64,000 nt of DNA from an uncultured Clostridium sp. (GTDB taxonomy: Bacteria > Bacillota > Clostridia > TANB77 > CAG-508), in NCBI GenBank assembly GCA_947303785.1, contig CAMYZH010000003.1:596-64595 (forward strand). Reading direction: 5' to 3'. Within the stretch, counting starts at the first letter, position 1, and every line of letters begins with the position of its first letter. A model generated the notes under the pieces. The model was not told the origin of the DNA, ran no database searches, and saw only the letters and a program-made list of their open reading frames with translations. A program made the translations under genes and the position numbers. Shown here piece by piece: positions 1 to 64,000 of the stretch.

Positions 1-424
1 AGCAATATTAAATGATATCGGTACAGAAGAACTTGCACACCTTGAAATGGTTGGCTCTATAGTTCATCAACTTACTGACGGTGCATCTGTTGAAGAGCTT
101 GAAAAAGCCGGTCTTGGAGCATATTACACAGATCATGGTGTTGATGTTTATCCTCAATCTGCAGCAGGAATTCCATTTACAGCAAGTTATATCGCAGCAA
201 AAGGCGACCCTGTTGCAAACCTACAAGAAAACTTGGCAGCAGAACAAAAAGCTCGTGCAACCTATGAAAAGTTAATAGATTTATGTGCAGATGACCCAGA
301 TGTTGTTGACCCTTTACGATTTTTGAGGCAACGTGAAGTCGTTCACTTTCAAAGATTTGGAGAAGCACTAAATGGTGTTCAAGAAAAATTAGCGCAAAAA
401 AAATTTTATCAGCAGTTTAACTAA
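1..424 (+). CDS. Manganese catalase (CotJC/YjqC-like), 5'-partial; the frame is open from base 2 (AILNDIGTEELAHLEMVGSIVHQL...)
   Basis: The translation matches the Mn-catalase C-terminal region. The ORF is open to the window edge, so the true start lies upstream of the window. Confidence 0.85.
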   Translation, partial: AILNDIGTEELAHLEMVGSIVHQLTDGASVEELEKAGLGAYYTDHGVDVYPQSAAGIPFTASYIAAKGDPVANLQENLAAEQKARATYEKLIDLCADDPDVVDPLRFLRQREVVHFQRFGEALNGVQEKLAQKKFYQQFN

Positions 425-428
425 ATTT

Positions 429-454
429 AAGAGCGAGAAAATCACTCGCTCTTT
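429..454 (+). terminator. Rho-independent terminator hairpin (agagcgag-N8-ctcgctct followed by a T-rich run)
   Basis: Perfect 8-bp stem immediately after the catalase stop codon, followed by T-rich sequence. Confidence 0.6.
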
Positions 455-578
455 CTGGTTCTATATTGTTTTCTAACATTAACACTGCTGTTTCTTCACT
501 ATTTACAAAGTCTTAAAATACTTTCATACCCTTTTCGATCAATAGGCTTTTTCTTTACCTTGATATAAACTTCCTTGC

Positions 579-1283
579 TTAGATCGTAGGTTCATCAAAT
601 CTCTTATTAGGCTCTATTTGCTGTGACAATTTATGAACAATTATCTCTAAACTATTCATTAATTTTTCTAATCTAGATGCATCACACCTAAGTGACCTAC
701 AAAGCTCAATTTGAAAACATGGAACCTTAGAGTGTTTATTAATATAATTACTTACAATTGTTTTGCTAGATGCATCAAATATGCAGTCTACAGTAGTATT
801 TCCAACTACTCTGAGTTGCTCAGTTATAATTTTAAGATACTCATCTTCAGAATTAATGTTTAATCCATAATTAGTTCCAACATCAATTTCAAATGGATAA
901 TCATCTTTACATCCATGAATTTCTATCATACACCCTATTTGTTTTTCTTCTATAGTTTTTAAAATAGCATTTTTATATGCTAGTGAAACTCCTTCATTTT
1001 CCGAATTTGGATCATCACCTAAATTACAGGTTCTAATTATACCATTAGAACCTGTTTTTGCACATAAAATTTCAACAATTGGTCCTGTTAAAGTCTCGGC
1101 ACCTTTTATTTTCCCTTTTCTAATTTGTCTAACAGCATGTGGCGCTGAAATTAGGATTGGAATTTTTCCTGATTTTATCATGAAATTATTTGAATTCTCA
1201 CCAAGGCTCCCATTACAATTATTTTGTACATATTTTTCATTAATTTTTCTTATATCTTTTATAAAATCTTCAATATCATTCAC
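579..1283 (-). CDS. Hypothetical hydrolase, possibly N-formylglutamate amidohydrolase-family
   Basis: 234-aa ORF. The segment ILISAPHAV resembles the FGase segment LLxTCEHgg. This is only weak pattern recall. Confidence 0.3.
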   Translation of the reverse strand: MNDIEDFIKDIRKINEKYVQNNCNGSLGENSNNFMIKSGKIPILISAPHAVRQIRKGKIKGAETLTGPIVEILCAKTGSNGIIRTCNLGDDPNSENEGVSLAYKNAILKTIEEKQIGCMIEIHGCKDDYPFEIDVGTNYGLNINSEDEYLKIITEQLRVVGNTTVDCIFDASSKTIVSNYINKHSKVPCFQIELCRSLRCDASRLEKLMNSLEIIVHKLSQQIEPNKRFDEPTI

Positions 1284-1336
1284 TATATCAACATCCTTCT
1301 TTATACGATTTATATTAGACTTTCTATTAAAAAATT

Positions 1337-2152
1337 TTATATTTCAAGTATTTTTTTCTTTAACTCATTAATAATAGCCTTTTTGTTCTCTGAATACAGT
1401 TCAAAATCTATTGATGCATTTTCAATTATATCTTTTTCTTCATTTTGTAATGAATTTTTATTTCTATTCCTCAAAAACAGATATATTACAACCAAATCCA
1501 TTAATCTATAAGCCATAGCTTTTTTATATTTAGGATTTTCTTTATCATCTATTTTTAAACGTTTAATTCTTGGCATTTTAGCAACAGTCCAGTCATCTTG
1601 CCTTTTATCTTTATATTCATATGGGCTCACTTCATTTCTAAAAAAGGCCATAGTCCATGAACGAATCATTTCATCATATTCAGGATTTCTAACAACTTTA
1701 TCTACAAAGTCTAATTCTATCTCTTCATCAAACATTTGAAGTGTTGCAAATGTTAAATTCATTTTTATATATTTATTATTGTCTAAATAATAAACCTTTT
1801 TTAAAAGCTCTAAATCTACCTTTATTGGTAATCTTCCACTAAAATATATTACTGTTTCTTTAAACTCAAATTTATCTTTTTCTGACAAATTATTTATTAA
1901 ATTAATCTCTTCTTGTTCTACCTGCATCTCATATAGTTCACAATTATATAAAAGATTTAATAATTTGTTTAAAAACTTCTGAATCTTAACTAGTTCTTCA
2001 TTATTTTGTAAATCTAAATAATCTCTAACATTATTTGTCAAATCATCATTTAAATCAACCAAAAATCCTTCGATTGCACTTTTAACTGTCTTTTCCTGAA
2101 ATGCATTTATCATTTTTTCATATTTATCATAATAATTATTAGAGTTTCCCAT
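1337..2152 (-). CDS. Hypothetical cytoplasmic protein
   Basis: 271-aa ORF with no recognisable motif. Confidence 0.4.
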   Translation of the reverse strand: MGNSNNYYDKYEKMINAFQEKTVKSAIEGFLVDLNDDLTNNVRDYLDLQNNEELVKIQKFLNKLLNLLYNCELYEMQVEQEEINLINNLSEKDKFEFKETVIYFSGRLPIKVDLELLKKVYYLDNNKYIKMNLTFATLQMFDEEIELDFVDKVVRNPEYDEMIRSWTMAFFRNEVSPYEYKDKRQDDWTVAKMPRIKRLKIDDKENPKYKKAMAYRLMDLVVIYLFLRNRNKNSLQNEEKDIIENASIDFELYSENKKAIINELKKKILEI

Positions 2153-2231
2153 TTCTTACCTTTCTCATCTATACATCTTTTGATTTAATATATCATTTTA
2201 AATCTAGCTAGTCAATCAATTTCCTTTTCAC

Positions 2232-2260
2232 TTTACTTTTACAAAATAAAAGTATATAAT
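2232..2260 (+). promoter_or_regulatory. Sigma-A-type promoter for aqpZ (TTTACT-17 bp-TATAAT)
   Basis: -35 TTTACT at 2232-2237, a 17-bp spacer, and -10 TATAAT at 2255-2260, about 45 bp upstream of the start codon. Confidence 0.5.
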
Positions 2261-2275
2261 CACGTCAAACAAATA

Positions 2276-2294
2276 TACGAATTCAAAATTCGTA
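2276..2294 (+). promoter_or_regulatory. Perfect palindrome TACGAATT-caaa-AATTCGTA between the -10 element and the RBS of aqpZ (candidate operator)
   Basis: 8+8 perfect inverted repeat sitting between the promoter and the Shine-Dalgarno sequence GAAGGAGG. Confidence 0.4.
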
Positions 2295-2306
2295 GAAGGA
2301 GGAAAA

Positions 2307-2990
2307 ATGAAAAAATATATTTGTGAATTCATTGGTACTTTTATACTAGTACTATTAGGATGTGGAACTGCTGCAGTTACAGGAGGAGCACTAAGTATAT
2401 TAGGTGTACTTACAATATCTTTTGCTTTTGGTTTAGCTATCGTTGCAATTGCATATTCAGTAGGAAGAATTTCTGGTGGACATGTAAACCCTGCCGTATC
2501 TCTTGCTATGTTGATTAGTGGAAAAATGACAGTAAAAGACTTTTGTGGTTATGTAGTAGCTCAAATTGCTGGAGCTTTTGCTGGAGCTGGAACACTTTAT
2601 GGAATATTAAGTGCTACAAATCTTACAGATCCAGGACTTGGTGCAAATGGATATGGAGAACTTTCAATGGTAGGATTAGCTCTAGGAGCTGCAGTTATCG
2701 TTGAAATTATTGCTACATGCATATTTGTTTTAGCAATCCTTGGTGTAACTCATGATGACAAATATGATTCAATGGCTGGTCTTGTAATTGGACTTGTATT
2801 AACACTTATTCATATAGTTACAATTCCATTAACAGGAACATCTGTAAACCCTGCAAGAAGCTTCGCTCCTGCCGTAATTGTTGGAGGAACAGCTTTATCT
2901 CAAGTATGGGTATTTATAGTAGCTCCATTTATCGGTGCTGCAATCGCTGCTGTAGTATGGAAATATATTTCTTCAAATTCTGAAGAATAA
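2307..2990 (+). CDS. aqpZ: Aquaporin Z / MIP-family water channel
   Basis: Two NPA boxes (HVNPAVS and SVNPARS) and six predicted TM helices. Confidence 0.9.
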   Translation: MKKYICEFIGTFILVLLGCGTAAVTGGALSILGVLTISFAFGLAIVAIAYSVGRISGGHVNPAVSLAMLISGKMTVKDFCGYVVAQIAGAFAGAGTLYGILSATNLTDPGLGANGYGELSMVGLALGAAVIVEIIATCIFVLAILGVTHDDKYDSMAGLVIGLVLTLIHIVTIPLTGTSVNPARSFAPAVIVGGTALSQVWVFIVAPFIGAAIAAVVWKYISSNSEE

Positions 2991-3022
2991 TTTTTATTTT
3001 AAACATATCAAAAGCCACTAGT

Positions 3023-3052
3023 TATATCTTAACTAGTGGCTTAATTCTTACT
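3023..3052. terminator. Bidirectional terminator hairpin (aagccactagtt...aactagtggctt)
   Basis: 12-bp perfect stem flanked by A/T runs, lying between convergent genes. Confidence 0.6.
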
Positions 3053-3064
3053 ATTTTAAAGAAA

Positions 3065-3829
3065 CTATTTTACTTCTTTAAGTTCCATATCTGCAGAGTC
3101 TTTTAATTCTTCAACAACAGTTTCTATTAAGCTATCGCCTTCTTCTAAGTCGATTTCTAAATCTTCTGCTGTAGCACCATTAAATGAAACAGTCAATTCA
3201 AGTACTTCATCAGATAACCATTTTACTTTACCTTCAGCTTCTACACTACTTGCACCTAATTCACTTGTAAATGAATCTTCAAAACCATCAACAGATTCTT
3301 CCATAGTAGATTTCATCAAATCTATAAAATCCTCATAATCATATACATCTTTAACAGATTCATATGTTTCTTTTATTAAATCTTCCATGTCAATTGTTAA
3401 AACAAGTTTTGTTAATGTTTCATCTGTTCCATAAAGATCCATTGTCCATTCTGTTCCATCTAATCCTGCAGTAGCACTCATATCAATTGTTCCTGAGAAA
3501 TGACGTTCTTTGTTACTTGAAGTTTTTGAAGATTTGCTTGATTTTGAAGATTTTTCATCTTCATCCTCATCTTCATCTTCGTCCTCATCTTCATCTTCGT
3601 CTTCATCTTTGCTAGATTTTTTAGATTCTTTTTCATCTTCATCATTTTTATCAGATTTTTTATTTTTCTTTTCTGATGATTGTGATGTTTCTTCTTTATC
3701 ATCTTCTTTGTCTCCACTTATTTTTACATAAGCAAAAATTCCACCAGCAACAGCTAAGCAAAGAACAAGTACTAAAATGATAACCCAAACCTTAACAGCT
3801 CCTTTTTCATTTAGAAATTTCTTACTCAT
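3065..3829 (-). CDS. Membrane-anchored highly acidic protein (Lys/Ser/Asp/Glu low-complexity region)
   Basis: N-terminal TM helix. The DNA contains a (TCATCY)n repeat that encodes a (DE)n tract. Confidence 0.5.
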   Translation of the reverse strand: MSKKFLNEKGAVKVWVIILVLVLCLAVAGGIFAYVKISGDKEDDKEETSQSSEKKNKKSDKNDEDEKESKKSSKDEDEDEDEDEDEDEDEDEKSSKSSKSSKTSSNKERHFSGTIDMSATAGLDGTEWTMDLYGTDETLTKLVLTIDMEDLIKETYESVKDVYDYEDFIDLMKSTMEESVDGFEDSFTSELGASSVEAEGKVKWLSDEVLELTVSFNGATAEDLEIDLEEGDSLIETVVEELKDSADMELKEVK

Positions 3830-3868
3830 TTCTTTTCCTCCTTAAATTTTTTCATTTAGATTTATATT

Positions 3869-4594
3869 TTATTTATTAAAATATACTTGATAATTATTTT
3901 TTTGAGACAATATTTCATTTTTTTCATCTTCTGTAAGATATCCATATTCAACCATTTTTGTCAATACAATTTTTTGCCTTTGTGAAGCAAGTTCAAAATT
4001 AACTGTCGGCGCATATACTGACGGTGCATTGGGGACTCCAACTATCATAGTTGCTTCATAATCATTAAGTTGAGATGGTAATTTTTGAAAATATCCTTCA
4101 CTTGCCTCTTTTAATGAATAATATCCATCTCCATAATAACATGTATTGATATATAATTCTAAAATCTCATCTTTTTTCATGTTTTTTTCAAATTTTCTAG
4201 CCATAAATCCTTCAGCTATTTTTCTAGTAATCTCCTTATTTTGAGTAAAATACGTATTTTTTGCAAGTTGCTGAGTAATAGTACTTCCTCCCTCTACCAG
4301 TTCCTTGCTTCTAATATTTCTTATAGTTGCCCTCAAAATAGAAATTAAATCGACTCCCTTATGTTCATAAAATCTATGGTCTTCTACAGCAATTAATGCA
4401 TCCTTATAAATTTTAGGAATCTCATCTAATTTTGAATAATTATCATTTCCTTTAATTTCAGCTATTTTTTCTTCTAAGCTAGTTTCTTTTAATGCAGTTT
4501 TATACATGGAATAACCTGTTCCAATAAAAATAGATCCTATAGCTAAAACTATTAGTAAAAATATTATTATGAGCTTAAATAATAATTTTTTCAT
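3869..4594 (-). CDS. Monofunctional peptidoglycan glycosyltransferase (GT51 transglycosylase)
   Basis: N-terminal TM helix, the EDHRFYEHKGVD motif and the TITQQLAKN motif, which are typical of GT51 enzymes. Confidence 0.8.
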   Translation of the reverse strand: MKKLLFKLIIIFLLIVLAIGSIFIGTGYSMYKTALKETSLEEKIAEIKGNDNYSKLDEIPKIYKDALIAVEDHRFYEHKGVDLISILRATIRNIRSKELVEGGSTITQQLAKNTYFTQNKEITRKIAEGFMARKFEKNMKKDEILELYINTCYYGDGYYSLKEASEGYFQKLPSQLNDYEATMIVGVPNAPSVYAPTVNFELASQRQKIVLTKMVEYGYLTEDEKNEILSQKNNYQVYFNK

Positions 4595-4718
4595 AAAAAT
4601 TATACTAACCCCTTATTTAAAGTTTGTCAAAATTTATTATACCATAATTTTGTCTGTAAAATATCATAAAAAAGTATATCATTATTATTTTACAATAACA
4701 ACTAAAAAAATATTTCAT

Positions 4719-6116
4719 TTATGTTACAATATTAGCATTAATCTTATTTTCAGCTTTTTCTGTTTTTTTATCCTCTACAGGCTCCTTTTCTTCAACCTTT
4801 TCTTTAGTTTTTTCTTCAACTTTTGAGTCATCCTCTTGTTCAGATTCTTCATCATCAAGTTTTAGTTTTTTAATTGGAAATTTAGTTCCTTCAATAAGTT
4901 GTTTACTATTTCTCTTTTTATTTTCAACATTTAATAATACATCTTCTGATTCATATTGACCAGGTATAGAAATTCTTGCAACAACACATAATTCTCCGTT
5001 TTTGTTCAAAAACATTTTCATATATCTATCAAAGTTTCCTTTTCCTATTGTAGATTTATATGCAGTAGTATATTCTGTAGATGTTTTATCTATTTCAGTA
5101 GATAAATCAAATGCATAATTTTCATAAAAATCTTTAACTGCATCTGATCCTTTTTCAGCTAAAGAACTTTCTTCTATTTTAGCAGCTTCTAATATTTCTG
5201 AATTAACAATAATGTCTCCAGTATAGACATCAACATTATATACATGATATTCATCAAAGTCATCTTTTCCTATAAAAAATACAACCGACAAAATGTTATC
5301 ATTTTGTGCCCAATAATAGTCACAAGTTGTAATTGCATCATCAGGTAATTTAGTAGCCTTTTCATAAAGTTTTAGTTCTGATTCAACATATCCTTTAATT
5401 TCTTTATTGCAACCTTCAATATAAATTGAATCAATATTAATTACAGGGACTTTATATGTATTTCCAGCAATAGTCTTATTTATAGTGTCATATACTAACT
5501 CTTCATCTTCGTCAACCTTAGTGATTTCTTTTTTATTTTTTTCTTCTTTTACCTCATTTGAAACAGTATTTTCTGATTTTTTACTACTTTTTTTATCAGA
5601 TTCTTCTTTTTCTTCATCTTCATTATCTTCATCTTTTTCTTCTTTTTCAAAAATACTCTCGACTTTTTCAAATATTGAAGATAATGATTCAGGCAATACT
5701 TCTAATTTATAAAGACCATAACAACCAGCAATAAGTAATATAATAATTAAAATTAAAATAAAAAATACTTTTAATCCAGTATGTTTTTTCTTTTTTTCTT
5801 TTTTATCTTCACTGGTTTTTTTTGTAAATTTAGGCTCTTCCTTAGGTTCTTCTTTAATTTCTTCCTTAACTTCTTCTTTAGCTTCTTCCTTAGCTTCAAT
5901 TTCTGAATTTTCTGGTGGTTTTATTTCCTGTTCTTCTGTTGGTACATTTTCATCACTTTTCTCTGCTTCATTAACTTCGTTTTCTGCTGTAATTTTAACT
6001 TCATTTGGAACTTCCATTTTTGCCTGTTCTTCTAAACTCTCTTGTAAATTTACTCCACAGCTCGTACAAAACTTAGCGTTTTCGGCAACGTCAGCTCCAC
6101 ATTTAGGACATTTCAT
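4719..6116 (-). CDS. Zinc-ribbon membrane protein with an acidic linker and an extracytoplasmic domain
   Basis: N-terminal CPKCG...CTSCG zinc-ribbon motif, a K/E-rich stretch, one TM helix, then a C-terminal domain. Confidence 0.5.
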   Translation of the reverse strand: MKCPKCGADVAENAKFCTSCGVNLQESLEEQAKMEVPNEVKITAENEVNEAEKSDENVPTEEQEIKPPENSEIEAKEEAKEEVKEEIKEEPKEEPKFTKKTSEDKKEKKKKHTGLKVFFILILIIILLIAGCYGLYKLEVLPESLSSIFEKVESIFEKEEKDEDNEDEEKEESDKKSSKKSENTVSNEVKEEKNKKEITKVDEDEELVYDTINKTIAGNTYKVPVINIDSIYIEGCNKEIKGYVESELKLYEKATKLPDDAITTCDYYWAQNDNILSVVFFIGKDDFDEYHVYNVDVYTGDIIVNSEILEAAKIEESSLAEKGSDAVKDFYENYAFDLSTEIDKTSTEYTTAYKSTIGKGNFDRYMKMFLNKNGELCVVARISIPGQYESEDVLLNVENKKRNSKQLIEGTKFPIKKLKLDDEESEQEDDSKVEEKTKEKVEEKEPVEDKKTEKAENKINANIVT

Positions 6117-6182
6117 AATAAATCCTCCTTTTTATCAATCTACAAAGATTATATCAAAAAAAAATTTTTTGTAAATAATTTA

Positions 6183-6929
6183 TTAACTAATAATTCCAGC
6201 AAATTTTTTATTTAAAAGATTTCTTCTATTTTTCCAATCAGGAACAAAAATACTAACAAAATTATAAAAATCCCTATTATGATTAATATATTTAAAATGA
6301 GCAAGTTCATGTACAACTACATATTCTATGCAATCAATTGGAGTTTTCACAAGATTCAGTGAAAATTCAACCATCTTCTTTTTAGGAATACAACATCCCC
6401 ATTTAGCCTTAAATTTCTTTATGTCTACACTAGGTTTAGGAATATTATATTCTCCCATCTTTTTTACATATATATTTACATACTCTATGCAGATTTTTAA
6501 GCACTCATTTTTTAACCATTTCTCATATATTTTCTTTATGTATTCAATATTATTTAAATATTTTGATTTAATTTTTATGACTAGTAAATTTTTTTCTTTA
6601 TTAGCATCTTCTTTAATAAACACTTCATTTTTCTTATCTTCAACAATTTTTATAAAGTATTTTTTTCCTAAAAAATAAAGAAATTCTCCTTCTTTAAAAA
6701 TATCCGTCTCTTTTTCATCTAACATCAAATCATATCTGTTTTTTTGAATTATTATCCACTTAATCTTTTCCTTTAAAAATCTATCTATTAGGCTTTGTGA
6801 CATTGATTTTGGAGCTTTTACTTCCAATGTACCATTCTCATTAAATTTCATATATAAATTTTTTATTTTCTTTCTTACAAGTCTGTAATTAATTATTACA
6901 CCATCTAAGTTAATTTCCATTATTTCCAA
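6183..6929 (-). CDS. YgjP/DUF45-family (WLM/M48-like) predicted metal-dependent hydrolase
   Basis: C-terminal HELAHFKYINHNRDF segment, which matches the DUF45 HExxH...NH signature. Confidence 0.7.
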   Translation of the reverse strand: MEIMEINLDGVIINYRLVRKKIKNLYMKFNENGTLEVKAPKSMSQSLIDRFLKEKIKWIIIQKNRYDLMLDEKETDIFKEGEFLYFLGKKYFIKIVEDKKNEVFIKEDANKEKNLLVIKIKSKYLNNIEYIKKIYEKWLKNECLKICIEYVNIYVKKMGEYNIPKPSVDIKKFKAKWGCCIPKKKMVEFSLNLVKTPIDCIEYVVVHELAHFKYINHNRDFYNFVSIFVPDWKNRRNLLNKKFAGIIS

Positions 6930-7002
6930 ATTAATCTCCTATAAAAAAGCTACTTCAAAAAGAAATGAAGTAGCTTTCATTTAACATTTTAATAATTTAA
7001 AA

Positions 7003-7806
7003 TTAATCTAATTCAACTATTGATTTATTATCATCATCATAAATATAAATAACAGTTTCACCATAGAATACCATTCTAATTTTTTCAGTCTTTCCATCTG
7101 CTTTTATTGTTAAAATCACTCTATTAATCTCATCATTATCTCCTGATTGTTTAGGATCTGTTAATGCCATTAATTTTACATCATCATATGTAGCAATCTC
7201 AGGAAGTTTTTCTAGTACACTTTGAACTATTTCATCATCATCTTCTAAAGAAAGATATTCATCTAAAAACTCACTATCACTTCCTTCAACATTATAACAA
7301 GCAGCATATGCTTTTATATCTAAATGGCCTTCAATAAATTTCTCCATTTTTTTCTGGCTTGTTAATCCTTCAACAAAATCATTAACTGCATCTAAATAAA
7401 ATTGTTCTCCATCAAAATTAATCTCATTTTCCTCTTCTTCTGTATCATCACCACTATTACCATCATCATCGTTATTGTCATTGTCATTGTCATCGTCATC
7501 ATCGTCATCGTCATTGTCATCGTCATCGTCATTGTCATTGCTGTTTGTTACATCATTAGTTTCATTTTTCTCATCATCTGTTTTAGTTTTATTATCTGCA
7601 TTCGTTTTATTATCATTTGATGTAGTAGTATTAGTAACATTCGTCATAGCTGTTCCTGTAGAATTATCTAAATTAATAACAGATACATTCTTATTCTTTT
7701 TTCCATCCATTCCAATGATTATAAATACTAATATTGCAATAGCAATAACAACTAAACACATAATAAGGGCAAATAATATTCTTTTATTTCTAAAAATATC
7801 CTTCAT
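7003..7806 (-). CDS. Membrane-anchored secreted protein with a poly-Asp/Asn tract
   Basis: N-terminal TM helix. The DNA carries a (GTCATY)n microsatellite (about 7462-7542) that encodes the DDDDDND... tract. Confidence 0.5.
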   Translation of the reverse strand: MKDIFRNKRILFALIMCLVVIAIAILVFIIIGMDGKKNKNVSVINLDNSTGTAMTNVTNTTTSNDNKTNADNKTKTDDEKNETNDVTNSNDNDDDDDNDDDDDDDDNDNDNNDDDGNSGDDTEEEENEINFDGEQFYLDAVNDFVEGLTSQKKMEKFIEGHLDIKAYAACYNVEGSDSEFLDEYLSLEDDDEIVQSVLEKLPEIATYDDVKLMALTDPKQSGDNDEINRVILTIKADGKTEKIRMVFYGETVIYIYDDDNKSIVELD

Positions 7807-8070
7807 TTTTCTTCCTTTCTTTATTTATCAATCTTTGATTTTCTAATTAATTACCATCTATATTATTATATTTGCTTTTTTAAAAAAAGTAAATACATTA
7901 TTCTCAAAAAACTTCACTTCTAGGCAAAATATAAGATTTATAAATTTCCGTCTTAAGCCAAAAATGACCTTAAAAGGTAGATTTTTATCAAAATTTATGG
8001 TATAATAAATATGTGGTGAGTCTTAAAAATTTAGGACTTTCAAAATACTTATATACAAGGAGAAATAATT

Positions 8071-8256
8071 ATGTTTTATATGTCAAAAGAAGAAAAATTT
8101 AATTTCGATATTGAAAATTTAAGACAAGATTTTGCAATTGAAAATATGAACATAACAGAATCAGATATTGAAGTATTGAAAAGGTTCTCAAACAATGAAA
8201 TCTCACAATCTGAAATGATTGACCTATTTAAAGGAAATACTCTAAAAGGAGTTTAA
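8071..8256 (+). CDS. Small protein translationally coupled to fic (putative Fic antitoxin/inhibitor)
   Basis: 61 aa, ending 3 nt before the fic start codon. The FAIEN segment only loosely fits the [ST]xxxE[GN] class-I antitoxin motif. Confidence 0.35.
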   Translation: MFYMSKEEKFNFDIENLRQDFAIENMNITESDIEVLKRFSNNEISQSEMIDLFKGNTLKGV

Positions 8257-8259
8257 GTT

Positions 8260-8862
8260 ATGGAAGATTTTTACACAGCACGAAATTCAATTTATTGCTA
8301 TCCAGGTACTAATTTATTAATAAATAAATTAGATATCCACGATAGCAATAAATTATTTGAATTAGAAAGACAAATAGTTTTAGCAAAATCATATATACTT
8401 AGGCAAAACACTTCTATACATGGTTTTGATAAAGCTCATTTTGTTTATATTCATAAATTTTTATTTGAAGACATATATCCATTTGCAGGCAAGTTTAGAA
8501 CTGAAAACATTGCTAAAGGCAATTTTACATTTGCAAATTGGGAATTTATTGAAACCGAATTAGATCGACTTCTTGAGGAATTAAAATCAGAAAACTTTCT
8601 AGAAAATTTAGATAAAAAAACTTTTTCCAAAAGACTTGCATATTATCTATCTGAATTAAATGTATTACACCCTTTTCGAGAAGGAAATGGTAGAACTATT
8701 AGAGAATTTATAAGACAACTTGCTTACAAAAATGGTTACCTAATAGATTTAACTCAAGTCACACCTCAAGAATTTTTTGATGCTTCAATTACATCTGTGT
8801 ATGAAACAAGCAAATTAGAAGATGTTATTTTTAAATGTTTAAAAGAAATAAAAAAAAGCTAA
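8260..8862 (+). CDS. fic: Fic/Doc-family protein (AMPylase-type)
   Basis: Canonical HPFREGNGRTIR active-site motif. Confidence 0.85.
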   Translation: MEDFYTARNSIYCYPGTNLLINKLDIHDSNKLFELERQIVLAKSYILRQNTSIHGFDKAHFVYIHKFLFEDIYPFAGKFRTENIAKGNFTFANWEFIETELDRLLEELKSENFLENLDKKTFSKRLAYYLSELNVLHPFREGNGRTIREFIRQLAYKNGYLIDLTQVTPQEFFDASITSVYETSKLEDVIFKCLKEIKKS

Positions 8863-8895
8863 GACAATATATTTCAAAAGTCTTAGCTTCTTTTT

Positions 8896-9492
8896 TTAAA
8901 TTAAATCAGAAGTATTGCTTGAATCAGATCCAAATAATACTAATTTATTATTATAGAAAATACCATATAATTTTACTTCTTGAGTATTTCCATTTGCAGA
9001 CACTTCTAAAGTAAAATCTGCTTTTCTAAACATTGTTAGTCTTTTAGTTTTTTCTAATTTTCCAATATCTTTAATTTTGATTTTTACATCATCAGAAGTA
9101 GCTGTTAAATATGACATTGTTCTATATATTGATTTTACTCCATCTACATATTCACTATCTTCATAATCAGCCTTTTTGGCATTTTTGTATTCCTTTTTAA
9201 ATGCTTTTTCTAAAGCCTTTTCATCATCTAAATCTAAATCTTCATTTTTTTGCATTTGTTGTAAAGCATATAATGCCCTTAAATTGACATTTTTTTCAAC
9301 AAACTTGTCCATTTTTTCATTATCACTCATACCATCAACGAAACCTTTTATTTCTTTCTTATATGAAGGTCTTAATAATAAAACTCCAGCTACTAAAGCT
9401 ACAATAGCAATTATAGCTATAATACATATTAACCATGTTTTACTAGTTTTTGCATTTTGAACTTTTTCTTCCATTTTAAAATCTCCTCTCAA
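8896..9492 (-). CDS. Membrane-anchored hypothetical protein
   Basis: N-terminal TM helix followed by a K/E/D-rich extracytoplasmic domain. Confidence 0.45.
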   Translation of the reverse strand: MRGDFKMEEKVQNAKTSKTWLICIIAIIAIVALVAGVLLLRPSYKKEIKGFVDGMSDNEKMDKFVEKNVNLRALYALQQMQKNEDLDLDDEKALEKAFKKEYKNAKKADYEDSEYVDGVKSIYRTMSYLTATSDDVKIKIKDIGKLEKTKRLTMFRKADFTLEVSANGNTQEVKLYGIFYNNKLVLFGSDSSNTSDLI

Positions 9493-9557
9493 TTCATATA
9501 TAAAAATTATATTTATAATTTAAACCATAGTCAATAAAAAGAGAGAACAAAAATTTA

Positions 9558-12146
9558 TCATTTTATTATCAGCATATTTCCATTATAGTCAATTTCAACT
9601 TCTGATTTAGGAATAATTACTTGCTCTAAAATCTTTCTAGCAACTAGCGTTTCTAGTTCTTTTTGAACAAATCTTTTAAGAGGTCTTGCACCATATATTG
9701 GATCATATCCATTATCAATTAAATAAGTTTTTGCATTTTCTGAAAGCTTAATTATAATTTGTCTATCTTCTAACCTTTTATTTAAATCTATTATCAATAA
9801 ATCCAATATTTTCTCAATTTCATTTTTCTTTAGTGGCTTATATAGTATAATTTCACTTAAACGATTTAAGAACTCTGGTCTAAATGTATGTTTTAATAAT
9901 TCATCTACTTTTTTCTCACACTCAGAAGAAATTTCCCCATTTTCATCTATTCCATCTAAAATAAATTCAGAACCTAAATTTGATGTAAGTATAATAATAG
10001 TATTTTTGAAATCTACGGTTCTTCCCTGAGAATCAGTAATTCTTCCATCATCTAGAACTTGTAATAAAACATTAAATACATCTGGATGTGCCTTTTCTAT
10101 TTCGTCAAACAAAACTACACTATATGGTTTTCTTCTTACAGCTTCTGTTAATTGTCCACCTTCTTCATATCCCACATATCCAGGAGGAGCACCAATTAAT
10201 CTAGAAACTGAATATTTTTCCATATATTCAGACATGTCTATCCTAACTATATTATGTTCATCGTCAAAAAGTGCTTCAGCTAAAGCTTTGGCAAGTTCAG
10301 TTTTACCTACGCCTGTTGGGCCGAGAAACATAAATGAACCTATAGGTCTGTTAGGATCTTGAATTCCAGCTCTTGAACGAATTATTGATTCAGTTACTCG
10401 AGTTACTGCATCATCTTGTCCAATAACTCTTTTATGAAGGATACTTCCTAGATTTAATATTTTATCTCTTTCACTTTCCATAAGTTTAGCAACCGGAATA
10501 CCTGTCCACTTTGCTATAATACGAGTAATTTCTTCATCTGTAACTTTAGTTCTAAGTAAATTTGATTTTTTAGAATCTTTAGCAACTTTTTCTTCTTTAG
10601 CTAAGTCTTCTTGCAATTTAGGAAGTTTTCCATATTTTAATTCAGCTGCTTTATTTAAATCATAATTTCTTTCTGCTTTTTCTATTTCAGAATTTACTTT
10701 TTCAATTTCTTCACGCAATTTCTGAACTTTTGAAATAGCATCTTTTTCATTATCCCACTTAGCCTTTAATTCTTTAAAATTATTTTGAAGATTTGCAATT
10801 TCTTTTTGTATCTCTTCTAATCTTTTTTGTGACATTTCATCTTTCTCTTTTTTTAACGCTGTCTCTTCTATCTGATATTGCGTAATTTTATGAGAAATTT
10901 CATCTAACTCAATTGGCATCGATTCCATTTCAGTTTTAATCATTGAACATGCTTCATCAATTAAATCTATTGCCTTATCAGGTAAAAATCTATCAGAAAT
11001 ATATCTATGTGAAAGTGTTGCTGCACTAATGATTGCATTATCACTTATTTCAACTCCATGATATACTTCATATCTTTCTTTTAATCCCCTTAAAATAGAA
11101 ATAGTATCTTCCACACTTGGCTCATCAACCATTACATGTTGGAAACGTCTTTCTAAAGCAGGATCTTTTTCAATGTATTTTCTATATTCATCTAATGTTG
11201 TAGCACCTATACAATGAAGCTCTCCTCTAGCAAGCATAGGTTTCAAAAGATTTCCAGCATCCATAGCTCCATCGGTTTTACCTGCACCAACAATTGTATG
11301 AAGTTCATCTATAAATAAAATAATTCTTCCATCACTTTTTTTAACCTCTTGCAATACAGCTTTTAATCTTTCTTCAAATTCTCCTCTATATTTAGCTCCT
11401 GCAACTAATGAGCCCATATCTAATGAAAAAATTGTACAATTTTTAAGTCCATCTGGAACATCTCCCCTTACAATCCTTAATGCTAATCCCTCTGCTATAG
11501 CAGTCTTTCCAACTCCAGGTTCTCCTATCAAACATGGATTATTTTTAGTTTTACGAGATAATATTCTTATAACATTTCTAATTTCATCATCTCTTCCTAT
11601 AACAGGATCTAATTTCTGTTGTCTTGCCATTTCAACTAAATCAGTACCATATTTTTTTAAAGCATCATAGGTTTCTTCAGGACTATCTGATGTAACTCTA
11701 GTATTTCCCCTAATATTTGATAATACCTTTAAAAATTCATTTTTTCCAATATTAAAAACTTTAAATAAATTTTTAATAACATTATTACCATTATCAAATA
11801 ATGATATCATTAAATGTTCTACAGAAACATATTCATCTTTCATTTTAGTTGCAATTTTCTCAGCATCTACAAGCATTTGGTCAACATCTTGAGCTACATA
11901 AACAGAATCCATTTTTCTAGCTCCCATAACCTGTGGCAGTTTCTTAACTTCATCTAAAACACTATTAGAAAAATTTTCACTTACATTCATTCTTTTTAAT
12001 ATTTCAGAAATCAAACTTTCTTCTATTTCTAATAAAGAATATAAAATATGTACTTGTTCAATCTGCTGATTTTGATTTTCTATAGCTAATTTTTGAGCAT
12101 TTGTTATTACTTCAATTGATTTTTGTGTTAATTTTTGAGTATTCAT
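9558..12146 (-). CDS. clpB: ATP-dependent chaperone ClpB
   Basis: 862 aa. Two AAA+ modules (GEPGVGKT and GPTGVGKT Walker A motifs) with a long coiled-coil middle domain, which is the ClpB architecture. Confidence 0.95.
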   Translation of the reverse strand: MNTQKLTQKSIEVITNAQKLAIENQNQQIEQVHILYSLLEIEESLISEILKRMNVSENFSNSVLDEVKKLPQVMGARKMDSVYVAQDVDQMLVDAEKIATKMKDEYVSVEHLMISLFDNGNNVIKNLFKVFNIGKNEFLKVLSNIRGNTRVTSDSPEETYDALKKYGTDLVEMARQQKLDPVIGRDDEIRNVIRILSRKTKNNPCLIGEPGVGKTAIAEGLALRIVRGDVPDGLKNCTIFSLDMGSLVAGAKYRGEFEERLKAVLQEVKKSDGRIILFIDELHTIVGAGKTDGAMDAGNLLKPMLARGELHCIGATTLDEYRKYIEKDPALERRFQHVMVDEPSVEDTISILRGLKERYEVYHGVEISDNAIISAATLSHRYISDRFLPDKAIDLIDEACSMIKTEMESMPIELDEISHKITQYQIEETALKKEKDEMSQKRLEEIQKEIANLQNNFKELKAKWDNEKDAISKVQKLREEIEKVNSEIEKAERNYDLNKAAELKYGKLPKLQEDLAKEEKVAKDSKKSNLLRTKVTDEEITRIIAKWTGIPVAKLMESERDKILNLGSILHKRVIGQDDAVTRVTESIIRSRAGIQDPNRPIGSFMFLGPTGVGKTELAKALAEALFDDEHNIVRIDMSEYMEKYSVSRLIGAPPGYVGYEEGGQLTEAVRRKPYSVVLFDEIEKAHPDVFNVLLQVLDDGRITDSQGRTVDFKNTIIILTSNLGSEFILDGIDENGEISSECEKKVDELLKHTFRPEFLNRLSEIILYKPLKKNEIEKILDLLIIDLNKRLEDRQIIIKLSENAKTYLIDNGYDPIYGARPLKRFVQKELETLVARKILEQVIIPKSEVEIDYNGNMLIIK

Positions 12147-12177
12147 ATAAACCTTCCCTCCTTTAATTGATATTAAA

Positions 12178-12207
12178 TTAGCACGTCCATTGCAGACGTG
12201 CCTCTAA
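12178..12207. promoter_or_regulatory. CIRCE-derived inverted repeat TTAGCACGTC-N7-GACGTGCctctAA, between hsp20 and clpB
   Basis: Read from the sequence, about 30 bp upstream of the clpB start codon. It is only partly similar to the HrcA operator consensus. Confidence 0.35.
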
Positions 12208-12223
12208 AATTTTAGTATATAAA

Positions 12224-12634
12224 TTAGTCAATAATAATTCGCTTTTTTGGCTCTTCTTGTTGTGGCTTATTTTCAGGAACAACCATTGTTAAAACTCCAT
12301 TTTTGAATGATGCTTTAATATCTTCTTCAGTAACATTGTCTCCAACATAGAAGCTTCTTGAACATTGTCCTGAATATCTTTCTCTGTAAATATAATTTCC
12401 ATCTTTTTCTTCATTGTTGATTTCTTTGTTTGTTTTTGCTGAAACTGTTAAATAGCCATTTTCTAATTCGATTTCAATATTTTCTTTTTCAAATCCTGGA
12501 ACATCTACAGTAAAGATATAATTTCCATCTTTTTCTTTAATGTCAGTTTTCATAATCTTAGCTTCCCTTTTATCCATAAGGTTTTCATCATTAAAAACCT
12601 CATCAAAAAAATTCCTTCTAGGTATCATCATCAT
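12224..12634 (-). CDS. Hsp20/alpha-crystallin small heat-shock protein
   Basis: Alpha-crystallin domain with the segment DVPGFEKENIEIELENGYLTV. Confidence 0.9.
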   Translation of the reverse strand: MMMIPRRNFFDEVFNDENLMDKREAKIMKTDIKEKDGNYIFTVDVPGFEKENIEIELENGYLTVSAKTNKEINNEEKDGNYIYRERYSGQCSRSFYVGDNVTEEDIKASFKNGVLTMVVPENKPQQEEPKKRIIID

Positions 12635-12727
12635 AACACATTCCTCCTTTATAAATTATGTGTTGACACCATATCTTTTTCTATAGTGTACGCATATTTA
12701 ATTTAATTATTTCTCTTTACAGTTAGT

Positions 12728-12770
12728 ATTATACAACTACTTTTTAGCAATGTCAATAGGAGAGTGCTAA
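12728..12770 (-). promoter_or_regulatory. hsp20-clpB promoter (TTGACA-17 bp-TATAAT on the minus strand) overlapped by a CIRCE operator (TTAGCAATG-N9-GAGTGCTAA, 12744-12770)
   Basis: Perfect sigma-A consensus hexamers with 17-bp spacing. The CIRCE match to TTAGCACTC-N9-GAGTGCTAA is 16 of 18 bases. Confidence 0.6.
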
Positions 12771-12780
12771 TTTTTTAAAA

Positions 12781-13362
12781 TTATTTTCTTTCTTCCTTTC
12801 TTCTATCTGGGAAGTTAATTTTTACTTCTTCTCTAGTCAATAAGTCAACATCAAAAAATGCTCTTTTTTTAAATCCTAAAATTGAAGCCAAAATGTTATT
12901 TGGGAACTGTTGAATAAGTGCATTAAAATTTCTTGTTGTTCCATTATAATACCTTCTAGCTTTTTCAATATCTTCTTCTATTTTTACAAGTTCCTTTTGC
13001 AAGCTCAAAAATTGTTCAGAAGCTTTTAAATCTGGATAATTTTCAACTGAAATAACAACATCTTTAATCATAGCTGATAATTTGTCTTCCTTTTTTTGTC
13101 TGTCACTAACAGTCATTCTCTCAGATAAGTCTGCTCTCATTGCAGCAATATCTTCAAGAGTCGTTTTTTCATGGCTTGTATATCCTTTTACAATAGCTTC
13201 AAGATTTGGAATTAAATCAAATCTTTTCTTTAAAACACTATCTACATTGCTAAATGCCTCATAATTTAAATTACTTGCTTTGGTAATTTTATTAAATATA
13301 TAAATAATATATCCTACAAGTATCACTAATAAAATAATTACAACTATAGTTCCTGGGTTCAT
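12781..13362 (-). CDS. LemA-family membrane protein
   Basis: N-terminal TM helix followed by a roughly 170-aa coiled domain, which is the typical LemA size and architecture. Confidence 0.7.
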   Translation of the reverse strand: MNPGTIVVIILLVILVGYIIYIFNKITKASNLNYEAFSNVDSVLKKRFDLIPNLEAIVKGYTSHEKTTLEDIAAMRADLSERMTVSDRQKKEDKLSAMIKDVVISVENYPDLKASEQFLSLQKELVKIEEDIEKARRYYNGTTRNFNALIQQFPNNILASILGFKKRAFFDVDLLTREEVKINFPDRRKEERK

Positions 13363-13394
13363 AAAATTCCTCCTCTTATGTGGTTTTTAATTTA

Positions 13395-14789
13395 TTATAT
13401 TTCTCCTAATTTTTTAATCCAATCTTTATATTGTCTACCTCTATCTTCGAAATTTTTAAAAAAGCCATAACTTGTTGCTGCTGGTGAAAGGATACATACC
13501 ATTTCTTTTTTTGTAACTTCAAAAGCCTTTTCTACAGCTTCTTTAATATTAGAAACCATAAATATTTTCTTATTAGAGTTAATTAATCTATTATATATTT
13601 CTTCTCCTGTCTTTGGAAGACAAATAATGTTTTCAACATTAGAAGCCTTAATAAAATCAATAACTTCAGTTTGGTCTACGCCTCTATCATTCCCACCAAT
13701 AATTAATGTATTAACATTTGGGATAGCGTTTATTGCATTAATTGTTGACTGTGGAATTGTAGAAATAGAATCATTATAAAATATAATATCTTTGAATTTT
13801 CCAACAAGCTCCATTCTATGTTCTAAGCCTTCAAAACACTTAATCGTATCTAAAGCTTTTTCAAAGCTTAAATTCATAATTTTTATAATTGCAAATATAA
13901 ACATAATATTATTTACAATATGCATTCCTTGAAGCTTCATATCAATATTTTTACTACATATTTTTTTATCATCAACAATTATATCATCACCATCTATATA
14001 TACTTTATTTTTAGAATTTGGCTTATGTTCTATACTAATTTTATAATCACTTATTTTATATCCATCAAAACTAAGGTCTTTCATATTTTGATTATCATCA
14101 TTATAAATAAAATAATCATCTTGTTTTTGAAATTTTGCAACATTAAATTTTGCAATTCCATAATCTTTAAATGAATTATAATAATCTAAATGTTCTGGGT
14201 ATAGATTTAAGAAAATTCCAATATTAGGTGATTTTGTAACATATTCTAATGCATGTGAACTAAGTTCTATTACTGCAATAGAATTATCTTTAAATTTTTC
14301 TATATCATTAAAAATGGGTTCCCCAATATTTCCAACTAAATAACTATCTAAGCCCTGATCTAATAATATCTTATGAATTAAACTACTAGTTGTACTCTTT
14401 CCTTTTGTTCCAGTAATACCTATTGTATAAATATTTATAAATCTTAAAAAAAGGTCTAATTGATTTGTAATTTTATCTTTAATATTCTCAATATTAATAT
14501 CTTTCATAGATATTCCTGGAGTTTTGATAATTAAATCATATTGTTCAAGATTATCTAAATAGTTATCTCCTACGATAACCTCAACATTTATATCATCTAC
14601 TAAATCTGGATTTTCTATTAATAGAGCTGTATTCTTATCTGCTATGAAAAGCTTTTGATTTGGATAATATTTTCTTATAAATCGATATGTTGATTTTCCT
14701 TCTTTTCCAAAGCCTAAAATAAGTATTTTTTTATTCTTAATAAAATATAATAAATTCTTTATCATAAAACACCTACTTAAATAATTCAT
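13395..14789 (-). CDS. murD: UDP-N-acetylmuramoyl-L-alanine--D-glutamate ligase MurD (or a MurD2-like paralog)
   Basis: KKILILGFGKEGKS Rossmann N-terminus, GITGTKGKSTT P-loop, EHRMELV segment, and C-terminal SPAATSYGFFKNFEDRG segment, all characteristic of MurD. Confidence 0.8.
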   Translation of the reverse strand: MNYLSRCFMIKNLLYFIKNKKILILGFGKEGKSTYRFIRKYYPNQKLFIADKNTALLIENPDLVDDINVEVIVGDNYLDNLEQYDLIIKTPGISMKDINIENIKDKITNQLDLFLRFINIYTIGITGTKGKSTTSSLIHKILLDQGLDSYLVGNIGEPIFNDIEKFKDNSIAVIELSSHALEYVTKSPNIGIFLNLYPEHLDYYNSFKDYGIAKFNVAKFQKQDDYFIYNDDNQNMKDLSFDGYKISDYKISIEHKPNSKNKVYIDGDDIIVDDKKICSKNIDMKLQGMHIVNNIMFIFAIIKIMNLSFEKALDTIKCFEGLEHRMELVGKFKDIIFYNDSISTIPQSTINAINAIPNVNTLIIGGNDRGVDQTEVIDFIKASNVENIICLPKTGEEIYNRLINSNKKIFMVSNIKEAVEKAFEVTKKEMVCILSPAATSYGFFKNFEDRGRQYKDWIKKLGEI

Positions 14790-16122
14790 TTTTCAATAAA
14801 ATTTCAAATTCTTTAGGAACATTGTGATTTTTATTATACTCACTTAATGGATTTTCATCTGATAATTCATAATGTTCATAATAATATTTTAGCAAATATG
14901 GTAAATTATCTTTATCTTCGCATTTCCTTATTGTCTCTGAAATTGCATATCTAACCTCACTATATGTTCCAACACATTCAAAAGGCTTAATTTCGCCGAA
15001 ACCACATAGTTCTATAAATGTTTCCAATAAATCTTTATTTTCAAACATATCTTTTCCAAAAATTTCAACTAATTTTTCTTTATATAAGAATGGACTTAAT
15101 ATTGAAAAAACAAATAAACATTTTGGACAATTACAACACCAAACCCATGGTTTTTGCTTAGAACCAACATTACAACTTTTAAAAACTCTATGATATTTTT
15201 CATATTTTGAAAAAAGTTTTGCTATTTGAATTTCACTTATTGGCCTTAACATACTAAAATAATATACATTAGATTTCAAATATTTATCAGCATATTCTCT
15301 AAAATCATTTTCAAATTCAATTGTTTTTGAATATTGATGATTAATATTTTCATTTTTTACATTAGTCTCATTAGCACTATTTTCATTAGAAACAGCAATA
15401 TATTTTTTTCTTAGAGCATATCCACATAAATATGTTGTAAAAGCAACCATAGCTGAAAATGGTGTATGACCATTTAAAAATCCTTTTTCATTTAAGTCTA
15501 AAAGATTTTTATCTATAATTCTATTTACTTCAATATATCTATCGTTTGAGAAACCTCCCAATTTAGCACATTCATCTGAAACATTATTTTTTCCAATTCT
15601 AAAAGCTAAAGAATCTTTTTGATATTTAGAAAGTATTTCCATTGTAACATTTGAATCTTTACCGCCACCAATTGGAATTATTATTCCTGATAAGTTATCT
15701 TCTTCATTACTAATTTCAATTGGTTTTCCTTGATTTACGAAATTCAAAAAACTATCCTGATCAATATCTATTTTATTAATATATCTAAACTCTCCTAGTC
15801 CTAAGTAATATAGTTTTTTATACCAACTCTTTTGGTATTCGTCTAAATATCCACATTTTATAATAAAATTTGGTGAACATGTAGCTTTAAAATAGCTAAT
15901 TGCTTCAACCATTCCCATATTAAAAACTATATTTCTAATTCTATTATCTATTTTTCTAAAATTAAATTTCTTTTTTAATATTTCCAATCTTGGATTAAAT
16001 TTAGCTAATTTTTCTATTTCAAAATCAAATTCTATAACAAATTTATCTTCTTTTTCAAAAATATTAAAATCATTATAAATAAAATTTGGGTATTTTTCCC
16101 TTAACTCTCTAAAACTCATCAT
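14773..16122 (-). CDS. Cys-rich PP-loop ATP pyrophosphatase-family protein, translationally coupled to murD (candidate MurL-like epimerase)
   Basis: IPIGGGKDS PP-loop motif (SGGxDS), a CNCPKC cysteine cluster, and a 17-nt overlap with the murD start. Confidence 0.45.
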   Translation of the reverse strand: MMSFRELREKYPNFIYNDFNIFEKEDKFVIEFDFEIEKLAKFNPRLEILKKKFNFRKIDNRIRNIVFNMGMVEAISYFKATCSPNFIIKCGYLDEYQKSWYKKLYYLGLGEFRYINKIDIDQDSFLNFVNQGKPIEISNEEDNLSGIIIPIGGGKDSNVTMEILSKYQKDSLAFRIGKNNVSDECAKLGGFSNDRYIEVNRIIDKNLLDLNEKGFLNGHTPFSAMVAFTTYLCGYALRKKYIAVSNENSANETNVKNENINHQYSKTIEFENDFREYADKYLKSNVYYFSMLRPISEIQIAKLFSKYEKYHRVFKSCNVGSKQKPWVWCCNCPKCLFVFSILSPFLYKEKLVEIFGKDMFENKDLLETFIELCGFGEIKPFECVGTYSEVRYAISETIRKCEDKDNLPYLLKYYYEHYELSDENPLSEYNKNHNVPKEFEILLKNELFK

Positions 16123-16266
16123 ATTCCCCTAATTAATTATTTAACTCATTATATAATCTTAAGTATATTTTTATTCCTATTCGCACTATTATCTTATTTA
16201 TTATATAAATAAATACTTTTGATATCAAGTATCATCTTACACAATTTTCATAACTTGTATCTGTTT

Positions 16267-18144
16267 TTAGTATTCTTCAACTTCATCAAATTGAGAATTA
16301 TAAAGTGAAGCATAAAATCCTTTCTTTTCTAGCAATTCCTCATGATTTCCCTGTTCAACAATATCACCATTATTAATAACTAAAATCATATCAGCATTTT
16401 TTATTGTAGATAATCTATGAGCAATAATGAAACTTGTTCTTCCTTTCATTAAATTGTCCATAGCAGCTTGTATTTGTATCTCTGTTCTTGTATCTATTGA
16501 ACTTGTAGCTTCATCTAAAATTAATATTTTGGGATTAGCTAAAATTGTTCTAGCAATTGTTAAAAGCTGTTTTTGACCTGCGGAAATATTAGTTGTTTCT
16601 TCATTTAATATCATATTATACGAATTTGGAAGTGTTTTTATAAAATGATGAACATGTGCAGCTTTAGCAGCTTCGATTACTTCATCATCTGTTGCATCAG
16701 GTTTGCTATATTTAATATTATCTTTAATAGTTCCACTAAATAACCATGTATCTTGAAGAACCATGCCAAAATTTCGTCTTAAGTCACCTTTTTTGAAATC
16801 TTTAATATTATATCCATCTATTGTAATTTTTCCACCATTCAAATCATAAAATCTCATAAGTAGTTTTACAATTGTAGTCTTTCCAGCTCCAGTAGGTCCA
16901 ACAATAGCAATTTTCTGTCCCTCTTTTATATCTGCATTAAAATCATTAACTACAATTTTATCTGGATTATAACCAAATTTTACATGATCAAATTTAATAT
17001 TTCCCTTTAACACTGATATATCTACAGGATTAGACTTACTATCTTCTTCCTCTGGTTCATCTAAAAAGTTTAAAACTCTTTCAACTGCTGCAACCATTGT
17101 TTGAAGTTGCGCTAATACTTGGGCCATTTCTCTTATAGGTTGAGTAAATTGTTTGTTATATTGTATGAATGATTGAATATCACCTACCTGAATTTTTCCC
17201 ATCATTGTTAAATATCCACCAATTATTGCAACAAAAACATAACCTAAATTACTAATAAATGTCATTAGTGGATGCATTAAACCGCCCATAAACTGAGACT
17301 TTCTTCCAGCTGTATATAATTTTTCATTATTTTCTTTAAACTCTTTTAATACTTCTTCTTCTCTATTAAAAACTTTTACAATTTGCTGACCACTATAAAC
17401 TTCTTCAACTTGCCCATTTACATCTCCTAATATATTTTGTTGATCTTTAAAATATTTTTGAGATTTTCCTACTATCATTTTTAAAAATATAGTAGAAACT
17501 GGCAATATTAATAATGATATAAAAGTCATTGGAATATTAATAGAAATCATCATTACCAATATTCCGACTATTGTACAGATTGAAGTAATAACCTCAGTAA
17601 TACTTTGATTAAAACTTTGTCCAAAAGTATCAATATCATTTGTAACTATTGAAAGAATTTCTCCTTTACTTCTCTTATCATAAAAATTCATAGGTAATTT
17701 ATGTATTTTCTTAGACATATTATCTCTTAATTTATATGTTAATTTTTGAGATACATTTGTCATTATTAATCCTTGAATTAGTGAACATAATCCACTAATA
17801 AGATATAAAACAACAAGTATAATAACAATTTTTAAAATATAATCAAAATTAATTCCACCAACTCCAGAAATTTTCTTTACAATTCCGCTATATATCTCTG
17901 TTGTAACTTTTCCTAATATTTTAGGTCCAACTATAGTAAAAATTGTGCTTGCTATTGCAAAAATAAATACAATTATAAGCTTCCATTTATGTTCTGCCAG
18001 ATACCCTTTAGCCAATCTTTTTAATGTTCCTTTAGTATCTTTTGCTTTTTCTGCAAATATTTTTTGTGCATGGCCTCCACCTATATTTTTCTTTTTTGTC
18101 TCCATTTTTTCATTACTTTTCTCGTTCATATTATTGCTCTTCAC
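16267..18144 (-). CDS. ABC exporter, fused permease and ATPase (type I exporter half-transporter)
   Basis: Six TM helices, GPTGAGKTT Walker A motif, LSGGQKQ signature and ILDEATS Walker B motif. Confidence 0.9.
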   Translation of the reverse strand: MKSNNMNEKSNEKMETKKKNIGGGHAQKIFAEKAKDTKGTLKRLAKGYLAEHKWKLIIVFIFAIASTIFTIVGPKILGKVTTEIYSGIVKKISGVGGINFDYILKIVIILVVLYLISGLCSLIQGLIMTNVSQKLTYKLRDNMSKKIHKLPMNFYDKRSKGEILSIVTNDIDTFGQSFNQSITEVITSICTIVGILVMMISINIPMTFISLLILPVSTIFLKMIVGKSQKYFKDQQNILGDVNGQVEEVYSGQQIVKVFNREEEVLKEFKENNEKLYTAGRKSQFMGGLMHPLMTFISNLGYVFVAIIGGYLTMMGKIQVGDIQSFIQYNKQFTQPIREMAQVLAQLQTMVAAVERVLNFLDEPEEEDSKSNPVDISVLKGNIKFDHVKFGYNPDKIVVNDFNADIKEGQKIAIVGPTGAGKTTIVKLLMRFYDLNGGKITIDGYNIKDFKKGDLRRNFGMVLQDTWLFSGTIKDNIKYSKPDATDDEVIEAAKAAHVHHFIKTLPNSYNMILNEETTNISAGQKQLLTIARTILANPKILILDEATSSIDTRTEIQIQAAMDNLMKGRTSFIIAHRLSTIKNADMILVINNGDIVEQGNHEELLEKKGFYASLYNSQFDEVEEY

Positions 18145-20411
18145 TTCCTTCCTGAATATGGTGTCTATCTAACTCTTCCCTGCTTAGTTGTGATAATGCA
18201 ATTTGTCTATAAGTTTCACAATTTTCCATTAACTCTTCATGAGTACCTTTTCCAACGATTTTACCATCATCTAATGTTATAATTTGATCTGCATTTAAAA
18301 CTGTATTAATTCTTTGGGCTACTATAATTACTGTTTTATCTTTAGTCACCTTTGCAAGTTCTTCTCTAAGTAATGAATCAGTCTTATAATCCAATGCAGA
18401 AAAACTATCATCAAATATGTATATTTCAGGATTAGAAGCAATTGCTCTTGCTATTGAAATTCTTTGTTTTTGGCCTCCTGATACATTTGTTCCTCCTTGA
18501 GAAATCAATGTTTTATATTTTTTTGGTTTTTCCTCTATAAACTCTGCAGCCTGTGCTATTCTAGCTGCTTCATACATTTTCTCATCACTCATATTTTCAT
18601 CTGCAAACTTAATATTTGATTCTATTGTTCCAGAAAATAGTATTCCTTTTTGTGGAACAAATCCAATAATATCCCTTAACTGTTTTTGAGATACCTCTTT
18701 AACATTAACTCCATCAACCCTTAATTCTCCACCAGTTACATCATAAAATCTAGGAATTAGATTAATAACTGTAGATTTACCACTACCAGTACTACCAATT
18801 ATGGCTGTAGTTTTTCCGAGGTTCTGCTGTAAAGTTAATATCAGTTAAAATCTCCATATCTGCATCTGGATATCTAAAAGAAACGTTTTTAAATTCCACT
18901 AATCCTTTTTTAGTTTTATCAAATTCTTTTAACTCTTTGCCGTCCTCAACACTTAAACTTTTCTCTAATACTTCATTAATTCTATTAGCACTTACTGCTG
19001 CTCTAGGTAACATTATTGATATTATCGAAATCATTAAAAACGACATAACTATATGCATCGTATACTGCATAATTGCCATCATATCACCGACTTGCATAAC
19101 TCCTTGGTCAATACTATGTCCACCAAACCAAATAATCATAAGTGTAATACCATTCATTAAAAGCATTAATAATGGCCACATGAATGACATTACTTTATTT
19201 ACAAAAACATTTACTTTTGTTAAATCCAAATTTGCTCTATCAAATCTTTTTTCTTCATCTCTTTCTTTGTTAAACGCTCTAATTACAGGAATTCCAGTTA
19301 AAATTTCTCTTGTTACAAGATTAATTTTATCGATTAGTACTTGTAGTTTTTTGAATTTGGGCATTGCAATTATAAAAAGTAATAGAACAACAAAAATAAT
19401 ACTTATTATTGCAAATCCAATAATCCAAATCATGGATGTTGCACCAATTCCTAAAACTCTTATAAATCCACCAATTCCCATTATTGGGGCAAATACAACT
19501 GTTCTAAACATCATTTGAATCATGCCTTGAATTTGTTGAATATCGTTTGTACTTCTTGTGATTAGAGAAGCTGTTGAAAACTCTCTGAACTCCTTATTTG
19601 AATACTTTAATACTTTTTCAAACACTTCTTCTCTTAATTTTTTAGCAAGCAAACATGCCATTCTCGAAGACAAATATAAAATTACAATTCCTGAAGCCAT
19701 AATAAAAAATGCAATTCCTAGCATTTGAAATCCTGACTTCCATAAATATTTTTTCTGAATTTTATCAGTATTCATTCCAATAGCTTCATATTCACCATTT
19801 ACAGTAACTATTGCCGTTTGGTCAATCATTCCTCCTAAATTTTTATCAATTACTTCTCCTAGTTGGTTTATCATCTTCTGAGATTGTTCAGAAGGCATGT
19901 TTTTTATAATTTCTAATAAACTACTATTTTCAAATGTTATGGCAACTTGGTCTGGCATTGTTGAAAGTACATATTTTTTTAACTGCTCACTTTTGTTTTC
20001 ATCTTCTAATATAGAAACCATAACTAATGGCTTGGCAAGTATATTTTGTAGCTTTTCTTGATTATCTTTTGAAATCTTTTTTAACTCATATATATTTTCA
20101 TTTTCAAGTAATGGATATTCTTTTAATTTTTTTTCATATTCTTCTTTTGATAAATCATATTTCGAAAGTAATTTATAATTTTTTAAAATTGTCTCATCAT
20201 CAGTAGTTGCAACAAGTATATTATTCATTGTTTTTTCTCTGATTGCAACAGGCACACAATTTTCAATTCCATTTTGTTGAATTCCAATATTTACAATTTT
20301 TGAAGTATAGTCTGGTAGCGCTAGTTCTCCCATTGCTTGAATTACTAATAATAAAATAACAATAATAACTGATTTCCATGTTAATTTAAGTTTTTTTAGT
20401 AGTTTGAACAT
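18131..20411 (-). pseudogene. Second ABC exporter half-transporter disrupted by a +1 frameshift at the Walker A motif (about 18805)
   Basis: ORF 18792-20411 ends ...NFTAEPRKNYSHNW*. Removing one C from CCTCGG restores ...EPGKTTAIIGSTGSGKST..., which continues into ORF 18131-18592 (LSGGQKQRISIARA). Confidence 0.75.
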
Positions 20412-20515
20412 ATTATTAAATTTCCCTCTCTTATAAAATATTTTATATTATATCATCAAATATGTGAATTTGCCAATATATAAAATCCTAATGACAAACT
20501 TCTAAAAATAGAAAA

Positions 20516-20545
20516 AACGCAGAATATTTTTATTCTGCGCTTTAT
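20516..20545. terminator. Bidirectional terminator (cgcagaata-ttttt-attctgcg)
   Basis: Hairpin flanked by T-rich runs on both strands, lying downstream of rny. Confidence 0.6.
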
Positions 20546-20548
20546 TTT

Positions 20549-22150
20549 TTATTTTGCATATTCAATAGCTCTAGTTTCACGAATTACATTTACTTTAATT
20601 TGACCTGGATATTCCATTTCTTCTTCAATCTTTTTCGCAACATCACGAGCAAGAATTAACATATCATTATCAGAAATCTTTTCAGGTTTTACAACTAATC
20701 TAACTTCTCTACCAGCCTGAATAGCAAATGATTTTTCAACACCCTCAAAAGATTCGGCAACTCTTTCAAGATCTTGTAATCTTTTAATATAAGTTTCTAG
20801 TGTTTCTCTTCTAGCACCTGGTCTAGATGCAGAAATTGCATCTGCAGCTTGAACTAAAACAGCTTCTAATGATTTTGGTTCAACATCACCATGATGAGCT
20901 TCTACAGCATTTATTACAATATCGCCTTCTTTATAACGTTTTAATACATCAACACCAATTTCTACGTGTGTTCCTTCCATATCATGGTCTAAAGCTTTTC
21001 CTATATCATGAAGTAATCCAGCACGTGCAGCAAGTTTTGAATTTAATCCTAATTCATCTGCCATTATTCTAGATAAATGAGATACTTCAATTGAATGATT
21101 TAATACGTTTTGACCATAACTTGTTCTATATTTAAGCTTTCCTAGAAGTTTTACTATATCTGGATTTAAACCATTTACTCCTGTTTCTAAAACGGCTCTT
21201 TCTCCTTCTTCTTTAATTATAGTTTCAACTTCTTCTTTTGCTTTTTCAACCATTTCTTCTATTTTAGCAGGGTGTATTCTTCCATCTTCTAAAAGTTTCT
21301 CTAGTGCAATTCTTGCAACTTCACGTCTAAGTGGATCAAATCCTGAAATAATAACTGCTTCTGGTGTATCATCTATTATTAGGTCAATTCCTGTTAGTGT
21401 TTCTAATGTTTTAATATTTCTACCTTCTCTACCTATAATTCTACCTTTCATTTCATCATTTGGTAATGATACAACTGATACTGTAGTTTCAGAAGTATGA
21501 TCTGCTGCACATTTTTGTATTGCATAACTAACCATTTCTTTAGCAATTTTTGAAGAGTCTTCTTTATATTTATTTTCATAATCTCTTATCTTTTGAGCTT
21601 TTTCAGCTGATATTTCACTTTCTAGCGAATCAAGTAATTGTTTTTTTGCTTCATCAACTGTCAATCCTGATATTCTTTGTAATTCTTGCACTTCTTCTTC
21701 TTTCTTTTTTTCTAAATCAGCCTTAATTTCATCATTTTCAAGAATTCTTTTTTCAAGATCTTTTTCTTTATTTTCTAAAGATTGTACTCTCCTATCTAAA
21801 TTCTCTTCTTTTTGAATAAGTCTTTTTTCTTGTTGTCCTAATTCTGTTCTCCTCTCTTTAATCTCTTGATCTAAATCATTTCTAAGTTTAAGCATTTCTT
21901 CTTTTGCTTTAAAAATTTCTTCTCTTTTTGTATTTTCAGCTTCTATTTTTACAGTTTCAAGTAATCTCTTAGCTTCATTTTCAGCACTTTTTATTTTAGA
22001 TTCAGCAATTCTTTTTCTAATAGTAATTCCTAAAGGTATGAATATTGCTGCTGAGATTAAAAGAGTAATTATAACAATTAGTACTTCATTCATTATAATC
22101 AACCTCTTTTCTATTAATTTTTCAATGTTCATTAAATATATAAACTTCAC
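20549..22150 (-). CDS. rny: Ribonuclease Y
   Basis: N-terminal TM helix, coiled coil, KH domain and HD domain (LLHDIGKA), at the expected length of 533 aa. Confidence 0.9.
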
Positions 22151-22307
22151 TATAAATTTTATATTTTAATATACCGTATCTATTTTATATTCATAATATA
22201 AATTTGTCAAGCATAGAATTTGGGGTAAAATGAATTATTAAAAGAGGTTATAATTTTGTTTATAACCCCTTTTAATAATTTTTATATTGATTTCCCAAAA
22301 AATACTT

Positions 22308-23189
22308 TTATGCTCTAGGATGAGCTTTTTTATATATATCTTTTAATCCATCATCTTGATATTTCATATATATTTGTGTTGAAGAAATATCAGAATGTCC
22401 AAGCATCATCTGAATTGATTTCAAATCTGCTCCATTTTGTAAAAGATGTGTTGCAAATGAATGTCTTAAAACATGTGGCGTAATATCTTTTGAAATATGA
22501 GCTTGTTCTTTATAATATTTGATAATTTTCCAAAATCCTTGTCTTGTTAATCTTTTTCCATTTACATTAACAAATAATGCTTTTTCATTCTCATTTTTAA
22601 TCATAACTGGTCTAGCATTGTTTACATATTCATTTAAGGCTTTTATAGAAATATTTCCAAGTGGTATAGTTCTTTTTTTAACACCATTTGTACATACAAC
22701 AAATGATTTATCAAAATTAACATCTTCTAAATTTAAAGAAATAATTTCTGTAACTCTCATTCCTGTAGCATATGCAAATTCTAACATTGCCTTATCTCTA
22801 ATTCCTTTTAAATCAACATTTTTAGGCTGTTCAAGTAATAATTCTACTTCTTCTGATGATAAAATACTTGGAGCCTTTTTTTCTATTTTAGGTGATTCTA
22901 GTCCTTCAGTGGGATCTTTTTTTACTTTTTTATTTCGTAATTGATATTGATAAAAAGATCTAATTGAAGCTAAATTTCTTGATATTGTAGAAGATTTTTT
23001 ACCTTCTTCTTTTAAATAATCTATATATTTTCTTATCTCTTGTTCATCTATTTTAGTATAAACTAATCTTTTGCTATCTAAGTATTCTTCAAATTGAACA
23101 ATATCTCTTTTGTATGATTGCAATGTATTTGCAGATAATTTTTTATCATTCTCTAAAAAATCTAAGAAAAGTTTAATTTGTTTTTCCAT
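22308..23189 (-). CDS. xerD: Tyrosine recombinase XerD/XerC-type
   Basis: HVLRHSFATHLLQNGADLKSIQMMLGHSDISSTQIY C-terminal catalytic box; 293 aa. Confidence 0.8.
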   Translation of the reverse strand: MEKQIKLFLDFLENDKKLSANTLQSYKRDIVQFEEYLDSKRLVYTKIDEQEIRKYIDYLKEEGKKSSTISRNLASIRSFYQYQLRNKKVKKDPTEGLESPKIEKKAPSILSSEEVELLLEQPKNVDLKGIRDKAMLEFAYATGMRVTEIISLNLEDVNFDKSFVVCTNGVKKRTIPLGNISIKALNEYVNNARPVMIKNENEKALFVNVNGKRLTRQGFWKIIKYYKEQAHISKDITPHVLRHSFATHLLQNGADLKSIQMMLGHSDISSTQIYMKYQDDGLKDIYKKAHPRA

Positions 23190-23317
23190 TTATTAGTCCC
23201 CCATCCGAAATAATAACCTAAAATAAATCTATTTTACATTGAATAATTAATCACAAATTTACATAAATTATTTATATGTAATGTTATATCAGAAGTTCTA
23301 AAAAAAGTAAATAGTTT

Positions 23318-23926
23318 TTATAGATATTTTTTAAAGAGATTTAAAAAAAATGTTGACACATATGCCTCTAGCAATGACGAGATTATTACTATTAAAATTG
23401 CAATTAACACAAAGAATAAATATTTAATAATTTCAAACTTTATATCACTCTCTTTTTTTAATGTATTCTTCACAAAATTTACCCCAGCCACTAGAACTAT
23501 AAACATAGATGTTAGATATATTATGTTATGAAAAAGCATTCCACTACAAATAAAAATAATTGATGTTTTTATAGATTGTGTGGCAAAAATTGCAGAAATT
23601 GTATACCCAATAGAAAATGCTTTTTTTACAATCATAAAATAAGAAATTGGAAGTCCTATAATTGTTGTTGATAAACATGCGGCAACCAAAAAATCTTTTA
23701 TATTTCTGTGAATTGATGTAGTAAAAACATCTTTTTGATTAACATTTTGACTACTCTTAATGTTATTAATTCTTTCACTAGTGATTTCTTTAATTATTCT
23801 CTTTTCAGAATTATTAGTGTTATTTATACAGAAAATAGCAATTACAATTCCTGTTATAGTGATTATTAGCAACCTCAAATATTCTGTAATATTATTATAA
23901 AAATATTCCTTAACATATGTCCTCAT
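23318..23926 (-). CDS. SpoIIM-family (DUF95) polytopic membrane protein
   Basis: About 200 aa with 4-5 TM helices and a position next to xerD, as seen in Clostridia/Bacilli. The family assignment rests on architecture only. Confidence 0.4.
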   Translation of the reverse strand: MRTYVKEYFYNNITEYLRLLIITITGIVIAIFCINNTNNSEKRIIKEITSERINNIKSSQNVNQKDVFTTSIHRNIKDFLVAACLSTTIIGLPISYFMIVKKAFSIGYTISAIFATQSIKTSIIFICSGMLFHNIIYLTSMFIVLVAGVNFVKNTLKKESDIKFEIIKYLFFVLIAILIVIISSLLEAYVSTFFLNLFKKYL

Positions 23927-23971
23927 TTGTCCCTCCCTTTTTTCATAAGTATTCCAATAAAATAAAAATAT

Positions 23972-24000
23972 GTGTCAAATGGGACGCCCTTTTTTGACAC
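23972..24000. repeat. Palindromic repeat unit GTGTCAAATGGGACGCCCTTTTTTGACAC (family locus 1a)
   Basis: Self-complementary unit. It recurs at 24063, 48685, 48757, 60354, 60391, 62579 and 62651. Confidence 0.8.
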
Positions 24001-24062
24001 ACTTTTAATTAAATATTTCAATAAAATTGATTAAACAGGCTAAATTTGGGGCAAAAAATGTG

Positions 24063-24094
24063 AGTGTCAAAAAAGGGCGTCCCGTTTGACACTC
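24063..24094. repeat. Palindromic repeat unit in inverted orientation (locus 1b), separated from 1a by about 62 bp
   Basis: Reverse complement of unit 1a with a single mismatch. Confidence 0.8.
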
Positions 24095-24101
24095 ACACCT
24101 A

Positions 24102-25331
24102 TTACATTAATTTGTCTAAATCAGAAAAGATTTCTTCTTTATTCATATTTCTACCAATAAATACAAGTTTGACCATCCTATCACCAACTTCATCATCCCA
24201 TTGTTTCATAATGCTTGGATCTTCTTTTATCATTTGTTCTAATTCTTCTTTTGGCGCAGATGCAATCCAGTATCCCGCTTCTGATAATTGTAATTGTTTT
24301 CCTGCTTGCTCAAAAATGTAAGACATATCATAATCATTCTTAAACCAAACCAAACCCTTACATCTAATTACATTTTTAGGAAATTTAAAATTAACATATT
24401 CTTCAAATTTCTTCGAATCAAAAGGTTTTCTAGAAGTATATACAAATGTTCCTATGCCATATTCTTCAGCTTCTCCTTCATCATGGTGATGATGGTGCCC
24501 ATGATGCTCATGCTCGTGTTCATGCTCTTCATCTTCGTCTTCATCCCCATCATGATGATGGTGGTGTTCATGATCATGATCTTCATCATCATCTTCTTCA
24601 TCTTTTTCTAGTTCTTGAATCCATCCAGCAGAACCAGATATTTTGTCAAAATCAAAATTTCTAGTATCCATAATTTGTCCAACATCAACTTTAGCATAAT
24701 TAGTTTCAATTATCTCTGCAGTTGGTTGAAGAGTTTTAATAACTTTTCTTACCTCATTTAATTCATCTTCTGATATTTCATCAACTTTATTTAATACTAT
24801 AACATTACAAAACTCAATTTGTTGAATCAAAAGGTTTTCAATATCTTCTTCATCAATATCTTCTTTAACTAAATTTTCTCCACATCCAAATTCTGTAGCT
24901 AGTCTTAATGCATCAACAACAGTAACAATATTGTCTAATCTGCAAAGATTTGTCATTCCATAATCAGATAATGAATTTTCTAATACAGAAATTGTTTGAG
25001 CAATTGGCAATGGTTCACAAATACCACTAGCTTCAATCAAAATATAGTCAAATTGTCCTGTTTTCAAAATGTCAACTATTTGTTTCATTAAATCTTCTTT
25101 TAATGTACAACAAATGCAACCGTTTGATAAAGGAACAACTTTTCCATTATCTTTTTCTTGAATAAATCCTCCATCTTGAATTAATTTAGCATCAATATTA
25201 ACTTCCCCTATATCATTTACAATTACCGCAACCTTATATCCTTCTTGATTATTCAAAATATGATTCATTAGTGTTGTTTTTCCAGCACCTAAGTAACCTG
25301 TTAATAATGTAATTCCTGTAGTCTTACTCAT
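24102..25331 (-). CDS. COG0523/CobW-family GTPase with a His-rich insert (Zn metallochaperone-like, ZigA/YciC/Zng1 type)
   Basis: GYLGAGKTTL P-loop, CxCC-like GCICCT segment, and a HDHEHHHHHD...HHGHHHHHDEG histidine tract. Confidence 0.85.
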   Translation of the reverse strand: MSKTTGITLLTGYLGAGKTTLMNHILNNQEGYKVAVIVNDIGEVNIDAKLIQDGGFIQEKDNGKVVPLSNGCICCTLKEDLMKQIVDILKTGQFDYILIEASGICEPLPIAQTISVLENSLSDYGMTNLCRLDNIVTVVDALRLATEFGCGENLVKEDIDEEDIENLLIQQIEFCNVIVLNKVDEISEDELNEVRKVIKTLQPTAEIIETNYAKVDVGQIMDTRNFDFDKISGSAGWIQELEKDEEDDDEDHDHEHHHHHDGDEDEDEEHEHEHEHHGHHHHHDEGEAEEYGIGTFVYTSRKPFDSKKFEEYVNFKFPKNVIRCKGLVWFKNDYDMSYIFEQAGKQLQLSEAGYWIASAPKEELEQMIKEDPSIMKQWDDEVGDRMVKLVFIGRNMNKEEIFSDLDKLM

Positions 25332-25364
25332 TAATTATTTCCTCCTTCATAACTTAAAACAAAT

Positions 25365-25718
25365 TTACTGAACTTTCTTATATAAAGTATCATTTCCAGA
25401 AGAATCTTTAACATTTAAAGTATCTCCTTTTATACTATATTCAGTTTCAAATGGACTAGTATTTCCATCATATAAAATAGAAATTTTATTATCTTTAATT
25501 GAATATGTAAATTTCATTTCTGATCCATATACATTATAATCTCCTGTTCCATCTTCATTGAAAGTATATGTATAATCAGCTCCTTCATATCTCCAACTTC
25601 CTACTATTGATTCTGTTTTTTCTTTCTTTTCTTCTTTTTCCTTTCCACATCCTGTTAGTAGTAAAGCACTACCAAATAGCAATACTATTATTGCTAAACT
25701 TGTAACTATTTTTTTCAT
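25365..25718 (-). CDS. Small lipoprotein
   Basis: Signal peptide and lipobox (LLTGC), 117 aa. Immediately upstream of the CobW gene, so probably co-transcribed. Confidence 0.5.
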   Translation of the reverse strand: MKKIVTSLAIIVLLFGSALLLTGCGKEKEEKKEKTESIVGSWRYEGADYTYTFNEDGTGDYNVYGSEMKFTYSIKDNKISILYDGNTSPFETEYSIKGDTLNVKDSSGNDTLYKKVQ

Positions 25719-25792
25719 AGCAATCCTCCTTAATAAAAAATTAATTTATCTAGTGTAAAAATTTATGTAACAAATTTATTGTAAATTATCTT

Positions 25793-26515
25793 TTACTCAT
25801 ATTTTTCTAAAAGATACTCCCATAACTGTACGTGATTAGATATAAATACCATACACATCAAAAAGCCATACCAAATAACAAATGCTATAATCCCTGTAGC
25901 CGCTTTTCCTTTGTTAAGTTTTTTGGCTATATGCATTGAAATAAATGCAAAAAAAACGACTATAATTCCTGAAATAAAATTGTATAAATTTAAAGCAAAA
26001 CTCTCTCTGCCATCAATAATTACAATTGAAACTCCTCCTATTAAAGATGCAATAGTTGCAACTTTCCAATTAGTTTTTTTCTTTTCTTCACTATCTGTTT
26101 CTTGTGAAATAATCTCATTATTTTCAGTTGTCACTACTTTTTTCGGCTCTTCTTTTTTCTTTTCTTTCACCTCAGTTTCTATTTTTTTTTGAACATTTTT
26201 ATGATTTTTAAGTGTATTATATTCTTCTGTCCACCCTAAAGAAAATGTAATCCCAGCTAGAAACTCATTTATCCCTGTCTCAGACATATAATTATTTTCG
26301 AGTTTTCTTCTTGCCTTTATAATAATAGTACTTCTTTGTTTTTTTTCACAATTCACAAATAATGGACCTATATTTTCATTTAAAGCCATCTCTAATAATT
26401 TTTTTTCATTTTTCAATTGTGGTGCTGTATCTGCAAATATTGAAACAAATTTTTTATTACTTAATAATATTTCTTCTCCATATTTTTCTATTATATTCTT
26501 TAATACTTCTTCCAT
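25793..26515 (-). CDS. Membrane protein, paralog 1 of a triplicated family (conserved ~100-aa N-domain plus a TM region)
   Basis: N-terminal domain (IIEKYGEEILL...ALGW) shared with ORFs 26534-27496 and 27496-28242. Confidence 0.5.
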   Translation of the reverse strand: MEEVLKNIIEKYGEEILLSNKKFVSIFADTAPQLKNEKKLLEMALNENIGPLFVNCEKKQRSTIIIKARRKLENNYMSETGINEFLAGITFSLGWTEEYNTLKNHKNVQKKIETEVKEKKKEEPKKVVTTENNEIISQETDSEEKKKTNWKVATIASLIGGVSIVIIDGRESFALNLYNFISGIIVVFFAFISMHIAKKLNKGKAATGIIAFVIWYGFLMCMVFISNHVQLWEYLLEKYE

Positions 26516-26533
26516 AATAAACCTCTCAACATT

Positions 26534-27496
26534 TTAAGGCATGTACAATATATACCATTTTAATCCGATTCTACCAATTGTTACATAAATATCAGATGTT
26601 CCTATCATACTAATGTTCACTTTATATTCATAAGCTGAACTTATATTAACATTTGCATCATATCTTTCTTTTATATCTTCTTCAATATCTTTTATCTCAG
26701 AATCACTTAATTTTTTACTATCTAAATAATTAACTTGAATATCTTGACCTAATGTAAATAGATTTACCCACATCATATCAGAACCATATTTTTCTTTCAT
26801 CTTATCTCTATATTGTGGTGGAAAATATGAAAAACATTTTTCTTGATCTTTTTGACAGCTTTTGAAAAATCCTCCTATCATTTCCTTATAATTTGGATTT
26901 ATAAATCTATATGCAAAATATCCACATACAGCAATTATAATAATTGTTATTATTATACCAATCATACTTCCAGATGATGTTGCAATTTTTGTTTTTCCAC
27001 CAGCTCCGGCAACACCTTTAAGAAGTGTATGTGGCTGAGCTTTAGGTTTTGAAATTGGCTTAGTAGCAGATTGTACATTGTTTGGTATTTCGACTTTACC
27101 ATTTGGGGAAGAATTTACATTTTCTTCTGGTTGACTTTGTAATTTTCCAACATTATGATTTGTTATTAAATCAACATAAGACTTATCCCAACCTAATGCA
27201 AATATGAAACTAGTTAAAACAGTTTCACTATTTTTCCTTGTTAACTCCTGAACATTTTCTAATCTTTTTTTAGCGATGGTTAAATTTTTCTTTTTTTCTT
27301 CTTCCTTGCACTCAACTAAAAGTTCATTAACCTTTTTATCTAATGCCAAAGTTAATGCTCTTTTTTCTTTTTTCATTTCGGGATATTCATTTGAAAAAAC
27401 CTGAATAAGCTTATTTCTATCAAGCAAAATCTCCTTTCCATTATCTTCAACGATTTTTTTTAATTCATGTCTCATGCTAACTATCTCCTTTCTCAT
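26534..27496 (-). CDS. Membrane protein, paralog 2 of the triplicated family
   Basis: Same N-terminal domain, one TM helix and a distinct C-terminal domain. Confidence 0.5.
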   Translation of the reverse strand: MRKEIVSMRHELKKIVEDNGKEILLDRNKLIQVFSNEYPEMKKEKRALTLALDKKVNELLVECKEEEKKKNLTIAKKRLENVQELTRKNSETVLTSFIFALGWDKSYVDLITNHNVGKLQSQPEENVNSSPNGKVEIPNNVQSATKPISKPKAQPHTLLKGVAGAGGKTKIATSSGSMIGIIITIIIIAVCGYFAYRFINPNYKEMIGGFFKSCQKDQEKCFSYFPPQYRDKMKEKYGSDMMWVNLFTLGQDIQVNYLDSKKLSDSEIKDIEEDIKERYDANVNISSAYEYKVNISMIGTSDIYVTIGRIGLKWYILYMP

Positions 27497-28242
27497 TAAA
27501 AAATTTTAATTCCAAATAATGTTGAAATTCCCATTGAAATAAACATACTTATAGTCAAAATAAGAACCATAATCGGAAAACACCAAACTTCTTTTTTGGT
27601 ATTTTTTGTAGAAACATATGCAATTATTGCACATGCTTCCATTATTATAGAAAATGGTAATAAATCATATTCCCCACTCATTATTGTCATAATTATCATA
27701 AATGGAAAACAATAAACTATTATCATAACACAAAACATTCCTAGAAATCCCAAAGCTTGAATATAACTTGTTGGCTCACTATTAATTGAAACATTTTTTA
27801 TTCTTCTATCATTTTTGGTAGATATTACTTCTTGTCCTTCGTTAGTACTTTTTTCTTCATTTTTATTAATATTTTTAGCCATATTATTATCATTCTTTGG
27901 TTTCTCTATAAAACTAGAATATCTATTTTGATTTTTACTCAATTTCTGATATTCATCATTCCACCCAAGTCCATAAGAAATTCCTTTTAAAACACTATTT
28001 AATCCTTCTTCAGACATATAACTATCCAATTTCCTTTTAACTTTTATTATGCAAATTTCTCTTTGACTATCTTTACAATTTACAAACAATTCCCCAATGT
28101 TTTCACTAAATGCTATTTGTAAAAGTTTCTTTTCCTTTTTCATACTAGGTGCTTCGTCTGAAAATATTGATATAAATTTTTTTGAATTTAATAAAATTTC
28201 TTTTCCATATTTATCTATTATTTTTTTAACTATCTCTTTCAT
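27496..28242 (-). CDS. Membrane protein, paralog 3 of the triplicated family
   Basis: Same N-terminal domain and three TM helices. Its stop codon overlaps the start of paralog 2. Confidence 0.5.
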   Translation of the reverse strand: MKEIVKKIIDKYGKEILLNSKKFISIFSDEAPSMKKEKKLLQIAFSENIGELFVNCKDSQREICIIKVKRKLDSYMSEEGLNSVLKGISYGLGWNDEYQKLSKNQNRYSSFIEKPKNDNNMAKNINKNEEKSTNEGQEVISTKNDRRIKNVSINSEPTSYIQALGFLGMFCVMIIVYCFPFMIIMTIMSGEYDLLPFSIIMEACAIIAYVSTKNTKKEVWCFPIMVLILTISMFISMGISTLFGIKIF

Positions 28243-28260
28243 AAATAATTCCTTCCAATA

Positions 28261-29709
28261 TTACAAATCTTCTAGCTGTTTTCTAAGATTTTCATATTGT
28301 TCTTGTAAATCTCTATAATTTTCATCATATTCTTCGTATTCTGAAAATATAGTCTCTTTTGAATTTTCTATCTCTTCAAATTTTCCTCTTAAAATAGCCA
28401 TTTTCTCATTTCTTGAATTTAACAAATTAGAAATTTTATCAAATTCTGCTAGTTTCTCTTCTAATTTTTCCCTATATAATTTTTGAGTTCTTGATAATTC
28501 TTTTTGCGTATTTTTCTCTTTTTTCTTAATTAGAAATATTTTTTTCTTCTTATTTAGGTTCTCTTTTCCTGACACTATTTCATTATAAATGTCAATTTCT
28601 TTTTCTACCGCATTTTTTCTTTCTTCCAAATCACTTATTTCTTGTTCTAGTTTTTCTAATTCTTCAAGAGTTTCTTCATATTCTTTTGAGCATTGTTCCA
28701 CTCGATTGCCTAAAACATCATGTTTTCTAGTTTTTGATTTTATTAAAGCATCTACTTGTTCCAGCTTCTCATTTAATTCATATTCTTTAATAGCTCGTTC
28801 GTATATTTTTTGAAGTTTTGATATTTTACTTAAATCTATTATTCCAGAAACTGACATATCATCCTGACTACGTTGCATACTCATTTGAGATAGTTCTTTT
28901 TCTAAATATGCATCAAATCTATCTTGTTTGCTTAAACATTCCAACGATAATTTTCTATAAAAACAATGTGTACCTTCCATGTTTTTATAAGAATCTTCAA
29001 TTCCGTCACTTCCCATAAAGCATGCTGCTACAGGTTTTTGAATCATGTTTATTACACAATATCTTATACTTTCAGTAGCATCATTATCACACATGGATGT
29101 TGTTACATTAGTTTCGCACCTTTCATCCCATGGAATAGGTTGCTCAATTTCTCCATTCTCATAAAGCACATCACATCTTCCATCACCCTGTTGAATAAGA
29201 ATTAAGAAATTTTTTAATATCAGTCCACAAATTAATGTTGTTCCATAAATATGATTTAACCTATTTCCAGATAAATATAATTCTTTTGTACTTTGACTAT
29301 TTTCGCAATTTATATTAATTTCTTCCTCAGTAACTATATTTTGTTTTAAATCTTCTTTAACTTTTTCATTCCAATCATCTATAATTTGTGTAGTTAAATT
29401 GTTTAAAACAAATTCTGTACTATCTTTATCTGAAAATATTTTTTCTAATTCATCATTTTTTTCTTCATAAATTTTAGCAAATTCTGATAAATTTTTAATC
29501 GCCGACTCAACTGCAAATTTCGAACCTATACTACTTCTAAAACATGTTGAATCACCATGGCCATCGGCTATGGTGATGATATAATTCGAATCTGTTTTTA
29601 AAAAACCTGAATTATCTTCACAAGGAATATTTTTAGTTATATGGCTATTACCTCTAACAGTTTTGTTAAAAATAAATAAATCATTCATATCCTTAATAGA
29701 TGTTAGCAA
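28261..29709 (-). CDS. PP2C-family Ser/Thr phosphatase (PphC/YegK-like) with a C-terminal coiled coil
   Basis: PP2C motifs CEDN, IADGHGDS, YGTTL, QQGDGR and MGSDGIED, followed by a long E/K-rich coiled coil. Confidence 0.7.
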   Translation of the reverse strand: MLTSIKDMNDLFIFNKTVRGNSHITKNIPCEDNSGFLKTDSNYIITIADGHGDSTCFRSSIGSKFAVESAIKNLSEFAKIYEEKNDELEKIFSDKDSTEFVLNNLTTQIIDDWNEKVKEDLKQNIVTEEEININCENSQSTKELYLSGNRLNHIYGTTLICGLILKNFLILIQQGDGRCDVLYENGEIEQPIPWDERCETNVTTSMCDNDATESIRYCVINMIQKPVAACFMGSDGIEDSYKNMEGTHCFYRKLSLECLSKQDRFDAYLEKELSQMSMQRSQDDMSVSGIIDLSKISKLQKIYERAIKEYELNEKLEQVDALIKSKTRKHDVLGNRVEQCSKEYEETLEELEKLEQEISDLEERKNAVEKEIDIYNEIVSGKENLNKKKKIFLIKKKEKNTQKELSRTQKLYREKLEEKLAEFDKISNLLNSRNEKMAILRGKFEEIENSKETIFSEYEEYDENYRDLQEQYENLRKQLEDL

Positions 29710-29749
29710 ATACTTACATCATTCTCCTTCTCTGTAGGTTTTTTTAGTA

Positions 29750-30511
29750 CTATTCCCAGTCATCTAAATTCCAATCTTCTTCAATATCGCCATCATCAGT
29801 AACACCTGAATCACTTACATCTGAATCATCTAATATTCCATCATTTAAAGCATCACTTACTACACTTCCACCAGTTACTAATTGGCCTGCATCATTTTTG
29901 GTTTGTGACTGTAACTTACTTGATGTTATTGTCACATATTTTAGTAATTTTTTAAATTTATCTAAATCATCTGTTTTTATAACTGCTTCTGAATTTCCAA
30001 CGATTTCTGCTATTGCTTTATCATCAGCATCATCTCCAATTGCAAATCCTATTTTAGTTGCATATCTAAACCATTTATTTTGTTTTATACTATCTAATGC
30101 ATCTTCATAATCATCAGTAGGATATCCGTCTGTCATAAATATAATTATTGGTAATTTAGCTCCTATTGTTGCATTAAGATATTGATCTTTATGCAATTTT
30201 GATTCAAGTTCTTTAAGAGCTGAACCAATATCAGTAACACCTCCTGCTTTAAGGTTAGAATATATAAAATCTTCGATATATTCTGGACCATTGTAAGTTA
30301 TCCAATTACAACCGCTATTAAATTCAAGTATTGCAATTCTTATGTGTGCATCTCCATTATGTTTTGCTTCTTCCTCTAGTGCTTTTGTAGTTTCAACCAT
30401 AGCAGCATTTAATGTTGCAATTTTTTCATTCTCCATACTTCCTGATGTATCTAGTACAAAAAATACTGTTAAATCTGGTCTTGTTTCAATTTTTCCTGGC
30501 ATATTTGGCAT
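29750..30511 (-). CDS. von Willebrand factor A (vWA) domain protein with an acidic C-terminal tail
   Basis: MIDAS motif VLDTSGSM and an overall vWA fold pattern. Confidence 0.8.
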   Translation of the reverse strand: MPNMPGKIETRPDLTVFFVLDTSGSMENEKIATLNAAMVETTKALEEEAKHNGDAHIRIAILEFNSGCNWITYNGPEYIEDFIYSNLKAGGVTDIGSALKELESKLHKDQYLNATIGAKLPIIIFMTDGYPTDDYEDALDSIKQNKWFRYATKIGFAIGDDADDKAIAEIVGNSEAVIKTDDLDKFKKLLKYVTITSSKLQSQTKNDAGQLVTGGSVVSDALNDGILDDSDVSDSGVTDDGDIEEDWNLDDWE

Positions 30512-30527
30512 ATTAAATTCCTCCTAT

Positions 30528-31844
30528 TTACTTTATATATATTTTATATTTTTCAATATCAATTGAAATTCCTGTTTTTAAAGGTACTATATCTTTAGAT
30601 ATAACTTTTTTTATTTTGCCACTTGGTGTTGTAGCATTCCATACAATAGTCGACATATTTGCTAAACCATATAAGTTTGGATTCGATTTATTTCTAACCA
30701 CTTTTGCAACTGGCTTTAATGCTTCATTTGTATTACTTCTACCTATTTGGAAATTATATATTCTAGTATCTTCTTTTCCAGGTGCTAAGAAATTATCTAT
30801 TTCTATATAATTTTTAATGTTCAAATCTTTATTACAACAATCACATGAAGTTATTTCGTTTTTAAGGAATACTGAATTACCGCATTTTTCACAAATTATT
30901 ATATCATTTCTAAATTTTGCAATATTCTCCATCCATTCAATTTCTCTTGGTCTATAATTTACATTTTTTATTAGAGCTTCTCTACTGAAAGCCTTTATAA
31001 AGATGTCTTTTATGTAACTTGGGAAATATGGCCATATACTAATAACATTTTGATGTATTGCTTGCAAAGGACTGTTACTCTTATCTTTAGGATCTAGCAT
31101 AAATGTAGCACCTTTTCCATATAATTCATCAGATAGTGCATCAATATTTCCACATTTTTTTATTTTCTTACCTTCCAGTGGGTGTGTATTTGTAAAAAGC
31201 ATAAATATTAAAAGTGCTAGTGAATATAAATCGCTCATTGTATCAGGCTTTATTTTACCTTTTCCCATTACTATTTCTGGAGCCATATAACGTGGTTTTC
31301 CTAAAACTCCCATATCTATTCCATTTGGAGATACATTATCATTATCACCAATTAAAATACTTCCTGTATTTGGATTAATGAAAAAATTACCATCATTCAA
31401 ATCTTGATAACTATATCCAATATTATGTAATTTTCTAAATGCAGAAACCATATTTAGTGTTGCATCACATACAACTTTAAAGTTCTTAAAATGTACATTT
31501 CCTAGAATATACTCTGTTATGGTATAATAACCATCTTTAACTAAATCCATAACATATCCAAATGTGCCATCTTTTTTTTCAGTTACATCAATTGGCCATA
31601 AAAACTCTTTGCCTGGTGTAGTTTTTTCTTTATTATTAACTAAATTTTCATAAAATTTATCTGGAACAGCTCCATCTTTTCTTTTTTTATACCATTTTAA
31701 AGCTTTTAGACTTGAATCATAATCTACCAGGTATACATATCCTTGTCCACCTTCACCTAAAAGCTTTTGAACAACTATTTTCTTTCCATCAATTGTACGA
31801 ATAATTGTGCCTATTCTTAATCCTTTCTCATCAGCTATTTTAAT
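30528..31844 (-). CDS. Divergent Ser/Thr protein kinase (YegI-like) with a C-terminal Cys4 zinc ribbon; there is no ATG start
   Basis: Gly-loop GEGGQGYVY, the segment ALKWY, catalytic YQDLNDGN, the APE motif YMAPE and CEKCG...CDCC. The frame is open from the TAA at 31854-31856 and its first ATG lies after the Gly-loop. The sequence AAAGGGGGAG precedes ATT and ATA codons. Confidence 0.7.
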   Translation of the reverse strand: MKIADEKGLRIGTIIRTIDGKKIVVQKLLGEGGQGYVYLVDYDSSLKALKWYKKRKDGAVPDKFYENLVNNKEKTTPGKEFLWPIDVTEKKDGTFGYVMDLVKDGYYTITEYILGNVHFKNFKVVCDATLNMVSAFRKLHNIGYSYQDLNDGNFFINPNTGSILIGDNDNVSPNGIDMGVLGKPRYMAPEIVMGKGKIKPDTMSDLYSLALLIFMLFTNTHPLEGKKIKKCGNIDALSDELYGKGATFMLDPKDKSNSPLQAIHQNVISIWPYFPSYIKDIFIKAFSREALIKNVNYRPREIEWMENIAKFRNDIIICEKCGNSVFLKNEITSCDCCNKDLNIKNYIEIDNFLAPGKEDTRIYNFQIGRSNTNEALKPVAKVVRNKSNPNLYGLANMSTIVWNATTPSGKIKKVISKDIVPLKTGISIDIEKYKIYIK

Positions 31845-32075
31845 CTCCCCCTTTTAGCTTTTGAATATAGTTTAAGCTTTTTGCCAACCAAATAAACTTC
31901 AAAATTATTGATATAATACATTTTATATATTTCAAAATATATTAGCACTTTTAAACATTAACAATTTTTTTAATTATATCATAATTATAGCTTTTATCAA
32001 TAAAAAAATGTATTTTATTTAACCTTAAAACTCATTTTAATAGTTTAATTTAACTATTATGCTTAAGATAATAAA

Positions 32076-32330
32076 TCAATTATTCCAATATTTTTTATAA
32101 AAATAGCATAACAAGTCAATAGTATCTTTTTCAACATTTTGTTCATTAAAAATATCATTTTTATCAACTCTTGTTACATATTTATTATCTTTCTTATTTT
32201 TTATAGATTGTAATATATCTATAGGTATTTTCATAACAGTTAATTTATCCATATAACCTAAAATCTCATACACTTCTTTATAGGTCTTAGCAGTAATCAT
32301 TTCTATTTCCTTTCTAAATTTCAATTCCAC
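32076..32330 (-). CDS. Truncated member of the small cassette-partner family (N-terminal half only)
   Basis: Shares the TYKEVYEIL...KIP.DIL motifs with ORFs 38745, 40637 and 43968, and ends right after the YxxYW motif. Confidence 0.4.
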   Translation of the reverse strand: MELKFRKEIEMITAKTYKEVYEILGYMDKLTVMKIPIDILQSIKNKKDNKYVTRVDKNDIFNEQNVEKDTIDLLCYFYKKYWNN

Positions 32331-33672
32331 CTTTTGGTCTAGAAGTTTCCTGTAATAAATCCATATTTTCTGCTATTCTGCTAGCTCCTTCTTCTATTCT
32401 TTCTGCGCCTATTTTTTCAAGCAAGTCAGAAGCATTAGGTCTTGGATTATCTTCAATTTCATGAGGTCCAAACATTCTAATTATTTTTTCAATTACTTTA
32501 TCACAATTTTCACTGATACTATTTAAAGTATAATCGTTTGTAATAACAATATCTCCAAGGCAATTACGATTTTCATAATAATCATCAACACTCGTTTTAT
32601 ACTGCTCAAAAGGAAGCCCTTGTCTATATTTTGAATTATGAAACATGCTTAGAACAGATTCAGGCTTCACAAATACTCTAATAATATTTGTATCTCCCAT
32701 TGCTTTCTTAATTTCATCTAATTCAAAAAAATATGAATCTTCTTTTGAATCTCCAAATGCATCTGAATCTGAAAATACTACTACATCCCCACTTATATTT
32801 ATAGCATCTCTAGGAATTGCTTTTAGTATATCAGGAAGTTTCCATAAATTTCCTATACGAAACTCCAGCACATCAGAATCAAGGTGAATTGCTCCTTTAA
32901 TTTTTCCAGCTAAAGTTTTTGAAAAAGTTGTTTTTCCAGAATCCGGATATCCAGCTACAAGTATCAATAATTTATTTTTACCTTTATATTCAAAACTTTC
33001 ATATTTAGCTTCATAAACTTCGTCTTCCGTTAATTTGGCTCCTTCTGTAACTTCATGTATGTAAAATAATAACTCATTAATATATTCTTTTCTTTCTTCT
33101 TCGCTTTTTATTTCCCTTAATAATCTTAAATTATTTGTACCAATTATTTCTTCAACTTTATCTGCTAAGTCTCTGATTGTTTTAGTATATTTTATAGCTT
33201 TTCTATTGTAAGGAATTTTATCCCCATAAATCCCTGCTTCAGCTGCAGAAAATCTTTCATGTCTTCTCTTTCCTAGTTCAAAAGCAACTAATACAGGTAA
33301 AGTTTGTTTATCTTCTGGGACCCAAAATTGTTGTATAGGTAAATTCTGTTTATCATCTGCCATTGTAATTCTTTCAGGTTTACACTTTTTTATTTTATTC
33401 ATAAATTCTGGATTATCATATATTACTGGAATTAAAAGATTTTCTGTCATTGATTCTTCAGGTAAAGATTCAAACTCTCTCTGTAAATTAAAATATTTTT
33501 GATTTTCAAATATAATCATAAAAATCTCTTCAGTTCTGAACTGAGTTTTAATACTAGGCAAAAAAACTCCTGTCGTTCCATTCTTTTTCCAAATCTTTAA
33601 TAATTCATATAAGGCTTGTTTTACTTCAGCTTGTGTTTTATAACCTTTTCCGCTTTTGCTTTTATTTCCCAT
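32314..33672 (-). CDS. Cassette large protein 1: C-terminal P-loop kinase-like domain (AAA_33/zeta-toxin-like)
   Basis: LILVAGYPDSGKTT Walker A motif followed by a DSD segment. The N-terminal 240 aa has no recognisable match. Confidence 0.45.
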   Translation of the reverse strand: MGNKSKSGKGYKTQAEVKQALYELLKIWKKNGTTGVFLPSIKTQFRTEEIFMIIFENQKYFNLQREFESLPEESMTENLLIPVIYDNPEFMNKIKKCKPERITMADDKQNLPIQQFWVPEDKQTLPVLVAFELGKRRHERFSAAEAGIYGDKIPYNRKAIKYTKTIRDLADKVEEIIGTNNLRLLREIKSEEERKEYINELLFYIHEVTEGAKLTEDEVYEAKYESFEYKGKNKLLILVAGYPDSGKTTFSKTLAGKIKGAIHLDSDVLEFRIGNLWKLPDILKAIPRDAINISGDVVVFSDSDAFGDSKEDSYFFELDEIKKAMGDTNIIRVFVKPESVLSMFHNSKYRQGLPFEQYKTSVDDYYENRNCLGDIVITNDYTLNSISENCDKVIEKIIRMFGPHEIEDNPRPNASDLLEKIGAERIEEGASRIAENMDLLQETSRPKGGIEI

Positions 33673-33800
33673 TAATTACTCCAATCTCATTAATTATATT
33701 TTTCACAATATATCACGATTTCTCCCACGTGTCAAATTTATGTTAACAAACTATCTACTTAAAAGTTTTTCTCCTTTTAATTCCAAAAATTAACTACAAA

Positions 33801-33835
33801 AAAACAGTAAAAATTTAACTATTTACTGTTTTTTA
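33801..33835. terminator. Terminator hairpin (aacagtaaa...tttactgtt followed by a T run)
   Basis: Overlaps the stop codon of the NUDIX gene. Confidence 0.5.
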
Positions 33836-34467
33836 TTAATACTTTTCATTTTAGAAATATACTTTTCATATATTGGTTTCATTTTTGCTTGGGTTGTGAC
33901 TTTTACAACATCATCAATATCAACCCATTTAACCTCACAATTTTCATCTTCTTTTATTCTTAAATTCTCAGTTTCATTTGCTTCCCATAGATAAACGCAA
34001 TCTAAATGTAAATGTGGTGATACAAATTCACCATTTTTAATGTGACCATCAATGGCCACTATCTGAAATCCATATAAATCATTAATTAATAATTTCAAAT
34101 CATTTATTCCGGTTTCTTCTTTTGCTTCTTTTAAAGCCACATGTATTAAATCACTATCTCCATCTGCATGTCCGCCTGTCCATGCCCATGATTTAAAAAT
34201 ATTATGGTATACCATTAATATTTTTGTTCTTTCTTTATTTATTATCCAATTTGATGCTGTAAAATGACACATTTTGTTTTTTCTTGTTAGTACATCTTCA
34301 AATGTGTTTATATATTCAAGTATCTGCTTTTTATCACTTTTTTCTTGTTCATTAAATGGTTTATATTTTTCTATTTGTTCTTTTATGTTCATTTTTTCTC
34401 CTGCCTTTATATACTGATTAATATATATGGGCGAAGCCGCAGCTAGATACAAATGTGCCCATCTCAT
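33823..34467 (-). CDS. NUDIX hydrolase
   Basis: Nudix box GGHADGDSDLIHVALKEAKEETGI. Confidence 0.8.
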   Translation of the reverse strand: MRWAHLYLAAASPIYINQYIKAGEKMNIKEQIEKYKPFNEQEKSDKKQILEYINTFEDVLTRKNKMCHFTASNWIINKERTKILMVYHNIFKSWAWTGGHADGDSDLIHVALKEAKEETGINDLKLLINDLYGFQIVAIDGHIKNGEFVSPHLHLDCVYLWEANETENLRIKEDENCEVKWVDIDDVVKVTTQAKMKPIYEKYISKMKSINKKQ

Positions 34468-34496
34468 AAGTATCTTATATTAGCTGTGGCTAAGTG

Positions 34497-35105
34497 TTAG
34501 AAGATGTTATGTATTTCTTGTAGTTGTTTTTGCAAGCTTTGAAGCGACAAAGCTTTTCCACAACATTTTTTCAGAAATTTCTGCCATTCTTCATCGTCAG
34601 GTTCATATTTTTTTTCTGGAGACGCTACCGGTACTGGTAGTAAACTCTCCTCCTCCGTCCATAAAATGACATATTTGCCATTTATGGCTAATATATCAAA
34701 GCTTTTATCATATTTATCCTCTACAAGGATAAATTCTTCTCCCGTTTCTGGCCAAATTTCCATATCTTCAAAAAATCTGTCCAAACACTTTTCAAGTTCA
34801 TCTGCTTGATTATCCAAACCTTCAAGTGTATTGGGTGTATCTATTTGAAGATACAACGTAGATTGTCCATCTAGTCTTTCTATGATAAATGATTTCCCGG
34901 TTGTTACTTCTTGGAAAAGCATCACTTCATAGTCTTCTGGCTCCTGCACAGGCTCTTCTATGCGGGAACACCCTAGAAGTTCAACTACTAATACCAAACA
35001 CACCACTAATACTACATTCCGAAGATTTCTACTCATTTTCTCCTCCTTTCCTCGGAAACCATCCCACAATACTCTTATCAATTGCTCTTTGAGCATTTGG
35101 GACAT
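34497..35105 (-). CDS. Putative lipoprotein
   Basis: Signal sequence and LLGCS lipobox; no other recognisable motif. Confidence 0.4.
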   Translation of the reverse strand: MSQMLKEQLIRVLWDGFRGKEEKMSRNLRNVVLVVCLVLVVELLGCSRIEEPVQEPEDYEVMLFQEVTTGKSFIIERLDGQSTLYLQIDTPNTLEGLDNQADELEKCLDRFFEDMEIWPETGEEFILVEDKYDKSFDILAINGKYVILWTEEESLLPVPVASPEKKYEPDDEEWQKFLKKCCGKALSLQSLQKQLQEIHNIF

Positions 35106-35225
35106 TTATAATAACACAGCTGCAATATTTGCAAGCCTTCTTTTATTATACCATTTTTTCTTATATTTTCAAGTTTTTCGCTCCACAAGTATTCTTTTCT
35201 AATCAAAAACTTCAATTTTCTTTAA

Positions 35226-36734
35226 TTAATTCTTTTTAGCAATCCTTCTTGCAACCCAAACTACTAATATAGCAACAATAACTCCAATAACAGGTATTAA
35301 TAACATACTCATATTAAATGAAGACTTTTCATTTAACACATTTTCATCACTATCTGAATTTTGATTATTATCATCAAATAGAACTTTCTCACCATTATAA
35401 TCAGTATCTGTTATAGCAAAACCATCTACATATAAGGTATAGCCATTTAAATTAATATTACTATTATCTGAAACATCATTATTCAATGCCGTTATATAAG
35501 AATCTCCTGTTAAAGTCAATGTAGAACTACTATCTAATGTAATACTAATTGATTTTGCAGTATTATCACCATTAATTGTTCCAGAATAACTACTTCCATT
35601 TTTTAATGAAAAATCCAATGTAGAAATATTATCAACTAAAATATCACCTTCAATTTTCTGATTTTTAGCATTTAAAGTAACATTTCCACCATTTGAACCT
35701 GATGTTCCCCATTTTGCTGCACCTACTTTTAAAAATCCTCCATCAGAATCATTATTTATTATTTCATTATTTTCTAGTTCTATAACAGTACTTGTATTTG
35801 TAACAAATATTATCTCACCTTTATTATTAACAATTTTAGAATCTTTAGCAGTAAATGAAGATGTTCCTACATCGGCATCTCCTGACATAGATTGATATAT
35901 AAATATAGATTTATATGTTTCTGAATTTCCATTTAGTTTAGTATTTGTAGCCTCCATTGTCACATTATTTAAAGTAACAGAATTCTTACCTTCTACAACA
36001 ACACCCTCTGAGGCTGTTGATATTAAATTAGCATCATTAACAGTAATATCTGCTGTTGAATAAATTACAGGAGAACCTGTTCCATGTGATGTATATGTAC
36101 CACCATTTACAGTTAAAGTTCCTCCCCCTCTATCACTTCTTATTGGAGCCGATGAATTTCCATCTGTTTCAGCTGTTACATTATTTGCAGTTAATGTTCC
36201 TCCTCCTGTTACCATTATTGCTCCAGAATTGTTGCTTGAAGTTTTTATATTAGTATCTGAAATATTTATTGTTCCATTTGAATAAGCAAATACTGCATTT
36301 GCATGTGATCCATCTGTCGTGACATTTCCATCATTTATATTTAGTGTTCCTTCTTCTACCAAAACAGCTGCATTCGTTCCATAAAAATCAGAATCATCTC
36401 CATCAGAATCTCCTGTTTTTGTAATTGTTGAACTTGAAATAGTAGATGTTCCTCCTGTTACTAATATAGCATTTTGAGAACCTTCACTAGAAGAATATGT
36501 TTGCCCATCATTTGTAGTATCACTTGATATTTCAGTTGCTCCTGTATGTGATACATTACTACTTTCTTCAGGAGCATGTCCATTTTCATCAGGCTTTTCT
36601 GGCGGTGTCCCTCCATTTTGAGTTGGCATTTCTCCACTTGGTTTTTCTGGCGGTGCCGCATATACACTTGTAAAATTTAACATTATTGCTAATACAATTA
36701 AAATAGCAAATAAGATTTTAGTCATTTTTTTCAT
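35226..36734 (-). CDS. Cell-surface parallel beta-helix repeat protein with a C-terminal TM anchor
   Basis: Signal peptide, a repeated GGTLT(A/V)NN...T beta-helix pattern, and a C-terminal hydrophobic anchor plus RRIAKKN. Confidence 0.6.
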   Translation of the reverse strand: MKKMTKILFAILIVLAIMLNFTSVYAAPPEKPSGEMPTQNGGTPPEKPDENGHAPEESSNVSHTGATEISSDTTNDGQTYSSSEGSQNAILVTGGTSTISSSTITKTGDSDGDDSDFYGTNAAVLVEEGTLNINDGNVTTDGSHANAVFAYSNGTINISDTNIKTSSNNSGAIMVTGGGTLTANNVTAETDGNSSAPIRSDRGGGTLTVNGGTYTSHGTGSPVIYSTADITVNDANLISTASEGVVVEGKNSVTLNNVTMEATNTKLNGNSETYKSIFIYQSMSGDADVGTSSFTAKDSKIVNNKGEIIFVTNTSTVIELENNEIINNDSDGGFLKVGAAKWGTSGSNGGNVTLNAKNQKIEGDILVDNISTLDFSLKNGSSYSGTINGDNTAKSISITLDSSSTLTLTGDSYITALNNDVSDNSNINLNGYTLYVDGFAITDTDYNGEKVLFDDNNQNSDSDENVLNEKSSFNMSMLLIPVIGVIVAILVVWVARRIAKKN

Positions 36735-36912
36735 GATATCTTCATTCCTTTCCTTTGTTTAGATTACATTAAATATATTAAATAAACATTAAAAAAACAT
36801 TGAAAAAATATGACTTTTGTGAAAATTTCTTTTCAAATTTTTATGTTGTATAAAAATTTGAATAGTGCTAAAATCTTATTGTATGAATTTATTATAAAGG
36901 AGATAAAAAAAT

Positions 36913-37509
36913 ATGAAAGAAAAAAACATAACAAAAGTTTTATTAATAATATCAGTCATTCTTATTATTGCATTAATCTTATTTATATTTAAAAATAATG
37001 GCAATAAAAATAGCACCAACAATAATAAGGCAAATGAAAACCCAGTAGCAACAAATTCCCCTTCACAAGTAAAAACCTTAAGTGTTGATGAAGCATTACC
37101 TATTCTTCAATCCAAATTTGAAATGATTGAAAAAATCTACTTTTCTCCCAACCTTTTCTTTATTGTAAATCAAGGTGAAGAAATAAAAGACTTTGATGAA
37201 ATTATTTTAAGATATGGTACTGAAAATTTTCTTGAAGAAATTCATAATAATATGCCTACATGTATTAACATTGATAATGGAAAATACTATTATATTCCAG
37301 GAGGCGGAGCCGTTGAATATGCTGGATTTGATGGCTTTGAAAATGTAAAGGTTACAGATTCTACAATTACAGCCACTCTAAAAACAAAACAAACTACATT
37401 TAATGGTACTGAATGGGTTTCAACAGATGATAAATCTAGTGAATTTACTCTTGTAAAAAGTGGTGATAAATGGTTAATTGATGTTTTTAATTCTTCAGAT
37501 TTTAACTAA
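36913..37509 (+). CDS. Membrane-anchored hypothetical protein
   Basis: N-terminal TM helix, 198 aa. Confidence 0.45.
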   Translation: MKEKNITKVLLIISVILIIALILFIFKNNGNKNSTNNNKANENPVATNSPSQVKTLSVDEALPILQSKFEMIEKIYFSPNLFFIVNQGEEIKDFDEIILRYGTENFLEEIHNNMPTCINIDNGKYYYIPGGGAVEYAGFDGFENVKVTDSTITATLKTKQTTFNGTEWVSTDDKSSEFTLVKSGDKWLIDVFNSSDFN

Positions 37510-37548
37510 TTTTTTATCATGTTCATGTATTTCTTAAAAATAATTTTA

Positions 37549-37590
37549 AAGCCAATATAGCAAGCAAGGGGAAGTTTTACAACTTCCCCT
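37549..37590 (+). terminator. Rho-independent terminator (gcaaggggaagtt...aacttccccttgc followed by TTTTTT)
   Basis: 13-bp perfect stem and T tract after the ORF that ends at 37509. Confidence 0.7.
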
Positions 37591-37837
37591 TGCTTTTTTC
37601 TAATTTTAAAAAAACTTCAACCAAAAGGCTTATATTTTTATACTATATATCATCTTATAAACTAAATATATTTTTTATAAAACTTCTCGTTTTTAATTTC
37701 AATAGGTGTTTTATTATTTTCATTTTCAATACTTTCTGTATTTTTCTTTTGCTTCTATTTTTTTGACTTATGACACAAATAAAAAAATACCAAAACAACT
37801 AAAATTTTTAACAACTTTAATCGTTTTGGTATTAATA

Positions 37838-38587
37838 TTAATCACAATATGAAATTACACATTTACCATTGTAATTTTCTATATGAAATTCCATGTTTAA
37901 TTGTTCTCTATAATCTTCATCATAGACAATGTCTACATCAGCGATATAATCTAAATCTGAATAGTCTCCCTTTAAAGTAATACTTTTAACTTCATATTCC
38001 AAGCCTGTAGCTCCTCCATCAAAATAATACAAATATCCATTTACGTTTTTAAAAGATTTCGTAAAATTATTTTCAAACCATTGCTCGGTCATATAATCAA
38101 GCATTTTTGTTTTATACTCTGAATACTTAATATTGGTTTTTACATAGTTATCATCTGTTTTTTCTGTATTTGTTCCTAAATCTGTATAGCCTAATGTCTC
38201 TAGTAATGCCTCTGGTGAACCTTGCTGAACACCTACTAATTCTAAATAATTTTGTATTGCATTTTTAATTTCGTCATTTGAAAAAGTCTTATTCTCAACT
38301 CTATTAGTTGTAGTATTACTGTTAGAACTTGTTTCAGAATCGATATTATTCTCTGTTTCAGCAATATTATTATTTGTATTAGATGTTTCACTTATTGTAT
38401 TTTGCAAATTATTAGCATTATTTGCTAATTCACTTACTTGCTTATTTAGTTCTGCTACCTTATTATCAGCTAATTGCTTATCATTATTTAATTTGTAAAT
38501 AAAATATGCCATTACACCAATAGTAATAATAAATAGTATTAATAAAATTGTAGATAAACTAATCTTTGTAGTTTTCTTTTCTTCCAT
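37838..38587 (-). CDS. Membrane-anchored hypothetical protein
   Basis: N-terminal TM helix and a coiled-coil segment. Confidence 0.45.
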   Translation of the reverse strand: MEEKKTTKISLSTILLILFIITIGVMAYFIYKLNNDKQLADNKVAELNKQVSELANNANNLQNTISETSNTNNNIAETENNIDSETSSNSNTTTNRVENKTFSNDEIKNAIQNYLELVGVQQGSPEALLETLGYTDLGTNTEKTDDNYVKTNIKYSEYKTKMLDYMTEQWFENNFTKSFKNVNGYLYYFDGGATGLEYEVKSITLKGDYSDLDYIADVDIVYDEDYREQLNMEFHIENYNGKCVISYCD

Positions 38588-38744
38588 TGTATCCTATCTC
38601 CTTCTTTTGTATAATTTATTTTATAATCATACTATATCATTATTTTTATATTTTGACAATGATTTTCTAAAGTTCTTTAACTTTAACAAATCCTATATTT
38701 AGCATACACAGATTATATGAAAAAGCCAAATAAAACTTGCTAAT

Positions 38745-39203
38745 TCATCTTATTTTTAAAATATTTTTAATTGATTTCCAAATTTTTTTATACCACTTTA
38801 TATTAGAAACATCTACCAACGATGTCTCTTGATTTTTTTCTTCAGAACTACGATTATTTGTTCTATATTTATTATCAAAGATAATATTGGGATTATACTT
38901 TTCTTTTTTATATTCTTCAAGTAATTGCATATCATATTTTTCTTTGCTTAATATTTTTTCTCTTTGCTCACTTGTAGCCCAATAATCTCTAAATAAAATA
39001 GCTATAATAGTTTGTGCAATATCAGATACATTTTGTTCTTTCAAAGTAATATCTGGATTATATTCAAAGTCGTAATCATAATTAGCATACTTTGAAAACA
39101 TTTTAATTTTTTTTGCAGGAATTTTATCAAAATCTTCTTTTGAAACATATTTCAATATATCTAATACCTCTTTATATGCATTCGCATATTCAACTTTTAC
39201 CAT
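38745..39203 (-). CDS. Conserved small cassette-partner protein A (~150 aa; SUKH/SMI1-like 'KIPxxI(F/L)xxF(L/S)' motif and C-terminal 'EKYNPxxIF' motif)
   Basis: Paralogous to ORFs 40637 and 43968, and in part to 32076. Lies 19 nt downstream of the large gene. Confidence 0.5.
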   Translation of the reverse strand: MVKVEYANAYKEVLDILKYVSKEDFDKIPAKKIKMFSKYANYDYDFEYNPDITLKEQNVSDIAQTIIAILFRDYWATSEQREKILSKEKYDMQLLEEYKKEKYNPNIIFDNKYRTNNRSSEEKNQETSLVDVSNIKWYKKIWKSIKNILKIR

Positions 39204-39222
39204 CTAAATTATGTCCTTTCTC

Positions 39223-40500
39223 TTACTTTATAGGTATTTCATTAGTATTTTCTAAGCTATGTTCATCTTTTGAAATTTGACGTTCAACATCGTTTTTGGC
39301 TTTAGAATCTTTTATCTTATCAAAAGTTTCTTCTGCTAGTGCTCTGACTGTTTTTTTATATCTATGACTTTCATAATATTGTTCTAATCCTTCAATAAAT
39401 TCAGCAAGTCCTGGATATTTTTCAATATGTGTCAAATCCATAACTTGTCGTTCAGGAATAGTTCTTCTTTTACCATCAATTTCAATAGACTCTTCAGGTC
39501 TTGCAACTAAAAGACCTCTTGATTCATATTGTTTTACTAATTGTACATATTCTTGAAATTTAAATAACAAATTACAATCATGACATCTTGGACTATCCAG
39601 ATAAATCACATCATTTGGATTAACTTGGCTTAACATTGAGCTCAAAAAATCTAAACCATTTGATTGATGTTTTCCATCGTGTGAAAACAATCTAAGCATA
39701 TCTGCAGTTATTCTAACTCCACGAGGTCTGCCATCACTATCAATAATTCTAGTATGAGTATTATGAGGTGCTTTCATTTGATTAATCCACAGCAGGCGTT
39801 CATCATTATAATCAATCTCTTCCATAATTGGATTATCTTCTTCATTTAGTAAAGTTCCTCTTAGTCTATCAATAATTGGTAATGTTTTTTCTCTAACTAC
39901 TAATGTCAATCTATTTCTTTCATCAACTAATCTAAGGATTTCCTCTTTATTTCCATATGCATCTTGGCGAACTAAATCTGTAATTTTATCATTCAATTCT
40001 TCAAATTTTTCAACTATGTTTATTCCAGATTCATTTAGGTCACTAATTGAGGAATTTACCATTTCTAAATCTTCATCACTTATGCTGTGTTCATATTGTG
40101 TTTTAGTCGCATTAAAAATAAAATATACATTATCTTCCATATATTGTCTTATCATTTCAAAACCTTCTATTCTTGATAAAGAATCTTTTGAACCTTTATC
40201 TTTAGCAGAATCTGGCACAAATGGTTTGTGAGAAATCCCATTAAAATCTCCTATTCGTTGCTGAAATGATGCTGTTATTAATCTATTATAAAGTTGTAAT
40301 ACCCCTTCTAATCCATATGAAATGTAAGTTTTTTCTATAGCTGATTGTCCTAATCCACCAGAAGCATTATCGCCTATTAGTGGTCGTAATCCTTCACTCA
40401 ATATACTTTTTATATTACTTTGAGAAGTAAAATGAAATGCAACATTTTCTCTTATATTTCTATAATCTTCCAATAAAGCTAATTTATTATCTATTTCCAT
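39223..40500 (-). CDS. Cassette large protein 2 (425 aa, cytoplasmic, no recognised domain)
   Basis: ORF with no signal peptide. It is unrelated to the other large cassette proteins. Confidence 0.4.
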   Translation of the reverse strand: MEIDNKLALLEDYRNIRENVAFHFTSQSNIKSILSEGLRPLIGDNASGGLGQSAIEKTYISYGLEGVLQLYNRLITASFQQRIGDFNGISHKPFVPDSAKDKGSKDSLSRIEGFEMIRQYMEDNVYFIFNATKTQYEHSISDEDLEMVNSSISDLNESGINIVEKFEELNDKITDLVRQDAYGNKEEILRLVDERNRLTLVVREKTLPIIDRLRGTLLNEEDNPIMEEIDYNDERLLWINQMKAPHNTHTRIIDSDGRPRGVRITADMLRLFSHDGKHQSNGLDFLSSMLSQVNPNDVIYLDSPRCHDCNLLFKFQEYVQLVKQYESRGLLVARPEESIEIDGKRRTIPERQVMDLTHIEKYPGLAEFIEGLEQYYESHRYKKTVRALAEETFDKIKDSKAKNDVERQISKDEHSLENTNEIPIK

Positions 40501-40636
40501 TAATTACTCCTAATTGATACATAATTATTTTTTATTTTATCATTACCCAAAAAAATAACAATAGATTTTAAGTTACTAGATAATGGTTTGTTATAGTTCA
40601 GGTAATCATAAATAAATACTATAATCTAATATACAT

Positions 40637-41104
40637 TTAGTTGATTTTCCTTATAAAATCACTAAAGAATCTCTTTATTTTATCAATAAAAGTCTCTTTT
40701 TCATATTTTATCATAGCAGTATTTTCAGTTTGTGCTTGTTCTTCTATCGACCATTTTGGTTTATTTTTAAACAAATTATCAGGATTGTATTTCTCTCTTC
40801 TTTGTTTTTCTATTTCACTTATACAATACTTATCATATTTTTGCCATAACTCATTTTCACCTTCTGAAGCTAGAAATCTCACATACATTTGAACTATAAG
40901 AGCTTTTGTTTCTGTCATTAAATCTTGTTCTAATAATTCCTTATCTTTATCTAATTCAAATTCATAATCATTGTCCATTTCTTTTTGCACATTATCAATA
41001 AATATGCTCGGTATTTTATTCAGTTCATCTTCTGACATGATTTTAAATATTTCATTCAATTCTGTATATGCTCTTTTGTACGCATTTTTCTTAGCTTCTG
41101 TCAC
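40637..41104 (-). CDS. Conserved small cassette-partner protein B
   Basis: Carries the NKIPSIFIDNV and EKYNPDNLFKN segments. Overlaps the upstream large gene by 14 nt. Confidence 0.5.
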   Translation of the reverse strand: MTEAKKNAYKRAYTELNEIFKIMSEDELNKIPSIFIDNVQKEMDNDYEFELDKDKELLEQDLMTETKALIVQMYVRFLASEGENELWQKYDKYCISEIEKQRREKYNPDNLFKNKPKWSIEEQAQTENTAMIKYEKETFIDKIKRFFSDFIRKIN

Positions 41105-43250
41105 TTCGTTTTTCCTCCCTTTGTGTACTCCTAGTTTGCATTAATGAATCTATTGTTTTTTTTGCGTTTTCATGCTCGCAAACAACACCTATATCTTTTG
41201 CTATTTGTTTAACAACATCGCTTGTTACCCTGTGTTTTTGTTCCGCTTGTTGACATGCAAAATCATAGTCTTTTACATAGTCAAGTATATACATGTTACT
41301 CTCATTTTTAGCTCCAAACATATCTTTATATTTTTGGACAAGTATGTCTCTTTTTTGTTTTGTTATTTCTAATGGTTGCCCCTCCTTAGTTTTCTTGATT
41401 TCTTCTTCAAAAGCAATCCTTACAACATTTTCTAGATTTGTTCCCGCCATGAGATTACTTTCATTTCCCAATAATACAGTAATACCATCTAAAATTTCAA
41501 ATGAAAAATTCTTTATTTCTTCTTCTGTTAAAGTATTAATTAGTTCATTTTTATATTCTAAAATCTCAAAAATTGCACTAGGGCGCTCTCCTGGTGTTAT
41601 TTGCAACTCAAGTAGTTTCAAGAATTTCTTTAAGTCTTCCTTTGGAACTTCATAAAACTTTCTTCCATCAAAGTATTTGTCTGATATATAACTTGCATAG
41701 TAAGATTTTCCCTCCAACAAAACACCAACTACATCCGCTTCATCTTTCACTTTATTCTGTATTTGGTACAATGGTAAAATGTGATTTCTTCTATAATAAA
41801 TTGATTCTTCATCAATGTTAGAAAAGTCTAATTCTGGTGAGTAATACAATTCCTTTCTATTAGTTTCAATTTCTACCATACCAAAATGTGTTCTATATTT
41901 TTTTTCTGCAATTTCTTTTCCAAAAACCATTTCTGCAAATTTTGATTTACTGCCTAATATATATTCTCCTATTGCTTCTTTGTCCTTACCTGAAGGCTCT
42001 AATCCAGCCAGCATTGTCCTTGCCCATGCATTTTCGAAATCATATCCACTATATGTAATATATGGCTTATCAACTCTAATTTCTTCTCCATCTAACATAA
42101 TATTTTTATGCTTTTCAAGGTAATGATTAATTACAGAATCTGCAAAAGTATCTGCCATTCCTTCTTCTATGAAATGTGATGGTCTATTTTGGGTGTAAGC
42201 AAAATCAAACATTGATAGCAAATGTGAATATTCATGAATTAGAAATCCTAAATTTCTATTAGTATTATTTTTGTGTTTATTTGATATTTTAATATTTCTA
42301 AACACATGATATGCTCTGCCATTTACATTTGGTTCTAAATTTGCAAAAACTATATCACTTCTTTTAAATATTATTTCTAATCGTTCTTTTTTATCATCTG
42401 TAAAACCATTTCCTAAAGTATCTTCTAAAAATTCTCTAATCATTGTTTGAGCTAAATTATCTAAGCTTGCAATTTGGGGATCAACATATCTACTAAAACT
42501 GTTAATAACAATGTCTCTGTTTTTCTTTTCAGAAATTTCAGTTAAAAGGGATTGTTTAATATCTTTATCCTCAATTTCTGCAATGTATTCTGCTCTACTT
42601 TTATCATCAAGTGTTTTTATATGATTTAAATGAGAATTATATTCCTCCATTTCATCAAGCAATTCTTGTTCATCAAAGTCGAATTCTGAATGTGATTTTA
42701 CAATTTGAGTTCTATAATATTGATCAGTAACATATGGTAAAAACATGTCACTTCCACCTTGCACCAATATTTTAGCTCTATTAAAATCAGATGAAATTGA
42801 TTCCATAACTTCTTCTAATAGCTGAATAGAATTACACTTTGATAAATATTGAATTATAATATCACTTGATTTTCCATTTTCATTTATATACTGAAAAACT
42901 TTTTCTTTATTTATTAATGAAATCAATTGTCCCTGATAATATGGTCTTGCCGCTTCTATTTTATCTAGTAATATTCGGACATCTGGTAAAGCATCAAATA
43001 ATTTCTTATCCAATACCTCCATCTCTATAAAAACGTCTAAATTTTTCGAGATTTCCTCTTCTGACATCTTTGCATAATTTTCTCGTATTTTATTATAAAA
43101 AACTCTTTCTTCATCGTTTTCTGCATTTAAACATTCTTCAGCAATTGCTATATCATCTTTAGATATATATTCATAAACCTGCTCAATATTTTCAACATTG
43201 TAAAAACTTATCAATTCTTCATCTGTAATTTTTCCGGGTAAAAGCAACAT
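41091..43250 (-). CDS. Cassette large protein 3: 719 aa with a HExxH zincin-like metallopeptidase motif (IHEYSHLL...EEGMAD)
   Basis: HEYSH motif followed by a downstream Glu. No signal peptide. Confidence 0.45.
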   Translation of the reverse strand: MLLLPGKITDEELISFYNVENIEQVYEYISKDDIAIAEECLNAENDEERVFYNKIRENYAKMSEEEISKNLDVFIEMEVLDKKLFDALPDVRILLDKIEAARPYYQGQLISLINKEKVFQYINENGKSSDIIIQYLSKCNSIQLLEEVMESISSDFNRAKILVQGGSDMFLPYVTDQYYRTQIVKSHSEFDFDEQELLDEMEEYNSHLNHIKTLDDKSRAEYIAEIEDKDIKQSLLTEISEKKNRDIVINSFSRYVDPQIASLDNLAQTMIREFLEDTLGNGFTDDKKERLEIIFKRSDIVFANLEPNVNGRAYHVFRNIKISNKHKNNTNRNLGFLIHEYSHLLSMFDFAYTQNRPSHFIEEGMADTFADSVINHYLEKHKNIMLDGEEIRVDKPYITYSGYDFENAWARTMLAGLEPSGKDKEAIGEYILGSKSKFAEMVFGKEIAEKKYRTHFGMVEIETNRKELYYSPELDFSNIDEESIYYRRNHILPLYQIQNKVKDEADVVGVLLEGKSYYASYISDKYFDGRKFYEVPKEDLKKFLKLLELQITPGERPSAIFEILEYKNELINTLTEEEIKNFSFEILDGITVLLGNESNLMAGTNLENVVRIAFEEEIKKTKEGQPLEITKQKRDILVQKYKDMFGAKNESNMYILDYVKDYDFACQQAEQKHRVTSDVVKQIAKDIGVVCEHENAKKTIDSLMQTRSTQREEKRSDRS

Positions 43251-43316
43251 ATCTATATTGGCTTAGTAATTCCTTTATATTCCTATATGATTTATACTCC
43301 AATTGTTTAATCCTCC

Positions 43317-43676
43317 TCAATCAATACTACAACTAGAATTTTTTTCTACCGTGGTTTGAAATTTAATTCCATATTCTTGTTCTAATATTTTCTTTTTTCG
43401 ATTTTCAAAAATATTAATATATCCAAGCATGTCTGGATCTACCTTTCCCTCTAATTCCTTTTTTACCCTTTTTTCAACTTCTTTTATAATTTCGTTTTCT
43501 GTCATTTCATTTGTACCCCTTTTATCTTTAATTTTAATTAATACATTTCCTTCATTTTCATACTCCAAATTTTTACTATTGGAAACCATATTTTTAATAT
43601 TATCAAATAGGCTATCAATAGTATAATTATCATCTATTAGAGATCCCCTTTCGAATTCTTTTACAAGTAATTTCAT
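43317..43676 (-). CDS. Hypothetical 119-aa protein
   Basis: ORF only. Confidence 0.3.
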   Translation of the reverse strand: MKLLVKEFERGSLIDDNYTIDSLFDNIKNMVSNSKNLEYENEGNVLIKIKDKRGTNEMTENEIIKEVEKRVKKELEGKVDPDMLGYINIFENRKKKILEQEYGIKFQTTVEKNSSCSID

Positions 43677-43967
43677 TATATCATAAATTTTTATTTTGGT
43701 TACAATTTTATAAAATACTTTATGATATATATAATTCCACTTGTGTGTAATAAACTGGACATTGTATAATAGTTAACACTTTCAGTTTTAATTTTTTACT
43801 GAATATATTATTTACAATAAAAAAAATCAACCATCTCTGATTGATTTCATATCATCTGTTCTATAAAAAAGTTCGAACAAATACGTCATTGGTGTGATTC
43901 GTAGACAGGTATGCAAAAAATCGCACCATTTATTTATCATTTTATAAAATTCAATTTTTTATTTTAT

Positions 43968-44426
43968 TTAATTTTTATGAAAAAGATTTTTTATTAAATT
44001 TAATATTTTTTGATACCATTTTTCTTCTTGCACAAGAGTCATTCTTATTTCTTCAAATGTTTGTGTTTTTTCTGGTATAATTCTATTTCTATTTTTGAAT
44101 ATATCATCTGGATTATATAAATTTCTTTTATCTTCTTCTTTTTGTATAGTTATTTTTTTTGCTTTTCGTAGATATTCGCTTTTTTCACTTTCATTACAAA
44201 TATAATCTTGATAAACTAATGCAATTAATCCTCTTGTTTGAGATTTTAAATTTTGTTCATTTAATTTTTTAGTTTTATCATACTCAAATTTATATGTTTG
44301 TGATTGAATATTTTTTAAAAAGTCCAAAAATATTTGTGGAATTTTGTTCTTTAATTCCTCTGATGTATATTCTAATATACAATTAAATTCTACGGCTGCC
44401 TCACTCAATTCTTTTGTTACCATATC
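43968..44426 (-). CDS. Conserved small cassette-partner protein C (start revised to the MVTKE Met, 2 nt after the upstream stop)
   Basis: gaaTGAtATGgta junction. Carries the NKIPQIFLDFLKN and NLYNPDDIFKN segments. Confidence 0.5.
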   Translation of the reverse strand, partial: DMVTKELSEAAVEFNCILEYTSEELKNKIPQIFLDFLKNIQSQTYKFEYDKTKKLNEQNLKSQTRGLIALVYQDYICNESEKSEYLRKAKKITIQKEEDKRNLYNPDDIFKNRNRIIPEKTQTFEEIRMTLVQEEKWYQKILNLIKNLFHKN

Positions 44427-45348
44427 ATTCTCCTTGTTCAATATGACTTTGTTCTGGTTGTTCTTTTTCTTCAATCGCCATTCTTAAATCACGAAAAGTT
44501 CGTTCCTTTTCTTCTATACTATCCTCTGCCACCTTTTCAAAATCTTCTCGCTGTATTTGACCTTCTGGCTCTATATTTTCTTTAGCTTTTACTAAAGTAC
44601 TTCTTTGTTCTTCACTTAAAGATATTTCTCCAGATTTTACTGCATCTTCAATATCTCTTATTATATCCATAGAAGCAGGTTCTATTGTAATTTCACCATA
44701 AGCACCCATTCCATAAACAAATCCATCACTACTTATTGTCTTTCCTTTATATTCGATTTCTCCATTATCAGTTAAAAGAAAATCTTCTACACTTTCTCCT
44801 GTAAATTTCCCATTAGCAAGCATATCTGCAATATCATCTATTTCACTATGTCTAGGCTTACTCATATCAATTTTAATTTCTGGAATTCTATCTTTATTAT
44901 TCTTAAAATATTCAGATTTTCTTTCAATTGTATCTGCTTTTTCTTTTTCTCCACGTTGTTGCAATATTTTAATAGTTTCCTCTGCATTACCTATTATTTC
45001 AGAATGTTCTAATCCATCAATAATACTATCAAAATTCTCTAATGGTTGTGGTTCAGAGCTTGTTATTACACCATTTGAATCAAATATAACATCTATTTGC
45101 TGATAGGTTTCATTCTTTCGTATATATACCGTTTCTTCAAATGGTTTGTCACTATTATCTAATAATTCTCTTATACATGTTCTGGTATCTCCACTATGAA
45201 GTGGTTCAAATGGAAGTCCTCCTAATCCAGAAACATATACAATAGTACTATCGCTTAAATCCATTCCTTTAGTTATAAATTCTTGATATTTTAAATAATC
45301 ATCTTCATAAAGCATCTCAATATCATTCATTACTTCTCCATCTATCAT
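44425..45348 (-). CDS. Cassette large protein 4 (307 aa, acidic, no recognised domain)
   Basis: ORF with RBS aaaggagag. No signal peptide. Confidence 0.4.
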   Translation of the reverse strand: MIDGEVMNDIEMLYEDDYLKYQEFITKGMDLSDSTIVYVSGLGGLPFEPLHSGDTRTCIRELLDNSDKPFEETVYIRKNETYQQIDVIFDSNGVITSSEPQPLENFDSIIDGLEHSEIIGNAEETIKILQQRGEKEKADTIERKSEYFKNNKDRIPEIKIDMSKPRHSEIDDIADMLANGKFTGESVEDFLLTDNGEIEYKGKTISSDGFVYGMGAYGEITIEPASMDIIRDIEDAVKSGEISLSEEQRSTLVKAKENIEPEGQIQREDFEKVAEDSIEEKERTFRDLRMAIEEKEQPEQSHIEQGE

Positions 45349-45670
45349 AATTATACTCTCCTTTATTTATTCTAATCTTTCTGGATTTGATTTTTCGATA
45401 TATCTCAAATTCTGTTCTTGGCATATTCTAATTAAAGCTTTAGCTCTATCAGTTTGTTCTTTTGTCGTTTTTGCCTTTTCATATACATCTCATTGTATTA
45501 TAATTATAATCTTTTATATATTTTTTTCAATCCTTTTTATTATTTACACCAATAAGTAAAAAAAAAATAAGCCAATATAAATTGACTTTTTAAAATGATA
45601 TGATATTCATTTTTTAAATTACTCAACCTCGCCTATAGCACTTTTTTACAAATTTGAGCAAAATCACCAT

Positions 45671-45753
45671 TGGTGCGGGTGAGAGGACTTGAACCCCCAC
45701 GGTCTCCCACTAGATCCTAAGTCTAGCGCGTCTGCCAGTTCCGCCACACCCGC
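45671..45753 (-). tRNA. tRNA-Leu (anticodon UAG) with an encoded CCA end
   Basis: The reverse complement folds as a cloverleaf: GCGGGTG acceptor, CTAGA-cTTAGga-TCTAG anticodon arm, long variable arm, GTTCAAGT T-loop and ...CACCA 3' end. Confidence 0.8.
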
Positions 45754-45834
45754 ATATCCAACTGACAAGAATTATATTAACACATAAAGTAACCTCTTGT
45801 CAATTAGTTTTTTAAATTTTATTTTCACATTTTT

Positions 45835-46827
45835 TTATTCACACATTATGTCATAATAAGTACAAAACTCGTATCCCTCTGCTTGATACTTTTCAATAAG
45901 CTGTGGTAAGAATTCTACTGTAACCTGCTTATCTCCTGCATCGTGCATTAAAATAACTAAATTATCATCACCTTCTGCTGTTTCATTTAGTTCATTCCAC
46001 ATTGCCTCAATTGTAGTACTTCCGGCAGAATCACCAGTTAAGCAATTCCAGTTTGTGTATGTTATTTCATTTTCTTTTAATAAATTAATTGCTTCTTGTT
46101 TTACTGATTCATATTTTCCTCCAGAAGAACCTCCTGGAAATCTAAACAAATGTGGATTATAGTTTGGAACTCCGATTGCATTTCTAATTACAGCTAAAGT
46201 TTGATTATATTCATCTAATGTAGCTTGAGGTGAAGCATAAATTTGACTATAAACATGTGAATATCCATGACTTGCAATAAAATGTCCTTCATCATATGCC
46301 CTTTTTAATGTATCTGGATATCTTTCAACATTTGATCCTAAAACAAAAAAAGTGGCTTTTACATCATATTTTTTTAATATATCTAATACTTCTGGTGTTA
46401 CAATTGAAGGTCCATCATCAAAAGTTAAATAAACTTTCTTTGTTTCCTCAAAATATACGTCTACTACCTTTTTAGCAATTTCAGGACTATACTTTGGCAT
46501 CTGTGATTCCATTGCAATATTAAAATCATGTGTTGGAAATCTTAATGCTTGTCTGGTTTCTGAGCTTTGAGTTGGTGTTGGAGTTAATTCTGGAGTTGTA
46601 GTAGGAGTTTGAGTTGGTTGAAGTTGTTGCTCTTTTTCTCCTATTCCAACTGTACTTGGCATGCCTGTTTTTTCTGTTTTTGAGTTATCTTGTTTGAACA
46701 TTTTAAACGCTGTATACCCTGTAAAAACTATAATTCCAATTGTAATGATTGCAATAATGATACAAAAAATTATTATTTTATTATCTTTTTTAGTTCCTTC
46801 TTCAAAATATAATGGTTGTTTATACAT
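45835..46827 (-). CDS. Polysaccharide (peptidoglycan GlcNAc) deacetylase, NodB-family, membrane-anchored
   Basis: TM helix, Thr/Pro linker, and the TFDDGP and HGYSH motifs. Confidence 0.85.
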   Translation of the reverse strand: MYKQPLYFEEGTKKDNKIIIFCIIIAIITIGIIVFTGYTAFKMFKQDNSKTEKTGMPSTVGIGEKEQQLQPTQTPTTTPELTPTPTQSSETRQALRFPTHDFNIAMESQMPKYSPEIAKKVVDVYFEETKKVYLTFDDGPSIVTPEVLDILKKYDVKATFFVLGSNVERYPDTLKRAYDEGHFIASHGYSHVYSQIYASPQATLDEYNQTLAVIRNAIGVPNYNPHLFRFPGGSSGGKYESVKQEAINLLKENEITYTNWNCLTGDSAGSTTIEAMWNELNETAEGDDNLVILMHDAGDKQVTVEFLPQLIEKYQAEGYEFCTYYDIMCE

Positions 46828-47028
46828 ATTTCCTTTTCCTTAAACTTCTTGTCCTATTTTTCTCATTAATTCTATCACATTATATCCTTTTTTACAATTA
46901 AATTTTTTACCAAAAAATATTTATTTTTTAAGGATTTTAGAATATAATATCAATATCTAGAAAGATTATGAATATAATTTTTCTTTGAAGAAAATATCAT
47001 TCAAAATTCTAGGAAGGAATGATTATAT

Positions 47029-47916
47029 ATGAAAAAAATATTATTTAAAGGCTGTGGAACAGCTATTGTTACACCATTTAATGAAAATGGTGTTGATTTA
47101 CAAGAATTTGAAAAATTGATTGAATTTCAAATTCAAGAAGGTGTTGATGCTATTATTGTTTGTGGAACTACAGGTGAAAGCTCTTGTATGACTGTAGATG
47201 AAAGAAAAGAAACTATCTTATGTGCATTAAAAGTTGCAAATCACAGAGTTCCAATCATTGCAGGAACTGGCGGAAACTGTACTCAAAATGTTATTGAATT
47301 TACAAAATGGGCTGAATCAGTAGGTGTTGATGGTGCTCTAATAGTTACTCCTTATTATAACAAAACAACTCAAAGCGGTTTAATTGCGCATTATACAGCA
47401 ATTGCAAACTCTACTTCTCTACCTATTATTCTTTATAGTGTACCTAGTAGAACAGGTGTAAACATTACCCCTGAAACATGTTTTGAACTATCAAAAATCT
47501 CAAATATTGTTGCTATAAAAGAAGCAAGTGGAAATCTATCTCAAATTGCTGAAATTAAATCTTTATGTCGTGAAAATTTACATGTCTATTCAGGAAATGA
47601 TGATCAAATCGTTCCTATTCTTTCTCTTGGAGGACTTGGAGTTATTTCAGTTTTATCAAATGTAGCTCCAAAATATACTCATGAAATGGTTCACAATTAT
47701 CTAAATGGCAACATAGTTGAAGCTACTGATATGCAATTAGATTCAATTGGATTGATTAAGGCTTTGTTCTGCGAAGTAAATCCTATTCCTGTAAAAGCTG
47801 CTTTAAATATGTTAGGATATAATGTAGGAATCCCAAGGCTCCCACTAATTGAAATGTCAGAAAAAGGTAAGGAAAGAATGAGATTAGAATTAAAAAATTT
47901 CGGACTATTAAAATAA
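47029..47916 (+). CDS. dapA: 4-hydroxy-tetrahydrodipicolinate synthase
   Basis: GTTGES motif and active-site Lys context (AIKEASG); 295 aa. Confidence 0.9.
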   Translation: MKKILFKGCGTAIVTPFNENGVDLQEFEKLIEFQIQEGVDAIIVCGTTGESSCMTVDERKETILCALKVANHRVPIIAGTGGNCTQNVIEFTKWAESVGVDGALIVTPYYNKTTQSGLIAHYTAIANSTSLPIILYSVPSRTGVNITPETCFELSKISNIVAIKEASGNLSQIAEIKSLCRENLHVYSGNDDQIVPILSLGGLGVISVLSNVAPKYTHEMVHNYLNGNIVEATDMQLDSIGLIKALFCEVNPIPVKAALNMLGYNVGIPRLPLIEMSEKGKERMRLELKNFGLLK

Positions 47917-47919
47917 AAT

Positions 47920-48684
47920 TTGGAGGAAAATATGATAAAAGTATTAATTAATGGTTGTAATGGTAAAATGGGACAAGAATTATCAAAATCAATCGAAAAA
48001 AATGATAATTTTCAAACAATTTGCGGAGTTGATCGACTAGATACAGGAGATAATAAATATCCAGTATATACTGATCTTTCAAAAATCACAGAAGAACCTG
48101 ATGTAATTATAGATTTTTCAATTCCAAAAGCAACATTGGAAATATTAGAATACGCATCTAAAAAGAAAATTCCAGTTGTTATCGCTACTACTGGTTTTAC
48201 TGCTGAAGAATCTGAAAAAATTAAAGATTATTCAAATACAATTCCAATATTCCAATCATCAAACATGTCTTTTGAAATTAGCCTTATGAATCATATTGTA
48301 GCTGAAGTTGCTAAATATTTAAGCAATTCTGATATTGAAATCATTGAAACACATCATAACAGAAAAATTGATGCACCTTCTGGAACAGCTCTAACTTTAG
48401 CAAACACTATTAATGAAGCTTTAGATAATAAATATCATTATGAATATAATAGACACGCAAAACATGAAAAAAGAGATCCAAAAGAAATAGGTATACATTC
48501 AATCAGAGGTGGAAATGTTGTTGGTGAACATACAGTAAAATTCTATTCAGATACTGAATGTTTTGAGATTACACATACATCACAAAGTAGAGGTGTGTTT
48601 GCAGATGGTGCACTTCATGCGGCTGAGTTTTTGGTTGTACAAGATTCAGGATATTATAATATGTCAAATATTTTCAAAAACTAA
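47920..48684 (+). CDS. dapB: 4-hydroxy-tetrahydrodipicolinate reductase
   Basis: N-terminal NAD(P)-binding segment GCNGKMG and the ETHHNRKIDAPSGTA motif. Confidence 0.9.
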   Translation: MEENMIKVLINGCNGKMGQELSKSIEKNDNFQTICGVDRLDTGDNKYPVYTDLSKITEEPDVIIDFSIPKATLEILEYASKKKIPVVIATTGFTAEESEKIKDYSNTIPIFQSSNMSFEISLMNHIVAEVAKYLSNSDIEIIETHHNRKIDAPSGTALTLANTINEALDNKYHYEYNRHAKHEKRDPKEIGIHSIRGGNVVGEHTVKFYSDTECFEITHTSQSRGVFADGALHAAEFLVVQDSGYYNMSNIFKN

Positions 48685-48714
48685 TGTCAAACGGGACGCC
48701 CCTTTTTGACACTC
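48685..48714. repeat. Palindromic repeat unit (locus 2a)
   Basis: ATGTCAAACGGGACGCCCCTTTTTGACACTC, starting directly after the dapB stop codon. Confidence 0.8.
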
Positions 48715-48756
48715 TTTTTAAAACAAATATCTATAAGATTCAAAGAAATAAAAAAA

Positions 48757-48788
48757 GAGTGTCAAAAAGGGGCGTCCCGTTTGACACT
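48757..48788. repeat. Palindromic repeat unit in inverted orientation (locus 2b)
   Basis: GAGTGTCAAAAAGGGGCGTCCCGTTTGACACT, abutting the stop codon of the convergent LtaS-like gene. Confidence 0.8.
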
Positions 48789-50707
48789 TACTTGCTAAAC
48801 ATATTGTAATAAATAACTTTCCAGTACTCTTGTAATTTATCATAATATGGAGAGTTTTTATCATTGGCATTAAATCTATTTCCATCTTTATCAATTACAT
48901 AATGATTTGTAATAACAGGAAGTTCTTCCCTTAGTTCCTGAATATATTTTGTATATGAATCTGTTGGCATTCCTGCTGTTTCCAATAGCAAACTTTCCAA
49001 ATAATTTGAACTAGTTTCAATTCCTGATTTTTCTTCTATATCATAATTAGCCCAAATAAAGAAAGGTACAACTTGCATTGCTGTCTCTGTATCATATCCT
49101 TCTCTTACGTGATACCAATAATCTTGATTTACATTTGGTTGATGATCTCCAAAAAATAATAAAATAGTCTTTTCATCATAATTTTTCAAATAATTAATAA
49201 ATCCTTCTAAAGCCTTATCTGCAAAATATTCAGATTGAAAATAACTAATAGCAGCATCATTTTGAGGAACGAATTTATTAACCTCTTCCTTTATATAAAC
49301 ATATGGCATATGATTTTGCATTGTAACAATAAAAGAAAAATTCTTCTCTCCTTTTTCTTTATTGTTCATAATATCATAATAAACATTATATGTTGACTCA
49401 TCAGTTGTATACTGCCCAATTCCATATTGAAGATTTAGCATTTTATCCTTAAATAAAGCATTATCAAAACCAAGTAATTTATATATTTTTTCTCTACTAT
49501 ATCCACTCTTATCCCAAGAATGCATTCCATATGTATTATATCCTAGTTTATTCATATATGAAACAATAGATTGCTTAACATCTTTTGTAACATATTGCTG
49601 ATATGGCATAGACCCTGATGGTAAGAAAGCAGTAGCATTTTGTGTTAAAAATTCATACTCTACATTCGCAGTTCCTCCACCAAATTGTGATGAATGCATT
49701 ACTCCACTAACCACATTTTCCTGTTTAATCAATTCATGAAAATAAGGAATTGGATCTTCATTTAATCCTTCAACATCATATACCATATTCAAATCAGCAA
49801 AAGATTCATTCATAATAACAACTACATTTGGATAATCATTTTCATTATTCCAAAATTCGGTATTTTCAATAATTTTATTAGTATCATCCTCATATTTTGC
49901 AAGCACATTTTGAACTTCCTTAACACTATAATTAGCAGGTTTTTTTACAGAAATATCTTTAGCCATCCTAGCAATTGTAAGCCCTGCACCAGAATTGGCG
50001 TATGCTCTATTTATATTCCAAAGTTCAACATCATCAGTAAAATAATTAGGTCCAACTAATGCAATAATACCTACAAAACCTATTAATACAGTTATTGCTT
50101 TAGCTTTAGTTCCTCTTCCTTCTCTTTTATCTTCTATTTTAACAAACTTAAAAGTAATAAATAAACATCCAATAAAAATAATAGTTGCAATTACAAAATT
50201 TTGATTAATTCCAAGTTTAATACCTTTAGCAACATTTGCTGCTGTTCTAATAGAATATATATCAGAAATAGTAATTGACATGCCTCTTAAATCTGTAACA
50301 ACATAATTTATTACTCCAAATAAAAATGTTACACACATTATAACTGTACATGTAAGTTTAGATCTATTAGTCAACCCATAGATAATCCAGTATATAAAAA
50401 TTAGTAAAAAATAATTTGCAAAAAATTTAGGAAACTTAAAAAAGTCCATAAAGGCAGCACAAAAAGCAGTTGAACGTTCTTTCCAACTACTTTTAAAACC
50501 TAACATTTTGTTAAAATAAACTTCATTTCCATTAAGAAATTCAGATATAAAGTAACACTCTAAAAAAAATAACATTATAAAAATTAATTTCTTATAATCA
50601 ATCTTTTTTAAAACATTTTTAACAAATTGTCCTATTTTTTTTAATTTGTAAAATCTAGTATCATTTCCCTCATTTGTTTCTACAACTACTACTTCTTTAC
50701 TATCCAT
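48788..50707 (-). CDS. LtaS-family sulfatase-like phosphoglycerol transferase (lipoteichoic acid synthase-like)
   Basis: Five N-terminal TM helices plus an extracellular alkaline-phosphatase-superfamily domain; 639 aa. Confidence 0.7.
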   Translation of the reverse strand: MDSKEVVVVETNEGNDTRFYKLKKIGQFVKNVLKKIDYKKLIFIMLFFLECYFISEFLNGNEVYFNKMLGFKSSWKERSTAFCAAFMDFFKFPKFFANYFLLIFIYWIIYGLTNRSKLTCTVIMCVTFLFGVINYVVTDLRGMSITISDIYSIRTAANVAKGIKLGINQNFVIATIIFIGCLFITFKFVKIEDKREGRGTKAKAITVLIGFVGIIALVGPNYFTDDVELWNINRAYANSGAGLTIARMAKDISVKKPANYSVKEVQNVLAKYEDDTNKIIENTEFWNNENDYPNVVVIMNESFADLNMVYDVEGLNEDPIPYFHELIKQENVVSGVMHSSQFGGGTANVEYEFLTQNATAFLPSGSMPYQQYVTKDVKQSIVSYMNKLGYNTYGMHSWDKSGYSREKIYKLLGFDNALFKDKMLNLQYGIGQYTTDESTYNVYYDIMNNKEKGEKNFSFIVTMQNHMPYVYIKEEVNKFVPQNDAAISYFQSEYFADKALEGFINYLKNYDEKTILLFFGDHQPNVNQDYWYHVREGYDTETAMQVVPFFIWANYDIEEKSGIETSSNYLESLLLETAGMPTDSYTKYIQELREELPVITNHYVIDKDGNRFNANDKNSPYYDKLQEYWKVIYYNMFSK

Positions 50708-50718
50708 AACAAATTTTC

Positions 50719-51972
50719 CTAAATATTATTATTTTTCCAATAATCATTATACAATTTTTTTGCTGTTTCTGGGCTATCAACACCCTCTTTATTTTTTATA
50801 GGTGCAAAATCTATCTCCCTTACACCTCTTAAAATTGCAATCTCATCAACATAATTAAATGAATCAAAAATAAAAGTTTCAAACTTATAAGAATTAGGTT
50901 CTTCAGGTTTTACAATTTCAGCATTTTCATTCATATAGCTATTCTTCTTATGTGCCTTATGATATGGTAAATTGGCATTAGCCAATTTATCTAATATATT
51001 AATACTAAATAAATTACACATAATATGAGATTCACCATATATTAGGTCTCCCTCATCATCAACAGCTTCAGCAAGTTCTTCTGGAAGTTCAGAATATTCA
51101 ATTACTCCAACTTTCCCATCTTTCTTACAAATAACTCCAACTCTTTCTTTTGGTCCATTCTTGATTACTGATTTAGTAGCAATATCCACTCCTCTTTGTT
51201 CAGCCAAACCAATTAAAGTAGGATCAGCCATTTTTAATAAAATATTATCAATACTTCCAATAAATACCCATTGTACTCCACGTTTTTTCATATCATCAAG
51301 ACAACCATGGATTTTCATTGACTTAAAAATTCCACCATTTCCATCAGAAGCCTCTTTGATTAATTTATTTTCGCCAATTAATAGTTTTCCATTTTCATCA
51401 ATTAATGGCATTTGACCTTGTTTAAAAAACATGACTCTATCTTTTGGATAATCAAAATAGTTGTTTTCTTCAAAAAACTCAACAATCTCATCATTATTAT
51501 CTGGGCTGGTCATAATATACCAAGGAATTACAACATTATATTTATTATTAGCCCTTTTTAAAGTATCACATACAATCTCAAATAAATACTTTGGCTTTGG
51601 ATCTACATCAATTTTAAAAATACCTTTTGGCCTACTAAATCCAAGTCTAGTTCCTTGGCCTCCAGACATGGTAGCAACAGCAAATTTTCCAGAATTAATA
51701 ATTTCTACACCCAAATTATCTATTATTGATAATTCTTCATTTGATAACTTATTCTTTTTTAGTGCACAAATAGGTTCTATATTTTTTTCTTTTATAGTTT
51801 CATTTTTAGTAAGGTCTTCATATAATTTTTTTATATTATCCATATCCATATTTTCGATTTGTTCAATTATTTTTTTCTTTTCTTCTTCATTAAATTTTTC
51901 CATGATTTTAATAATATGTTCTTGGCCATATTTTTTTAGTTTATTAATATAATTTTCCATGAAATATTTCAT
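50719..51972 (-). CDS. UDPGP-family UDP-sugar pyrophosphorylase (eukaryotic UAP1/AGX-like)
   Basis: VATMSGGQGTRLG nucleotide-binding loop, characteristic of UAP1-type enzymes. Confidence 0.65.
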   Translation of the reverse strand: MKYFMENYINKLKKYGQEHIIKIMEKFNEEEKKKIIEQIENMDMDNIKKLYEDLTKNETIKEKNIEPICALKKNKLSNEELSIIDNLGVEIINSGKFAVATMSGGQGTRLGFSRPKGIFKIDVDPKPKYLFEIVCDTLKRANNKYNVVIPWYIMTSPDNNDEIVEFFEENNYFDYPKDRVMFFKQGQMPLIDENGKLLIGENKLIKEASDGNGGIFKSMKIHGCLDDMKKRGVQWVFIGSIDNILLKMADPTLIGLAEQRGVDIATKSVIKNGPKERVGVICKKDGKVGVIEYSELPEELAEAVDDEGDLIYGESHIMCNLFSINILDKLANANLPYHKAHKKNSYMNENAEIVKPEEPNSYKFETFIFDSFNYVDEIAILRGVREIDFAPIKNKEGVDSPETAKKLYNDYWKNNNI

Positions 51973-52043
51973 CCCCCTATACGTTAATTGTACGTAAAAC
52001 TTTTATTATTATATAATACTTTAACAAAAAAGTAAATACCACA

Positions 52044-52070
52044 AAAAGGCCTCAAAATTGAGGTCTTTTT
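52044..52070. terminator. Bidirectional terminator (aggcctcaa-aa-ttgaggtct)
   Basis: Perfect hairpin with T runs on both strands, downstream of galE. Confidence 0.6.
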
Positions 52071-52115
52071 AACTTATTATACACTTTTCATATAAAAAAC
52101 TAAAGCTCTTTTATG

Positions 52116-53117
52116 CTATTCAATATTATTCTTAGTATATCTCCAAGCATCTCTGCACATCTGCTCTAAATCTCGAGTTGCTACCCAGCCTAATTCATTT
52201 TTTGCTTTAGTAGGATCAGCATAGCAAACCGCAATATCGCCTGGTCTTCTATTAGTAATTTCATATTTTATTTTTATATTATTTGCATCCTCAAAAGCTT
52301 TAACAATATCTAGAACAGAATACCCCTTGCCAGTTCCTAAATTATAAGCTTCTACTCCAGTCATTGTTCTTACTTTATCAACAGCTTTTAAATGTCCTAA
52401 ACTTAAATCGACAACATGAATATAATCTCTAACACCAGTACCATCATGAGTATCATAGTCATTGCCAAAGACATTAAGATGATCAAGTTTTCCAGAAGCA
52501 ACATAATTAATATATGGCATCAAATTATTTGGAATTCCATTAGGATTTTCTCCAATTTCACCACTTTCATGAGCACCAATTGGATTAAAATATCTAAGTA
52601 AAATAACACTCCATTCATTATCTGATCTATATACATCAGTCAATATCTGTTCAATCATAAGCTTAGTCCATCCATATGGATTACTAGCTGAAAGAGGAAA
52701 ATCTTCTCTTATTGGAACAGTTGCTGGATCTCCATAAACCGTTGCAGATGAGCTAAACACTATTTTTTTGCAACCATATTTTCTCATCAAATCAATTAAT
52801 ACTAATGTTCCTGTAACATTATTGTGATAATATTCAATAGGTTTTGCACAAGATTCTCCAACTGCTTTAAAACCTGCAAAATGAATCACTTCTTTAATAT
52901 CATTTTCAATAAATACTTTTTCTAATTCATCTCTATCTAATAAATCTACCTTATAAAACTTAAAATCTTTACCAGATAATTCTTTTATTTTGTCACACAT
53001 TTCAATTTTGCTATTAGAAAGATTATCAACAATAACTATTTCTTCTCCTCTTTTTAATAACTCAATAGAAGTATGACTTCCAATAAATCCAGTTCCTCCA
53101 GTAACTAAAATTGACAT
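52116..53117 (-). CDS. galE: UDP-glucose 4-epimerase
   Basis: [11 protein letters not shown] motif, the YxxxK catalytic motif context and the GalE-like C-terminus. Confidence 0.85.
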
Positions 53118-53118
53118 T

Positions 53119-54972
53119 TTAATCTCCCTTCTTCTTTTTTAATATTTTCATTGAATTTATAATAGCAATAACAGTAACACCAACATCGGCAAAAACTGCA
53201 AGCCACATATTTGAATAGCCTATCGTGCTTAAACATAAAACTATTATTTTTACAAATAATGCAAATAAAATATTTTGTTTTACTGTTTTCATAGTCTGTT
53301 TAGATATTTTAACAGCATCTACAATTTTTGTAAGCTCATCTGTCATAATAACCACATCTGCAGCTTCAATTGCAGCATCTGATCCAATTCCTCCCATAGC
53401 AATTCCAACATCTGCACGTGCAAGACATGGACTATCATTTACACCATCACCAACAAAAATAACCTTTCCTTTTCCCTTATCAATAATTTTTTCTAATTCT
53501 ATCAATTTTTCATCTGGTAACAGTTTTGCTTTAAAATCCTTTATTCCTGCCTCTTTTGCCATATATTTAGCAATACTTTCTTCATCACCTGTAGCCATAA
53601 AAGTGTGTTTTATACCAATTTTCTTTAAATTCTTAATTGCATCTTTTGCATCTGGTTTTATTTGATCAGAAATTAAAATATAACCTTTATATTCTCCATT
53701 AATCGCAAGATATACAATAGTTCCCACTTCATTTATTTGCTTAAATTTAATATTATTTTCCTTCATTAAATCAGCATTACCTATTAATGTATCACTAAAA
53801 AATACTCTTGCATGTATTCCTTTTCCTGTAATTTCTTCAAGTTCTTCTATTTTATTTTCATCATATTTTCCATTATACATATTTTTTATTGAAATCGCAA
53901 TTGGGTGATTTGAAAATTTTTCACAATGTGCTGCAATTCTGATAAATTCCTGTTTCGAAATATCACGAACTTCAATTTTTTGAATTTCAAAAACTCCTTT
54001 TGTTATAGTCCCTGTTTTATCAAAAACAATATATTTAGATTTTGATAAAGTTTCAATATAATTACTTCCTTTAATTAAAATTCCATTTTTTGAAGCTTTT
54101 CCTATTCCTGAAAAAAATCCAAGAGGTACAGAAATAACTAATGCACATGGGCAGGAAATAACTAAAAAAGTTAATGATCTATAAATCCAAACAGTAATAT
54201 CATTTTTTAATATTAACCATGGAATAAAAGCTAAGCATACAGCAAGTAAACAAACTATTGGTGTATAAAATTTTGCAAATTTAGTAATAAATCTCTCGGT
54301 ATGAGCTTTTTTAGATGTAGCCTCTTCAACAAGTTCTAAAATCTTGCTAACCGTTGAATCTTCAAATTTTTTAGTAACCTCAATTTCAATAACACTATTT
54401 AAATCGATGGAACCGCTGTATATAATATCATTTTCTGATACATTGATTGGAACAGCTTCTCCTGTAATCATTTTAGTATCAATCATAGCCTTTCCACGAA
54501 CTACAATCCCATCTAAAGGAACTTTTTCTCCTGGTTGTACGATAATTCTTTCCCCAATTTCCACCTCACTTGGGTCTACACGTTTAGTTTTCTTATTTTT
54601 ATAAATATTAGCATATTCTGGTTTTAATTTTATTAACTCTTTTATTGAATTTCTAGAATTACCAACAGCAATTCTTTGAAATTCTTCACCCATTTGGTAT
54701 AAGAACATTACAGCAATAGCTTCTGGAAATTCATTTATACAAATTGCTCCTATGGTTGCAACACACATTAAAAAGTTCTCGTCAAAAATTTCTCCTTTGA
54801 ATATATTTTTTATAGCTTTTAGAATAATATCAAAAGCAATAATTATATATGAAATTCCAAATAATATTAACCTAATAATTTCTTTATATGGAATCTCAAA
54901 ATATACTAAAATTAATGAAGAAATCGCAAATATAAGACAAATTGCTGATCTAATAATATATCTTTTATTCAT
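53119..54972 (-). CDS. cadA: Cd/Zn/Co-type heavy-metal translocating P1B-ATPase (no fused HMA domain)
   Basis: CPC in TM6, DKTGTIT, HP motif and [10 protein letters not shown] segment. Confidence 0.9.
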
Positions 54973-54989
54973 GGGAAATATCCTCCAAA

Positions 54990-55214
54990 TTATTTAATAG
55001 TAGCATCAGGCTCTATTTTATTTACAATCTTCTCAACATCTTTCATAACCTTAAGTGCATCTTCTTCAGAAAAACTACTAAATTCTATTGTTAATTTCTC
55101 CATCATAAAATTTAATGTTGCTTCCTTAACTCCGTCTAATTTGTTAATTCTTTCTTCTATTTTTGCTGCACAATTTGCACAATCAATATTTTTAATTGAA
55201 AATGATTTTTTCAT
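54990..55214 (-). CDS. Heavy-metal-associated (HMA) domain metallochaperone
   Basis: CANC metal-binding motif in a 74-aa ferredoxin-like protein. Confidence 0.75.
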   Translation of the reverse strand: MKKSFSIKNIDCANCAAKIEERINKLDGVKEATLNFMMEKLTIEFSSFSEEDALKVMKDVEKIVNKIEPDATIK

Positions 55215-55582
55215 ATATTCTCCCTCTTTTCTAAAACATGTTCTAATGCCATTTCAAAAACAATCTTTACATGTTCATCATTTAAAGAATAAATAACCAT
55301 TTTCCCATCTTTTTTATATTTAACTAAATTTGCTTCCCTTAAAATCTTTAATTGATGTGATATTGCAGATTTTGTCATTCCAAGCAGTTGAGCTAAATCA
55401 CATACACACATTGATTCTTTATCTAAAGCCCACATAATTTTTGCTCTAGTACTATCTCCCAGTATTTTAAAAAAATCAGAAACATCAAATAAAATATTTT
55501 CCTCAAGCATCTGTTTTCTTACATTTTCAATAATTTCCTCATGTAAAACATCACATTCTTGATCTTCCATTTTATCCTCCAT
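55211..55582 (-). CDS. cadC: ArsR/SmtB-family metalloregulator (CadC-like)
   Basis: HTH segment CVCDLAQLLGMTKSAISHQLKIL with the CVC metal-sensing motif. Confidence 0.85.
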   Translation of the reverse strand: MEDKMEDQECDVLHEEIIENVRKQMLEENILFDVSDFFKILGDSTRAKIMWALDKESMCVCDLAQLLGMTKSAISHQLKILREANLVKYKKDGKMVIYSLNDEHVKIVFEMALEHVLEKRENI

Positions 55583-55717
55583 TTAACTATTTATTCTTTA
55601 TATGAAAATTATAGTTGAACAGATATTCAACTGTCAATATGTTTAACACAAATGTAACAAAAAAACCTAAAACATTAAACACAAATTGTTTAACATTTTA
55701 GGTCTTTTTTATATTTT

Positions 55718-56326
55718 CTATTCTGGTAAGATTTTAATTGTGTAATAAAAATATCTTTCTTCTCCATTTACTAGATAAGAAATACTTGTTGTCAAATGTG
55801 TTGGTGAAGATATTTTGCTTAAATCTACTGATAAGCTTTGTTTATAAATTCCGCTACTTTTATATTTTATACTAGATGATACAGAACTAGAATTATTAGA
55901 AATAGCTCCATTCGAATCTAATATTTCATATTTAGCAGTTTTCCCCTCTGTATAATTATATTTTCCAGAATTATTATTATTCATAAGAATAGTAATACCA
56001 ATTGTCGATTTTCCATAATTTCTTTTTACTCTAATTGTAGATGTTAGCTTATTATCTGTTAATACATCTGATTCAAATTCCAAATTTGTAAGCAATCCAA
56101 CTCCAGTCATTGTTTCATATCTTCCAAACAAACTATTTAATCCAATTTCCAGTTTTTTATCTTCTAATGTATTAATTAGTTCCACATTTCCATTTATATT
56201 TAATTTGGATTGCCACAGCGAATATCCAGTACTCATAAAAATTATAACTATAATAACTATAACTATAATTAAAAGCAATTTTACTGGACTTTTAGTATTT
56301 CGTCTAAGTTTATAATTTTTACCCAT
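55718..56326 (-). CDS. Secreted or membrane-anchored beta-rich protein (possible SipW-type substrate)
   Basis: N-terminal KLLLIIVIV...STGYSLW region resembles a SipW-cognate signal peptide. Confidence 0.4.
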   Translation of the reverse strand: MGKNYKLRRNTKSPVKLLLIIVIVIIVIIFMSTGYSLWQSKLNINGNVELINTLEDKKLEIGLNSLFGRYETMTGVGLLTNLEFESDVLTDNKLTSTIRVKRNYGKSTIGITILMNNNNSGKYNYTEGKTAKYEILDSNGAISNNSSSVSSSIKYKSSGIYKQSLSVDLSKISSPTHLTTSISYLVNGEERYFYYTIKILPE

Positions 56327-56339
56327 TTAAACCCCATTT

Positions 56340-57401
56340 TCATCTTTTTAATATAAATCTATATATAGTATTATCTCCTAAAACACAAAACCAAGTTTCT
56401 TCTTCATTTTCATTATTCCAATACAATATTGGTTTAAACAATTCTTCAGAAACTTTTAATACTTCTTCAAATTCTCTAACATTAACTAACTTTTGTCCTT
56501 CAACATCTATTCTAGAGTTTGTTTCAACTAGTTTTTCCTCACAACCTTTAATAATCTTGTTTAATTCTATTTTGTATTCATTTCTAACAGTATTACTATT
56601 TTCAGTTTTAATTAATAATACTATTATTAAAACTAAAGAAATAGTCAATGTCACGGTAACAATGCTTCTTTTAGCCAAATCAGTTTCATTATTTTCTTGA
56701 ACCATTTTGGTGATTACTTGAGGTCTTGCAGAATCTTTGACATTTGAAGAAACAGTAGTAATTTTAGAGCCTATCTCAAAAACAATGTCAGGAGAATAGA
56801 CATTAGTAACTTCCTTTCCAAGTACATTTGTAGTTGAAGTAATTCCCATATACACTGTATATTTAGCGTTAACCTGCATTCCTAATTCTTCTTGGAATGC
56901 CTTTATAGTATCAATATTATTTTTAATATTCAAATTAATAGTTTGATCTATTTCAAAATTATCAGATTCAACACTTAATTCTGTCATAGGTACTATAACA
57001 TCTGTCTTTTTCCATACTTTCTGCTCTTGTCCATCCTTTGTATATGTAGCCTCTAAGAAACCATTAATCTGATATGTATATTTAATATCAGAAGATTGAT
57101 TTGCAACATATTGATATTTCATGTTAATATCAACATTATCCATTAAATCAGTTATAAAAACATTATCTTCTCCAACATTATCTTTATCTATATAGCTATT
57201 TTCAACCATATTCACATCATATGTATATGATGATTTATTATTATATTCATATATACTAGCTTTAATATAGCTTTTTTTGTTTGCAGAATTAAAAGAATTA
57301 TATAAAACTACTATTGACATTATTATGATAGCTAGAAGAATAATTAAATACGTATTTCTGACTGACTTCCTTATTTTGACCTTTCTTTTGTTTTTTTTCA
57401 T
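56340..57401 (-). CDS. Bitopic membrane protein (two TM helices with a large extracytoplasmic domain)
   Basis: TM helices at about residues 18-40 and 255-275. Confidence 0.4.
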   Translation of the reverse strand: MKKNKRKVKIRKSVRNTYLIILLAIIIMSIVVLYNSFNSANKKSYIKASIYEYNNKSSYTYDVNMVENSYIDKDNVGEDNVFITDLMDNVDINMKYQYVANQSSDIKYTYQINGFLEATYTKDGQEQKVWKKTDVIVPMTELSVESDNFEIDQTINLNIKNNIDTIKAFQEELGMQVNAKYTVYMGITSTTNVLGKEVTNVYSPDIVFEIGSKITTVSSNVKDSARPQVITKMVQENNETDLAKRSIVTVTLTISLVLIIVLLIKTENSNTVRNEYKIELNKIIKGCEEKLVETNSRIDVEGQKLVNVREFEEVLKVSEELFKPILYWNNENEEETWFCVLGDNTIYRFILKR

Positions 57402-57427
57402 AATCTTTTCCTCTTTCGTTTATTCTT

Positions 57428-58606
57428 TTAAACTCCTTTTTCAATACTTGAAGTATCTGGTCCTTTTATAATACCACTATTATTTAACCAAACTGCTGGC
57501 AACCCAAGATACCTGATAGAAAATAATTGTTTTGCAATTATTTGTTCTTCAGCAACAGGATTAAAATCTGCAGATTGATTATTATCTCCTTTTGTAATTA
57601 AATAACACTTTCCATCTTCATAATATTTTGAAATAACTCTATGAATAACAGTAAAATCATCTTTCTGATATTGAATGATATCTCCAACTTCAATTTCATC
57701 AGATGTACATTTCTTTAGAATTGCAACATCTCCAACCATCAATGTATTTTCCATACTTCCAGTAGCTATTGCAACAGGTCTAATTGGAAATATTCCAATT
57801 CCAAACCAAAGCATAATAACTATAGAAACCACTAAAGGTATTAAAGACTTGGGATTACTAGTAGTTTCTACTTGTTTTTTCTCTTTTCTCAAATTTTCTC
57901 GAACTTTAAGATAATGAACATACGCAAAAAGGACAGCAGACACTGAAACTTCCACAAATGTGGACATAATCCAAGAAATTTTTGGTAATATTGGTGAAAT
58001 AAACCAAAATGAAGTGGTAATTGTTCTATATACTATTGCAGGTCTATATGATTTATTCATTGCAATATATGTACATAAAACATTTTCCAAAACAACTGGT
58101 AAAAGTGTTGCAATCAAAAATTTAAGCCATGCTTTACCAACTAATTCATCAAAAGTACCAATGTCTATAAAAACAAAAACACAAGTTACAAGTAAAGCTA
58201 TAAAGGACTTATCTTTTTCATAGACATTATTTATTAACTTAAATCTTATATATTCTTTTGCTATAATTGGCAATATATATACAAATCCATTTATTATTAT
58301 TCCAATAGGTGTAGTAGAATATGGATTTTTTCCTATCTCTAAAAAGAGCTCTGATAATATAAAAATACCAATATTTACTAAAGATGCTATTAAAGCATAT
58401 TCTGTGACCTTACTTCTAATTTTAACATTCTCACTTGAAGGTGCAGTAAAGAACTTTGCAAAAATCACAAAAACAATCCAAAATAGCGGATTAACAACCA
58501 AGGAGTACATTGTTCCATACCCTTTTATCGTGTAATTCGCTATCATGGAGTACATAGCCAATATTATAAGCATAAAAATAGTATTTCTTATTGACTTTTG
58601 TAACAT
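57428..58606 (-). CDS. Signal peptidase I of SipW/Sec11 (ER-type) class fused to a ~250-aa N-terminal polytopic membrane domain
   Basis: GSMENTL box and VIHRVI His box (Ser-His dyad type) plus KGDNN, preceded by about 8 TM helices. Confidence 0.7.
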   Translation of the reverse strand: MLQKSIRNTIFMLIILAMYSMIANYTIKGYGTMYSLVVNPLFWIVFVIFAKFFTAPSSENVKIRSKVTEYALIASLVNIGIFILSELFLEIGKNPYSTTPIGIIINGFVYILPIIAKEYIRFKLINNVYEKDKSFIALLVTCVFVFIDIGTFDELVGKAWLKFLIATLLPVVLENVLCTYIAMNKSYRPAIVYRTITTSFWFISPILPKISWIMSTFVEVSVSAVLFAYVHYLKVRENLRKEKKQVETTSNPKSLIPLVVSIVIMLWFGIGIFPIRPVAIATGSMENTLMVGDVAILKKCTSDEIEVGDIIQYQKDDFTVIHRVISKYYEDGKCYLITKGDNNQSADFNPVAEEQIIAKQLFSIRYLGLPAVWLNNSGIIKGPDTSSIEKGV

Positions 58607-58675
58607 ATATTTCTCTTTTCACTTTTATTTGAGTATTTATTAAATCTTATTTTTTTACAAAATCAAAGATTTATT

Positions 58676-59209
58676 TTACCCATTAAACTCAGTTGTAGAT
58701 TGTGAATATAATAATTCTATATCAAAATCAGCATTTGCTTTTTCAACTATAGAAGATGTTTTCCATTTTACAGTAAAACTAAATGATGTAGATTCATCTG
58801 GTTGTAACACTTCTTGAGAAACATTATCAGGAATTAAAACTTCAATTTCGCTATTTGAAAAAGAAGTAGTTGTTCCTTTATTATAAAGTTTAAATCCATC
58901 TAATTTAGCTGGAACTGTTCCACCATTTTTTATATATGCTGTAACTGTACATCCATCGCCTGGATATGTAAGTTTAACGCTTACATTAAGCTTAGTAGGA
59001 TCATCTGTACTAACTTTAGCATCACCATGGTCAGGTGATGTTACTGTTCCATTTGTAAATACAACAGAGAATTTTCCTTCCGCATCAGCACTTCCTGATA
59101 TATTTAAAACTTGATTAAATGCTGCATATCCAATTGCTAAAGCTAATAACAAAACAATTAGTGCAACTACAATTACTTTTGATTTGTTTTTCATATTTTT
59201 CCTCCTCAA
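58676..59209 (-). CDS. TasA/camelysin-like secreted protein with a SipW-cognate-class signal peptide
   Basis: KVIVVALIVLLLALAIGYAAFNQ resembles the TIGR04088-type signal (…GTxAxF). The mature domain is beta-rich. Confidence 0.5.
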   Translation of the reverse strand: MRRKNMKNKSKVIVVALIVLLLALAIGYAAFNQVLNISGSADAEGKFSVVFTNGTVTSPDHGDAKVSTDDPTKLNVSVKLTYPGDGCTVTAYIKNGGTVPAKLDGFKLYNKGTTTSFSNSEIEVLIPDNVSQEVLQPDESTSFSFTVKWKTSSIVEKANADFDIELLYSQSTTEFNG

Positions 59210-59379
59210 ATCTTTTTTGATAAATTGAGTATAGCATATGTAGTTTAAAATTTTAAGTCTTTTGTGTTTCTTTTTGATTACAATTGTGTTACATTTGTAT
59301 TTTTTTATTTTATGTAATTTACGAATTATTTCATATATATTATAATATTAATATAATTAATTAATTGAGGTAATTACAA

Positions 59380-60354
59380 ATGAGTTTTGAAAACACAAAA
59401 GATTTATTAAGTTTTTTTTCTGAAGAAAATTTAAGTTTTCTAAAAAACATTAATCAAGAACTATCTAAAATTGATATTCTAACTGAAAAGAACAGAGAAA
59501 AGAAAGAAAAATATTCTTTATTTTTAACTGCCCTTACCACAAAAGACTTTTCAAATACAAATAAAGAATACTTTTTAGATGTAAAAAATATTTATTCCCT
59601 TTTAGATAATAATTCTATAACACTAAAAAATTTAAAAAATACTCTTTCACTTTTAAATGCAAGGCTATTAACATTAGTATTATCAAATGAAAACAGTAAT
59701 ACTGCAGGGCTTGTAAATCAGATAAATGACTTGTTAAATCAATATATAGAACTACTAGATGATATGAAAAAAACATTTGTGCAAAACAATATAACTATAA
59801 ACACATTTACATCATATCATTCTACTAAACTATTACTTACCACATTTGATATGGAACTTGGGGATAATTTAGATGAACAATTAACCCTTGCTTCACCTAA
59901 TGCTACATTTGGTAAAATCGAAACTACATATTCTGATTTATTAGGAATGACCGAAAATGAAACATTAATTATTTCTGAAAAAGAAAACAAAGTATACCTT
60001 CCATATAAGAAAACAGAATTAAAATCATATATGACACAATATCCGAACTCATATTATTCATATAAAAATGTTATAGAAAAAGAATTTATATTACCACTTA
60101 ATTATTTCTCTCATAATCCTTCAATAGCAAGATTCAGAGAGACATACGCATTATATCGTGACAGAGAAGCCTCAAGCATTGTAGAATCTTTAAAACAAGC
60201 ATTTCATCTTGCGTTTAAAGCAGAACTAAATCCCGCAATAATAGCTGCTTGCAAGACAAAAAAACAACTTAACAATTATCTATTATGTTTAAACGAAAAT
60301 AAAGCAGAAGAATTTGCAGATTTTAAAATAGTATATGATATGAATCCAATATAG
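59380..60354 (+). CDS. Hypothetical helical protein
   Basis: ORF with no recognisable motif. Its stop codon overlaps repeat unit 3a. Confidence 0.4.
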   Translation: MSFENTKDLLSFFSEENLSFLKNINQELSKIDILTEKNREKKEKYSLFLTALTTKDFSNTNKEYFLDVKNIYSLLDNNSITLKNLKNTLSLLNARLLTLVLSNENSNTAGLVNQINDLLNQYIELLDDMKKTFVQNNITINTFTSYHSTKLLLTTFDMELGDNLDEQLTLASPNATFGKIETTYSDLLGMTENETLIISEKENKVYLPYKKTELKSYMTQYPNSYYSYKNVIEKEFILPLNYFSHNPSIARFRETYALYRDREASSIVESLKQAFHLAFKAELNPAIIAACKTKKQLNNYLLCLNENKAEEFADFKIVYDMNPI

Positions 60355-60417
60355 TGTCAAATGGGACGGAGGATTTTGACACTAAATTTATGTCAAATGG
60401 GACGCCCTTTTTTGACA
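60354..60417. repeat. Two direct copies of the palindromic repeat unit (locus 3: 60354-60383 and 60391-60417)
   Basis: GTGTCAAATGGGACGGAGGATTTTGACACT and TGTCAAATGGGACGCCCTTTTTTGACA. Confidence 0.8.
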
Positions 60418-60502
60418 GCTTTAAAATGTATAAATAAAAAACACTAATATGTCACAGTTTTTAACTACATTCCATATTAGTGTTTTTATATTTCTTTAGT
60501 TT

Positions 60503-61951
60503 TTACATTCTAACATAAACTGAAGCTGTTCCGCCTAAAACTTTAAATACACCAAATCCTTCTGCATCTATTATTATTTCATCACCTTGATGATCTAAAA
60601 TATCGGTAAACCATTCTCCTGCGAATTTCTTTCCAACATACATTCTTTTATATCCATCATATTTATCAGAAATTATAACTGCAAGTCCAGATTTATAATG
60701 CTCATCATCTCCAAGTCTTGTAAAGCCCACCACATTAGGATCATCAAAGTAGTCTATTTGCTCTCCATATGCTCTATCTTTTCTAATCTCTAATAAATCC
60801 TTTAATTTTCCAACAGGATTAATATCATCATGCTTAATTCCATAATAATCTCCATAAAAAATGCAAGGATAACCTTCCTTATTAAGTAAAATAATTGCAT
60901 ATGCACTTTCTTTAAACCAACCTTCAACCCACGATTCTAATGATTGCCCTGGCTGTGTATCGTGATTATCAACAAATGTAACACATCTATCAGGATTATT
61001 TTTTAGAAGAGTATTATCCAGTAGCTTAGATAGATCATACTCTCCATTAGACCTTGAAGCCATCCAAAAATTATAATGAAGTGGTACATCAAAAAGCCCT
61101 AAAGCCCCGCCAGTTTTATCTATATAATCAATAAGTTCGGTAACATCTGCATTCCAATACTCTCCAACTGAATATAATTCTTTTTTAGAATAATTTCTCA
61201 TATCATTTATAAACATTTTTATAAAGTCTGAATCAATGTGTTTAACAGCATCAAATCTCATACCATCAATTCCAGTAAAATCAATATACCATTTTCCCCA
61301 TTTTAAGCATTCATCTACAACTTCTGGATTTTGGAAATCTATATCAGCTCCCATCAAATAATCAAAATTTCCATGTTCTTTATCAACATTCATTTTCCAA
61401 GTCTTATTTTTTATTTTATATAATCCAAATTCTTTGGTTCTAGAATTATAGTCTATACCACTAAAATGTGTCCAATTCCACTCAAAATCAGAATACTTAT
61501 GATTTCTTCCGGGAAAAGTAAACTTAGTCCAAACCTCCACTGTTTCTTCTTTACCAATCTCCTTATTCCTATTGTTCCAGTCACATCTAATGGCTTTGAT
61601 TGTTTGAGTTTTGTCTCCTCCCATTTTATGATTTAAGACTATATCTGCATAAACATCAATACCATTTTGTTGCAAACTTATTATTGCATTTAAATACTCA
61701 TCTTTTGTCCCATACTTAGTTGCAATAGTTCCTTTTTGGTCAAATTCACCTAAATCATATAAGTCATATACTCCATATCCAACTTCACTCTCACCATTTA
61801 TTCCTTTATATGCTGGAGGTAGCCAAATTGAAGTAATACCTAATTTTGATAGTTCTTCTCCCTTTTTTGTAAGACTATTCCATAGATTTTTATTACAATT
61901 TAAATACCATTCAAAATATTGCATCATTACACCGTTGATTTCTTTTTTCAT
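60503..61951 (-). CDS. Cytoplasmic alpha-amylase (GH13)
   Basis: MMQYFEWY N-terminal motif, GH13 catalytic motifs (GMRFDAVKH), and no signal peptide. Confidence 0.9.
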   Translation of the reverse strand: MKKEINGVMMQYFEWYLNCNKNLWNSLTKKGEELSKLGITSIWLPPAYKGINGESEVGYGVYDLYDLGEFDQKGTIATKYGTKDEYLNAIISLQQNGIDVYADIVLNHKMGGDKTQTIKAIRCDWNNRNKEIGKEETVEVWTKFTFPGRNHKYSDFEWNWTHFSGIDYNSRTKEFGLYKIKNKTWKMNVDKEHGNFDYLMGADIDFQNPEVVDECLKWGKWYIDFTGIDGMRFDAVKHIDSDFIKMFINDMRNYSKKELYSVGEYWNADVTELIDYIDKTGGALGLFDVPLHYNFWMASRSNGEYDLSKLLDNTLLKNNPDRCVTFVDNHDTQPGQSLESWVEGWFKESAYAIILLNKEGYPCIFYGDYYGIKHDDINPVGKLKDLLEIRKDRAYGEQIDYFDDPNVVGFTRLGDDEHYKSGLAVIISDKYDGYKRMYVGKKFAGEWFTDILDHQGDEIIIDAEGFGVFKVLGGTASVYVRM

Positions 61952-61970
61952 CTGTTAAAAATTCCTCCTA

Positions 61971-62501
61971 CTACTCTGCATTCTTTATTTCTTGAATTTT
62001 TTCATTTTTCTGCAATTCAGGTTCTAAAAACTTAAAGCACTTTTTATTTTTGTTCATAACAGCAACACCTACATCTATGTCATTTCTTAATCTTTTACTT
62101 GCGTATTTTACAATAATTGGCTTATTATCAATAGCTTTTAAAACTACATCTTTGTCATCTCTCATATGTTCAGATGCAAAATACAATATTTGGCCAGACT
62201 TTTCTAGTCCCGCAAGCAATAAATCTTTGTCCTCCTTCAAAGATTCGTCTACATAGCAATAAGTCCATCCCAGCTTACTTACAGATTCATAAACTATTTC
62301 TCTATCTTTTCTTAAATCATTTCCTGCAAATTCTAAAGCTTCTGGATTGTTTTTTACAGCATCTAACACGATTTCTCTATCATCGTGAAATCTGTCTGCA
62401 GCAAACTCCAAAAGCTTACCATTTTCATTTACAGTCTTCAACACATATTCCCTATTATCGCAATTCTGTCTCATTTGCGTAATTTCAGGTGCTTCGGGCA
62501 T
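61971..62501 (-). CDS. DUF4116 repeat protein
   Basis: Four repeats of the pattern ...D(R/K)E(I/V)VLxAVKNNPxALE(F/Y)A.... Confidence 0.65.
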   Translation of the reverse strand: MPEAPEITQMRQNCDNREYVLKTVNENGKLLEFAADRFHDDREIVLDAVKNNPEALEFAGNDLRKDREIVYESVSKLGWTYCYVDESLKEDKDLLLAGLEKSGQILYFASEHMRDDKDVVLKAIDNKPIIVKYASKRLRNDIDVGVAVMNKNKKCFKFLEPELQKNEKIQEIKNAE

Positions 62502-62565
62502 TTTAATCCTTCCCTTCTTACTCTACTTTTTTTATTTTATATATATTTAAAAAAAAAATCAAGTA

Positions 62566-62693
62566 TGTCAAACGGGACTGTCAAATGGGACGGGCTATTT
62601 TGACACTCTAAAAAAATAAATACCAATAAGTTTTAGTATTAATACTTAAAGAGTGTCAAAATAGCCCGTCCCATTTGACAGCCCCGTTTGACA
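62566..62693. repeat. Compound palindrome: [partial unit][full unit]-42 bp-[full unit, inverted][partial unit, inverted] (locus 4)
   Basis: TGTCAAACGGGAC|TGTCAAATGGGACGGGCTATTTTGACACTC ... GAGTGTCAAAATAGCCCGTCCCATTTGACA|GCCCCGTTTGACA. Confidence 0.8.
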
Positions 62694-62694
62694 T

Positions 62695-62735
62695 AAAAAA
62701 GTCACCTAATTCAGGTGTAGCCTAAATTAGGTGAT
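62695..62735 (-). terminator. rnpB terminator (cacctaatt...aattaggtg followed by T run on the minus strand)
   Basis: Perfect 9-bp stem immediately 3' of the RNase P RNA, then TTTTTTAT. Confidence 0.65.
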
Positions 62736-62740
62736 ATAAA

Positions 62741-63100
62741 AAGTAAGTCTATAAGCCGGGTTCTGTCTTGAATAGCCATTTATCTAGGATATATATCACT
62801 ATATACCTCAAGCCACCTACGCTAAACCAAAAAGAGACGAGCAGTCTTTATCTTTTTGTTAATTGCAAGATGTTGCTCCAGGTGGGGTTTACACGAACAA
62901 GGAATATCACTATTCCTCCGGTGAGCTCTTACCTCACCTTTTCACCCTTACCTTATATATTATAAGGCGGTAATTTTCTGTTGCACTTTCCTTAAGGTCT
63001 CCCTCACTAGACGTTATCTAGCACCATTGCTCTATGGGGCCCGGACTTTCCTCTCATGAATTCTCACGAATTTCATCAGCGACTATTCGGCTTACTCTAT
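62741..63100 (-). ncRNA. rnpB: RNase P RNA, bacterial type A
   Basis: The reverse complement contains GGAAAGTCCGGGC-CCATAG-GCA, AAGGAAAGTGCAACAGAAA, GGTAAGGGTGAAAAGGTG-GGTAAGAGC-CACC, GTGTAAACCCCACC-GGAGCAA and the 3' GACAGAACCCGGCTTA. The 5' UAAGCCG pairs with the 3' CGGCUUA to form P1. Confidence 0.85.
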
Positions 63101-63207
63101 GTATTATTTTAACTGTTTTTATGTCTTATGTCAATTAGATTTTTTGTCTTAAGTTAATCTTTAAATAATAGAAAAGAGAAGCTGCCAGAGCAGCTTCTCT
63201 GAAAGGA

Positions 63208-63438
63208 TTATTGCGGTTTCGTCGTCCGGCAAAGGAAGATTATTTGTCTTCCTTTTGCCACGAAACACACTTTTTCGCCTCTTACGAGGCTTAAAGCAGT
63301 TTGGTAGGCACTCTTCCTGTTTTTATAAATGAAAAATAGCCCACCCTTTTTAAGGGTTATTTCTATTCTTTTACCGGTCTGCTCGACAGACACCACTATA
63401 TCAGTGTTTGCCTCTCCATTAGATGTCAATATTGTCAT
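63208..63438 (-). CDS. Doubtful small ORF (76 aa) overlapping stable hairpins
   Basis: ORF only. The same region has GAAGCTGC-caga-GCAGCTTC and GGCAAAGGAAGA-N8-TCTTCCTTTGCC hairpins. Confidence 0.2.
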   Translation of the reverse strand: MTILTSNGEANTDIVVSVEQTGKRIEITLKKGGLFFIYKNRKSAYQTALSLVRGEKVCFVAKGRQIIFLCRTTKPQ

Positions 63439-63625
63439 TCTTTCTCCTTTACTTTTGTTTGGTTTTTATGTAACCTTATTCTAATTATAACACTTTTTAC
63501 TCTAGCTATCAACAGCACAATTCTATAAATTTATGTACACACCTTCACATTTCAATACTTTTAATATTTATCCACTTTCCTAAAAAATAATCATATCTGA
63601 CTAAAATAAACACAAAAATAAGGCT

Positions 63626-63880
63626 TTAATTAAAAGCCTTATACTCAAAATTACTCATAAATTCAAATAACTCTTGAACTCTTTTTAATGTAATAATCTC
63701 ATTTTTCTGCAATGCTGACTTTTTAAGTTCAGTCACCATCTCTTTTTTATAGCAATTTTTTTGCATTTTATAAATCAAATAACGAATTCCCATATAATCA
63801 AAATATATTTGATATCCATCATTTAAATCTTTCCAAAATTGTTTAAAATTATATTCTTCCATAACTTCAATCCCTATCAA
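63626..63880 (-). CDS. Hypothetical 84-aa protein
   Basis: ORF only. Confidence 0.35.
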   Translation of the reverse strand: MIGIEVMEEYNFKQFWKDLNDGYQIYFDYMGIRYLIYKMQKNCYKKEMVTELKKSALQKNEIITLKRVQELFEFMSNFEYKAFN

Positions 63881-63940
63881 AACACTTATTAATAAACACT
63901 CAAATCAAAACTATTTATTTACAAGTTTAACACTATTTAA

Positions 63941-64000
63941 TCATTTCTTCAAACTGAGCTTCAGAAATAACAGATATTCCTAACTGATTTGCCTTATCTA
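63941..64000 (-). CDS. 3' end of a gene continuing beyond the window (...DKANQLGISVISEAQFEEMIK*), possibly the BRCT-like C-terminus of a DNA ligase
   Basis: Open minus-strand frame running to the window edge. The identification is weak. Confidence 0.25.

Follow-up and report, generated by a model that had tools for sequence, protein, structure and literature searches.

Related fibre systems

Fibre systems of the kind considered here were first described in papers of 2025–2026. AbpX loci with a polytopic signal peptidase and a DUF5305 protein have already been described in bacteria, and since this January 2026 preprint covers bacterial AbpX loci, the kind of system is not new (bioRxiv 10.64898/2026.01.04.697558). 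Bacterial AbpX loci often carry SLH or LPXTG anchors, and position 4 of mature AbpX is acidic, binds calcium, and is said to be strongly conserved (same preprint). In the haloarchaeal Tafi system, the locus peptidase has been shown genetically to process the pilin (PMC11821415, PMC12337348). Cleavage by a locus-encoded peptidase has been shown experimentally for TafD on TafA and for SipW on TasA, and donor-strand polymerisation has been shown by cryo-EM of AbpX, TasA, and TafE. The TasA donor strand comprises residues 28–38, with F29 at mature position 2 (PMC9674648). DUF5305 has been proposed as a signal-peptidase accessory in AbpX and Tafi loci (PMC11821415, PMC12337348, bioRxiv 10.64898/2026.01.04.697558).

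Locus organisation

The window, a 64-kb stretch of DNA from an uncultured gut Clostridia bacterium, contains an operon of four minus-strand ORFs (55718–59194). By homology with the systems above, the four genes probably constitute a minimal bacterial AbpX-type fibre biogenesis operon. The features of the locus are as follows.

59380–60354, plus strand: gene U, divergent, 324 aa, cytoplasmic, syntenic with the cassette
58676–59194, minus strand: ORF A, putative AbpX-like major fibre subunit precursor, 172 aa
59093–59131, minus strand: cleavage site and donor strand predicted for ORF A, GYA/AFNQVLNISG, positions −3 to +10 (the slash marks the cut)
57428–58606, minus strand: ORF B, polytopic 392-aa signal peptidase I with nine predicted membrane helices and an extracellular catalytic domain
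57872–58606, minus strand: N-terminal eight-helix domain of ORF B, residues 1–245
57431–57853, minus strand: anchor helix (252–269) and archaeal/ER-type signal peptidase I domain of ORF B
56340–57401, minus strand: ORF C, DUF5305 protein, 353 aa
55718–56326, minus strand: ORF D, putative second substrate, 202 aa
55662–55706, minus strand: terminator-like hairpin with a 20-bp stem and a T run behind it, 12 nt past the ORF D stop

Translation confirms all four ORFs at these coordinates, and the gaps A–B–C–D are small (69, 26, and 13 nt). The hairpin is the sole terminator-like site within 55400–60500 and marks the end of the operon. After it, the next operon has a perfect TTGACA-18-TATAAT promoter (55637–55608).

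The cassette together with gene U occurs in more than 50 loci from metagenome-assembled genomes of gut Clostridia. The order A-B-C-D is found in 44–56 of 58 loci from different assembled genomes, with ORF B down to 38% identical, and in 52 of the 58 the immediate upstream neighbour is a divergent gene U homologue. Gene U has a coiled-coil-like N-terminal half and a conserved C-terminal domain (..ISEKxxKVxLPY..RFRExYxLxRDRE..NPAIIAACK..), and matches nothing in Pfam, NCBIfam, PHROG, or PDB apart from coiled-coil noise. The first-pass annotation had proposed a fibre or matrix secretion and processing module of four ORFs. Its core reading is supported by all the computational tests run, and the four ORFs form one operon; the extent was drawn too narrowly, as the conserved unit also takes in gene U and the hairpin.

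The polytopic signal peptidase

The catalytic portion of ORF B matches TIGR02228 at 88.7 bits (cut-off 51.85, residues 262–374) and Peptidase_S26 at 28.5 bits (cut-off 22.9). The motifs GSMEN (Ser284), VIHRV (His322), and GDNN (340–343) are invariant among 29 homologues, and the predicted catalytic residues are Ser284, His322, Asp341, and Asp347. This bears out the ER-type signal peptidase I boxes read in the first pass, as does the AlphaFold2 model the roughly eight helices in about 250 aa placed before them. In the model these span residues 6–30, 32–53, 61–86, 100–126, 130–149, 160–183, 188–203, and 212–241, followed by the peptidase anchor helix at 252–269. The charged loops, as read from the sequence, follow the positive-inside rule, with the N-terminus in and the catalytic domain out. 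Conserved stretches comprise the outer loops GxNPYS (92–97) and SPILPxxxW (204–212), and the cytoplasmic segment KEYxRYKLINNVYEKDK (117–133).

The fusion of the eight-helix domain and peptidase is the normal architecture and no gene-calling artefact. It occurs in 645 homologues, and when only the eight-helix domain is used as query, 551 cluster representatives (50% identity) are recovered; nearly all proteins are about 390 aa long (380–400 aa in the domain search). The fused enzyme, first taken to be unusual, is rather the standard form already reported in the 2026 preprint. The eight-helix domain family also extends to the Chloroflexota (P0257).

The function of this domain could be thought to go beyond the peptidase, as an independent enzyme or sorting machine that covalently attaches or modifies the substrates after cutting; exosortase/archaeosortase-like, CAAX/CPBP-protease-like, and polymerase-like candidates were considered. 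In favour are its size and conservation, its constant association with the peptidase, and its invariant polar residues within or close to the membrane (N106, E118, R121, N175, Y180, Y193), besides its conserved outer loops. Against this, it matches no Pfam or NCBIfam family in ORF B or the 29 homologues, has no PDB fold match (best E 0.13), and contains no invariant Cys or His. Exosortases have catalytic Cys/Arg/His residues and CPBP proteases have Glu/His motifs; with no invariant Cys or His, the domain lacks these catalytic residues. The fold comparison with exosortases and CAAX proteases suggested in the first pass likewise gave no match, an internal repeat was not found, and the substrates have no C-terminal sorting signal. 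An independent enzyme is accordingly improbable, and the preferred reading takes the domain as part of the peptidase.

The putative substrates

ORF A starts at ATG 59194, which has a GAGGAGG ribosome-binding site 6 nt before it and agrees with the public gene call of 172 aa; the TTG start at 59209 (177 aa) chosen earlier is rejected. A single hydrophobic segment is present at the N-terminus of both ORF A and ORF D. The predicted signal peptide of ORF A is 24 aa long and the mature part comprises 148 aa with a pI of 4.47. Its cut site has small residues at −3 and −1, fitting the signal peptidase I rule. Across 33 homologues Phe(+2) is nearly invariant, and no exception occurs at the Tyr, the −1 Ala, Leu(+6), or Gly(+10).

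ORF D is predicted to be cut after ..Gly-Tyr-Ser36, leaving Leu-Trp-Gln-Ser-Lys-Leu-Asn-Ile-Asn-Gly at the start of a mature part of 166 aa (pI 8.65), and Y35, L42, I44, and G46 are invariant in its family alignment. The two proteins share only the motif GY[AS][AL][FW]..xLNIxG, and a regular expression for this motif after a hydrophobic stretch finds ORFs A and D only in the 64-kb window.

On profile evidence, homology is detectable between ORF A and the archaeal AbpX fibre protein (PDB 9SJ2/9RHP), which belongs to the TasA superfamily. The top two PDB matches of its family profile in hmmsearch are AbpX chains, 9sj2_C (E 2.9e-5) and 9rhp_A (E 3.8e-5). In hhalign it aligns with the AbpX precursor at a probability of 96.8% (E 2.5e-10, 31% identity, 93 columns), covering the donor strand YA/x-aromatic..L.[IL]S and the core AYPG..VT..N.GT.PA; ..GYA/AFNQVLNISG of ORF A aligns with ..TYA/QWSETLSLSA of AbpX.

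The first-pass annotation had likened both N-termini to the SipW-cognate type of TasA/camelysin subunits. The conserved cleavage and donor-strand motif stands, and the TasA/camelysin membership does not, as the suggested searches with TIGR04088 and Peptidase_M73 give no match for ORF A or ORF D at E ≤ 1. A true orthologue of Bacillus tapA-sipW-tasA, with Peptidase_M73 subunits and a SipW peptidase, is a very improbable reading of the locus. The segment ..YAAFNQ does resemble the TasA donor strand with its aromatic F29 at mature position 2, AbpX itself matches Peptidase_M73 below threshold (19.3 bits, cut-off 22.5), and ORF D, sharing only the donor-strand motif, parallels TapA. However, Peptidase_M73 is not one of the 25 families listed as most often matched by the 33 ORF A homologues, the SipW equivalog NF046067 scores 57.3 bits on ORF B with a cut-off of 190, an eight-helix domain is lacking in SipW, and DUF5305 is missing from the Bacillus operon. 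TasA/camelysin proper is contradicted at the family level, and the substrates are placed in the AbpX branch.

ORF A is modelled by AlphaFold2 with a confident beta-sandwich at residues 49–170 (mean pLDDT 89) and no secondary structure at residues 32–48, just past the signal helix; monomeric AbpX is likewise reported without secondary structure in the segment after the signal. In Foldseek the best matches of the model are weak (E about 1e-3, TM-scores at most 0.36), with the TasA fibre 8aur, the Sulfolobus thread 7pnb, and pilins of the donor-strand type among them; AbpX is absent among the matches listed. These weak fold matches to fibre subunits would also suit ordinary secreted or surface Ig-like proteins of the CARDB type that do not polymerise, with the cassette as their dedicated maturation module. 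CARDB (PF07705) matches ORF A exactly at its cut-off of 22.7 bits, and 21 of 33 family members match. Mature position 4 is Gln in ORF A and Ser in ORF D, and only 4 of 44 A-like proteins in the clade have an acidic residue there, so that the acidic calcium ligand of the AbpX donor strand is absent; an anchor and a chaperone are both absent.

Such proteins are nevertheless an unlikely explanation. The top PDB sequence matches are AbpX and not other CARDB chains, and the conserved segment (aromatic at +2, Leu, Ile, Gly) sits where TasA and AbpX place the donor strand, a conservation past the cut that a plain signal peptide would not need. The same N-terminus is also found on unrelated large proteins: in loci L004–L006, L026, L029, and L032 the ORF D slot holds a protein with a mature part of 660–730 aa. 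Docking of this strand into a groove on a subunit would be in keeping with that.

ORF D has a positional counterpart in 44 of 58 loci. In hhalign it matches the ORF A family at a probability of 97.6% (E 2.6e-12, 152 columns), a score that comes partly from the signal peptide. ORF D is proposed to be diverged and AbpX-like, serving as minor subunit, cap, or nucleator.

The DUF5305 protein

ORF C matches PF17231 at 63.5 bits (cut-off 29), and in 56 of 58 loci its gene comes directly after that of the peptidase. It has a basic cytoplasmic N-terminus, a helix at 19–37, an extracellular domain, a helix at 246–264, and a cytoplasmic C-terminal domain. The bitopic membrane protein noted earlier between the peptidase and the second substrate is thus a DUF5305 protein with two membrane helices, of the family that neighbours the AbpX and Tafi peptidases.

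Proposed mechanism

From homology, on which every step is based, we infer the secretion, cleavage, and polymerisation of ORF A and ORF D. ORF A as major subunit and ORF D as minor subunit, cap, or nucleator would be exported via Sec, their signal peptides retaining them in the membrane. ORF B, through Ser284 and His322, would cut after the conserved Gly/Ser-Tyr-Ala/Ser and release an amphipathic strand at the N-terminus, in which position +2 is aromatic and positions +6, +8, and +10 are Leu, Ile, and Gly. The freed strand would enter the open beta-sandwich of a neighbouring subunit by donor-strand complementation, and this insertion would polymerise extracellular fibrils without a chaperone. 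ORF C may serve as the accessory subunit of the peptidase. As a guess, the eight-helix domain recognises or positions the substrate signal peptide via its conserved outer loops.

Comparison with known systems

Clostridium perfringens: The sipW-bsaA locus (PMC7395162, PMC11580942) likewise pairs a clostridial matrix protein with a SipW-type peptidase. In contrast, this matrix protein is reported to be polymerised by intermolecular isopeptide bonds, with its secretion tied to type IV pilus genes (PMC11580942).

Haloarchaeal Tafi: This archaeal system (TafA/TafE pilins, TafD peptidase, TafG DUF5305; PMC11821415, PMC12337348) also has a dedicated signal peptidase adjoining DUF5305 and donor-strand pilins. 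In contrast to the present locus, most of its pilins have Tat signals. TafD differs from ORF B in having four membrane helices, an N-terminal catalytic domain, and an extra C-terminal domain, and in lacking the N-terminal eight-helix domain.

Bacillus subtilis: The analogy to tapA-sipW-tasA (PMC9674648) drawn in the first pass, a dedicated Sec11/SipW-type peptidase flanked by cognate substrates, is supported. Both loci have an ER-type signal peptidase gene beside its substrates, the mature N-terminus of TasA serves as donor strand and is aromatic at position 2 as in ORF A, and TapA, like ORF D, is a second protein sharing only the donor-strand-like N-terminus. Unlike ORF B, SipW is about 190 aa long without an eight-helix domain, and the equivalog score of ORF B is 57.3 versus 190 bits; the Bacillus subunits are Peptidase_M73 proteins and no DUF5305 is present.

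AbpX loci: Those described come from archaea, including Pyrodictium abyssi AbpX, and from Bacillota and Chloroflexota, whereas the hosts here are uncultured gut Clostridia represented by metagenome-assembled genomes only. Differences from the described loci are the absence of the calcium-binding acidic residue at mature position 4, replaced by Gln in ORF A and missing in most of the clade, and the lack of a cell-wall anchor. The SLH/LPXTG anchor, sortase, histidine kinase, and c-di-GMP gene are all absent nearby, and gene U is present instead. Ten helices are reported for AbpX-linked peptidases and nine are counted in ORF B. Other features are shared. The major subunit is homologous to ORF A, detectable only with profiles, and has a Sec signal peptide, a ..Y-A site, a donor strand whose +2 residue is aromatic, and an acidic mature protein. 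The remainder of the loci likewise comprises a dedicated TIGR02228 signal peptidase rich in membrane helices, an accessory of the DUF5305 family, and minor or tip proteins resembling AbpX.

Operon layout and boundaries

The genes at 55718-59209 were read in the first-pass annotation as a fibre or matrix module with a dedicated signal peptidase. This core interpretation is kept, whereas the TasA/camelysin label and the description of the fused enzyme as unusual are not. The four minus-strand open reading frames are present as described, with the start of the first one corrected.

58676-59209 (mechanical call from a TTG start), minus strand: ORF A, predicted precursor of a subunit like AbpX, the archaeal fibre protein of Pyrodictium abyssi (PDB 9SJ2/9RHP)
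57428-58606, minus strand: ORF B, predicted polytopic signal peptidase I
56340-57401, minus strand: ORF C, DUF5305 protein
55718-56326, minus strand: ORF D, predicted second substrate
55706-55662: 20-bp hairpin with a T tail, 12 nt past the stop codon of ORF D
59380-60354, plus strand: gene U, divergent, 324 aa, cytoplasmic, missed in the first-pass annotation

The TTG start of ORF A (59194-59209, sequence TTGAGGAGGAAAAATATG) sits within a GAGGAGG ribosome-binding site, so the true start is the ATG at 59194. This gives a protein of 172 aa, and the public gene call agrees. The A/B, B/C, and C/D gaps are 69, 26, and 13 nt, and the hairpin after ORF D is the sole terminator-like site within 55400-60500. 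Because the gaps are small and the single terminator-like site follows ORF D, A-B-C-D is read as one transcription unit, here called the cassette. The G+C content is 25-30% in the window and the composition is uniform across the cassette region. A promoter scan found 40 sites against 39.5 expected in shuffled sequence, and no promoter is therefore claimed for the operon. An attenuator between A and B was considered and rejected, as the gap (58607-58675, minus strand) holds just a weak AT-rich hairpin (-10 kcal/mol, z -2.2). On this slight evidence the hairpin might reduce read-through and so lead to an excess of the subunit.

An unrelated metal-resistance operon lies directly downstream (53119-55582, minus strand) and comprises an ArsR-type regulator, a small HMA metal-binding protein, and a P-type ATPase. 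A separate promoter for this operon, a perfect sigma-70 consensus at 55637-55608, follows the hairpin, and the operon is kept beside the cassette in the closest relatives (loci L001-L003). A bacterial class A RNase P RNA at 62736-63098 (minus strand, 280 bits) explains a stretch without long ORFs near the window end, and one tRNA gene is found at 45674-45753 (minus strand).

Conservation of the cassette and gene U

The cassette was compared in 58 loci, taken partly from metagenome contigs and partly from a scan covering a single genome for each species. Order and strand are kept, with peptidase identity down to 38%. The polytopic TIGR02228 peptidase is linked to an ORF A-like gene in 56/58 loci and to a DUF5305 gene in 56/58, and an ORF D-like gene is present in 44/58. 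The named genomes are nearly all uncultured Clostridia from gut or rumen (human Hadza, chicken, sheep, goat, and water deer, for example) and include Clostridium sp. CAG:452. One orthologue cluster by itself has index entries in 331 blocks of the assembly collection.

A homologue of gene U stands directly upstream of the cassette in 52/58 loci, and the gene is therefore probably functionally linked to it, perhaps as a regulator or a cytoplasmic partner. The N-terminal half of the protein is coiled-coil-like, and conservation is strong in the C-terminal domain (ISEKxxKVxLPY .. RFRExYxLxRDRE .. NPAIIAACK). The protein has no membrane segment, and profile searches of Pfam, NCBIfam, PHROGs, and the PDB returned coiled-coil noise only. 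Locus L004 has three gene U paralogues beside its cassette and an extra peptidase gene:

1172-1789, plus strand: short SipW-like signal peptidase, 205 aa, without the eight-helix domain, immediately before one U-like gene
1789-2865, plus strand: gene U paralogue
2907-3839, minus strand: gene U paralogue
4087-5127, minus strand: gene U paralogue

Since the cassette and the 205-aa peptidase both adjoin U-like genes, the U family occurs beside signal peptidases twice in this locus.

ORF A, an AbpX-family protein

The ORF A family profile, searched against 177,635 PDB sequences, has AbpX as its top two matches (9sj2_C, E 2.9e-5; 9rhp_A, E 3.8e-5), and the match spans the core motif AYPG..V.VT..N.GT.PA. 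With hhalign, the family aligns to the AbpX precursor (sequence from the supplement of bioRxiv 10.64898/2026.01.04.697558) with a probability of 96.8%, E 2.5e-10, and 31% identity over 93 columns. The alignment pairs ..IGLTYA/QWSETLSLSA of AbpX with ..AIGYA/AFNQVLNISG of ORF A, the slash marking the cleavage site. By sequence, ORF A is assigned to the AbpX family, within the AbpX clade of the TasA superfamily. Membership in TasA/camelysin proper, the label first proposed, is rejected: neither ORF A nor ORF D matches Peptidase_M73 (PF12389) at E<=1, and neither matches TIGR04088, the SipW-cognate signal peptide, at E<=1, a search in which HMMER filters may drop very short weak matches. Peptidase_M73 is likewise absent from the list of the 25 families that the 33 ORF A homologues match most often, and AbpX itself scores 19.3 bits on it against a cut-off of 22.5. 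CARDB (PF07705) matches ORF A at 22.7 bits, equal to its cut-off of 22.7, and matches 21 of the 33 homologues; as a generic label for Ig-like folds it does not conflict with the AbpX assignment and says nothing about function.

The AlphaFold2 model of ORF A contains a beta-sandwich at 49-170 (pLDDT 89), while residues 32-48 have no secondary structure, similar to the unstructured N-terminal extension reported for monomeric AbpX. Foldseek matches to the PDB are weak (E 1e-3 or worse) and include Fim/Pap/Csu donor-strand pilins, the TasA fibre 8aur, and the Sulfolobus thread 7pnb; they are compatible with a fibre-subunit fold and no more. The predicted mature protein is acidic, with a pI of 4.47 and 12.8% Asp+Glu (clade medians 4.46 and 12.3%). 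AbpX is somewhat more extreme, with a reported pI of about 4.0 and about 15% Asp+Glu.

Predicted cleavage site and donor strand

All that ORFs A and D have in common is a motif, ..GY[AS][AL][FW]..xLNIxG, which directly follows the hydrophobic segment of each. The first-pass annotation had likened both N-termini to the SipW-cognate class. A regular expression combining the motif with an upstream hydrophobic stretch finds ORFs A and D only in the 64-kb window. In the fetched loci it finds the gene just upstream of the peptidase and, in about half, also the gene after DUF5305. The block LLALAIGYAAF..L.I.G hardly varies among the 33 ORF A homologues, which are 30-67% identical over the remainder. 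Within the site ..LALAIGYA/AFNQVLNISG, the Tyr, the -1 Ala, the Leu, and the Gly are invariant and the Phe is nearly so. ORF A is thereby predicted to comprise a Sec signal peptide, a signal peptidase I site, and an amphipathic donor strand with an aromatic residue at mature position 2.

The predicted mature N-termini are AFNQVLNISG.. (ORF A) and LWQSKLNING.. (ORF D), and the residues at -3 (Gly/Ser/Ala) and -1 (Ala/Ser) are consistent with the signal peptidase I rule. Because these positions are partly fixed by the regular expression itself, independent support for them comes from the homology-based alignment of the 33 homologues. Mature AbpX polymerises by N-terminal donor-strand complementation, as seen by cryo-EM; W2 serves as the aromatic clamp, and E4 binds calcium (bioRxiv 10.64898/2026.01.04.697558). 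The TasA donor strand (residues 28-38), with F29 at mature position 2, is used in the same way (PMC9674648). In contrast to AbpX, the acidic residue at mature position 4 is missing here (Gln in ORF A, Ser in ORF D) and occurs in just 4/44 A-like and 4/25 D-like proteins of the clade. The calcium switch may therefore be absent.

A third substrate was considered and rejected. The membrane-anchored 241-aa ORF at 3869-4594 (minus strand) has an N-terminus, ..IGTGYSMYKTAL, weakly like the substrate motif, and a weak match to the ORF D profile (E about 1e-3). Since the LxIxG part is missing, the resemblance ('GTGYSMY') is judged to be chance. The sequence motifs of this ORF indicate that it is probably a peptidoglycan transglycosylase.

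ORF B, the fused signal peptidase

ORF B scores 88.7 bits on TIGR02228, the model of archaeal/ER-type signal peptidase I (cut-off 51.85), over residues 262-374. S284 (GSME), H322 (HR), G340, D341, and N343 (GDNN box), and D347 are invariant in 29 homologues. By these residues ORF B is classed as an archaeal/ER-type (Sec11/SipW type) signal peptidase I with a Ser/His, not a Ser/Lys, pair, in agreement with the earlier claim. Identity with Bacillus SipW is rejected: the NF046067 equivalog scores 57.3 bits against a cut-off of 190 and covers residues 280-368 only, and the protein has 392 aa compared with about 190 aa.

In the AlphaFold2 model (mean pLDDT 76.8), eight helices within 6-241 are followed by an anchor helix at 252-269 and the catalytic domain. 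As read from the sequence, the Lys/Arg-rich loops 1-8, 54-66, 117-133, 182-194, and 229-254 all fall on one side, which predicts nine membrane helices with the N-terminus inside and the catalytic domain outside the cell. Under this topology the conserved loops GKNPYS (92-97) and SPILPK (204-209), where the model has short strands at 91-93 and 206-208, would be extracellular. The most conserved stretch, KEYxRYKLINNVYEKDK (117-133), would be cytoplasmic.

A full-length search found 645 homologues, nearly all of 389-393 aa at 89-100% coverage. A search of 1.84 billion cluster representatives with only the N-terminal 250 residues (E<=0.001) found 551 proteins, the great majority of 380-400 aa with the domain at 1-250. 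Most of the sampled distant members of 394-637 aa carry Peptidase_S26 after the eight-helix domain, and at least one shorter member (P0207) is clearly truncated, ending inside the GSM box. One distant member is annotated Chloroflexota. Because these homologues and domain matches are mostly of full fused length, the outcome that would have refuted the first-pass reading, a stand-alone gene for the N-terminal domain in relatives, is not seen. The comparison confirms a true fusion, as first claimed; at about 390 aa it is the norm for this domain and peptidase and not an unusual enzyme. A distant high-G+C relative, P0255 (637 aa), has the eight-helix domain, the peptidase domain, a further membrane segment, and then ..LAYS/HWSETIYIQGTV, a sequence very similar to the cleavage site and donor strand of AbpX; P0255 appears to join a peptidase and a substrate-like protein in one chain.

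Searches of Pfam and NCBIfam with the window protein, and of Pfam with the 29 homologues, returned only the S26/S24 peptidase domain and no family that covers the eight-helix domain. This domain has no fold match in the PDB by Foldseek and no internal 4+4 helix repeat (hhalign probability 1.6%). Exosortases/archaeosortases use a catalytic Cys/Arg/His, and CAAX/CPBP proteases have Glu-Glu...Arg plus two His motifs. Both groups had been suggested for comparison and were rejected, with no HMM family at E<=1 and no PDB fold match. Residues 1-250 contain no invariant Cys or His in the 29 sequences, which argues against either chemistry.

ORFs C and D

PF17231 (DUF5305) matches residues 130-349 of ORF C at 63.5 bits against a cut-off of 29. 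The hydrophobic segments at 19-37 and 246-264 give a helix, an extracellular domain, a second helix, and a cytoplasmic domain, the same layout as described for DUF5305 (bioRxiv 10.64898/2026.01.04.697558). In Tafi loci (TafG with TafD) and in AbpX loci, DUF5305 neighbours the locus peptidase, in some cases as a fusion with it, and is proposed as a peptidase accessory (PMC11821415, PMC12337348, bioRxiv 10.64898/2026.01.04.697558).

The homologue search with ORF D returned two close relatives only, which points to fast evolution. Its family was therefore assembled from the positional counterparts in the fetched loci, which align end to end. The resulting profile matches the ORF A family with a probability of 97.6%, E 2.6e-12, over 152 columns, the signal peptide adding part of the score. 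The profile has no match among PDB sequences and is only weakly linked to AbpX (probability 66%). Several species have a different protein at the fourth position, with a mature part of 660-730 aa and the same N-terminus (..SISYG/MYSTQLVING, for example), in which the signal peptide and donor-strand motif are kept:

L004, 8323-10419: large fourth-gene protein, 698 aa
L006, 4088-6184: large fourth-gene protein, 698 aa
L026, 8420; L029, 8350; L032, 8522: motif positions of further large proteins

The one annotated case is that of L004-L006, with Listeria-Bacteroides repeats (PF09479). By sequence it resembles a large tip or adhesin that bears a donor strand. That the donor strand is conserved and the bodies are interchangeable agrees with a cap, tip, or nucleator docking into a free subunit groove, a role proposed for TapA (PMC9674648) and for the tip/anchor proteins of AbpX loci (bioRxiv 10.64898/2026.01.04.697558). 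Locus L045 has two tandem ORF A-like genes (4610 and 5342, plus strand) before the peptidase, which suggests duplication of the major subunit in some species.

Proposed mechanism

Most likely, subunits A and D are exported by Sec, and ORF B, aided by DUF5305, would cut them after Gly-Tyr-Ala/Ser. The cut would free the donor strand, and the subunits would polymerise into extracellular fibrils, with ORF D, or the large adhesin-like protein in other species, at one fibril end. For this locus each step is inferred by homology with characterised systems. Pilin processing depends on the locus peptidase for TafD (PMC11821415, PMC12337348) and SipW (PMC9674648), and donor-strand polymerisation has been shown for AbpX (bioRxiv 10.64898/2026.01.04.697558), TasA (PMC9674648), and TafE (PMC11821415, PMC12337348).

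A bolder reading, considered unlikely as a whole, is that the eight-helix domain is a new membrane module that makes the peptidase an assembly machine and not a simple processing enzyme. Through its conserved outer loops (GxNPYS, SPILPxxxW) the domain would bind both the Gly-Tyr-Ala/Ser motif and the signal peptide in the membrane, and cleavage would be coupled to passing the new N-terminal strand on to the growing fibre in an ordered way. The domain would act with DUF5305, perhaps also with cytoplasmic protein U. If true, Gram-positive bacteria and archaea would have in this module an equivalent of the usher of chaperone-usher pili, and the fibre of the gut clade would assemble without the AbpX calcium switch.

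The compact cassette retains value for experiment. TasA-superfamily fibres form the protein scaffold of biofilms in Bacillus and several archaea. Four genes without regulators or wall anchors suit testing the roles of the eight-helix polytopic domain and of DUF5305, and also suit asking whether donor-strand polymerisation proceeds without the calcium-binding residue.

Comparison with known systems

A January 2026 preprint describes AbpX homologues in Bacillota and Chloroflexota, with a dedicated signal peptidase I of ten membrane helices, in loci that carry DUF5305, AbpX-like minor subunits, and tip proteins (bioRxiv 10.64898/2026.01.04.697558). The present locus fits this description. The discovery value is limited, as the system type, the many-helix peptidase, and the link to DUF5305 are already in the 2025-2026 literature. 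That ORF B and the published AbpX-locus peptidases share the same N-terminal domain is suggested by TIGR02228, the polytopic extension, and the identical neighbourhood. The differences are several. Nine helices are counted in ORF B, with none past the catalytic domain, compared with ten in the AbpX loci. The locus described here has no SLH or LPXTG anchor, sortase, or signalling gene, whereas gene U is a conserved partner. Its host clade is that of uncultured gut Clostridia, and this compact AbpX-type version is widespread among them in human and animal guts.
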